The position numbers and the translations under genes were made by a program. The notes beneath the pieces are model-generated. The model was not told the DNA's origin. It searched no databases and was given only the letters and a program-made list of their open reading frames with translations. 41,167 bases of DNA, taken from positions 1 to 41,167 of IMG/VR virus record IMGVR_UViG_3300032321_000307; one strand, written 5' to 3'. This stretch comes from a virus (taxonomy: Duplodnaviria > Caudoviricetes). Positions within the stretch are counted from its first letter, which is position 1; each line of letters opens with the position of its first letter. Of the stretch, positions 1 to 41,167 are shown piece by piece.

Positions 1-375
1 ATGCAAAATGAACAAGCTATGCTTATGGCTCAAAAAGGTTTTCAATCACAAGAAAAAATAGCAGCTATTGAATTGGAGGGTACTTATGCAGAAACATTCG
101 CACAAGAAAGACAAGCGCTTTATGAACACGATGCTAAATTGGTACACGATGCAGCACCCTGGGTTAGAACTCTTAATGCAAGTGTCCGCCCTATTGTTGC
201 TTTCACTTTTGTAGCACTACTTTTATTTGTAGATATTGGTGGTTTTATTTGGGCAGTTAAAACTGCAGGGTTTAGCCGCGAGTCTATGGATGTTATATTC
301 TCTAGTGATGAAATGGCTATTGTAGGTTCTATTATTGGTTTCTACTTTGGCGCTAGGACTTGGGAAAAGAAATAA
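1..375 (+). CDS. Holin (3TM/GTA-type holin-like); may be 5'-truncated by the window edge
   Basis: Motif 'W..TLNASVRPIVAF', hydrophobic helices, C-terminal 'IIGFYFGARTWEK'; directly upstream of lysozyme. Confidence 0.75.
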   Translation: MQNEQAMLMAQKGFQSQEKIAAIELEGTYAETFAQERQALYEHDAKLVHDAAPWVRTLNASVRPIVAFTFVALLLFVDIGGFIWAVKTAGFSRESMDVIFSSDEMAIVGSIIGFYFGARTWEKK

Positions 376-825
376 GTGAATGTATCAAAAGCTGGCATCG
401 CTCTTATCAAACATCACGAGGGTGTGCGTAGTCGTCCCTATCGTTGCCCTGCAAACTTGTGGACTGTTGGTGTGGGTCACCTTATTGGGGATGGCAAATT
501 GTTGCCTGATTCTTATAACAGAACTTTTTCACAGGAAGAAATAGATGGAATTCTTAAATCAGACCTACGTCGCTTCGAGCTGGGAGTACATAAGATGCTA
601 CCTAACGTGTCTTTACGACAACATGAGTTTGACGCTATTGTCAGTTTTTGCTTTAATTTGGGTCTTGGATGCTTTCAAAGATCATCACTCCGTCAAGCGC
701 TTCTTCGCGGTGATAAAAAGGCGGCTATGGAATCGTTAGTTAAATATTGTCGTGCAGGTGGTAAAATACTCAGAGGTCTACAAATTCGTAGATTAGATGA
801 AAAAGCTCTTTTTGAAGGTAAATAA
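376..825 (+). CDS. Endolysin, GH24 phage lysozyme
   Basis: HEG...Y-R-C-P-A-N-L-W-T-V-G-V-G-H with E-X8-C-X5-T triad; 'FDAIVSFCFNLG'; 'GL..RR..E..LF'. GTG start. Confidence 0.93.
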   Translation: MNVSKAGIALIKHHEGVRSRPYRCPANLWTVGVGHLIGDGKLLPDSYNRTFSQEEIDGILKSDLRRFELGVHKMLPNVSLRQHEFDAIVSFCFNLGLGCFQRSSLRQALLRGDKKAAMESLVKYCRAGGKILRGLQIRRLDEKALFEGK

Positions 826-2798
826 TGCCATTAAGTAAACTAGTATTTAAACCCGGTGTTAACCGAGACCAAACTAACTACGCTTCAGAAGGTGGTTGGT
901 ATGATACTCAGCTTGTCCGCTTTAGATCAGGTTATCCTGAAAAGTTTGGTGGATGGACTGTAGCTAACTTAAATGCTTATACGGATTCTGCGCGATCTAT
1001 ATTTTCGTGGTCTACAACTGATGGATCTAGCTTACTAGGTATAGGCACTAACTCAAGAGTTTTTGTAGGAGCAGGCACTACACTATATGATATAACTCCT
1101 GTTTTTGCTACCTACACAACTTCTACAACGCCAGATACTGATAATTGTATTGGTACTACAAACGGATCTAAAACTGTTACTGTAACTCTTACAGCGCATG
1201 GATTAACCTCACTTACTTACGTAACATTTAGTGGTATTACGGGACCTACGATTGGTGGCATCCCAATAGCTGAAATGAATACAACCGTGCAAATTACAGT
1301 TATTAATGCTAATACATTTACTTTTGAAGCAACAACTACTGCAACATCTACAACTACAGGACAAGGTGGTACTGCTATTACTGCTGTGTGTTATATGCCA
1401 GCAGGGTTTCCTATTAATACAGCAGGTTTTGGTTGGGGTACAAGTACTTGGGGTCGAAGTACTTGGGGTTCTGGCTCTACAACTCCAATATTTCAACCTG
1501 CTAGACTTATTTATATGGATAAGTTTAATAATGATTTAATATTTAATACTCAATACGATACTGTATCAGGTGCAGGGGGTTACATATATTATTGGACATA
1601 TAATGCCGCATTTAGTAATGATGGTGTTTTATTAAATTCCATATCAGGAGCAGTAGCAGTACCACAAAAAGTAACTAAGATTATGTTTACACCGCAAGGT
1701 TTCTTGCTTGCATTGGGGTGTACTAATTATGATGCAACTGCAGCTGCACCTAACTACCTAGGAACTTATGATCCGCTTCTTATTCGTTGGTCTAATGTTG
1801 ATCCTGATATTGGACCTGAACCTGAAAATTGGCAACCTACTGTAACTAACACGGCAGGGTTCTTACGGCTTCAATCAGGTTCTAGAATCGTTACTGCAAT
1901 TAATACTCGACAAGAAACACTTGTGTTTACTAACCTTTCTTTAACATCATTACAATTTTTAGGTACAGCTGAAGTATTTGCAATACAAGAGTTATCTCAT
2001 AATATATCTATTATTGGTCCCAATGCTCTTGTAGGTTCTAACAATATTACTTATTGGATGGGGCGTGATCGGTTCTATACTTATTCTGGTCGTGTTGATA
2101 CTTTACCTTGTACTATTAGGCAATACATATTTACTGACCTTAACTATGATCAAAGTTCACTTATTTTTGCAGGGGTTAACAATAAGTTTACAGAAATTAT
2201 TTGGTTCTATGCTTCAGCTGACTCTAATGAAATTGATCGTTATGTTGTATTTAATTATCTTGAAAATATTTGGTATTATGGACAACTAGAAAGAACCGCA
2301 TGGATTGATTCTGGTGTCTTTAATAACCCTGTAGGATTATCTGATGGTTGGGTATACCAACATGAAAGTGGTACTGACGATGGTCAACCACTAGGAGCGC
2401 CTCCTCTTCCTATCACTGCTTATATTCAGTCTGCTGATATTGATATTGAGGATGGCGATAAATTTATGTTAATACGTCGTGTTATACCAGATATTAATTT
2501 TATAGGTTCTGAGACCACTAATCCTGTTACAGGTGCTACAATTATTCCTGAAGCAGATATTACTGTGGGGGTACGTAACTTCCCTGGTGCCGCATCATCA
2601 ATTACCAACGCAGAAGGACAAACTACAGATGCTACAGTCGTAACTGCTACAGCTACAGTTGACCAATATACAAACCAAGTATTTATTAGGGCTCGAGGCC
2701 GACAAATGAACTTTAAGATTGCGTCTGACACAGTAGGTACACAATGGCAACTAGGTTTACCAAGAGTTGATGCACGACCAGATGGAACGAGGTCATAA
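825..2798 (+). CDS. Tail tubular/DNA stabilisation protein (P22 gp10-like)
   Basis: 657 aa, beta-rich; N-terminal 'FKPGVNRDQT..EGGWYD..VRFR.GYPEKFGGW', 'IRWS', C-terminal 'RARGRQ...W.LG.PR.D.RPDG'; late-gene position. Confidence 0.7.
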   Translation: MPLSKLVFKPGVNRDQTNYASEGGWYDTQLVRFRSGYPEKFGGWTVANLNAYTDSARSIFSWSTTDGSSLLGIGTNSRVFVGAGTTLYDITPVFATYTTSTTPDTDNCIGTTNGSKTVTVTLTAHGLTSLTYVTFSGITGPTIGGIPIAEMNTTVQITVINANTFTFEATTTATSTTTGQGGTAITAVCYMPAGFPINTAGFGWGTSTWGRSTWGSGSTTPIFQPARLIYMDKFNNDLIFNTQYDTVSGAGGYIYYWTYNAAFSNDGVLLNSISGAVAVPQKVTKIMFTPQGFLLALGCTNYDATAAAPNYLGTYDPLLIRWSNVDPDIGPEPENWQPTVTNTAGFLRLQSGSRIVTAINTRQETLVFTNLSLTSLQFLGTAEVFAIQELSHNISIIGPNALVGSNNITYWMGRDRFYTYSGRVDTLPCTIRQYIFTDLNYDQSSLIFAGVNNKFTEIIWFYASADSNEIDRYVVFNYLENIWYYGQLERTAWIDSGVFNNPVGLSDGWVYQHESGTDDGQPLGAPPLPITAYIQSADIDIEDGDKFMLIRRVIPDINFIGSETTNPVTGATIIPEADITVGVRNFPGAASSITNAEGQTTDATVVTATATVDQYTNQVFIRARGRQMNFKIASDTVGTQWQLGLPRVDARPDGTRS

Positions 2799-3073
2799 TG
2801 TCTAATGTTCGTAGACCAAAAGCGCCTAACTTACCTATACCTACGATAGCGTATAGTCAGACGTACACAGAATCTTTTAGTAATGCATTACGTTTATATT
2901 TTAATACTGTGGATTCGGTTTTTAATGACTTATTAACCCCAACTGCAGGCACTACAGCCGCTCGTCCAACCGTTGGTTTACAAATAGGACAACAATATTT
3001 TGATACAACAATTAATAGACCCATTTGGTGGAACGGAACTAATTGGATAAATGCTGCAGGAACTGTGGTTTAA
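2798..3073 (+). CDS. Small virion/tail-associated protein
   Basis: 'LRLYFN' plus C-terminal 'GTTAARP...GQQYFDTT..PIWWNGTNW' motif typical of tail-fibre/tailspike C-termini; start overlaps upstream stop. Confidence 0.6.
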   Translation: MSNVRRPKAPNLPIPTIAYSQTYTESFSNALRLYFNTVDSVFNDLLTPTAGTTAARPTVGLQIGQQYFDTTINRPIWWNGTNWINAAGTVV

Positions 3074-3075
3074 CG

Positions 3076-3104
3076 TTGTATCGGCACTTTATTAATGATA
3101 TTAT
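3076..3104 (+). promoter_or_regulatory. Putative sigma70 promoter before the ejection-protein cluster
   Basis: TTGTAT-N17-TATTAT with TG extended -10, in the only sizeable gap of the late operon. Confidence 0.45.
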
Positions 3105-3128
3105 TACACTAATTCTTAAGGACTTTTT

Positions 3129-4829
3129 ATGGCACTTCATTCTACAGCACAAGGTTTAGCAACTCTAGGTCGACATGGTGACTCTGTATTGGTTCATATG
3201 CAACCGCAAGAAGTTGCCGGCTTACAGGCTCTAGCTAAATCTCAAGGTACTTCCCTTACTGTTAACCCTAATACAGGTATGCCAGAAGCGTTTAATCTAG
3301 GTAACTTTTTTACTAGTTTATTACCTACTCTTGCAGGCTTTATGGTTGGTGGTCCTGCAGGTGCTGCTATGGGACTTGAAAGCACAGCGGCAACATTAGC
3401 TCCTATTGCAGCTGGCGTGGCTACTGGTGCAGCAGTTGCTGGTGCTAAAGGTGAAGATGTGCTAAGTGGCGCTTTAATGGGAGGCCTTGGCGGATATGGT
3501 GGTGGAAATTTAGGTAGTGCGTTTGGTACAATGGGTGGCGCTGGAGTTGCTACACCGGCAATATCTAGTGGACAAGGTATTAACTTAACTGCTAATAATC
3601 TTACCGCACCTGCAATATCAAACCCTAATATGATTGGTCAAGCATTAGATAAAAGTGTAAATAACCTATCAAGTACACTAACTAATCCTTTAGGTACAGG
3701 TACAGGCGCCGCAAATATTGATCTCACTAAATTATATAGTCCAAGTTCATCACCAGATTTACTTTCTGGACTTAATAAAGTACCTGGTCAAGCCGGGCTT
3801 CCTATCTCGTCAAATGCTTTAGATTTAGCTCGTCCTCCGTCAGGATTTGATAGTATGCTATCAGGTGCAGGTAAATTTGCTTCTGACCCAATAGGCCAAT
3901 ATGATGCATTTAAAGCAGCAGGTGGATCTGGATATCAATTAGGTGCTCCATTAGCTATGGCAGGGTTATCTGCTATGCAACCAGAACCATATGACTTTGC
4001 TGCAGATGAAGCTAAACGTAAAGCCGAAGAAAATAAATACAGAGACCCTATAACAGGCAAACTTAACCTAAGTGCATCTTCAGGACTTAATCTTACAGGG
4101 TTTGCGATGGGTGGCCAAGTTGATCTGAATCCTTCTGTAGGAGGTGGAATATCTGATTTGTATAATCGTCCAGAAGGTGCTACAACCCAATCAATTTCTA
4201 GTGATGGATATGGTATGGGTAGATTAGATAGACTATCACAAGAAGGTTCACTCGCTAAAGCAGCTGATATGTTCTACGCTGCAGGCGGCCCAGTAAGTTT
4301 TGCAGATGGTGGTGATACAGGCATGAACTTAGATGAACTTCCATCACTTAATGTGAATACTGGAAAGTCAGCAGCTTATAATAATCCAAGCAAACAATAT
4401 ACTCAAAGAGTTCCTATATTGGGTCCAGGAGGCCTTAGATATGAAACAACGTCTTCTATAAGAACCCCCGTTTTAAATTCAGGAAAACTTTCTTTTGAAA
4501 TGAGACCGGTTCAAGCTCCTCCTCCTAATTCATTAGCACAAAGAATTGCTAATCGTCAGCAACAAACTATGGCTAAAGGCGGTTATTTAAATGGTGCTGG
4601 TGATGGTATGTCTGACTCAATACCTGCTACAATAGAAGGAAAACAACCAGCTCGTTTAGCTGACGGAGAATTTGTAGTGCCAGCAGATGTAGTAAGTCAT
4701 CTAGGTAACGGCTCTTCTAAAGCTGGATCGAAAAGATTATATGCTATGTTAGACAAAGTAAGACACGCACGTACAGGAAATAAAAAACAAGGTAAACAAA
4801 TTAAACCTGAAAAATACATGCCCGCATGA
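3129..4829 (+). CDS. Internal virion/DNA ejection (pilot-like) protein
   Basis: N-terminal 'GRHGDSVLVHM...NP.TG.PEAF', Gly/Ala hydrophobic zipper, C-terminal 'GDGMSDSIPA...ARLADGEFVVPADVV' motif. Confidence 0.65.
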   Translation: MALHSTAQGLATLGRHGDSVLVHMQPQEVAGLQALAKSQGTSLTVNPNTGMPEAFNLGNFFTSLLPTLAGFMVGGPAGAAMGLESTAATLAPIAAGVATGAAVAGAKGEDVLSGALMGGLGGYGGGNLGSAFGTMGGAGVATPAISSGQGINLTANNLTAPAISNPNMIGQALDKSVNNLSSTLTNPLGTGTGAANIDLTKLYSPSSSPDLLSGLNKVPGQAGLPISSNALDLARPPSGFDSMLSGAGKFASDPIGQYDAFKAAGGSGYQLGAPLAMAGLSAMQPEPYDFAADEAKRKAEENKYRDPITGKLNLSASSGLNLTGFAMGGQVDLNPSVGGGISDLYNRPEGATTQSISSDGYGMGRLDRLSQEGSLAKAADMFYAAGGPVSFADGGDTGMNLDELPSLNVNTGKSAAYNNPSKQYTQRVPILGPGGLRYETTSSIRTPVLNSGKLSFEMRPVQAPPPNSLAQRIANRQQQTMAKGGYLNGAGDGMSDSIPATIEGKQPARLADGEFVVPADVVSHLGNGSSKAGSKRLYAMLDKVRHARTGNKKQGKQIKPEKYMPA

Positions 4830-5236
4830 AACAATTACAAATAGTAAGCCCTAATTATATTCATCAAATTTGGGACCAAATAGAAACTTTTTTTGATAGA
4901 GCAATGTTAGCTGGAACAGACGATTATAATGTCGACCAGTTGAAAATGTTACTTACTGAGGGTAGACAAACCTTATTTGTATTTGTAGAAGACGAAAAGA
5001 TTATTGGCGCTTTAGCTGTAGAAATGATTAATTACCCAAACTCTCGCGTAGCATATACTTCAGCTATTGGGGGCAAGGCGTTATTTGATGAAAACACCAT
5101 TAAGCAATATGAGGACTGGGCTAAGTCTCAAGGTGCAACTAAAATTAGAGCTTGGGCAAAAGATGCTCAGGCAAGACTTTATAAAATGAAAATGGGTTTC
5201 GATATATCGACGCATATCGTGGAGAAAAATATATGA
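4826..5236 (+). CDS. GNAT-fold protein in the virion module (T7 gp13-like position)
   Basis: 'IIGAL...AIGG...WAKSQGATKIRAW...ARLYK.KMGF' resembles acetyltransferase motifs A/B. Confidence 0.55.
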   Translation: MKQLQIVSPNYIHQIWDQIETFFDRAMLAGTDDYNVDQLKMLLTEGRQTLFVFVEDEKIIGALAVEMINYPNSRVAYTSAIGGKALFDENTIKQYEDWAKSQGATKIRAWAKDAQARLYKMKMGFDISTHIVEKNI

Positions 5237-7062
5237 TTAATTTGTTCAACTGGGTAGACAAACTTGTAGGCTACTTCACTTTTAATTTTGGTGGCGGTGG
5301 TGGTGGAGGCACACAAACTTCTACAGGTACTACTTATACATCTAATATACCTGAGTATGCTAAGCCTTTCTTTGAAGAGGCAATGAAACAATCTGCTAAA
5401 GAAGTATTTACTACTGATCCTTCAGGTAACGTTACTGGTATTAAACCTGTTGCACCTTATACAGGCGAAAGAATTGTAGGGTTTACTCCAGAACAAGCGG
5501 CAATACAACAACAATTTGCGGGACTTCAAACTCCAGGACAATTTGCTCAAGCAGGTCAAGGATTAGGCGCATCGCAAGCTGCGGGTCTAATTACTTCTCA
5601 AGCGGGTTTGAATAAAGCATTAGGTTATAATCCTTCTGTTGTTTCGTCACAAAATACAGCAGCGCCAAATTTAATGAATTACCAAATGAGTGGAACTGGT
5701 AATATTATTGTTCCAACGTTACAACAATACGCAATGCAAGGTGCAACCACTGCAGGTGCAGGTGATATTAATGTTCCATCGTTACAACAATATGGAATGG
5801 ACGCAGCTCAACTAGCTTATAATCCTAATCTTACTCAATATCAAATGGGCCCAGCACAAAATGTAGCCGCTTCAAATATAGCGACACAAAATTTTGGTCA
5901 AAGTGCTGCAAATACTTACATGAGCCCCTATATACAGGCAGCTATTAATCCAGCGTTACGTGAAGCCCGTTTACAAGGTGACTTACAAAAACAAGCAGGG
6001 ATGACAGGGGCTATTGGTCGAGGTACTTTTGGTGGCGCACGTCAAGCCTTATTACAAGCAGAACAAGAGCGCGGCACTCAACGTACTATGTCAGATATTC
6101 AAGCTACAGGTATGGAAAAAGCATATCAAAATGCTCAAGCACAGTTCCAAGCAGATCAAGCGCGTCAATTACAAGCGCAACAAGCTAACCAACAATATGG
6201 TCTACAAGCTCAATTAGCTAACCAACAGGCAGGCTTAACTACAGGCCAACAAAACTTAGCCGCAAAACTTGGCGTACAGCAATTAGGTACTCAATCTAGT
6301 TTACAAGCTCAATTAGCTAACCTAACAAATGCACAACAAGCTAATGTTCAAAACTTAGCATCTAAACTACAAACCCAAGGTTTAAGTGCAGATCAAGCGC
6401 TGAAAGCGGCATTAGCTAACCAACAAACACGACAACAAACTGCACTAGCTAATCTTACTAACGAACAACAAGCTAACGTTCAAAACTTAGCGGCTAAACT
6501 ACAAACTCAGGGTTTAAATGCAGATCAAGCACTGAAAGCGGCATTAGCTAACCAACAAACACAACAAACAACACAACAACAAAACTTAGCTGCTTTACTT
6601 GGTGTACAACAGTTAGGTGCTGGTCAATCATTAGAAGCTCAAAAAGCAAATCAAGCTGCGGCCCTACAAGCAGCTCAACTTACACAACAAGGCCAACAAT
6701 ATGCTGCTGGCTTAGGTAAAGATGTAGGTTTAGCTGGACTCGCTACTGCACTTGAAGGATCTAAAGCGCTTGGTACTCTTGGTGCTGCTGAACAACAAGC
6801 TAATTTACAAAGACTTCAAGCACAAGCTACAACAGCTAAAGAAAAACAAGCTCTTCAACAACAAATTAATGATCTTGAATATCAAAAATTCATGGAACAA
6901 CAAAACAGAGCTAAACAACAACTTGAATTTTACAATGCAATGCTTCGTGGTACACCTGGTTTGGCTTCGACTCAAATTCAATATGCGCCTCAACCTTCGG
7001 CTATATCACAACTTGGTGGACTTGGTTTGGGTGCGTTAGGTCTTTCTAAAGCTTTCGGATAA
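5233..7062 (+). CDS. Internal virion/ejection protein, Gln/Ala-rich coiled coil
   Basis: Poly-Gly N-terminus, 'YMSPY', 'GTFGGARQA', ANQQ repeats, C-terminal Gly zipper. Confidence 0.65.
   Translation: MINLFNWVDKLVGYFTFNFGGGGGGGTQTSTGTTYTSNIPEYAKPFFEEAMKQSAKEVFTTDPSGNVTGIKPVAPYTGERIVGFTPEQAAIQQQFAGLQTPGQFAQAGQGLGASQAAGLITSQAGLNKALGYNPSVVSSQNTAAPNLMNYQMSGTGNIIVPTLQQYAMQGATTAGAGDINVPSLQQYGMDAAQLAYNPNLTQYQMGPAQNVAASNIATQNFGQSAANTYMSPYIQAAINPALREARLQGDLQKQAGMTGAIGRGTFGGARQALLQAEQERGTQRTMSDIQATGMEKAYQNAQAQFQADQARQLQAQQANQQYGLQAQLANQQAGLTTGQQNLAAKLGVQQLGTQSSLQAQLANLTNAQQANVQNLASKLQTQGLSADQALKAALANQQTRQQTALANLTNEQQANVQNLAAKLQTQGLNADQALKAALANQQTQQTTQQQNLAALLGVQQLGAGQSLEAQKANQAAALQAAQLTQQGQQYAAGLGKDVGLAGLATALEGSKALGTLGAAEQQANLQRLQAQATTAKEKQALQQQINDLEYQKFMEQQNRAKQQLEFYNAMLRGTPGLASTQIQYAPQPSAISQLGGLGLGALGLSKAFG
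6316..6579 (+). repeat. 132-bp (44-aa) imperfect tandem duplication inside the ejection protein gene
   Basis: ANLTNAQQANVQNLASKLQTQGLSADQALKAALANQQT starts at 6316; ANLTNEQQANVQNLAAKLQTQGLNADQALKAALANQQT starts at 6448. Confidence 0.9.
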
Positions 7063-7071
7063 GGATAAATT

Positions 7072-8607
7072 ATGAACATTATTAAAATTCAAGATCAATT
7101 AAAAAATGCACCAGATGATGCATTAGTTGGTTATGTTCAAAACCCTACAGGCCATGTACCAACCTATTTAGCGTTAAGTGAATTACAACGCAGAAAAGAA
7201 ATGCGTAATAGTTATCAAGCTAACAAGCCTGAAGAAAAAACTGTAGCTGAAGATTTAGTTCAAGAAGCTCAACCTCAACCACAACCTCAAATGGCGGGTG
7301 TAGGTGCTTTACCTGCAGGACAACCTATGATGCAAGCAATGGCTCCTCCGCCTGAAATGCCTGTACAACAAATGGCTCAAGGTGGTTTAGCTGAACTAGA
7401 TGTAGGTGATATGTTTAATGAACAAAGCTACGCTGATGGTGGTATTGTAGCATTCGGTGATGGTGGCGATGTACCAGGTTATGCTGGTCCTGATGGTTCT
7501 TATGTTAACCCAGAATTATATGGTAGACCAACTGATCAATCATTTTTAGACAAACTTAGATTTGGTTTTTCAAGTCCAAGTGAAATAAGAAAAGCTAATA
7601 TGGGCGAAGGCATGCCACAAAACCCATTTATGGGGTATATGCCAGATGCTAATAGAGACCCAATGACTATTCAAGCTCAAATAGGTGAACTCTATAGACA
7701 ATTAAATATTCCTGGTGTAGATAAAACTGCAATATATCAACAAATTAATGAGTTAGAAGGACGTAATAGACGCCCATATGACATGGGTGGATACCAACTA
7801 ACTAAAGAAGATTTAGCTCCGCCTCCGCCACCTAAACCACAAAATCAAGACAAAGGAAAAGGTGGTCCTAACCCATTTGATGCTATGATGTCTAAAGAAA
7901 AATCTTTAAAAGAACTAAGTGATGAATATATGGGTCTTCTTGGTGAAGATAAAGGAGCTAAAAGATTATCTGAAAGATTAGCTAAGATGGATGAAAAAGC
8001 TGCTAAACAAGAAGAACAAGCGCCGTGGTTAGCGTTAGCTAAAGCTGGTTTTGAAATGGCTAATACTCGTGCAGAATATGGTAAAGCTGCTGAAACTCCG
8101 TTTGCTTCTCTTGCTCGAGGTGCTGGTGCGGGTATTAAAGATTATGCTGAGTCTAAAGAAGCACTTAATAAACTTGAAGAAAAACGTTTCCTCCTTGATA
8201 ATGAATTATCTAAACAATCTCGTGCGGAACAAGTTGCAGCTCTCAATTATGGTAAAGATAGTAAGCAACACACAGAACAAATTAATAAAACAATTCAGTT
8301 AGCTAAGATGAAAGATAATACTGAAAGAGAACTTGCCAACTTAGAAAATAATACTAAACTTATTACTGCTATGCAAAAAGGCGCTTGGGATAAAAAAGAT
8401 TATTTCAAAGCTTATAATGAAGTCGCAGATAGTGATGCATTCAAACAAGCTGAAAAAGCTTACGTAAATGATAAAGGCTCTTGGGTAGTAGGTAGTCCAC
8501 AATATAATCAGTGGAAAGATCTTACAATTAAACAACTTATTAGACAATCAGAATCGCCATCTGGTACTACTGCAGATGCATGGACAAACTTCAAAAAATC
8601 TAACTAA
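7072..8607 (+). CDS. Internal virion/ejection protein
   Basis: 511 aa; 'MAQGG', 'YADGGIVAFGDGG' motifs, coiled coil; position among ejection genes; AAGGA RBS. Confidence 0.6.
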   Translation: MNIIKIQDQLKNAPDDALVGYVQNPTGHVPTYLALSELQRRKEMRNSYQANKPEEKTVAEDLVQEAQPQPQPQMAGVGALPAGQPMMQAMAPPPEMPVQQMAQGGLAELDVGDMFNEQSYADGGIVAFGDGGDVPGYAGPDGSYVNPELYGRPTDQSFLDKLRFGFSSPSEIRKANMGEGMPQNPFMGYMPDANRDPMTIQAQIGELYRQLNIPGVDKTAIYQQINELEGRNRRPYDMGGYQLTKEDLAPPPPPKPQNQDKGKGGPNPFDAMMSKEKSLKELSDEYMGLLGEDKGAKRLSERLAKMDEKAAKQEEQAPWLALAKAGFEMANTRAEYGKAAETPFASLARGAGAGIKDYAESKEALNKLEEKRFLLDNELSKQSRAEQVAALNYGKDSKQHTEQINKTIQLAKMKDNTERELANLENNTKLITAMQKGAWDKKDYFKAYNEVADSDAFKQAEKAYVNDKGSWVVGSPQYNQWKDLTIKQLIRQSESPSGTTADAWTNFKKSN

Positions 8608-11600
8608 TGGCTACATACAGTATTCAAGGACCAGATGGTAAAACCTACACCATAGATGGACCAGATGGCGCTTCAAAAGAAGAAGTTGTCGCAGCCATAC
8701 AACGTAAATCTATAGAAGCTTCTACACCTCGTGATTACACATTAGGTGAAATTGTAGGTAAAGGTTTTACTCGCGGTGCTAAACAAATCGGTTCTGCAAT
8801 AGGCGATGTATTACCTGCTATGGGGGCTAGTGCGCTTGGTTTTGATGAATATGCCAAACGTCAAATGGCAGAAGCTGCGGCTACTCAAGAAGAAATTGCT
8901 CGTAAATACGCTCCCCAATATGGATCTACCAAAGACATACAGGGTGTAGGTGATGCTCTTAAATATGCATTAGAAGCTGTTTCAGAACAAGGTCCTAACA
9001 TTGCTACATCCCTTATTCCTGGTGTTGCTGGTGCTGGTGTAGCGGGTGCTTTAGCTAGACGTGGTGTTGTTGGCGCTGCTGAAACAGCTGCTAAAGAAGT
9101 AGGGGAAGCTGCATTAACTGCAGGAGCTAAGCAAGCTTTATTAAAAGAATCTGCTGCTGATATTGCTAAAAAGCAAGCTATGGGTATGAATCTTGGTGTT
9201 TATCTTGGTTCATTCTCTCAAAACACTCCTGAAGTATTCCAAAATATTTATAACCAAACTGGTGAATTAGCTCCCGGTGCGGCGCTCCTTGCAGGCTCAG
9301 TAAGTTCTGCGCTTGATTCTGCTCTACCTGCTTTTATACTTAAAAAGATTACTGGTCCTGCTAAGGTTGGACTAATAGAAAAAATACTTGAAGACTCAGG
9401 TATGCAAAAAGGTATTATCCGTAAGGCTGTATCAGCGCTTCCTGAAGCTGCGGCTATGGAAGGATTAACTGAAGGTACTCAAGAAGCCATCAGTATGGCA
9501 GCAGAACAATTCATATCTCAGAATAAAGACGTATTTAACTCAGAGGGTTGGAATCGTATTATTGAGAGTGCGATTAAAGGTGCGGTTGTAGGCGGAGTAT
9601 TTGGTGGTGCATCAGGTGCTATTGAAGGAGCTAAAGAGAAATTCACTAAGCCTATTATGCCTAGTACCCAAGAGCCGACACCTGGTACTGAACCTACTCC
9701 AACTGATTTACCTCCTATTACCCCGTTATCGCCTAGTGATGTCACTATTAACAAAGCCCTCTTCGTTGACGAAGATCTCATAAATACACTTGGTTTACCT
9801 AAAAACGCTGGTATAGTTAAACGTATTAAAGACCTCGAAATTAACGAAGATAATGCCACAGTTATTAAAGCTGAACTTAGTAAGTATCAAGGTGATGACG
9901 TAGTAAAAGAAAATATAAACAAATTATTTGATAGACCAGAATTTCAAGGAGTTCAAATTGGACAACAACCTAGAGGAACTACTGCCACAGGACTTGGAGA
10001 TGATATTTCAGTATCTAATGGATCCACTAAGAAGGCCCCTGCCGGTAAGGTTGCAGACGTTGACGGAGCTGGAGTTACTGGGGCTGGAATTGATGCTACA
10101 GAACTTAATGCAAGAGTTGAGGGAAGCGAAGCAGCTGAAACAAATACACTAACTAAGTCAGCACTAGATCTACTTAAATCCGTAGCAGACGGTGGCGTGC
10201 CTGCGATGATGACTAACAACCTACGTAAAATTGCGATAGATAATGGCATTAAAGACATCACACCTGCATGGACACCTAACCAAGTTATTGAAGCACTACA
10301 AACTAAATTAGACGCAGCACCTGCCGCACCAACAATTAAAATCAATAAAGCTCCTGAAGTTCTTAAACAAGAACCTGAACTAACCCCAGAAGAAATCACT
10401 GCGGCAAACGCGCCTAAAAAACAAACTAAATATGACTACTCAGGTATAACTCCGTTATTAAATCAAGCTCTTAAAGAAGGTATTATCTCAAATGAGAACT
10501 TTCAACAAGCTCAAAAGATGATGGAGAATGATACATTTAGTCCTCTTGAGATTGCTGCACAACTAGAGAATGCACAAAAACAACGAGAAGCTGGTGTAAC
10601 GGGTACAGGTAAAAAAGTATTACCTCCTGAACAACAAAAAGTAGCTAATGCTTGGAATAACTTTAGTAAGCGAGTTAAGTTTGACGAATTAGTTGACCAA
10701 GATCAAGCTGTAATTACAGACGCGTTTAACAATGGAAAACTTGATAGAGACTTAGTAGACGAAATTATTCAAGATAGTGGATACTATGACTACTCTAAAA
10801 AAGATGCTGCTAAAGATATGAGTATTGTTAATACTATGGAAGAGCATGTAGATATTCACGATGCAGTTAAAGGTTCAAAAACATTAGGCCAAGCATTAAA
10901 AAACGTTTTAGATAAGCATCCTAATATGTTATTACCTGCACAATCGAAGTTAATCAATCGATTACTCAATGTTAGAAAAGCAGTTAATGCTAAGTTTAAT
11001 CATAACCCAACTAAGTCTTCGCCTCTAACTACAGATGATAGAGTAGCAGTAGGTCACTATACTCAAAACGCTCACGAAGTTACTCTATGGCAAGAGGGTG
11101 GACTAAAAACACTACTCCATGAAGCAGTGCATGCAGCTGCAATAACAGAGATGTATAACCATATTGTTAAATCAGCTAAACGTAGTGGCAATAACTATAT
11201 TAAAGATGCTAGAGGTAGATTGATATGGGAGCATAAGGTTAAAAATAATAGCCCTATTGGTAAACAACTTTTTGCTATATTTAACGCAGCGAAAGAAGCA
11301 GCAGCAAAAGAAAAAAGAGAATACTACGGACTCACTAATATAGATGAGTTTATTGCTGAGACATTCTCAGATCCTATGTTCCAACTATTCTTAACAAGAC
11401 AGCCAAGTGTTTCTAATAAACCAGGCTCTAACTTATTACAAGACTTCTTAAATGCAATTAGAGAGATGTTAGGTGTACCTCCAAATCAAAAAACTATGTT
11501 TGATGACGTTGTTAATTTATCACCAACTTTATTTAAAGGTAAGCAAAATGTATTAGATAAAGCGATAGATGCATTGTCAGGTACAGAATATAACATGGTA

Positions 11601-14423
11601 TATAAAGGCGGTGTTGATCCAACTGGCGCTAGAAATATACTTAGTTCTATTGGTCAAACAGTTAAAGATTTGCCTGCATATAACTCAACCATTGCTAAAG
11701 AAGTACGTAATGCAACCTCTCTACTACCAGATAATATGAAAGCATTAGCTTTATCCTTCATGTCATTACCTCAAAAAGTAGAGTTATTTGCGGATAGATT
11801 ACCTGTATTAAAAGACATGCTTAAAATACTTGAATTGCGTGGGGCTAGAGTTGAAGAGCTTCATAAAGAAGTAGAAAACATGACGTTTAACGGTATTGAG
11901 ACAATTAAGAAATTTAGTCCTGAAGTTGTTGCTAAGTTTAATAAGATTGGTTCAGAGTTATCTGCTAGAAAAATTGATCCTAGATTAACTGAGTCACAAC
12001 AAACTAATTGGGACGAACAACTTATTAGAGCTTGGAAAAACTTACCAGAAGAATTAACAAGCGATAAAATTATAGGTGAAAAAACAGTTTCAAGAATAGT
12101 TGATGGCGTTGAAGTTAAAGTTAAACTACCTGTACGTAAAGGTTTAGCATACCAAATAGCAGATAGGTATGAAGAGTATCGTCACCAAATTATAGATAAC
12201 GTTGAAAGAGTTGCTGGTGGTAATATGGCGGCTGATCTTCGTAAACGCTTTGAGAAAAACAAAATATCATTCTACTTACCATTAAGACGTAAAGGTAACT
12301 ATCGTTTAGCTTATTTTGATAAGTTTGGTAAAGAAAGAACTATTGAACATTTTGAAACCCCTGCTGAATTAGAAAGGGCAAAAGAAAAAGCTCTTAAAGC
12401 TGGAGCTACTAAAGTTGAATCCTCATTAATAACTAGACAAGTTAATTATAAAGAAACACCACCATTAGGTTTTGTTAAAGAAATTATTGATACATTAGAT
12501 AAGAGCATTGAAGCATCACCAGAAAAAGATGATCTTATTAACGAAATATATAAAATGTATCTAAATTTATTTCCTGATGATTCTATTCGCCAACAAATGC
12601 AAGAACGTCAAGGTATCCCAGGTTATATTGAAGATATTGTAGGTGGCTTTGCTGATACTGGATCACGTCTATCTTTACAACTATCTAACTTAGAATATAA
12701 ACCTCAACTTGATGCTGCATTTAAAACATTAGATGAACAACAAAGAGAATTTATTAACGGTAATCCAGACAAAAACATACCTCCACATGATGACTTAAAA
12801 GAAAATGCCATGGTGTCTCAAGTAGTACAGGATATGAATGGACAAAGAAAGTTTATTGAAAACCCTGTAGCTGATTCGATATCTGCTCAATTAAGTTGGG
12901 TAAGTTATATTTGGAACATTGCAGGTAATGTATCTTCAGCTATTATCAACTTAACACAGGTTCCTATGGTAGTTATGCCAATGTTAGGTGGGGAATATAC
13001 ATGGAATGAAGCTTATGATGCATTAAGCACTGCCTATAAAATGTATTTCAAAGGTGGTTTATTCAATGATAATAATAGAAACTTCTTACCTGATCATACC
13101 TTTGGCGCTAACTTAAAACCAGGTGATAAACACTATAAACTCTATCATGCTGCGCTAGGTCGTTCTACTATACGTCGTGGTATTGGTTACGAACTTAATG
13201 AGTTAAGACAAAAATCAGCGGAAGATTTTACCGGAACTAAAGCTAAGATTTATACTAGCCTAGGTTGGATATTCCAAAACTCTGAACGTATGAATAGAGA
13301 AGTAACTCTGATTGCTGCTTATGATTTAGAAATGGCTAGGTTAGCTAAGAAAGGTATTACAGGTGAGAAAGCTGTAGATGCTGCGATTGAAAAAGCTATT
13401 GAAACAACTACCCGTGCACACTCTCATGCATTATCAGAAGCTGGTCCTAAGATGTTCCAAAACGGTATAGGTAAGGTAGCATTTACTTTTAAACGTTTTG
13501 CCCAAGCACAGATTTATAATATGGCTAGATTATTCTATGTAGCTACACGAAATATGCCAACTAAAGAACGTGAAATTGCACGTAAACAATTTTTAGGTAT
13601 TTTGGGTATGACGTATGTATTCTCAGGTCTACAAGGCTTACCAGTTTATGGTGCGCTTAATATGTTATCTTCAGCTATCGCAGGTATGTTTGGTGATGAC
13701 GATGAACCATATGACTTTGACGAAGAAGTCCGTGAGATTTTTGGTGACATTGGATACAAAGGCCCACTCAATAAACTTTTAAATATTGATATAGCAGCAA
13801 GAACAGGTTTCAATGGCATGGTATTCCACGACGATCCACGTCGTTTAGCTGAGGTTGGATTTGGTCCATACTTTATAGAACACTTCTTTGGTCCTGCATA
13901 TCAAACATTAGCAGTTAATCCTACCCGTGCAGCTAAATTATGGGATGAAGGCCAGACTGAAAGAGCAATTGAAACCTTGATGCCATCGGCACTTAAAAAC
14001 ATGATGAAAGGTTTTAGATTTGCAACTGAAGGTGCAACTACAACTAATGGTGTTAAAATAATTGATGATCCTAATGCACTTAATAATCTATTACAGATAT
14101 TTGGTTTTACTAATGCAGATTTGTCAGAAGCTTATACTCGTGCAAGTTCATTAAAAAAATATGAAAAGCATATATTAAATCGTAGAACTCATTTATTAGA
14201 TACGTATTATCTAGCTAAATCAAACGGTGATACAGAAATGATGAATAAAATTAGAGATGACATGCGTACCTATAGTTCTAAAGTACCAGTAGGCATAAAA
14301 ATTACTGAAGATACTATTTCAAGATCTGTTAGAGGTCACAAAGAAAGAGAAAAACAAGCTAAAGATGGCGTTGTTATTAGTAAGAAACTAAAGAATCAAG
14401 CCGTGGAAGAAGCGGGAGCTTAG
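8607..14423 (+). CDS. Large internal virion (polyvalent-type) protein with a zincin-like HExxH domain
   Basis: 1938 aa; N-terminal 'GPDGKTY.I.GP', Ala/Gly helices, 'TLLHEAVHAA ... NIDEFIAE.FSDP.FQ..L', helical C-terminal region. Confidence 0.7.
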   Translation: MATYSIQGPDGKTYTIDGPDGASKEEVVAAIQRKSIEASTPRDYTLGEIVGKGFTRGAKQIGSAIGDVLPAMGASALGFDEYAKRQMAEAAATQEEIARKYAPQYGSTKDIQGVGDALKYALEAVSEQGPNIATSLIPGVAGAGVAGALARRGVVGAAETAAKEVGEAALTAGAKQALLKESAADIAKKQAMGMNLGVYLGSFSQNTPEVFQNIYNQTGELAPGAALLAGSVSSALDSALPAFILKKITGPAKVGLIEKILEDSGMQKGIIRKAVSALPEAAAMEGLTEGTQEAISMAAEQFISQNKDVFNSEGWNRIIESAIKGAVVGGVFGGASGAIEGAKEKFTKPIMPSTQEPTPGTEPTPTDLPPITPLSPSDVTINKALFVDEDLINTLGLPKNAGIVKRIKDLEINEDNATVIKAELSKYQGDDVVKENINKLFDRPEFQGVQIGQQPRGTTATGLGDDISVSNGSTKKAPAGKVADVDGAGVTGAGIDATELNARVEGSEAAETNTLTKSALDLLKSVADGGVPAMMTNNLRKIAIDNGIKDITPAWTPNQVIEALQTKLDAAPAAPTIKINKAPEVLKQEPELTPEEITAANAPKKQTKYDYSGITPLLNQALKEGIISNENFQQAQKMMENDTFSPLEIAAQLENAQKQREAGVTGTGKKVLPPEQQKVANAWNNFSKRVKFDELVDQDQAVITDAFNNGKLDRDLVDEIIQDSGYYDYSKKDAAKDMSIVNTMEEHVDIHDAVKGSKTLGQALKNVLDKHPNMLLPAQSKLINRLLNVRKAVNAKFNHNPTKSSPLTTDDRVAVGHYTQNAHEVTLWQEGGLKTLLHEAVHAAAITEMYNHIVKSAKRSGNNYIKDARGRLIWEHKVKNNSPIGKQLFAIFNAAKEAAAKEKREYYGLTNIDEFIAETFSDPMFQLFLTRQPSVSNKPGSNLLQDFLNAIREMLGVPPNQKTMFDDVVNLSPTLFKGKQNVLDKAIDALSGTEYNMVYKGGVDPTGARNILSSIGQTVKDLPAYNSTIAKEVRNATSLLPDNMKALALSFMSLPQKVELFADRLPVLKDMLKILELRGARVEELHKEVENMTFNGIETIKKFSPEVVAKFNKIGSELSARKIDPRLTESQQTNWDEQLIRAWKNLPEELTSDKIIGEKTVSRIVDGVEVKVKLPVRKGLAYQIADRYEEYRHQIIDNVERVAGGNMAADLRKRFEKNKISFYLPLRRKGNYRLAYFDKFGKERTIEHFETPAELERAKEKALKAGATKVESSLITRQVNYKETPPLGFVKEIIDTLDKSIEASPEKDDLINEIYKMYLNLFPDDSIRQQMQERQGIPGYIEDIVGGFADTGSRLSLQLSNLEYKPQLDAAFKTLDEQQREFINGNPDKNIPPHDDLKENAMVSQVVQDMNGQRKFIENPVADSISAQLSWVSYIWNIAGNVSSAIINLTQVPMVVMPMLGGEYTWNEAYDALSTAYKMYFKGGLFNDNNRNFLPDHTFGANLKPGDKHYKLYHAALGRSTIRRGIGYELNELRQKSAEDFTGTKAKIYTSLGWIFQNSERMNREVTLIAAYDLEMARLAKKGITGEKAVDAAIEKAIETTTRAHSHALSEAGPKMFQNGIGKVAFTFKRFAQAQIYNMARLFYVATRNMPTKEREIARKQFLGILGMTYVFSGLQGLPVYGALNMLSSAIAGMFGDDDEPYDFDEEVREIFGDIGYKGPLNKLLNIDIAARTGFNGMVFHDDPRRLAEVGFGPYFIEHFFGPAYQTLAVNPTRAAKLWDEGQTERAIETLMPSALKNMMKGFRFATEGATTTNGVKIIDDPNALNNLLQIFGFTNADLSEAYTRASSLKKYEKHILNRRTHLLDTYYLAKSNGDTEMMNKIRDDMRTYSSKVPVGIKITEDTISRSVRGHKEREKQAKDGVVISKKLKNQAVEEAGA

Positions 14424-14636
14424 TTACTTAATTCGCCAAGCTCTCACCCCGAGACATCCATCTTTCTGCGTTACAAAAGATCTAACAATAACTCCTGCAC
14501 GTTTAGCCCCACAATCTAAAGCATAGATCATAGGTGAAGGCTTCAGCGTAGGGATAAAAAAACTATCCCCCACCAACATCGATTCGAATGGAAATAACCA
14601 TTCAGGTTCTTTTTGATTATCCAATTTTAATATCAT
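14424..14636 (-). CDS. Small conserved phage protein (PF..M.VGDSFF family)
   Basis: 'FPFESMLVGDSFFIP...GVRAWR' motif; overlaps the end of the primase gene. Confidence 0.65.
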   Translation of the reverse strand: MILKLDNQKEPEWLFPFESMLVGDSFFIPTLKPSPMIYALDCGAKRAGVIVRSFVTQKDGCLGVRAWRIK

Positions 14637-17469
14637 CAGGTAATGTAGTTAAGTCAATACGATAAACACGTGTTGCGGCTTTGCTTACATCTTTCCAACT
14701 TGCATACATGCGTTTAGTTATATCTCTACCTGCTTCAACTTTAATACCTAGTGCATTAATTTGGAATAAGAACTCTTTAGTGCTAATAAGCATTTCGTTG
14801 AGATACTTATCAAACTCTGTTTTAGATATCCACATTGTATTAATATCATTTTCAACACGAATAGAGAATGCAGTTCTAGGTTCCATAACCATCTTATTAT
14901 CTTTGAATGCTAAAATGCCTGTATGGTTCTTATTCACGTAGTCTGACAAGATTGATTCATAGTTAATGCTATTGACTTTAACTACGTTATCACGGATTGC
15001 AATCATCTCACCAACGATGCGAGCATAAACTCTTTCAAGATCAAACTCTGTAATACCAGCTTTATTTGCTATTTCACCTGCAGTCATACTAGCTGCTACG
15101 ATGTTCTCATAGAAACGATATGCTGTGTCTTGTCCAAAATCTTTCTCAAATCTTAAACACCACTTAATAATATTTCTACTAACTTCTTCTTCACCTTCAC
15201 GGTAAACTGCTTTGATAAATTCAGGACCAGCCCAACCATAGTTAAATCTAAAACTATCAAATATGTCACGACCTGCCGATGCATCATCTTTAAACACTGC
15301 TGGTTTTCTAATTGATAACTCAATCAATCGAGCTACCTCACCATTAGGGTCTTTCTTCAATGTAGATAACCTGTCATATAAAGAATGATTAGAAGTAAAT
15401 ATAGCTATCAAGGATGCTGACATCTCATGGTCTCGTTCTGCATTCACTGAAGCTTGCATACGGATCTTTGATTTACCTTGTGATATTTTGTGCAACAACT
15501 GTGATAATGTTTTAGGTAACATATTACCTACTTCGTCTAGACCAAATGGAATATTATGTAAACCTAAGTAACGACCTGTCATACCATTTTCTGTTGCATC
15601 TAGAATAGATAAGTCTTTAGGATTACCCCATACGCTAAGAGCACTATACAACGCACCTGTCTTAGCCGCACCGGATTCACCTGTTAAACACATAGTCACA
15701 CCTGATGTAGATGTGTAGTCCATAAGCACTGAACCCATACCTGCCAACATAGTAAAAGCATGAAGCTCTAAACTAGGTGTATTTAATTTATTCGCCGCTA
15801 TTTTCCAATCGCCATACGTACCAGCTGTAGCTAAGTGTTTAGCTATGCCTCGGCATAAAGGTGATGTTGGAGATGATACTGCATTGCCATCTCGTGTATA
15901 TTCGCTTGCACCGATCACAAATGATTCTCTGTTAGGAGTCCACCCCATTTGCATTCTCATTACTTCTGCTGAACCTTTATTCATTAGATATTGCCCCCAT
16001 TTAATTATGTATCCCATCAAATATCCTACCTCCTTACTGCCAGGATTAGATAACACACCCATACTTGCCATAATCTCTTTAAACTTTTCCATCGCATACA
16101 CGTGTTTTAAAGGCAAAAGAAATTCGCGTTCAGGGTCGTTAGGTAACATGGCTTTCATTAATAAACATTCACCATCAGACACACTAAAGATTCGTTTAGT
16201 AGGATATATATCATACGTCGAAACAATAATGGGTTGTCTGGGAATTGGATTTTTATTTTCATCTAGTTCTTCAGGCATCATAAAATAAATGCCTCCGTTC
16301 TTACCATACACATAGGGCTGTAATTCTTGTGGTAGCCCATTTAATCTTGTTGATACTTTAAAAGGGTCAACCGTAGACATCTGCGCTTGCGGAATATATT
16401 CTATGATAGTCTCAACAACCGATTCAGATAATTGTAATTCATTACTAATACCTAGTGGATTAGCTGGTCTAATTACCCCTTTAAACTTACATCCATCACA
16501 TCCGCCTGGATTAATTGAGTTAAACGTATCACAGCTATATGGACTTAGTTTAACTCCTTTAGGATAAGCTTTCTCAATTGTAGCTTTAACACTATATTCA
16601 GGATGATCTTCTGACATCAAATGAATCGCAGTGTCTGCATCAGAACAACTTACCGCAATAGATAAACCTGCTCTCCATACTGGCTCAGTTAAGTTCTTAG
16701 CATTCTCTAAGATAAACTTAATTTGATTACATCCTTCACCCTGTATACTCTTGATAGCTATGTCTGAAAACTTAGACTCATAGTTATCTAACTTCAACAT
16801 CTTCTTTTGATCTTCACTAAGACCACGAGGTATGTTAGCTAATACATCTTCGTTAGCTTGTATAACTTCACCTAAGAAATCTTTAAACTGATCAAAACTA
16901 TAAATAGGTATATCTTCGTCCAACATTTTTGTAGGACTTGGAGGATCAGTCTTTTGATTAAATGTATTAGGGCATCGTAGGATACGAGCCAAATCTGCTG
17001 TTACAACAGGATCTATATTTAGTCCATGTTTCAAACAAAAATCTTTAAACTTCTCTGCGTAAGGTTTCCACTCTGCTGCAGGTACATCATGATCAAATAT
17101 CCAGTATGCGTGAACACCACCACCTGAATCAATCCTCACTGGAGGAGGCAATTCATTATCTTGTACAAACTTTGATAACGCATTTAATGCAGTATCTTTA
17201 GACTCATAACCTTTACCTTCGCCTACATCTAAATCAACAAAGAAAGATCTAACATACTCAGCTTCATCAGCTTTTCTGCTATACCCCTTGAATGAACTTA
17301 GTGCTACGAAAATATTAGTCTTAGCATCTTTTTTAGATTCTACGAAGTCTTCTAACTCATCTATAGACTCTACAAATTTATGTTTAGTTATCTTAGTTTG
17401 TGGGTCAATTGTAGCTACACAATATACCCCGGTAGATGGCAATGCTTTTTTATAAAATTCTGTTCTCAT
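14617..17469 (-). CDS. DNA primase-helicase (AEP/RepB-like primase, Cys-rich linker, DUF927 helicase)
   Basis: 'FFVDLD', 'SGGGVHAYW', 'ARILRCPNTFNQK'; Walker A 'GESGAAKT', Walker B 'GLDE'. Start placed at the ATG at 17469. Confidence 0.85.
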   Translation of the reverse strand: MRTEFYKKALPSTGVYCVATIDPQTKITKHKFVESIDELEDFVESKKDAKTNIFVALSSFKGYSRKADEAEYVRSFFVDLDVGEGKGYESKDTALNALSKFVQDNELPPPVRIDSGGGVHAYWIFDHDVPAAEWKPYAEKFKDFCLKHGLNIDPVVTADLARILRCPNTFNQKTDPPSPTKMLDEDIPIYSFDQFKDFLGEVIQANEDVLANIPRGLSEDQKKMLKLDNYESKFSDIAIKSIQGEGCNQIKFILENAKNLTEPVWRAGLSIAVSCSDADTAIHLMSEDHPEYSVKATIEKAYPKGVKLSPYSCDTFNSINPGGCDGCKFKGVIRPANPLGISNELQLSESVVETIIEYIPQAQMSTVDPFKVSTRLNGLPQELQPYVYGKNGGIYFMMPEELDENKNPIPRQPIIVSTYDIYPTKRIFSVSDGECLLMKAMLPNDPEREFLLPLKHVYAMEKFKEIMASMGVLSNPGSKEVGYLMGYIIKWGQYLMNKGSAEVMRMQMGWTPNRESFVIGASEYTRDGNAVSSPTSPLCRGIAKHLATAGTYGDWKIAANKLNTPSLELHAFTMLAGMGSVLMDYTSTSGVTMCLTGESGAAKTGALYSALSVWGNPKDLSILDATENGMTGRYLGLHNIPFGLDEVGNMLPKTLSQLLHKISQGKSKIRMQASVNAERDHEMSASLIAIFTSNHSLYDRLSTLKKDPNGEVARLIELSIRKPAVFKDDASAGRDIFDSFRFNYGWAGPEFIKAVYREGEEEVSRNIIKWCLRFEKDFGQDTAYRFYENIVAASMTAGEIANKAGITEFDLERVYARIVGEMIAIRDNVVKVNSINYESILSDYVNKNHTGILAFKDNKMVMEPRTAFSIRVENDINTMWISKTEFDKYLNEMLISTKEFLFQINALGIKVEAGRDITKRMYASWKDVSKAATRVYRIDLTTLPDDIKIG

Positions 17470-17567
17470 ATTGCATTCGCTTTCTATTTTTTTAGACAAC
17501 ACTACCCCGCCACAATAAATTGTGTTTTTTGAAATTTACTACGGGGTATTCCTATTCTACTACTTTT

Positions 17568-17879
17568 TTATACTTTGTCGATACGTACCGCACTTAAATA
17601 TTCTTTAGCAAAATTAATATCAGGTGCAGGTAATATACCTTTATCTAACGCGAAGTTTACATGTTCAATAAACTTTGCTATCCGTTGATAATTTTTATCT
17701 CTAACGTATTGACCTCTGAACCAACTATGTATAGACATGCGAGATACATTGAATGCTTCTGCAACGTATGTCGTAGGAAGATTTGCTTTTACACAAACCT
17801 TTCCTAGTTGAACGCCTATCCTTGTCGGGTCAGCTCTATTTAAACCTAACTTAAACTCTTCACTATATGGTCTTGCCAT
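17568..17879 (-). CDS. Cro/XRE-like helix-turn-helix protein
   Basis: 'TTYVAEAFNVSRMSIHSWFRG' HTH pattern; AGGAG RBS. Confidence 0.7.
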   Translation of the reverse strand: MARPYSEEFKLGLNRADPTRIGVQLGKVCVKANLPTTYVAEAFNVSRMSIHSWFRGQYVRDKNYQRIAKFIEHVNFALDKGILPAPDINFAKEYLSAVRIDKV

Positions 17880-17889
17880 ACTATTCTCC

Positions 17890-18756
17890 TTATGACTTCG
17901 CGCCCCACTTATTAATAATGCTACTTACATCATTAACTTTAGTGGGTTGTGGTTGTGGAGAAGACTCTCTTAACACAGGTTCAGCTACTGCTTCAGATAC
18001 TTGTTCAGCAGGTTGTGCCGTTGGTGTGCTAAGTGTAGGTTGTAAAACATGAACCTCTTCTTCAGGAGCTTGATATACACGTAACTCGATGTAACTCTTA
18101 GCTTCTTCAGTTTGGCCAAGTTCTCTTAACTGATCTTGCATTTGTGGTGGCACTGCGCCATTAGGTTTAAATAAAACTCTAGGGTGTTGTACCGCTGTAT
18201 CAAATTGCATCTTAGTGACTACCACTTCATTGTTAATACCAGCTGCTGCTAAGAATTGCATGTATGGTCTGAATGGACGCTTATCTTCAACGCCTTCACC
18301 AAAGCAAGACTTAGATGGTAATGTCAACTGAATAAGTTCTGTTGGATTACTTGGTAATGCAATCGCAGTTCTCCATGCTAACTTACATGACGGTTGTGCG
18401 CCTCTGATACTATGAGGACATTGATCACACTTAGGTGCTTGTGGATTCTTTACATCTTTATCAGGCGTTCTAGAATCACTTGACCAACATAAAATTTTTG
18501 ATTTCTTTGTAGGGTCATAGCTACCATCATAAAAAGTTCTTGAAGCATTAGGAGCCATACGAACAAAAATAACATCCATACTACGTTCATCAACTTTAGC
18601 TACTTCTTTACCATTAACCATCTTACGAAATACACCGCCTTCGATAGACAACCTTTTATTATTGGATCTACCTGCAACGGCCAACATGTCTGAGTTAAGT
18701 CCTTGTGGGGACGCTAATGACATTTGTTGTAACTGTGCTATTAAATCTGTACTCAT
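17890..18756 (-). CDS. Probable ssDNA-binding/recombination protein
   Basis: 'RLSIEGGVFR', 'CWSSD..PD', CxxCP..C, low-complexity tail ending in W; position in the replication module. Start at MSTDL with AGGAG RBS. Confidence 0.55.
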   Translation of the reverse strand: MSTDLIAQLQQMSLASPQGLNSDMLAVAGRSNNKRLSIEGGVFRKMVNGKEVAKVDERSMDVIFVRMAPNASRTFYDGSYDPTKKSKILCWSSDSRTPDKDVKNPQAPKCDQCPHSIRGAQPSCKLAWRTAIALPSNPTELIQLTLPSKSCFGEGVEDKRPFRPYMQFLAAAGINNEVVVTKMQFDTAVQHPRVLFKPNGAVPPQMQDQLRELGQTEEAKSYIELRVYQAPEEEVHVLQPTLSTPTAQPAEQVSEAVAEPVLRESSPQPQPTKVNDVSSIINKWGAKS

Positions 18757-18769
18757 AACTTTCTCCTTA

Positions 18770-19186
18770 TTAAGATGCTCTTCTAACTGTTGCTCTATAT
18801 TCTCTAATTGAACTAATGCCTGGAGGCAATCCTTCACCTTCGTGGTTAGTCATAAACTCTTTAAAATTACTTTGATGAAGCTTTTGCGATAGTAATTCTA
18901 ATGCACCTTCTTGCAAAACAAATTGTTTAAATTCGTCCCAATTACCACAAGTATAATTTTCTTTTATGGTTCTTGTAACAGTGCCCACACTAGTACGAAC
19001 ACTATCAGCACCTACCTTATCGCATTCATCAAGTAAAACAATTTCAATTTGCTTTAACTCTTCTTCTAACTGACCACTTTTTAATTGATACTCGGTGTAC
19101 AGTTTACTCTTTGCATCCCTTATAGTCAAATATACTTTTACTAATTCGTCGAGCTTAGGGTTTTCATGTAATTGTTCTTCACTCAT
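18770..19186 (-). CDS. Conserved replication-module coiled-coil protein
   Basis: 'LVKVYLTIRD...SVRTSVGTV...W.EF..F...LPPGI'; AGGAG RBS. Confidence 0.6.
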   Translation of the reverse strand: MSEEQLHENPKLDELVKVYLTIRDAKSKLYTEYQLKSGQLEEELKQIEIVLLDECDKVGADSVRTSVGTVTRTIKENYTCGNWDEFKQFVLQEGALELLSQKLHQSNFKEFMTNHEGEGLPPGISSIREYRATVRRAS

Positions 19187-19332
19187 TTCTTAAATCTCCT
19201 TCGTTGGTTTTCTAATTGATCTAACTCGTATAACACTTCAAATAATATAATTACTATAAATCCTATCCACCACTTATATGAAGCATGAAAGTTATATAGC
19301 AAAAACGCTGCCATAAAATTATTTAATATCAC
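19183..19332 (-). CDS. Small membrane protein, 49 aa (not in the ORF track)
   Basis: MILNNFMAAFLLYNFHASYKWWIGFIVIILFEVLYELDQLENQRRRFKK; GTGA/ATGA overlaps with both neighbours fill the gap exactly. Confidence 0.6.
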   Translation of the reverse strand: MILNNFMAAFLLYNFHASYKWWIGFIVIILFEVLYELDQLENQRRRFKK

Positions 19333-20894
19333 AGCTCCAATTCCTCTCTATAAAGATCTACTAGTTTAGTGTGTAAATCTACTTTGCCTTGCAACATCTT
19401 ATACATTTTTCTTTCTACCTCTGAACCTTGTAAGTGAACGACTGTCATTTTATTAACCTGACCTACACGATCCATACGAGCAATACATTGTAGGTATGTT
19501 TCGACTGACATCACAGGAGACCAAAAGACAACTGTGTCCGCTCTAGTTAATGTCACACCATGTGATGCTGACTGTGGTTGAATAATTAACACACGTGGGT
19601 CATCCATAGATTGAAATTGATTAATAATACTTGCACGTTGGGTTGCTGATACACTGCCCTGTATAACTTGGTTATTAATACCTTTATCAGTTAAGTATCT
19701 TGTTAGTAGTTCTATAGTGTGTCTAAATGGCACAAAGATAATAATCTTATTCTCTGTTTCTTCTATAACTTCCATCAATGCATTAAGGCGTGGTGTAACA
19801 TCAAACTCTAATACTTCTTTTGTATCTGTATAAACTGCACCACCTGATATTTGTAATAACTTATTAAGACCAGCCGCAGCGTTCACTGCACTAATCTGTG
19901 TACCAGCTGCTTCAATCATCATCTGATCTTTTAATTGTCTATAATATTTTTGTACTTGCGGAGTTAATGGTATGTCTCGTGTTTGATACATGACATCAGG
20001 TAAGTCAAGACACTCATCTTTAGCGAAGCGAATAGCAGGTTGTAATACTTTGAATACTTCATGACGTGCGTTAGTTTTAGGTACCCATTTAAAACGTGTC
20101 ACTTGTTGCATAACTTTATCACGCCAAGCCATAGCAAATTTAGGTACGTTCTGCGGACACACAAGTTTAGCTAGGCCGTATGCATCGACAGGAGATTGTG
20201 AAGCCGGTGTGCCTGTCATCATCCATAACCTTGTTTCAGGTTTAAGTATTTTAGCTAGAGTTTTCCATCTCGTAGTGCTTGGTGTTTTATACGCGTTAGC
20301 TTCGTCAATAATAATTAAATCAAATTTACCTGCTCTAATTTCATCAGCAACAATTCTAACACCGTCATAATTAATAATAACAAACTCATACCCACCATTA
20401 ATAATCTTTGCACGTTTTTTAGAATCGCCATGTGCAACTGCAACTGAACGGTGCATAGCTGTATTTAGAATATCTGTTTGCCATGCTGAGAACATAATAG
20501 ATAAAGGACAAATAACTAATGCTCTTTTAACTTCGCCTAACGACATAAGATAATCAGTCGCCCAAATAACTGAAGAAGTTTTACCTGTACCAGCTTCGTT
20601 AAAACAAAATGCTCTTTGATGTACTGTCAAGAACTCTGCGGTGACTTTTTGGTGATCAAAGGGTTTATATAAACCGGGGTATTCGTAGTCACGTTTGATA
20701 GGTGATGGCAAGGTTTCTTTTAAATTAATTATCTGGTTGAGTCTAACCATTTCTGGTATACCCCAATACACTAACATTTCTGCAAGGTTATCTCTATACT
20801 GAAGTACTTCAGACTTAGGTATATGTTTAGTGATATGTGGAGCAATATGCTCTGACACTGTAATTTTTACTGCTTGATTTTGTATGATTTCCAT
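19329..20894 (-). CDS. SNF2-family (SF2) helicase
   Basis: 'PFDHQ', 'EAGTGKT', 'IIIDEAN', 'MTGTP', 'HGVTLT', 'ARMDRVGQ'. Confidence 0.92.
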   Translation of the reverse strand: MEIIQNQAVKITVSEHIAPHITKHIPKSEVLQYRDNLAEMLVYWGIPEMVRLNQIINLKETLPSPIKRDYEYPGLYKPFDHQKVTAEFLTVHQRAFCFNEAGTGKTSSVIWATDYLMSLGEVKRALVICPLSIMFSAWQTDILNTAMHRSVAVAHGDSKKRAKIINGGYEFVIINYDGVRIVADEIRAGKFDLIIIDEANAYKTPSTTRWKTLAKILKPETRLWMMTGTPASQSPVDAYGLAKLVCPQNVPKFAMAWRDKVMQQVTRFKWVPKTNARHEVFKVLQPAIRFAKDECLDLPDVMYQTRDIPLTPQVQKYYRQLKDQMMIEAAGTQISAVNAAAGLNKLLQISGGAVYTDTKEVLEFDVTPRLNALMEVIEETENKIIIFVPFRHTIELLTRYLTDKGINNQVIQGSVSATQRASIINQFQSMDDPRVLIIQPQSASHGVTLTRADTVVFWSPVMSVETYLQCIARMDRVGQVNKMTVVHLQGSEVERKMYKMLQGKVDLHTKLVDLYREELEL

Positions 20895-20901
20895 ATGTGT
20901 A

Positions 20902-20931
20902 ACTATATATTAGCTACATAATGTATGTCAA
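20902..20931 (-). promoter_or_regulatory. Putative sigma70 promoter for the helicase-primase operon
   Basis: TTGACA-N18-TATAGT on the - strand just upstream of the SNF2 start. Confidence 0.55.
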
Positions 20932-20942
20932 GTACTATTTTA

Positions 20943-21242
20943 CTATTTCTTTTTACGTTCTTTTTTGCTAGTTTCTGATACTAAGTTATGTTTAGAATCT
21001 CTTTTAAAAGATCTATTCTTCTTAGTGGGTTGAATAAAGTAACCATCCTTGTTTGAACCACCTTTGTCAAGCGCTTTCTTATGGGATACATCTTTACCCT
21101 CACGGATATCTGCCTCACCATTACCATTCTTATCAGGATATTTCTTATCAATTGCACGGCGAGCACGTTGACGTTCCATACGCTTCTTATGTTCAAGCGG
21201 GGAATCTTTATAGATAGGTCTAGGTTTATTTACGAAAGGCAT
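20943..21242 (-). CDS. Basic HNH-like protein
   Basis: 'GKDVSHKKALDKGGSN...KNRS' minimal beta-beta-alpha-like motif; very basic. Confidence 0.6.
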   Translation of the reverse strand: MPFVNKPRPIYKDSPLEHKKRMERQRARRAIDKKYPDKNGNGEADIREGKDVSHKKALDKGGSNKDGYFIQPTKKNRSFKRDSKHNLVSETSKKERKKK

Positions 21243-21255
21243 ACGCTATTATACA

Positions 21256-21912
21256 TTAACCTCTATGATAGTCACAAGTTTTTACTGGACAATATCCACA
21301 TAAGGGCGTAGGGTTACACGGCCATACATTCGTTTCAAATGCTTTGTCAAGCCTAGTTAAAGGCCCTTCAAATTTACCCCATGACTTCTCTATATCTTCC
21401 CGTTTATATTCTTCTGTAATAAAACTATTGTGCATCACAAATAGTAATCCGGCTTTAATCTTATTAACCTGTGGGAAGTGTGCAAAAGTCATAAGAGACA
21501 TCAAGCGTAATTGCTTAGCATCAGGATACTTATTACTTCCGGTTTTATAGTCAACAATGAAAGCATAGTCATTATCAACAATAAGCAAGTCAACAATGCC
21601 ACGTACCCAACGATCAGGATTATCAAACGCACAGGGCGTTTTGTCGTGACCCAAAGCCATCTGATACTCCGGATACTTTTGGCCAGGTATGGCAATAAGC
21701 TCATCAACTACTCCTTTAAATCTTATATAGTTTAACGCTAATTCTTTACCATCTTTTACATAGTCTTCTAAAGCTTTATGCACTTCTGTTCCGTAGATCA
21801 TCTTCTCTGACGGTATGACTACAAAGTTCTGAGCCACACGTATCTCATAGTATTTCTTAGGACACTTAATAAACTCATTTAAAGCCGAGTAAGACCATGT
21901 ATACTTAGCCAT
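21256..21912 (-). CDS. PD-(D/E)XK Cas4/RecB-like exonuclease
   Basis: 'WSYS....F..CP..Y', 'GIVDL', 'IVDYKTG', 'QL', C-terminal 'CGYCPVKTC'. Confidence 0.88.
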   Translation of the reverse strand: MAKYTWSYSALNEFIKCPKKYYEIRVAQNFVVIPSEKMIYGTEVHKALEDYVKDGKELALNYIRFKGVVDELIAIPGQKYPEYQMALGHDKTPCAFDNPDRWVRGIVDLLIVDNDYAFIVDYKTGSNKYPDAKQLRLMSLMTFAHFPQVNKIKAGLLFVMHNSFITEEYKREDIEKSWGKFEGPLTRLDKAFETNVWPCNPTPLCGYCPVKTCDYHRG

Positions 21913-22339
21913 CTGTATCCTCAAATTTATTACGTTTCTTTATATTTTCTATAGCGGGTATAACTTGTAAATTTTCAGGTATGTGAAGGCCTGATACATT
22001 TTTTCCTTGAAGTGGAATGATATGGTCTACGTGCCATGACATGCCTGTGCTTTTAGTTAAACTACTTGCCAACATATACAATGCTTTTATTTGTTTTTTA
22101 TTATTTTCAGTTAACCATGCGGGTAATCTATGTTTTTTTGCTAAGTTTCTTTTAGCATTTAATGCGTTAGCGTGGCCTCTATTTTTATCATACCATTGTT
22201 TTTGGTACTCTGATTCTTTTTCTTTATTACGGTAGTAATATGCTCTTCTCCATGCTTTTATTGCTTCTTTATTTTTTTCGTAACGTTTTTTACTACGTAA
22301 TCTATCACCAATTCTTTTTTCTTCAAGAGACAACGGCAT
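21905..22339 (-). CDS. Free-standing HNH homing-type endonuclease
   Basis: 'WHVDHIIPLQGKNVSGLHIPENLQVIPAIENIKKRN' with a basic helical N-terminus; start uncertain. Confidence 0.85.
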   Translation of the reverse strand: MPLSLEEKRIGDRLRSKKRYEKNKEAIKAWRRAYYYRNKEKESEYQKQWYDKNRGHANALNAKRNLAKKHRLPAWLTENNKKQIKALYMLASSLTKSTGMSWHVDHIIPLQGKNVSGLHIPENLQVIPAIENIKKRNKFEDTDG

Positions 22340-22349
22340 TTTATTAGGC

Positions 22350-22517
22350 TTACTTTTTAATAACTTCGCCCGTCGATTTATCAAGTTCGTACTCTGCAAG
22401 TTTAGGCTCTTCTTTTTTCTTCCTAAAAATTAAATCAAAGTTTTTTTCAAACTGCTCATTGTTTGGTTTAGATTGTAACCAATCCCCTGTTATATCATTT
22501 TGTGCTGTTTTTTTCAT
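22350..22517 (-). CDS. Small hypothetical protein, 55 aa (not in the ORF track)
   Basis: MKKTAQNDITGDWLQSKPNNEQFEKNFDLIFRKK...; GAGGT RBS; fills the gap. Confidence 0.6.
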   Translation of the reverse strand: MKKTAQNDITGDWLQSKPNNEQFEKNFDLIFRKKKEEPKLAEYELDKSTGEVIKK

Positions 22518-23010
22518 GTTCTTTTACCTCATTAACTAATTCTTCAAATGATAACGCATCTAAGTCTTCTTCAAACTCAATACTTAATATGTATCTTGTT
22601 GTTTCAAAATTATATACTGTGTGATTTACTTGTGTATTAAATAAATAGTAGGTCATGGGTTTATATTTAAGTTCTTCAATATCAAATACTGTGCCATGTT
22701 TATCAGGAGCAAATGCACATATACTTCTATCAAAAGGAGTTAACAACATATTGATACCAACACCTCGTCTAGTATCAGTGTGCCAATCGTAACAAACATA
22801 CGGATCTAATTTAAGAATACCTGCTATGAAGTTATGTTTAGTTAATAGCCATGCAAAGAATCTATCTTTAAATAGAAGATCAGGTGGTACTAGTTTAGCT
22901 TTAAAATTATAGTAATCCATCCATTCGCTAGGTTGCATAGCAAAGTCTAACAACTCAGATGATATTGTAGATTTTCTTTCTACTTCATAGTAACAATCAG
23001 CAGTCGCCAT
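22495..23010 (-). CDS. 2OG-Fe(II) oxygenase/cupin-like protein
   Basis: HxD in 'YDWHTD', distal His in 'LFNTQVNHTVYN', Arg in 'TRYILSI'. Start at MATAD with GGAG RBS. Confidence 0.7.
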   Translation of the reverse strand: MATADCYYEVERKSTISSELLDFAMQPSEWMDYYNFKAKLVPPDLLFKDRFFAWLLTKHNFIAGILKLDPYVCYDWHTDTRRGVGINMLLTPFDRSICAFAPDKHGTVFDIEELKYKPMTYYLFNTQVNHTVYNFETTRYILSIEFEEDLDALSFEELVNEVKEHEKNSTK

Positions 23011-24862
23011 AACTTTCTCCATAATGTGCTTCACAAGCGACGGGTAGCCCACTCGCCCAACCAGGAGGCGTTGACATAATGTCTACGATGAAGTCATTAG
23101 CTAACTTGACTTCGGGTGTTGGAACTACGCAGACTACCGCATCGTGAACAGTTAACACAGGACGATACTTCTTACTTACTTCTAACATTTGCTCACCCAC
23201 AATAATACGGGCAAGCGCTTGAACTACATTCTCTACTACTGATCCGCCCCATATAGATACCATACCTCTACGAGACTTATAAACAAATTTAGACTTAGCT
23301 TCTGATACATCCCATGTAAGACCGGGATACTGAATATAAAGTCCGTTGGGTAGTTTAATACCTTTTGGTGTAACTAATAAAGATTCATTACCTAAGTAAT
23401 ATGGTTTCTTATCTTTAGGCCATGATGCCATGTCTTGTAACGCGTCGTCACAATCACTCCACAACTTAATAACTTTATCATTAACTTCGCGATAAACTCT
23501 AACAAGATTCCTACATTCTTGCTCAGTAAGAATAGCCCCCGGCGGTGATGTCTTTAATGTATGTTGTAGCTTAGCCCATCCTGTACCATAGCCTAGGCCT
23601 AACGTACATGTCTTACCTACAAATCGTTCTGTCGCATCAGCTTTAGTAATTGGTCTAGCATATACTTTAGATGCAAACTCTGAGTAAACATCTCGTCCTT
23701 CCTTATACCACTGCACAATATCATCTTGTCCACTCAACCAAACTAATACACGCGCTTCAATCTGTGAAGAGTCGCAGTTAATTACTTGATGACCTTCAGG
23801 GGCTACGACTGCGTTCTTTAATGCTTTCTTTTTCTTATCTCTGGATGGTAAATTCTGGAAGTTAACCTTATCTGCTCCCGCCCAACGTCCTGTATGAGCG
23901 CCATAATATTTTAACGGAATAGGTAGTTTACCTTTGTTACGTGCACCAATACCAATAAACCTTTCAATGCGTGCCTCTTCCATGGTTGATTTAGTACCCA
24001 ACCGAACGCGACATAGTTCTTGAATAAATAAATCTTCGTGTTCAGTCAGTTCAATAAAGCCATTGTCGTTTTTAGCTAAGGCAAACGTAGGGTTTCCCGT
24101 TGCAGGACTTGTCTTCATTGGTACTTCTACGCCTAACTCGGTTAAGAGTTCTGCAAATTGTTTATTGGATGCTAACTTGGCTCTGACACATTCTTCTGAG
24201 TCACATTCTAATCGCTTCATTAAACCCTGTAACATCAAAGCTTTTTCTTCTCTTATTTCCTCAACTCTTTCTTGTAGTAATGCATCGTCAACCTCTAAGA
24301 CAGGCTCGGTATACATGCGTAACGTCATATCAATTAATTTGATTTCATTCTCAGGATAATCTTGTGCGAGGATTTGGAATAGTTTATACGTAAGTTCAAC
24401 ATCGTTGATACAATAATTTCCATATTGTAATAACTCATCTTCACTAAAATTTTCTAAGCGTTTGCCTTTGGCCTGAACTACTTCTGTGCCTTTAGCACCT
24501 AGTTCATATCGTTCGACTAACGATGCAAGACTTCCACCGGCATCGATTCCGTGTATTGCCCTAGCCATGCTGAGTGTGTCGAGGTAGAGATGTGGGATGA
24601 TATTAAAACGGAAAGACAATATACCACCATCGAACTGAGTATTATGACAGAGAAGCGCGGAGTTCTTCCAATCAATCTTCTCAAATTCATTCTTGATCTC
24701 TTGATGTGTGCCTGTAACCCACTTCGTAACACCACTATCAATCTTAATACCAACACCGATGACTTGGAATCTTTCATCTTTAATATATTCCTCCGTTGTA
24801 ATTCCGGATAAACTAAAACCTACATCGTAGTAGGTCTCAAAATCTAGTGTGACTAGTTGCAT
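22997..24862 (-). CDS. polA: Family A DNA polymerase with 3'-5' exonuclease
   Basis: ExoI 'LDFET', ExoII 'HNTQFD', ExoIII 'YCINDV', 'HTGRW', motif A 'DSSQIEAR', motif B 'RFVGKTCTLGLGYG', motif C 'VHDA'. Confidence 0.95.
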   Translation of the reverse strand: MQLVTLDFETYYDVGFSLSGITTEEYIKDERFQVIGVGIKIDSGVTKWVTGTHQEIKNEFEKIDWKNSALLCHNTQFDGGILSFRFNIIPHLYLDTLSMARAIHGIDAGGSLASLVERYELGAKGTEVVQAKGKRLENFSEDELLQYGNYCINDVELTYKLFQILAQDYPENEIKLIDMTLRMYTEPVLEVDDALLQERVEEIREEKALMLQGLMKRLECDSEECVRAKLASNKQFAELLTELGVEVPMKTSPATGNPTFALAKNDNGFIELTEHEDLFIQELCRVRLGTKSTMEEARIERFIGIGARNKGKLPIPLKYYGAHTGRWAGADKVNFQNLPSRDKKKKALKNAVVAPEGHQVINCDSSQIEARVLVWLSGQDDIVQWYKEGRDVYSEFASKVYARPITKADATERFVGKTCTLGLGYGTGWAKLQHTLKTSPPGAILTEQECRNLVRVYREVNDKVIKLWSDCDDALQDMASWPKDKKPYYLGNESLLVTPKGIKLPNGLYIQYPGLTWDVSEAKSKFVYKSRRGMVSIWGGSVVENVVQALARIIVGEQMLEVSKKYRPVLTVHDAVVCVVPTPEVKLANDFIVDIMSTPPGWASGLPVACEAHYGESYGDC

Positions 24863-24884
24863 GTATTTCCCTTAATAAATTAAT

Positions 24885-24965
24885 GCTATCTTATGCAAAC
24901 GACAGATAGCGGTGCCGTCAATTTATCTAACTCTTACTGAAGGAGTTAGACCACTTGCATTGTGG
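24885..24965 (-). ncRNA. Structured RNA unit B (proximal) in the polA leader
   Basis: CCAC-AAUGCAA-GUGG; hairpin UCUAACUC..GAGUUAGA; GACGGCAC; GCUAUCU-GUCGUUUGCAUA-AGAUAGC. Same architecture as unit A. Confidence 0.7.
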
Positions 24966-24972
24966 CGGAGTT

Positions 24973-25052
24973 ACTACCTTGTGCAATCGACAGGTAATGT
25001 GCCGTCCTATAATCCGACTTCGAGGAGGGAAGTCGCCCACTTGCACTATGGG
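24973..25052 (-). ncRNA. Structured RNA unit A (distal) in the polA leader
   Basis: CCCAU-AGUGCAA-GUGGG; CGACUUC..GAAGUCG; GACGGCAC; AUUACCU-GUCGAUUGCACA-AGGUAGU. G-U pairs work only on the - strand. Confidence 0.7.
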
Positions 25053-25062
25053 TTTGTATTGG

Positions 25063-25136
25063 TGAGCTACTCGCGGTTATATAATTGCAAAAATACCATC
25101 ACGAATTTATACATATAAATAAAGTGCTTTCGCTCA
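25063..25136 (-). ncRNA. Putative loop-E (S-turn)-containing RNA element
   Basis: UGAGC-GAAA-GC ... GC-GAGUA-GCUCA gives an AGUA/GAA internal loop flanked by helices. Confidence 0.4.
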
Positions 25137-25141
25137 TTAAC

Positions 25142-25399
25142 TTATTTCTTGTGCCTTTCATGTTCGTTTCTACATTCTACTGAACACCAACGTCTTGTAT
25201 CTTTTACAAGGTTACTACACCATAAACATTTGCCTGTATCATTAATTGGTGTTTCTGCCTGTGCATGTGCATTAGCTATTGCTACATCTACAATCTTTTG
25301 CGCGTATTCATTTGCTACATCTATATCGTCATCCAAAGAAAAATCTCCGCTTGTTCCTGTATTAGCTACAGGCTTATATATTAATTTGCTTAATCTCAT
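25142..25399 (-). CDS. TraR/DksA-like C4 zinc-finger protein
   Basis: DxxDxA ('DDIDVA'), helix, then 'CLWC...RRWCSVEC'. Confidence 0.7.
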   Translation of the reverse strand: MRLSKLIYKPVANTGTSGDFSLDDDIDVANEYAQKIVDVAIANAHAQAETPINDTGKCLWCSNLVKDTRRWCSVECRNEHERHKK

Positions 25400-25634
25400 T
25401 TTCTTTGCGGACTTTGAATCCGTTTATTCCCTTAAATTTCCTTGCCATCATCCATTTTTTAGATTTATTCATAGGCGGTGGCAGTGATATTAAACCTTTA
25501 CTTCGTAAATACTTTGCTCGTCTTTCATTTGTAATACATGCAGTATAAATTTCTTTTCTATATGCAGTAGGATTTTTAGTTATGTAGTCATTAATCCTTT
25601 TTGCCATTTTCATGTCATCTAGCAATGTATACAT
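25374..25634 (-). CDS. Hypothetical basic protein (possible winged helix)
   Basis: Co-oriented ORF overlapping both neighbours. Confidence 0.5.
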   Translation of the reverse strand: MYTLLDDMKMAKRINDYITKNPTAYRKEIYTACITNERRAKYLRSKGLISLPPPMNKSKKWMMARKFKGINGFKVRKENEIKQINI

Positions 25635-25822
25635 TAAAACAAACACTCCTCATAGTCATTTGTATCGAAAGGTTTAGGTTTCTCTACAATTAGTTTAATG
25701 ACTCTAACACAAGGATTATTATTTGTAAACCATTTTGCTTCCTTGACAGACCATCTAAATTTGCGTATGACTTCTCCATCATCATCTATCGTAGCATAGG
25801 TAAAAGGCATAGGCTCATGCAT
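25634..25822 (-). CDS. Hypothetical protein
   Basis: Co-oriented ORF with GGAG RBS. Confidence 0.55.
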   Translation of the reverse strand: MHEPMPFTYATIDDDGEVIRKFRWSVKEAKWFTNNNPCVRVIKLIVEKPKPFDTNDYEECLF

Positions 25823-25900
25823 ATTGTCCACTCCAATATATATCCAATACAAATTATCATTGTTGCTACAACGATACCATCTGTGACTGCTTGTAGTTTA

Positions 25901-26149
25901 TCAGAGACCGTTATTTGCATCGACTAATCTCTTTGTTGATTCTTTATAACTTTTGACTCCATCTAAACGTTCAGCTTTAGTGTCGTCTTTGTATAGGGGT
26001 GTTAGAACGATGTTATGTCGTTTAGTAGGAAGATCTCTAAACCAAGAAAGTTCTTTGGGGCGAGTCATCATGAGGGATGACCATATTAAATTACCCTGAC
26101 TATCATATTCTTCTAATGCCCATGCATATGGGACTTTATCTACTTGCAT
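25901..26149 (-). CDS. Hypothetical protein
   Basis: 'PYAW...TPLY' phage-type motif; GAGGAG RBS; overlaps the upstream gene. Confidence 0.6.
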   Translation of the reverse strand: MQVDKVPYAWALEEYDSQGNLIWSSLMMTRPKELSWFRDLPTKRHNIVLTPLYKDDTKAERLDGVKSYKESTKRLVDANNGL

Positions 26150-26519
26150 ATTTTCTCTCCTCGTGTTTATAAAATATTAACTGTGACCATTGAACGATAG
26201 GCTTCATTCTACTCCAAGATTTAGGTTTTTGTATAGTTGTATCATGAAAACTTATAGCACCATACGAGTAATCATATTCTTTTCCATGTAGTATCCGGTA
26301 TGCTAAGTCCATATATTCTCGACCTATTACCGAAGGAGGTTGTTTATATCCGTACCATGAAAACTGATAAGGCCTTCTCATTTCATAACATATTTGTTTC
26401 TTATCAAAGTCTGCTCTTCGATACAAGACATATCCTACGGCGATTTGAGCGGGTCTTGGTTGTGTAGAGCTTTCCATAAAAATGGTAGTAGCTAAGCAAA
26501 GTAATGCTTGATCAATCAT
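26136..26519 (-). CDS. SleB/Hydrolase_2-family cell-wall hydrolase
   Basis: 'CLA.TIF.ES', 'QIAV..V..R', 'IC......QFSW', 'GA..FH', 'IFY'; AAGGAGG RBS. Confidence 0.85.
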   Translation of the reverse strand: MIDQALLCLATTIFMESSTQPRPAQIAVGYVLYRRADFDKKQICYEMRRPYQFSWYGYKQPPSVIGREYMDLAYRILHGKEYDYSYGAISFHDTTIQKPKSWSRMKPIVQWSQLIFYKHEERKYASR

Positions 26520-26533
26520 GTTGACCTCCTTTT

Positions 26534-26565
26534 AAATGAGCGAAAGGTTTTGATACCTGTTCCCT
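26534..26565. repeat. 32-bp intergenic bipartite motif, copy 1 of 4
   Basis: AAATGAGCG-AAAGG-TTT-TGATACCTGTTCCCT. Confidence 0.9.
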
Positions 26566-26578
26566 CACTCGAATGAGT

Positions 26579-26836
26579 TTATTTTTTGATTTGAGTTATA
26601 TACTTGTTGAGTTCCACCGCATACCAAACGATCTTACCTGAGTCCTCTACGGGATCACCTTTAAGACCTATACGGCTTGTGTATTTGAGAATGTTGCCTC
26701 TGAGATAGCCAATGTATTCATCCGGCGACATCTTGGCTTTGATGTAGTCGATTGTTTCGATACCCCCGCTTGTGTAGTGTGGTGGGTGGTTTACCATATC
26801 TGTTGTAATCGGTGTTGCGCCTGCGCCTTGTGTCAT
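26579..26836 (-). CDS. DUF3310 (SaV / T7 gp1.7-like nucleotide kinase) protein
   Basis: 'DMVNHPPHY..GGIETIDYI...GNILKY..R...KG...ED..K..WY'. Confidence 0.88.
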   Translation of the reverse strand: MTQGAGATPITTDMVNHPPHYTSGGIETIDYIKAKMSPDEYIGYLRGNILKYTSRIGLKGDPVEDSGKIVWYAVELNKYITQIKK

Positions 26837-27120
26837 TATAGTCCTTTCATAATGGTCAGCAATTCGTTTATATTACCCTCATTTATCACCAAAGCCAAGC
26901 CCTGATTGTCTTTGATGAGTTTCATGTTGTGTTTTTGCAACAAAGTAGGTTCATTGTTTCCACTCTTACATTCAATACCAATGAAGTGTCCTTTGTAGCA
27001 TACGATGATATCAGGCACTCCTGACCTACCATATCCCGCAGTCATAGGGGAAAAGTGATAGGCCTTGAGGTCGTCTAATATCTTCTTAACTTGTTTCTTT
27101 ACTTTGCCTTCCGGTGTCAT
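26836..27120 (-). CDS. VRR-NUC nuclease / Holliday-junction resolvase-like protein
   Basis: 'TPEGKVK', 'GYGRSGVPDII.C..G.FIGIECK...PT.LQ'. Confidence 0.88.
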   Translation of the reverse strand: MTPEGKVKKQVKKILDDLKAYHFSPMTAGYGRSGVPDIIVCYKGHFIGIECKSGNNEPTLLQKHNMKLIKDNQGLALVINEGNINELLTIMKGL

Positions 27121-27237
27121 CACGTTCCTTTCGGTCAATACCCTTTGTTATCTTTTGTGCGTATGCTATCGCGTCCTCTAACGCACTATCTTCGAAGTAG
27201 CATTGTTCGTTTATAACATCATCGAGTGTTCTATCCA

Positions 27238-27519
27238 TTAGTCATCACACCTTCCACCAATACATGCTCGACCAATGATCTCGTCTTCTAGGTCGTTGTA
27301 TGCGTCAGCTTGAACAAGGTGATCTGCATGTTTCTTTTGTCTATCGAATAGACTATGAGTTGTTTCTAGCACCGAACACTTGACAACCAAGCCCTTCTCA
27401 CGCATTGGCTCGGCGATAATGGTTGCGATGTGATCACTTGGTTCTACACCCCATGTCTCTACTTGTTTTAAATATGCATCATCCATGGATACTTCTACTA
27501 CTACGCTAAACTTGGTCAT
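27238..27519 (-). CDS. Hypothetical protein
   Basis: GAGGA RBS, co-oriented; C-terminal 'CIGGRCDD'. Confidence 0.6.
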   Translation of the reverse strand: MTKFSVVVEVSMDDAYLKQVETWGVEPSDHIATIIAEPMREKGLVVKCSVLETTHSLFDRQKKHADHLVQADAYNDLEDEIIGRACIGGRCDD

Positions 27520-27528
27520 GCTTTCCTC

Positions 27529-27732
27529 CTAGTGTATTGTGGGTTTAAAATTTAGATGATCTAAGAACGCTTGAGCGTTTGCCTTGGCCGTATCTACTTC
27601 TTGCTCGGTTAAACTTAGTGCAATGTTCTCAGCTAACTCTGTCATCTCATATACTCTATCTACATCTTCTTCCATAACACCCATGATGAGTGCTTTGGTT
27701 AACTTCTCTACATCTTCATTAACCTCTTCCAT
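27529..27732 (-). CDS. Hypothetical acidic protein
   Basis: Start at MEEVNED with AGGAGG RBS and TAATG coupling. Confidence 0.6.
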   Translation of the reverse strand: MEEVNEDVEKLTKALIMGVMEEDVDRVYEMTELAENIALSLTEQEVDTAKANAQAFLDHLNFKPTIH

Positions 27733-28004
27733 TATCTTCCTCCTAACCAAAAGCCGACAAGTAGTCCTACACCTACCCACACACTTGCCTCAATTAGATT
27801 GATTTGTTTTAAATTTACCCATGCTTCACCACCTAACAATCTTCGTGTTTCTTTCTCTTGTTTGGCTCGTTCTTTGTTAAAGCGAGTGAGTATGCCGTTG
27901 CGTCTTTTTTTTGCTAACTTTCTCATGCGTTGGTAGTCGTGTTCCAAGTCTTTTAAGTCAACCTTGTCTCTCATGTATATCTTTTGTTTCATCGGTTCTT
28001 CCAT
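27732..28004 (-). CDS. Hypothetical protein with C-terminal transmembrane anchor
   Basis: Basic N-terminus, 'VWVGVGLLVGFWLGG' tail; GGGAG RBS. Confidence 0.6.
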   Translation of the reverse strand: MEEPMKQKIYMRDKVDLKDLEHDYQRMRKLAKKRRNGILTRFNKERAKQEKETRRLLGGEAWVNLKQINLIEASVWVGVGLLVGFWLGGR

Positions 28005-28007
28005 GTT

Positions 28008-28169
28008 CTACTCCCTATATTTAGAATTAACTTCGGTATACATCTCGGCAATAGTTTCATCGTCAAAGGCCTCGTTATCAAACTTAGACTTCGGGTATCG
28101 ACTTACTAAATACTCGTCTACAAATTGTCTCATCTCGGTAATGCTTGGTGCTCTCATATCGATACTCAT
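28008..28169 (-). CDS. Small acidic early protein, 53 aa (not in the ORF track)
   Basis: MSIDMRAPSITEMRQFVDEYLVSRYPKSKFDNEAFDDETIAEMYTEVNSKYRE; AAGGAGG RBS. Confidence 0.65.
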   Translation of the reverse strand: MSIDMRAPSITEMRQFVDEYLVSRYPKSKFDNEAFDDETIAEMYTEVNSKYRE

Positions 28170-28178
28170 ACTGCCTCC

Positions 28179-28349
28179 TTAATCTTCAAATGTTGTTTTA
28201 TAATCTCGTTCAATTTCTTCATCGGGGTAGTTATTAAAACCTTTAAAGCCGTGTCTCCACACAAATTCAAACTCTTGTGAAGTCATGTTTTCTAATGCCC
28301 ATTCGGTTTCGTATTTAATAAGTGCCTCTCTCTTTTCATCGATACTCAT
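28179..28349 (-). CDS. Small acidic early protein, 56 aa (not in the ORF track)
   Basis: MSIDEKREALIKYETEWALENMTSQEFEFVWRHGFKGFNNYPDEEIERDYKTTFED; GGAGG RBS. Confidence 0.65.
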   Translation of the reverse strand: MSIDEKREALIKYETEWALENMTSQEFEFVWRHGFKGFNNYPDEEIERDYKTTFED

Positions 28350-28510
28350 TTATATATCCTCCCTATGCCGTTTAAAATACCCTCTACTTCTTTGGGTTCA
28401 AATACTTTCTTATCGAAAGCAAACTTTGTTTTCCTACCATTACCATGCTTCACATATCCACTTACCATAATCTCTTCAACTATTATTTCTTTCTTCTTCT
28501 CAGTAGTCAT
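28346..28510 (-). CDS. Small early protein, 54 aa (not in the ORF track)
   Basis: MTTEKKKEIIVEEIMVSGYVKHGNGRKTKFAFD...; overlaps both neighbours. Confidence 0.55.
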   Translation of the reverse strand: MTTEKKKEIIVEEIMVSGYVKHGNGRKTKFAFDKKVFEPKEVEGILNGIGRIYK

Positions 28511-28937
28511 AACTCTTATGTTCCTCTTCTCTTTCTTTGTTTAATAAGTATTGCTCGGTCTCACTCATAGGTGGGTCGTATACTTTACCTTGTGATTCTT
28601 CTTCTGTAAAGTCTTCATAATATCCTTCGATGTTTAGTATGCGACAGATGTCGTTATAAGTAGCAACCCCGCTACCTGACATGCGTTGACAATCCCAACC
28701 CAAGTCTAATACTAGGTTTGTTAGCTTTCTATCTAGTGCCTTGGCCTCGTCTTTCAATGTAGCTATCTCGTTTGTCGCGCTTTCATACAACTCTTTATAG
28801 TCCATCATGTTCTTTTCCTTTTCTTTCCAACACGCGTCACATAAAATATCAAACTCAATATCATTTACATCTCGCATTGAGCCATAGACATCTACCTTGC
28901 CACACCCATAACAAACATCTTTCATTTCGTCACTCAT
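28500..28937 (-). CDS. Hypothetical protein with N-terminal CxxC..CxxC zinc finger
   Basis: 'CYGC...CDAC'; ATGA coupling. Confidence 0.6.
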   Translation of the reverse strand: MSDEMKDVCYGCGKVDVYGSMRDVNDIEFDILCDACWKEKEKNMMDYKELYESATNEIATLKDEAKALDRKLTNLVLDLGWDCQRMSGSGVATYNDICRILNIEGYYEDFTEEESQGKVYDPPMSETEQYLLNKEREEEHKSYDY

Positions 28938-29188
28938 GTTGTCACCTTTCTATTTTTAATTCGTTCGTCCCACCATTCATCTTCTGCCTCCCATAAATCT
29001 GTATGGTAATCTCTAAACCAATTGTCAAAAGTAGTTCCGTCTTCTATAACATTGATGAGCATATCCCCATTACCAATAAAACAATTTTCTATTGCCCATG
29101 CACTAAACTCGTCCATAAAGTATTCTTGTGGGTCTGTCTTGCCTAACATATAACCTTTGTATTTTTGTTTTAGTTCTTCAGTCATCAT
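28934..29188 (-). CDS. Hypothetical acidic, Trp-rich protein
   Basis: AGGAG RBS; coupled to neighbours. Confidence 0.6.
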   Translation of the reverse strand: MMTEELKQKYKGYMLGKTDPQEYFMDEFSAWAIENCFIGNGDMLINVIEDGTTFDNWFRDYHTDLWEAEDEWWDERIKNRKVTT

Positions 29189-29345
29189 TTTTTATCTCCT
29201 TGTCTGATACTGCTCTCTTGGCTCTGAACCATGTTTGTGTTAAGGCGATACGCTTTGCCTCTAGTTCTGTGCGTGGTGTTTTCAAGTGGTCGTAGTTCCC
29301 ACTAAAGAAATTGTTTTTATAAATCTTCCTCCAATCAGCTATCAT
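29178..29345 (-). CDS. Small early protein, 55 aa (not in the ORF track)
   Basis: MIADWRKIYKNNFFSGNYDHLKTPRTELEAKR...; AGGAGG RBS, ATGA coupling. Confidence 0.55.
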   Translation of the reverse strand: MIADWRKIYKNNFFSGNYDHLKTPRTELEAKRIALTQTWFRAKRAVSDKEIKNDD

Positions 29346-29491
29346 CTGCTTTCCCTCCTAATGATTATGGCTTCTATCGCATCACGAAAATAAATATCAC
29401 CCATACCATAACTTGTATTATTTATCCTCCAATTAATTTCTTTTACTAATCCTATTAACTTTTCTGTCGACCAATACTTATACTTTTTCAT
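29342..29491 (-). CDS. Small early protein, 49 aa (not in the ORF track)
   Basis: MKKYKYWSTEKLIGLVKEINWRINNTSYGMGDIYFRDAIEAIIIRRESR; GAGGAGG RBS. Confidence 0.55.
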   Translation of the reverse strand: MKKYKYWSTEKLIGLVKEINWRINNTSYGMGDIYFRDAIEAIIIRRESR

Positions 29492-29639
29492 TTTTTTCCT
29501 CCTCTGCTCGTTCTTCTTCTATCCCTGTTAAGTAGTCATCTACATATTCTGCTAGGTGTTCGGGAAAATCTACCTCTTCAGTCTTTCCATCTTCCCATTC
29601 AATATCCATTACTAATTTCCATGATGTTATTCTTTTCAT
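29478..29639 (-). CDS. Small acidic early protein, 53 aa (not in the ORF track)
   Basis: MKRITSWKLVMDIEWEDGKTEEVDFPEHLAEYVDDYLTGIEEERAEEEKNEKV; ATGA coupling. Confidence 0.65.
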   Translation of the reverse strand: MKRITSWKLVMDIEWEDGKTEEVDFPEHLAEYVDDYLTGIEEERAEEEKNEKV

Positions 29640-29803
29640 TTATTTATCTCCATATTTTTATAGCAATTAATCCATCTTGCCTGTGCTTCATTTGCAATTT
29701 GTAGCATGAGTATCAGATACTTAAACCCTTCAACTCCCTCAATCTCATCTGCCTCTTGCATTGCCTCTAATACTTTATTAAAAATCTCATCTGACCTACT
29801 CAT
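29636..29803 (-). CDS. Hypothetical early protein
   Basis: Start at MSRSDEIF with GAGGAGG RBS. Confidence 0.6.
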   Translation of the reverse strand: MSRSDEIFNKVLEAMQEADEIEGVEGFKYLILMLQIANEAQARWINCYKNMEINK

Positions 29804-30017
29804 CATCGTCCTCCTCTGTTGATAATAATGCACTCATAATTTCATAGCCCAACTCGGTGAGCCTGTCTTTTATATTGTCTTCATTGTCCTCTAGCCATTC
29901 TTCGCATCGTGGCAAAGTCCAACTTGGTTTTAAATAGTGAACATCTTCTGCCCTCCATGTCACACTCGCATAGTTTTCGCCTACCCAAATCTTTTCACCC
30001 TCTTTTAATAAACTCAT
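29796..30017 (-). CDS. Hypothetical acidic early protein
   Basis: 'W..EDV...P.W....CE.WL.....I.DR..E.G.E'; AAGGAGG RBS. Confidence 0.65.
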   Translation of the reverse strand: MSLLKEGEKIWVGENYASVTWRAEDVHYLKPSWTLPRCEEWLEDNEDNIKDRLTELGYEIMSALLSTEEDDDE

Positions 30018-30271
30018 ACTACCTCCTTAAAGAATGCGTTGTTGTTAATTGCCTTGACAATCATTGGCTCGTTCTCTACAAGTTCTTCTGTGCTACCATA
30101 TTCAACTTCACTATCATCTATCTCATGGGTTATATACCATGCGTCATGCTCTTTCCAATACTGAATCCTTTTCGTTGACCTAAACCCACCATTTAAACGC
30201 ATGACAAACTCGTTGTATGGGTCTTCATTACAATGTTGCTTTAGTTCTTCTATGTTGTTAATCGCTATCAT
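30014..30271 (-). CDS. Hypothetical early protein
   Basis: 'LNGGFRSTKRI' motif; GAGGAGG RBS; coupled. Confidence 0.65.
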   Translation of the reverse strand: MIAINNIEELKQHCNEDPYNEFVMRLNGGFRSTKRIQYWKEHDAWYITHEIDDSEVEYGSTEELVENEPMIVKAINNNAFFKEVV

Positions 30272-30432
30272 TTTGTATCCTCCTCGTTATACTCTTTTCC
30301 GTTTAATAAATCTTCATAGCTTAAATCTTGTTCATACGCATTAAGACACGCACCACATAATTTATCTTCCATATGTTTACTTTTTTCTTTTATGTAGTCT
30401 GCGTTATATCCACACCAATTACATGCACTCAT
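30268..30432 (-). CDS. Small zinc-finger protein, 54 aa (not in the ORF track)
   Basis: MSACNWCGY...LCGACLNAYEQ...; ATGA coupling on both sides. Confidence 0.6.
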   Translation of the reverse strand: MSACNWCGYNADYIKEKSKHMEDKLCGACLNAYEQDLSYEDLLNGKEYNEEDTK

Positions 30433-30647
30433 ACACCCTCCTCGTAAGTATCAATTTCAACATCGTCATATCCGTCCTCTAGGTATTCGTTCTTGATTGC
30501 GACTGCGTGTTGATAGGTTAGGTGTGTATGTTCCTCGCAACCCCCGACCCATACCGAGTAATTACCTAGTGGCAATACTTTATGATTGTCTTTGTGTTCG
30601 GTGTATATCTCTCGTGTGACTCGGTCTATTTCGTTAAATAAGTTCAT
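30429..30647 (-). CDS. Hypothetical early protein
   Basis: 'YSVWVGG.E...A......Y...GYDDV.I' motif; GGAGG RBS. Confidence 0.65.
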   Translation of the reverse strand: MNLFNEIDRVTREIYTEHKDNHKVLPLGNYSVWVGGCEEHTHLTYQHAVAIKNEYLEDGYDDVEIDTYEEGV

Positions 30648-30808
30648 AGTGCCTCCTCAAAAAAAAGTTCATACTGCTCTTTTACTTCTTCGTCTGACAT
30701 CTCGTCATAACCTATGATGCCCCCTACAAATACATCAGCAAGTTCACGAAGATCAAAATTATCAACCCTATATTCTACTAACTTTTCAATCATATCTTCC
30801 CTATTCAT
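30644..30808 (-). CDS. Small acidic early protein, 54 aa (not in the ORF track)
   Basis: MNREDMIEKLVEYRVDNFDLRELADVFVGGIIGYDEMSDEEVKEQYELFFEEAL; ATGA coupling on both sides. Confidence 0.65.
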   Translation of the reverse strand: MNREDMIEKLVEYRVDNFDLRELADVFVGGIIGYDEMSDEEVKEQYELFFEEAL

Positions 30809-31008
30809 ATTGCCTCCACTTGAATTAAACTTGATTTAACTTTTAAAAAGTCTTGGTATGAGATCATGACTTCTTGGCGACCTTTTCTTAATATGTCGTA
30901 GTCTTCCCATATTTCAGACGCTTTAAACCCTTGCATTAAGTAATATGCTCTTGCTTCTGCCATACAAGCCCATGACTTGATATGAATTTGTTTATAAGGT
31001 GATTTCAT
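30805..31008 (-). CDS. Hypothetical early protein
   Basis: GGAGG RBS; ATGA coupling. Confidence 0.6.
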   Translation of the reverse strand: MKSPYKQIHIKSWACMAEARAYYLMQGFKASEIWEDYDILRKGRQEVMISYQDFLKVKSSLIQVEAI

Positions 31009-31124
31009 ACTGCCTCCTCTTCATCTATTAAAAACCTTACCCACCTAGCACCTTCGAAAATCTCTACAACCTCGTAGTCTAGGTCTGCCTTGTCTAATGC
31101 TTTATATAGTTCTTGCGGTGTCAT
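31005..31124 (-). CDS. Small acidic early protein, 39 aa (not in the ORF track)
   Basis: MTPQELYKALDKADLDYEVVEIFEGARWVRFLIDEEEAV; AAGGAGG RBS; ATGA coupling. Confidence 0.6.
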   Translation of the reverse strand: MTPQELYKALDKADLDYEVVEIFEGARWVRFLIDEEEAV

Positions 31125-31282
31125 ACTCGTGCCTCCTTGATTTTGTCATTTAGTTTCACAATCTTTTTAAAGATGCGATTGATGTTTGCACATTCGGGTA
31201 GTTCTTGGGGTATGTTGGTTTCGCAATAGTCCACCAATGTCCAATATAAAAAGTCTAGTTCTTTTTCAGATAAGGTTTTCAT
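31121..31282 (-). CDS. Small early protein, 53 aa (not in the ORF track)
   Basis: MKTLSEKELDFLYWTLVDYCETNIPQELPECANINRIFKKIVKLNDKIKEARV; coupled on both sides. Confidence 0.6.
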   Translation of the reverse strand: MKTLSEKELDFLYWTLVDYCETNIPQELPECANINRIFKKIVKLNDKIKEARV

Positions 31283-31449
31283 ACTGCCTCCATTTGTTTT
31301 TGAAGTTCTACTTCGTTTCTGTATGTTTCTACCTCGTTTATATATTGTTGTATGTCGGTTGCTATAAAGTTAGGCAAGTCTGCCACGTTTAACTCTTCTG
31401 TTATGCCATCACTTCGTTCCATCACTACATACCATTTTTTTACTTTCAT
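31279..31449 (-). CDS. First gene of the small-ORF operon, 56 aa
   Basis: Start at MKVKKW with GGAGG RBS, downstream of the promoter at 31502-31530. Confidence 0.65.
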   Translation of the reverse strand: MKVKKWYVVMERSDGITEELNVADLPNFIATDIQQYINEVETYRNEVELQKQMEAV

Positions 31450-31501
31450 CTTGTGCCTCCGTTTAAGTTTGATATATCGCTTTGTGTTTCGCGATGTGTT
31501 T

Positions 31502-31547
31502 ACTATCCTCTTCTTTTTAAAGTATGTCAACTATTATTTTACTAATT
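31502..31547 (-). promoter_or_regulatory. Putative sigma70 early promoter with AT-rich UP element
   Basis: TTGACA (31530-31525)-N17-GATAGT; upstream AATTAGTAAAATAA is also found before the ardC promoter. Confidence 0.55.
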
Positions 31548-31632
31548 ATATTTTAGTAGGGTTTTCTTGGCGACCTCGTAATTGATTCGGTTCGGTCTCG
31601 GTCTGTCGCCGTTTTTTGTGGTTTTGCCTATT

Positions 31633-32070
31633 TGTTGCCACTCATTTCTGTGTTTTGCGTGGTTTTTCGTTGTAAGTCCTTGATTATATTCATGTTGCCA
31701 TTGTTGCCACTTGGTCACTTTACAAATGGCTACGAAATACTAGGTTTTGAGAAAAGGGAAATGCTTGTAAGTGCTTGTTTTATATATATATAATATATTA
31801 TATTATTATTATTAATGCTTATTTTTTGTGCATGTTGCCATGTTGCCACTAAAAAAAGAGTATGAATGGGTTGTAAAATGCACTTGCTCGGTGTGACGAA
31901 TCCCTACCAAGTTTTCCAAGTTTTACCCCCCATGTCCTGTTTTTTTAGTGGCAACATGGCAACAAATCAATAAAATCAAGCACTTACGCAAAAAAAGTGG
32001 CAACAAACCAAGTTTTACATGGCAACAACCTAGTAAAATCAAGCACTTACATTGTCACCTTGTGGCAACA
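31633..32070. other. Probable replication origin: 5+5 oppositely oriented TGTTGCCA iterons, 4 IHF-like sites, AT-rich tract, 25-bp inverted repeat
   Basis: TGTTGCCA at 31633, 31693, 31702, 31833, 31841; TGGCAACA at 31949, 31957, 31998, 32020, 32063; WATCAA-N4-TTR matches at 31673(-), 31768(-, 1 mismatch), 31974, 32037; pure A/T at ~31778-31816. Confidence 0.75.
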
Positions 32071-32103
32071 TCTAGAATAACTCGGTTGGACTTGGTGAAA
32101 CCC

Positions 32104-32135
32104 AAATGAGCGCATGGCAATGATACCTGTTCCCT
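32104..32135. repeat. 32-bp intergenic bipartite motif, copy 2 of 4
   Basis: AAATGAGCG-CATGG-CAA-TGATACCTGTTCCCT. Confidence 0.9.
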
Positions 32136-32200
32136 ACCCCTCGCCGGTCGATCCCCCCTAAATTGAATACCTGACTAATTTTGTCAACTACTAAAAATAC

Positions 32201-32223
32201 AAAAAGCCCTCCGAAGAGGGCTT
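32201..32223 (-). terminator. Intrinsic terminator after GP88
   Basis: - strand AAGCCCUC-UUCG-GAGGGCUU-UUUG. Confidence 0.8.
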
Positions 32224-32246
32224 GGCTAGGTGTTACCGGATAGGGC

Positions 32247-32906
32247 TTAGTGGGCTTTGTAACTAACATTGGTTACTGTATTATCCCAGCATGCTCGGCA
32301 TGAACCGCATTTACCGCCTTGACTAGGTGCTACGCATTTAAACCCTGTTAACTCGGTTTGATCGTGTACCGTAGAGGTTAAGATATTGGCATAGCCCTTC
32401 AAGCTTAGCGGTAACTTAGCGGGGGCGTCGATCATCATGGCCGAAAGTCGTATAACTAAGTTAACCGGAACTGACTCGGTTTTAAGATAGTCTTTTACAA
32501 TGTCATACTCGCGCGTGGGTAGCCAAAATGTGGTATTTACTAGGTGGCGCGCAATGGTAGCTATTTTTGCTAGGTGGTCAACGCTTTGAAGGTCACCTGA
32601 ATCATGCCAACGAAAAAAGGGCTTATTACCTATCAACTTGATCATGGACTCAACCCATAACGGGCTTGTGATAGATTCAAGGCGTTTATACTGAGCCGGT
32701 TGTATAGTCTTAGCATACCTTTTATAATTACCTTTTAACGCGTAGCAACCTTCGCATACTGAACCCTTCACGTTAACTAGCTTTGATCCTGTAATGCATG
32801 CTTGAGCCGGTAATGAATAGCTATCGGAAGGCATTTTCTTAGTTTTTGTAACTGAGCCCGCTAACTCTTGAGCTTGTTTTCTAGTGTAAATTTGAATTGT
32901 TTGCAT
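32247..32906 (-). CDS. GP88-family Cys-rich protein
   Basis: 'KMP..SYSLPA.AC.TGSKL...SVC.GCYA.KG.Y', 'FRWHDSGD', 'WLPTRE', 'NL.IRLS', 'C.A..Q.G.C.SCRACW'. Confidence 0.8.
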   Translation of the reverse strand: MQTIQIYTRKQAQELAGSVTKTKKMPSDSYSLPAQACITGSKLVNVKGSVCEGCYALKGNYKRYAKTIQPAQYKRLESITSPLWVESMIKLIGNKPFFRWHDSGDLQSVDHLAKIATIARHLVNTTFWLPTREYDIVKDYLKTESVPVNLVIRLSAMMIDAPAKLPLSLKGYANILTSTVHDQTELTGFKCVAPSQGGKCGSCRACWDNTVTNVSYKAH

Positions 32907-32935
32907 ATAGCATCCTTTTTATTATAAGAGTTTTA

Positions 32936-32964
32936 ATCATACCTTAATTAATTGAGTTTGTAAA
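32936..32964 (-). promoter_or_regulatory. sigma70 promoter for GP88
   Basis: TTTACA-N17-TATGAT. Confidence 0.7.
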
Positions 32965-32982
32965 GTAACGGGATTGAAACCA

Positions 32983-33014
32983 AAATGAGCGAATGGCACT
33001 GATACCTGTTCCCT
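32983..33014. repeat. 32-bp intergenic bipartite motif, copy 3 of 4
   Basis: AAATGAGCG-AATGG-CAC-TGATACCTGTTCCCT. Confidence 0.9.
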
Positions 33015-33027
33015 CCCAAAGGAAGGC

Positions 33028-33843
33028 CTAGGCCTCCCTCGTTGTAAAATCTAGAACCTTCTGAGCTAATGCACCAGCTTTCAAAATATTCTTAGAATCG
33101 TTTTTTAATACTTCTAACCAGCTTGCAATGTAATTGGCATGTTGTAACTGGCCGTCAATTTTTAAATGCGCGCATAGCATGGCCGAACCTAATTCTGCAA
33201 CTAGCTCTTCAAAGGCATAAGCTTGGTTCCCGAATCGTTTACCGAATGAACGATTCAATCGTGACTCGTGACCAGTCCAGTGTGCTAACTCGTGCAAGGC
33301 CGTTGCATAATAATCTGCAGTAGATTTGAATTGATTCTTTTCTGGTAACTGAATTGCATCAATTGAGGGCGCATAGAATGCGCGACTGCCTCCGAATGAA
33401 ATCTTAGCTTTTTGATTATTGATAAAAGCCTCGCATGATTCAATGGTTTCAATCTCGGTGCGCTCTTCATTCGATGCTGGCAATTCAAGGCCTTCAATCT
33501 GATCTGCATTAAATACAGTATAAGTTTTTAGCATGGGTATTTTTTTAATCTCATCTGAAGCGCTGTCTTTTACTTCCAGCGGACTGAAATATACAACTTG
33601 AATACCCTTAGCACCTTTTTTAACTTGCGCATCTACACTCTGCGCTTGCTTATATGTGCACCAGTAATTAGTGCCAGCTGGCATCATAGATAACTGAATG
33701 AAATTAATGCCGTTGTAATAACGTTTAGCGACTGGGTTATATGGTGCATCGATGCCGTTGCTATGCCATGGTTTTACCCAAGGCGCAGTGCCAGCCTCTA
33801 ACTGTTTAATAATTGAATCAGTAATTGTTTGAGCTATACTCAT
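33028..33843 (-). CDS. ardC: ArdC-family antirestriction protein (ssDNA-binding domain plus zincin-like domain)
   Basis: 'ITD.II..LEAG..PW.KPW', 'Y.GIN', 'TYKQA..V.KG.KG', 'TVFNADQ', 'YYATALHELAHWTGH..RL.R', 'YAFEELVAELGSA'. Confidence 0.92.
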   Translation of the reverse strand: MSIAQTITDSIIKQLEAGTAPWVKPWHSNGIDAPYNPVAKRYYNGINFIQLSMMPAGTNYWCTYKQAQSVDAQVKKGAKGIQVVYFSPLEVKDSASDEIKKIPMLKTYTVFNADQIEGLELPASNEERTEIETIESCEAFINNQKAKISFGGSRAFYAPSIDAIQLPEKNQFKSTADYYATALHELAHWTGHESRLNRSFGKRFGNQAYAFEELVAELGSAMLCAHLKIDGQLQHANYIASWLEVLKNDSKNILKAGALAQKVLDFTTREA

Positions 33844-33883
33844 GATAAATACTCCCTGTTAATTAAATGAATGTTGCATGATT

Positions 33884-33929
33884 AAAATACTATACTTTAG
33901 ATTAAATGTAAAGCTTTATTTTACTAATT
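33884..33929 (-). promoter_or_regulatory. Putative sigma70 promoter for ardC with UP element
   Basis: AATTAGTAAAATAA-AGC-TTTACA-N17-TATTTT. Confidence 0.5.
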
Positions 33930-33946
33930 GAAGCGCGCCAAATACA

Positions 33947-33978
33947 AAATGAGCGCATGGCCTTGATACCTGTTCCCT
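33947..33978. repeat. 32-bp intergenic bipartite motif, copy 4 of 4
   Basis: AAATGAGCG-CATGG-CCT-TGATACCTGTTCCCT. Confidence 0.9.
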
Positions 33979-33983
33979 CCCCT

Positions 33984-34009
33984 AAAAAAGGGGGAGCTAA
34001 GCTCCCTCC
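33984..34009 (-). terminator. Putative intrinsic terminator overlapping the stop of the 33997-34227 gene
   Basis: - strand GGGAGC-UUA-GCUCCC-CC-UUUUUU. Confidence 0.55.
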
Positions 34010-34227
34010 TTGTTGAATTGGTCCGCCAAGTCCGAACCTGATATATTCTTGATCCAGCCCCAGCCACTCCAAGTATTTGGAGCCACGCGGTGCTTCTCAA
34101 GTGATACCATGTTTTCTCCCCAGCTTATCTCGAACTGGACGTGGCCTCGACTGAGGCCCCTTTTAATTGCTTGGATGACTTGGTTCTTACTTGGTTTACG
34201 TCCATCAAAATAATGATCGTAGATCAT
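33997..34227 (-). CDS. Hypothetical early protein
   Basis: AAGGAG RBS; ATGA coupling; 'WGEN...W.G.GWIK.I.G' motif. Confidence 0.65.
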   Translation of the reverse strand: MIYDHYFDGRKPSKNQVIQAIKRGLSRGHVQFEISWGENMVSLEKHRVAPNTWSGWGWIKNISGSDLADQFNKEGA

Positions 34228-34394
34228 GATTGTTTCTCCTTCAGTTGGTTAAGATAAAACTGAGTGATCCTAGCTGGAAGCACGTGTTCTTTTTGACATG
34301 CATCACAGCATTTACCACCGTCCGCGACAGGCCACGGATTGTGGCCCCAGTCGTTATCGCTCATTTCTAATTCACATATCACGCATTGTTTCAT
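34224..34394 (-). CDS. Small Cys-rich zinc-binding protein, 56 aa (not in the ORF track)
   Basis: MKQCVICELEMSDNDWGHNPWPVADGGKCCDACQKEHVLPARI...; the CxxC..GHNPxP..CCDxC..V.PAR pattern is seen in small phage proteins; ATGA coupling on both sides. Confidence 0.7.
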   Translation of the reverse strand: MKQCVICELEMSDNDWGHNPWPVADGGKCCDACQKEHVLPARITQFYLNQLKEKQS

Positions 34395-34648
34395 AGTGGC
34401 ACCTCGTTGTTTAATGTTCTGTTAGCTAAGAGCCAAGCTTCAAGATCCTCGAAGGCCTTCAGCATTCCCTTCTTACTAGTTGGATAAAATACACCTGTCT
34501 TCTGTTCGATGACTCCTAACATGTTCTTCGGTGTGTACATCCTGTTAGCTTTTAACCCAGTCTTCAGGTAGAGCTTCATAGCTGAATGGATCACTGTCAT
34601 GCGATACATCTCGATACTGTGTGGCGTTGTGAATGATTGAATTGTCAT
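34391..34648 (-). CDS. Hypothetical early protein
   Basis: AAGGAG RBS; co-oriented. Confidence 0.65.
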   Translation of the reverse strand: MTIQSFTTPHSIEMYRMTVIHSAMKLYLKTGLKANRMYTPKNMLGVIEQKTGVFYPTSKKGMLKAFEDLEAWLLANRTLNNEVPL

Positions 34649-34667
34649 ACTATATTCTCCTTAGATT

Positions 34668-34689
34668 AAAAGAGGGGACCGAAGTCCCC
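34668..34689 (-). terminator. Putative intrinsic terminator / UUCG hairpin
   Basis: - strand GGGGAC-UUCG-GUCCCC-UCUUUU. Confidence 0.7.
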
Positions 34690-34696
34690 AGTTGGT

Positions 34697-34930
34697 TTAC
34701 TTGGTGCGCTCTACTCGAGCAATGAAGTCAGCCCAAGCTTCCTTATAGCTTTCATAGTAATGGCCCCAGGTTGTGGACTCATTGTTACCTGGATCATAAG
34801 CCCAAGTGACATACGGATGAAGATCATGATCCCGTCGTGCTAACACGATACCCTCGTTACCTGGGCCCTCGAAGAACGCAACCACTTGCGCGCCGTTGTG
34901 TAACATTGTATTTAATTGCATTGCTTTCAT
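34697..34930 (-). CDS. Hypothetical early protein
   Basis: 'HPYVTW...TTWGHYY....EA..DF..R' motif; AAGGAG RBS and TATAAT upstream. Confidence 0.65.
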   Translation of the reverse strand: MKAMQLNTMLHNGAQVVAFFEGPGNEGIVLARRDHDLHPYVTWAYDPGNNESTTWGHYYESYKEAWADFIARVERTK

Positions 34931-35248
34931 GTATTTCTCCTTATAGGTTGATTATAATATCGCGGTCAGTTGCGATTCATTTAGGATACCGAATCTATGA
35001 TAATAGTCAAGTAAAACGTTACATTTAGATCTAAAAAAGGTAAAAAAGGCAATATGGTCAGCTGGCCGGACCCACTGTACCCCCACCCCCCAAAAATTTT
35101 AAAAGGAATTATTATTTCTCTCTTACACTTAGACTTACTCAAATAACCTATATAAATTTGAAATATACGAAACACCCCCCGGTGCTTAAATAATAGGCAC
35201 ATCAAAAAAATATTTTGCAAAAAAATTGCGGGAGTTTAGTTAGTAAAC

Positions 35249-35593
35249 TTAGATTGCTTTAGGATCGAAGTTATAGAGCTCGGAGTAGACGTTTTTAATA
35301 CGAAGGAATTTTTGACCATGTAAATGGAAGTCATCGTCGCCTCGAACATAGAGAGCTAGGTGTACCATTTCGTGAAGCAAAGTTTGAAAGATAGTTGTGA
35401 AGTGCCCACATGCATTAGAACTAATTTGTATTTCCATTTCTTCTTCGTCAAAACAACCATATATATCTGGGTTCTTAATGACTTTGAATTTAACTTTGTT
35501 TGACTTAGGCATAGGGAGTTTATTAAAGGGTGGCATTTGACATGCCATGTTGTACAGGATCTCTAAGTTCTTTTTAGTGAGCGTAGTTTTCAT
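35249..35593 (-). CDS. SprT-like zinc metalloprotease
   Basis: 'PF..L', 'YG', 'I.IS', 'TLLHEMVHL', 'HG.KF'. Start at MKTTL. Confidence 0.8.
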   Translation of the reverse strand: MKTTLTKKNLEILYNMACQMPPFNKLPMPKSNKVKFKVIKNPDIYGCFDEEEMEIQISSNACGHFTTIFQTLLHEMVHLALYVRGDDDFHLHGQKFLRIKNVYSELYNFDPKAI

Positions 35594-35673
35594 GACGAAA
35601 GACCAGGTATAGGCCACATAACAACCCACCAGAGCATAATAGCTGCAATACCAATTGTGAATAAGTCTTTCAT
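35590..35673 (-). CDS. 27-aa hydrophobic membrane peptide (not in the ORF track)
   Basis: MKDLFTIGIAAIMLWWVVMWPIPGLSS; ATGA-coupled to the SprT-like gene. Confidence 0.45.
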   Translation of the reverse strand: MKDLFTIGIAAIMLWWVVMWPIPGLSS

Positions 35674-35696
35674 AGGGTTATTATACTAAAATATAC

Positions 35697-35725
35697 TTGC
35701 AAAGACACTAAAATATCTATATATT
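35697..35725 (+). promoter_or_regulatory. Putative promoter for the packaging operon
   Basis: TTGCAA-N17-TATATT upstream of the putative terS. Confidence 0.4.
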
Positions 35726-35770
35726 ACTTGGATTGCTGCAAAAAATAACCTAAGGTGTAATCAGCGACAC

Positions 35771-36418
35771 ATGATAGACGTAAATACCCAAGAAAATCAA
35801 GAAGATACAGTAGATTTTAATGCAATCCTCATGCCGTATATTGAGGAAAACGTACCCATACCCAAGAATTCTAAAGAAGCACTGCCAGAAATGACGTCGG
35901 AGGACGAAGTTTTGCTACGTGCACAAACAATTAAAGAAATTAGTGATATAACAGGCGAACAAATTGCACCAGACGCAAAAGACATGCATGATGCAGAGAA
36001 ACTTGCAAAAGACATGGTAGAAAACCCAGCTAAAAAACAAGATTACAGCATATACCCTAATACAACCATAGCATTTTTAGCAGGCATGGTAGGCTCGATG
36101 AACCACATGATCGTAAAAGACCTAGCTGATTTAAAGTTATACGTGGTAAATAAATTAGTTGATATTGTAGAGAATTCAGACAACCCAAAAGAACAAATTA
36201 CAGCACTAAGATCAATTGGTGAAGTCGATGGTGTCGATGCATTTAAGAAGAAGACAGAAGTTACACACAAAATTGAGACGATGGAAGAAGTTGAAAAAGA
36301 ACTTCTCGCGATGCTTAGTGAACTAAAACAAAAAGCATTATTAAAAGCGCCAGCTGAAACGATAGACGCAGAAGTTATAGAAGATGACAGAGACGAAACC
36401 GAAACTAACGATAACTAG
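35771..36418 (+). CDS. Probable terminase small subunit
   Basis: Helical, acidic, directly upstream of and overlapping terL; '.I.AL..IGE.DGV.AF' motif. Confidence 0.6.
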   Translation: MIDVNTQENQEDTVDFNAILMPYIEENVPIPKNSKEALPEMTSEDEVLLRAQTIKEISDITGEQIAPDAKDMHDAEKLAKDMVENPAKKQDYSIYPNTTIAFLAGMVGSMNHMIVKDLADLKLYVVNKLVDIVENSDNPKEQITALRSIGEVDGVDAFKKKTEVTHKIETMEEVEKELLAMLSELKQKALLKAPAETIDAEVIEDDRDETETNDN

Positions 36419-37931
36419 GAAAGAGATTGAGGAACTAGAGTCCCTTTTTCAAGTAGCAGACCCAAAGGACAAAGTTAAACTTCAAAGACTTCTTAAAGCT
36501 TATAAAGTTAAGGCTGTTGAGAAGTCAGGCAAAGAAACATTTTTAGATTTTATACAACATGTGTACCCAGGGTACATCATAGGAGCGCATCATAGACATT
36601 TGGCACAAATCTTTGAAGACATTGCTAACGGAAAAAAGAAACGCGTTATCGTCAATATTGCACCAAGACATGGGAAATCTGAGCTTATCTCTTACTTGGC
36701 GCCAGCGTGGTTTCTGGGTAAGTACCCACATAAAAAGGTCATTATGGCATCTCACACAGCTGATCTTGCAGTTAATTTTGGCCGTCGTGTCCGTAACTTG
36801 GTTGGCAGTGACAACTATAAAGACATATTTCCGCAAGTAGAGTTACAAGCTGACTCGAAGAGTGCGTCACGTTGGGGTACTAATTTTAATGGTGAGTATT
36901 TTGCTATTGGTGTAGGCGGTGCTCTAGCAGGACGTGGTGCTGACTTATTTATTATTGATGACCCACACTCAGAGCAAGATGCTAAGTTAGGTAGATCAGA
37001 CGTCTTTTTACCAGCATGGGAATGGTTTCAATCAGGTCCTATACAACGTCTTATGCCAGGTGGATCTATCATCGTAGTGATGACTAGGTGGTCTAAGTTA
37101 GACTTGACTGGACAGATCGTTAACCAGATGGTTAAACAAGAGGGCGTAGATGAGTGGGAAGTTGTTGAGTTCCCTGCTATTATACAAGACAAAGAGGGTA
37201 ATGAAAAAAGTCTTTGGCCTGAGTTTTGGCCACTAGAAGAATTACAGGCAAAAAAGGCAGCGCTAGATGTACGGTACTGGAATGCCCAATACTTGCAAAA
37301 CCCTGTGTCAGAAGAGGGTGCCTTACTTAAAAGAGAGTGGTGGAAGATATGGGAAGCCGAAGATCCGCCAAACTGTGAATTCACTATTATGTCATTAGAC
37401 GCGGCTCAAGAAACAAATAACCGAGCAGACTATAATTCTCTTACGACTTGGGGTGTATTTTTTAACGAAGAAACCAATAACTATAATATAATACTACTAA
37501 ATGCTATTAAGGAAAGATTAGAGTTCCCTGAGTTAAAAGAGTTAGTACTTCGTGAGTACAAGGAATGGGAACCCGATGCATTCATAGTAGAGAAGAAATC
37601 TAACGGTGCAGCCCTATATCAAGAAATGAGAAGAATGGGTATCCCGCTAGGAGAATTTACACCTGGAAAAGGGCAAGATAAAATATCTAGGGTTAACTCG
37701 GTGGCAGATCTCTTTAGATCTGGTATAGTATGGGCTCCGGATAAACGTTGGGCGCATGAGTTAGTTGAAGAATGTAATGACTTTCCAAGCGGTTCGCACG
37801 ATGACCAAGTGGACTCAACCACTATGGCGTTAATGAGATTTAGACAAGGTGGGTTCATTAGATTACCTAGTGATGAACCTGAAGATATTCAGGGGTTTAG
37901 AAGTTCTAGAAACAAGTTGTATTTAGTATGA
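36384..37931 (+). CDS. terL: Terminase large subunit
   Basis: Walker A 'APRHGKS', 'GRGADLFIIDDPH', 'VMTRW', 'YLQNP', nuclease 'SLDAA', 'FPSGSHDDQVDS'. Confidence 0.96.
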   Translation: MTETKPKLTITRKEIEELESLFQVADPKDKVKLQRLLKAYKVKAVEKSGKETFLDFIQHVYPGYIIGAHHRHLAQIFEDIANGKKKRVIVNIAPRHGKSELISYLAPAWFLGKYPHKKVIMASHTADLAVNFGRRVRNLVGSDNYKDIFPQVELQADSKSASRWGTNFNGEYFAIGVGGALAGRGADLFIIDDPHSEQDAKLGRSDVFLPAWEWFQSGPIQRLMPGGSIIVVMTRWSKLDLTGQIVNQMVKQEGVDEWEVVEFPAIIQDKEGNEKSLWPEFWPLEELQAKKAALDVRYWNAQYLQNPVSEEGALLKREWWKIWEAEDPPNCEFTIMSLDAAQETNNRADYNSLTTWGVFFNEETNNYNIILLNAIKERLEFPELKELVLREYKEWEPDAFIVEKKSNGAALYQEMRRMGIPLGEFTPGKGQDKISRVNSVADLFRSGIVWAPDKRWAHELVEECNDFPSGSHDDQVDSTTMALMRFRQGGFIRLPSDEPEDIQGFRSSRNKLYLV

Positions 37932-38101
37932 TTGTTTATGCAACAAAGCGTGGTGTGTTTGGTAAGTTGTTATTGAGAAGATGGTTTCAATTGCGCAGGT
38001 CAGATAAGAATGCAAGGCGCGACATGAACATACATAGATATAGACGCCAATGGTTTTGGAATGAAGATAGATGGAATCAACGACACGGAATAAAAGGATA
38101 A
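37928..38101 (+). CDS. 57-aa Arg/Trp-rich protein between terL and portal (not in the ORF track)
   Basis: MIVYATKRGVFGKLLLRRWFQLRRSDKNARRDMNIHRYRRQWFWNEDRWNQRHGIKG; ATGA overlap with the terL stop; ends 3 nt before the portal start. Confidence 0.5.
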   Translation: MIVYATKRGVFGKLLLRRWFQLRRSDKNARRDMNIHRYRRQWFWNEDRWNQRHGIKG

Positions 38102-38104
38102 ATT

Positions 38105-40612
38105 ATGGCAATAGAAAAAGGATTATATCAAGCACCTATGGGCATGGATAACGAACCTACCATGGAAGATGCAGCACTTGCAATCGAAATCGAGAATCCA
38201 GACTCTGTCACACTAGATGATGGCAGCATGGAGATTACTATTACTCCAGGTAAAGAACAAGATGATGAGTTTAATGATAACTTAGCAGAAGACATGGATG
38301 AAGGTCAGTTGACTGAGTTGTCAGGTGATTTGATTGGTGAATACGATGCTGATGTTAATTCAAGAAAAGATTGGCTAACTACATATGTTGATGGTTTAGA
38401 ATTATTAGGTCTTAAAGTAGAAGACAGAACAGAGCCATGGCCAGGTGCATGTAATGTGTACCATCCACTCATGACTGAAGCACTCGTTAAGTTCCAAGCA
38501 GAAACAATGATGGAAACATTTCCAGCTGCAGGTCCAGTCAAAACACAAATCGTTGGTAAACAAACAAAAGATAAAGAAGAAGCAGCAGAACGAGTTAAAG
38601 AAGACATGAACTATCAGTTAACTGATTGTATGCCTGAGTATCGTCCTGAGCATGAAAGAATGTTATGGGGTCTAGGCTTAGCTGGTAATGCGTTTAAGAA
38701 AGTTTACTACGATCCTAACTTAGAACGTCAAGTGTCGATGTATGTTCCAGCAGAAGATATTGTAGTTCCATATGGTGCGTCATCATTAGAAATGGCAGAA
38801 CGTGTGACTCATGTCATGCGTAAGACTAAGAATGAGCTACGTAAACTTATGGTAGCTGGTTTCTACAAAGATGTAGATTTAGGTGAGCCATTTTTAGATG
38901 TAGATGAAGCAGAGAAAAAGATTGCTGAAAAGATGGGGTTCAATCCATCAGAAGATGACCGCTATAAAATTCTTGAGATGCATGTTAATTTAGATTTAGA
39001 AAATGGCGATAATGAAGATGGTATAGCATTACCATACATTGTAACTATTGAAAAAGGTACAGGCACTATTTTAGCTATTCGTCGTAACTGGAACCCAGAT
39101 GATGACAAGAAATTAAAACGTAATCACTTCGTACATTATGGTTACATACCAGGTTTTGGATTCTACTGCTTTGGTTTAATCCACTTGATTGGAGCGTTTG
39201 CTAAGTCAGGCACAATGATTTTACGACAACTCGTTGATGCAGGAACATTGAGCAACCTACCAGGGGGGATGAAATCCCGCGGTCTCCGCATTAAAGGCGA
39301 CGACACCCCCATTGCTCCTGGTGAATGGAGAGACGTAGATGTACCATCAGGTGCGATACGCGATAACATTTTACCGTTACCTTATAAAGAGCCATCACAA
39401 GTTCTTAACCAACTGATGAATCAAATTATTGAAGAAGGTAGAAGATTTGCATCAGCTGCGGATATGAAAGTATCTGATATGAGTGCTAACTCACCAGTAG
39501 GAACTACGTTAGCTATATTAGAAAGAACTCTCAAAGTAATGTCAGCAGTTCAAGCGCGTATTCACTATGCAATGAAACAAGAGTTTAAATTATTAGCAGG
39601 TATTATTCGTGATTACACTCCTGAAGAATATTCATACGAACCAGAAATCGGTAGTCGTCGTGCTAAACAATCTGATTATGATTGCTGTGAAGTTATTCCA
39701 GTAAGTGATCCAAATGCAGCAACCATGTCTCAAAAGGTTGTACAGTATCAAGCAGTGATGCAAATGGCTCAAGCTAGCCCACAAATTTATGATCAAGTAG
39801 AATTAAATAAACAAATGCTTGAAGTATTAGGCGTTAAGAATATTGGTAAGCTTATCCCAAGTGCGGAAGATCAAAAACCAAAAGATCCTGTATCAGAAAA
39901 TATGGCGATTATTAATGGTAAACCAGTTAAAGCATTTATTTATCAGGATCATCAAGCTCATATTCAGGTACACATGGCTGCAATGCAAGACCCTAAAATC
40001 ATGCAAATGATTGGTCAAAACCCACAAGCTCAGATGATTCAAGCTGCAGCTATGGCACATATTAATGAACACATTGCGTTTGAATATAGAAAACAATTAG
40101 AAGAACAATTAGGAGTACCACTACCTACACCTGATGAAACACTTCCTGAAGATGTTGAAGTTGAATTGTCTAGATTAACTGCAGCCGCAGCACAAAAACT
40201 ATTAGCTAAAGATCAAGCAGAAGCTCAGCAGCAGCAAGCTCAGCAACAGCAACAAGATCCGTTAATTCAAATGCAACAACAAGAGCTTCAAATTAAGCAA
40301 CAAGAATCACAAGCTAAAGCACAAAAAATGATGGCTGACGTTCAGTTAGAACAACAAAAATTCCAAATGGAACAAGAACGTGAAGCTCAACGTACAGCAT
40401 TAGAACAACAAAAACTTGAGTTAGAAAAGATGAAAATTGATTCTCACGAAAGATTAGAAGGTGCCAAATTAGGTGCTCAAGCTACTCAGCATAAACAAAA
40501 AGAAGAATCTGATAAAGTTCTTCAAGGTATTAAAATAGGTATGGACGCTGAATTTAAGAAAAAAGAATTTCAGTTAAAAGAAAAGGAACAGAATAAACAA
40601 CCACAGGAGTAA
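38105..40612 (+). CDS. Portal protein (P22-like, long C-terminal coiled coil)
   Basis: 'PWPGA..V.HP', 'FP..GPVK', 'G.AFKKVYYD', 'PGFGFY.FGLIH', 'LVDAGTL.NLP'; Gln-rich tail; follows terL. Confidence 0.9.
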   Translation: MAIEKGLYQAPMGMDNEPTMEDAALAIEIENPDSVTLDDGSMEITITPGKEQDDEFNDNLAEDMDEGQLTELSGDLIGEYDADVNSRKDWLTTYVDGLELLGLKVEDRTEPWPGACNVYHPLMTEALVKFQAETMMETFPAAGPVKTQIVGKQTKDKEEAAERVKEDMNYQLTDCMPEYRPEHERMLWGLGLAGNAFKKVYYDPNLERQVSMYVPAEDIVVPYGASSLEMAERVTHVMRKTKNELRKLMVAGFYKDVDLGEPFLDVDEAEKKIAEKMGFNPSEDDRYKILEMHVNLDLENGDNEDGIALPYIVTIEKGTGTILAIRRNWNPDDDKKLKRNHFVHYGYIPGFGFYCFGLIHLIGAFAKSGTMILRQLVDAGTLSNLPGGMKSRGLRIKGDDTPIAPGEWRDVDVPSGAIRDNILPLPYKEPSQVLNQLMNQIIEEGRRFASAADMKVSDMSANSPVGTTLAILERTLKVMSAVQARIHYAMKQEFKLLAGIIRDYTPEEYSYEPEIGSRRAKQSDYDCCEVIPVSDPNAATMSQKVVQYQAVMQMAQASPQIYDQVELNKQMLEVLGVKNIGKLIPSAEDQKPKDPVSENMAIINGKPVKAFIYQDHQAHIQVHMAAMQDPKIMQMIGQNPQAQMIQAAAMAHINEHIAFEYRKQLEEQLGVPLPTPDETLPEDVEVELSRLTAAAAQKLLAKDQAEAQQQQAQQQQQDPLIQMQQQELQIKQQESQAKAQKMMADVQLEQQKFQMEQEREAQRTALEQQKLELEKMKIDSHERLEGAKLGAQATQHKQKEESDKVLQGIKIGMDAEFKKKEFQLKEKEQNKQPQE

Positions 40613-40618
40613 TACATC

Positions 40619-40813
40619 ATGGATCAAACGCTAGAGCTATTATTGTCTCGAATAGAGGATCAGCGCAAAACAGTTTTAAATAATTTAGGAGACGGAGCAG
40701 CAAAAGATTTTGCTTCGTACCAAAATATGGCCGGATATATACGAGGTTTATCCGTAGCTGAAAGTTTAATTAAAGATCTCGCACAAAGAATGGAGACATA
40801 CGACGATGAGTGA
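40619..40813 (+). CDS. Small conserved post-portal protein
   Basis: 'L.DG.AKDF..Y....GYIRGL' motif; AGGAG RBS. Confidence 0.7.
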   Translation: MDQTLELLLSRIEDQRKTVLNNLGDGAAKDFASYQNMAGYIRGLSVAESLIKDLAQRMETYDDE

Positions 40814-41167
40814 CATACTCACAATGAATAAGAATTTGGTAGATGCAGATGGTCGACCAATTGTTGTTCCAAAGCTTGAAGATGTAGATGCAGAAGATAT
40901 ACCGATTGAAGAACGTGGTTTACAGTTACCTGAGCCTAAAGGATACAAGATACTTTGTGCAATTCCTGACGCCGCAGAAACTTATCAAGGTGGTATTGTA
41001 AAAGCAGATTCAACTAGAACTATAGAAGAACATTCAACTGTAGTTTTATTTGTAGTAAAGGTAGGTGATTTAGCATATAAAGATGTAGCAAGATTTCCTA
41101 CAGGTCCATGGTGTAAAGAGGGTGATTTTGTTCTAACACGTGCATACGCAGGTACTAGATTTAAAAT
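40806..41167 (+). CDS. groES: GroES/Cpn10-like co-chaperonin, 3'-truncated (not in the ORF track)
   Basis: 'LPEPKGYKIL...ETYQGGIV...VVKVGDLAY.D..RFP.GPWCKEGDFVL.RAYAGTRFK'; open to the window end. Confidence 0.85.
   Translation, partial: MSDILTMNKNLVDADGRPIVVPKLEDVDAEDIPIEERGLQLPEPKGYKILCAIPDAAETYQGGIVKADSTRTIEEHSTVVLFVVKVGDLAYKDVARFPTGPWCKEGDFVLTRAYAGTRFK

Follow-up and report, generated by a model that had tools for sequence, protein, structure and literature searches.

What is the structured element that precedes the family-A DNA polymerase gene (polA) of this phage, and does it act on polA or elsewhere? The window, by which we mean the whole stretch of DNA analysed, is a phage record of 41 kb (41,167 nt) with a completeness of 66% as estimated by CheckV. 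It contains genes for a portal protein, a terminase, polymerase A, an SNF2 helicase, an exonuclease and a DUF927 primase-like protein. The terminase is 48–53% identical to those of phage DSL-LC04 and the Pelagibacter phages HTVC023P and HTVC027P, and no cultured relative of the polymerase was found at more than 35% identity across the full length.

The preliminary description had placed two units of one shared layout upstream of polA on the minus strand, the second of them ending 22 nt before the polA ATG. Both the units, here referred to as units A and B of module U, and the 22-nt spacing were confirmed. The features of the locus are listed below.

22997-24862, minus strand: family-A DNA polymerase gene (polA), downstream of unit B
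24867-24873, minus strand: Shine-Dalgarno (SD)-like stretch of polA, without GGAG
24885-24966, minus strand: unit B, the second U copy; 84.8 bits with a covariance model built from unit B
24885-24891 paired with 24904-24910, minus strand: P3 of unit B, with its loop at 24892-24903
24912-24918, minus strand: pseudoknot strand of unit B
24927-24949, minus strand: P2 of unit B
24940-24945, minus strand: tip of P2 in unit B, anti-Shine-Dalgarno-like (CUCCUU), partly within the stem
24950-24966, minus strand: P1 of unit B
24973-25052, minus strand: unit A, the first U copy; 70.6 bits with a covariance model built from unit A
24973-24979 paired with 24992-24998, minus strand: P3 of unit A, with its loop at 24980-24991
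24999-25005, minus strand: pseudoknot strand of unit A
25015-25035, minus strand: P2 of unit A
25022-25028, minus strand: P2 loop of unit A, anti-Shine-Dalgarno-like (CCUCCUC)
25036-25052, minus strand: P1 of unit A
25060-25135, minus strand: E1, a second conserved RNA motif, known from 53 distinct sequences
25142-25399, minus strand: DksA-like zinc-finger gene, its stop codon 6 nt ahead of E1

Other features of the record

Several other features were observed elsewhere in the window. An ArdC-like anti-restriction gene is located in the early arm (33028-33843), and a protein of 1938 aa with a DarB-like match is encoded at 8607-14423. A near-consensus sigma-70 promoter-like site, identified by eye, lies directly ahead of the helicase gene (20895-20942, minus strand). 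An element of 43 nt is present in four dispersed copies on the minus strand (26526-26568, 32096-32138, 32975-33017 and 33939-33981), which are located at gene junctions of the early arm; its 12-nt core is exact in three of five relatives. It ends in a stretch that we take to be boxA-like, and it is possibly an antitermination or operator site. The 353 nt at 31719-32071 are non-coding and origin-like: they contain an AT-rich run as well as several repeats, both direct and inverted. Also, a long imperfect hairpin (17503-17567, minus strand) follows a promoter-like stretch and precedes the window's own primase gene, and leaders that resemble it were seen in G001, G003, G004, G005 and G009.

Module U is a predicted double pseudoknot

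Module U is predicted to be a compact RNA fold of 64–101 nt, the conserved core of which would combine a kissing-loop and an H-type pseudoknot. A descriptor that specifies pairing only, with no sequence letters, matched exactly two sites on the minus strand of the window and none on the plus strand, and no site was obtained in any of 60 Markov-resampled windows. Minimum-energy folding, which ignores pseudoknots, yielded z-scores of -3.07 for unit B and -0.58 for unit A, and thus provides support for unit B and none for unit A. No promoter-like or terminator-like site bounding the module was found on the minus strand around it.

Homologs were gathered from loci identified by the U motif, by the E1 motif and, blind to the RNA, by two proteins, the polymerase (39 loci) and the primase (77 loci). 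In total, 47 distinct U units of related, uncultured phages were obtained with a pairing descriptor, and all alignment counts refer to these units; row L505, the coordinates of which were wrong, was left out of alignment A3. The four helices are kept in the 47 units with 98.1% of the cells paired, a fraction that is inflated by a descriptor that itself demands pairing. A covariance model without the pseudoknot pairs recovered 23 units in the 77 primase loci, which is the same number as the descriptor, and 44 of the 46 matches to a pattern that left the P3 loop free were full units with an identical loop core.

Two-sided changes were identified in 11 of the 23 pairs across the 47 units. None of 500 shuffles reached as high a value, and controls with slid helices were 27–46% paired. 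Since kinship lets sequences beat such shuffles, the detail for each pair weighs more. All five pairs of P1 covary in the 47 units. Three of the five pairs of the H-type pseudoknot do so, one from C-G to both U-A and A-U, one from C-G to U-A and one being an outer pair, with G-U/G-C exchanges in the remaining two. Covariation in P3 is found at two of seven pairs and is confined to one lineage. The kissing helix between the P1 and P3 loops consists of 6 bp and is paired in 47 of 47 units; one pair covaries (A-U 42, G-C 4, G-U 1), including a switch between the near-identical units L055 and L030, one pair is U-G in two units, and four pairs are invariant. The compensatory loop-loop pairing that had been proposed from the window is retained in all 47 units, with one covarying pair among its six and four that do not vary. 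As judged from the alignment, the kissing helix is consistent with the data and thinly proven, and each of the two long-range helices (kissing and H-type) rests on few independent changes.

Two details of the initial drawing were revised. The innermost pair of P3 is broken in 8 of the 47 units, while its 5' U is fixed in all 47 (the partner being A in 38, C in 7, G in 1 and U in 1), so P3 is better drawn with 6 bp and an L2 of 1 nt than with the 7 bp and 0-nt L2 of the first drawing. Likewise, GACGGCAC had been considered invariant, but only the GG and the A following the pseudoknot strand are fixed among the 47 homologs. The fixed unpaired bases are the A that opens the P1 loop, the A that follows the pseudoknot strand and the U of L2.

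Among the 987 helix cells, 72 are G-U and none is A-C, which points to an RNA on the sense (minus) strand and disfavours a function at the DNA level or on the opposite strand. Along with the 11 pairs that show two-sided changes, this bias supports the earlier proposal that an RNA fold on the sense strand is under selection. A small opposite-strand gene with its start in P2 was also considered and rejected, since by eye an AUG in a shared frame is present in some families only.

No match to known RNA families

Neither the window nor 18 related loci matched any Rfam 15 family at the gathering threshold. At E-values up to 10, nothing was found over the units, the one weak match (E 8.8) being located outside them, and none of the ribozyme and antitoxin families matched U, in agreement with the earlier placement of the fold outside known classes. 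No tRNA or tmRNA was identified by ARAGORN in the window or in 15 loci. A pattern scan of GTDB returned 119 loci, none of which contained U according to the full descriptor (119 loci) or the covariance model (100 loci scanned). Among cultured phages, blastn turned up nothing beyond short matches expected by chance (E about 3), and the covariance model found no U in the parts of DSL-LC04 and HTVC027P that were scanned.

No description of U was found in the literature, and five exact motifs gave no paper. The accessible part of PMC10690425 lists candidate RNAs ahead of polA and DUF927 genes. Ten such candidates are marine, gut or engineered-system entries, and the list may overlap with U.

U is one module of a swappable cassette

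The neighbouring module E1, which was overlooked in the preliminary description, has a closing stem of 4 bp, a GAA/AGUA internal loop, which we presume to be loop-E-like, an AU-rich variable interior and an ACCA tail. The closing stem is changed on both sides in 5 of the 53 sequences and the ACCA tail is present in 44. E1 has no Rfam match, and many relatives carry it ahead of polA or primase. In L144 and L502, E1-like elements of larger size contain other inserts. A third module, E3, was located in two loci.

L293, about 1190-1300, minus strand: E3
L106, about 2720-2870, plus strand: E3, followed by an HNH-like gene (annotated by eye)

In E3, the loop of a hairpin can pair with the 3'-terminal stretch that immediately precedes ACCA, and another conserved hairpin lies ahead of this hairpin. 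No Rfam or tRNA match to E3 was found, and the L293 array as a whole has no Rfam match at E-values up to 10.

We compared the occurrence of the modules at 35 polA loci in which the gene start is present, leaving out four loci without it. The 17 loci with a polymerase identity of at least 74% contain E1-U (7 loci), E1-U-U (2), E1 alone (6) or neither (2), whereas neither E1 nor U is present in the 18 more distant loci. The copy number of U at polA is thus 0–2, and the tandem arrangement first described, which holds for the window, is an exception among the 17 close loci (two units in 2, one in 7 and none in 8). The slot ahead of primase (77 loci) is occupied by a plain GC hairpin in 27 cases, E1 in 23 (one of them a partial copy that was assigned manually), U in 22, E1 with U in one and nothing in 4. 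On the primase tree (56 rows), the label of this slot has changed at least 12 times, as compared to a minimum possible of 4 and a mean of 28 for shuffled labels, and one pair of identical primase proteins carries different modules.

Longer arrays were also identified (E1-U-E1, E1-U-E1-E3-U and E1-U-E1-U-E3), and in arrays such as E1-U-E1 and E1-U-E1-U-E3 intact U units are located far from any start codon. In 12 long genomes, which were chosen for carrying U, the module lies ahead of polA in 8, ahead of primase in 4 and never ahead of both, as based on whole-record model scans in 10 of the 12 genomes, with the primase start not located in G008. U also precedes an inserted gene for a protein of 149 aa. 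The movement of U between gene junctions suggests a role that is independent of the next gene. Taken together, the sequence comparisons argue that U is a real and new RNA fold, supported by covariation, and belongs to a mobile cassette of phage RNAs.

Contigs of relatives at about 90–97% identity were recovered from two RNA-labelled lake-water runs of one study. In the region that corresponds to 24900-25150 of the window, a relative present in both runs (X1 and X2) keeps both U units but lacks 77 nt of E1, so U persists without most of E1. In X1 a contig stops at 24885; X2 runs past that point, so the stop does not mark the end of an RNA, and read-through of a stop codon into polA was rejected because of an in-frame stop inside E1.

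These distributions bear on the idea, raised in the preliminary description, of an operator to which the phage polymerase would bind to control its own gene, in the manner of T4 gene 43. U is located 22 nt ahead of polA in the window and ahead of polA in 8 of the 12 genomes, but in the other 4 it precedes primase while their polA has neither U nor E1 upstream. It is absent from 8 of the 17 close polA loci and from many near-identical ones, and does not overlap the ribosome-binding site of polA. The operator is largely refuted and, in our view, highly improbable. The absence of a U-tract downstream of P3 makes the suggested role as a put-like antiterminator or terminator less likely.

A new self-cleaving ribozyme, or a processing element that cuts the array into separate RNAs, could also account for a position right after ACCA-ending modules in a fold of 64–101 nt with two pseudoknots, fixed core bases and a dispensable P2. 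Yet the anti-SD loop would be left unexplained, U has no match to any Rfam ribozyme even at an E-value of 10, and its helix order, compared by eye, is unlike the usual layouts of the hammerhead, HDV/theta, twister, twister-sister, pistol and hatchet ribozymes. Features of this kind do fit the criteria given in the accessible part of PMC10085705, although ten motifs picked on the same criteria showed no cleavage according to that part of the source. We consider cleavage by U quite improbable.

The P2 loop is complementary to translation starts

Where the preliminary description saw P2 as simply variable, we find in its loop the most informative signal of the module. The P2 stems were sorted by eye into 15 families. 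CUCC was identified in the P2 loop of 34 of the 47 units, representing 10 of the 15 families, a frequency that was reached for CUCC in none of 2000 shuffles and for the best of any 4-mer in 30 of 2000. The mean unpaired probability of CUCC is 0.84, and the motif is retained in two units that have no P2 stem. Over up to 8 nt, P2 loops match what we take to be the anti-Shine-Dalgarno sequence at the 3' end of 16S rRNA.

The loop region was compared to 1067 start windows, obtained with a heuristic of our own from the 12 long genomes, with 8 windows that overlap the element dropped. The match to the start windows was 9.99 nt, which none of 400 shuffles of the loop (8.80 nt) equalled, and the best of 25 draws of coding windows gave 9.39 nt, which is below the value at starts. 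The 3' arm of P2 with the linker matched the start windows no better than shuffles (168 of 300), and the whole linker beats shuffles in which the anti-SD core is kept in place (1 of 300 as good). CUCC is missing from 13 of the 47 units, and the signal outside CUCC comes from a single family, which is antisense to the SD end, the spacer and the AUG over 11–15 nt.

Some individual matches are long. The loop of L049 matches the start of a gene in G006, taken by eye as SSB-like, over 15 nt, and those of L073 and L054 match the starts at 30647 (14 nt) and 30432 (13 nt) of the window. In the controls for gene-specific targeting, chimeric start windows were nearly as good (5 of 40), families with a match of at least 12 nt were not in excess (94 of 300), and an anti-AUG beside the anti-SD was not enriched (740 of 1000). 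There was also no preference for the own genome over foreign genomes (mean p 0.49 over 13 guides, 5 of which were below 0.25), and self-targeting is unsupported overall, with p-values of 0.08 and 0.04 for the window's two units against its own genes. These comparisons support the view that the P2 loop is antisense to translation starts as a class, and no specific target emerged from them.

None of the 28 leaders that follow CUCC units contains GGAG, as compared to 420 of 1075 starts overall, and the pairing of the P2 loop with its own leader has a rank of 0.50 against foreign leaders. Pairings of 5–6 bp with the own leader are present in some units, such as L043 and unit B of the window, and weak pairings of 3–6 bp with the own leader are possible.

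Does U act in cis or in trans?

Our best explanation, which we put forward tentatively and from sequence patterns, is that U is an optional mobile module that perhaps acts in trans as a small RNA masking the ribosome-binding sites of other messages. This explanation draws on the lack of a tie to any one gene, the complementarity of the P2 loop to starts and the lack of GGAG in the own leaders. U would be transcribed within the replication operon transcript and released or protected as a stable RNA, the 3' double pseudoknot of which would resist 3'-5' trimming. The variable P2 loop would then pair with the ribosome-binding sites of other mRNAs and repress their translation, candidate targets being messages of the host, early phage messages or those of rival phages. 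A precedent is sRNA B11, the C-rich loop of which represses through pairing with the RBS, as described in the accessible part of 10.1101/2022.10.27.514065. Several observations speak against action in trans. Late genes have GGAG starts as well, and the phage might therefore suffer from a general blocker. A gene start is located within 50 nt in 39 of the 47 units, which is the usual picture of a cis-acting leader. The 13 units without CUCC, the lack of preference for own genomes, the few independent changes in the long-range helices and the lack of bounding promoter-like or terminator-like sites also count against it.

Such a portable cis-acting leader, riboswitch-like or bound by a protein, is the main rival and would dock its P2 loop on the downstream RBS after sensing of the ligand or protein. 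Alternatively, the structure would set the stability of the message or read-through from one gene to the next, a role that probably also falls to the plain hairpin found in this slot, and 73 of the 77 primase slots hold some stem. The fixed unpaired bases in the P1 loop, after the pseudoknot strand and in L2 would suit a pocket, the U of L2 pointing to a putative partner of the adenine type, and the 5–6 bp pairings in L043 and unit B are also as expected for a leader. However, the loop does not covary with its own leader, the own leaders lack GGAG, copies far from a start codon retain the loop, and the genes after U (polA, primase and the inserted gene) are unrelated. Moreover, at least 5 U in the 8 nt after P3 were found in only 4 of the 47 tails. 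We regard both forms of a cis-acting leader as rather doubtful.

A bolder form of the action in trans is that U is a programmable antisense platform, in which a fixed double-pseudoknot scaffold would carry a swappable guide loop that silences chosen starts of the host or of rival phages, the whole being traded between phages along with the other new folds of the cassette (E1 and E3). Some guides match SD-spacer-AUG regions of other group members perfectly over 13–15 nt, as such a platform would predict, but the control with chimeric windows cannot separate it from a generic anti-RBS loop, and on the sequence patterns at hand we think it unlikely.

U could instead be a decoy against host defence, its loop mimicking the 3' end of 16S rRNA and titrating a nuclease or protein that recognises it, with the ACCA-ending neighbours as decoys for other enzymes. 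The loop matches of up to 8 nt to the presumed 16S motif would fit, and the patchy presence, the arrays and the adjoining HNH-like gene in L106 resemble accessory cassettes. The family that is antisense to the spacer and AUG without CUCC is no rRNA mimic, though, and no Rfam antitoxin matches U. Toxins that cut the anti-SD region exist, as reported in the accessible parts of PMC12620021 and PMC12274833, but those toxins are mycobacterial and may not apply to the host of this phage. Both the decoy and its extension to the neighbours are decidedly unlikely in our assessment.

In either case, three or more unlisted RNA motifs make up the cassette, which is found in phages with a terminase about 50% identical to those of HTVC023P and HTVC027P. 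Action in trans, if true, would mean that structured anti-RBS RNAs are among the accessory tools of lytic phages, while action in cis, if true, would define a new class of riboswitch-like phage RNAs with a portable expression platform. Either would add to the short list of phage RNAs with a known function, and U is small enough for direct synthesis and probing.

Comparison with known systems

The T4 gene 43 operator and the gene 32 pseudoknot are structured RNAs ahead of a phage replication gene that are fixed to one gene, whereas U is optional and moves between polA and primase. The gene 32 pseudoknot is also covered in the accessible part of PMC10690425. The lambda small RNA PreS/LPR1 acts on mRNAs by base-pairing, as is proposed for U; it enhances translation of the host dnaN, and neither a pseudoknot scaffold nor a swappable cassette is described in the accessible part of that study (10.1101/2024.10.31.621285).

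Among riboswitches, guanidine-IV resembles U in that the loop of an upstream hairpin kisses the loop of a downstream hairpin, but its downstream hairpin acts as a terminator and ends in a poly-U tail (PMC11611296, accessible part), whereas U has no U-tract and most of its tails begin with ACY. U also differs from guanidine-IV in its second pseudoknot, its gene context and the lack of an Rfam match. The preQ1-III riboswitch consists of a pseudoknotted core and a separate hairpin with an anti-SD loop, a combination that is shared with U. Unlike preQ1-III, U is followed by leaders without GGAG, is not associated with biosynthesis or transporter genes and has no Rfam match.

Tandem small structured RNAs are also known from arrays of pseudo-ToxI, a mimic of a type III antitoxin, and from the stable RNAs of the T4 tRNA cluster. 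They share with the U arrays the tandem RNAs in a variable phage cassette, some of which end in a stem and ACCA. In the U arrays, however, the copies are not near-identical, unrelated folds are mixed and there is no antitoxin or tRNA match.

RsaE and RNAIII of Staphylococcus are RBS-binding small RNAs with C-rich loops. The mycobacterial sRNAs B11/6C belong to the same kind and, like U, have an unpaired C-rich loop complementary to the SD (10.1101/2022.10.27.514065, accessible part). U has no sequence or Rfam match to the B11-type sRNAs, and its activity as an RNA is a prediction. A further difference is that U belongs to a phage cassette and combines a variable loop and stem with a conserved double-pseudoknot core.
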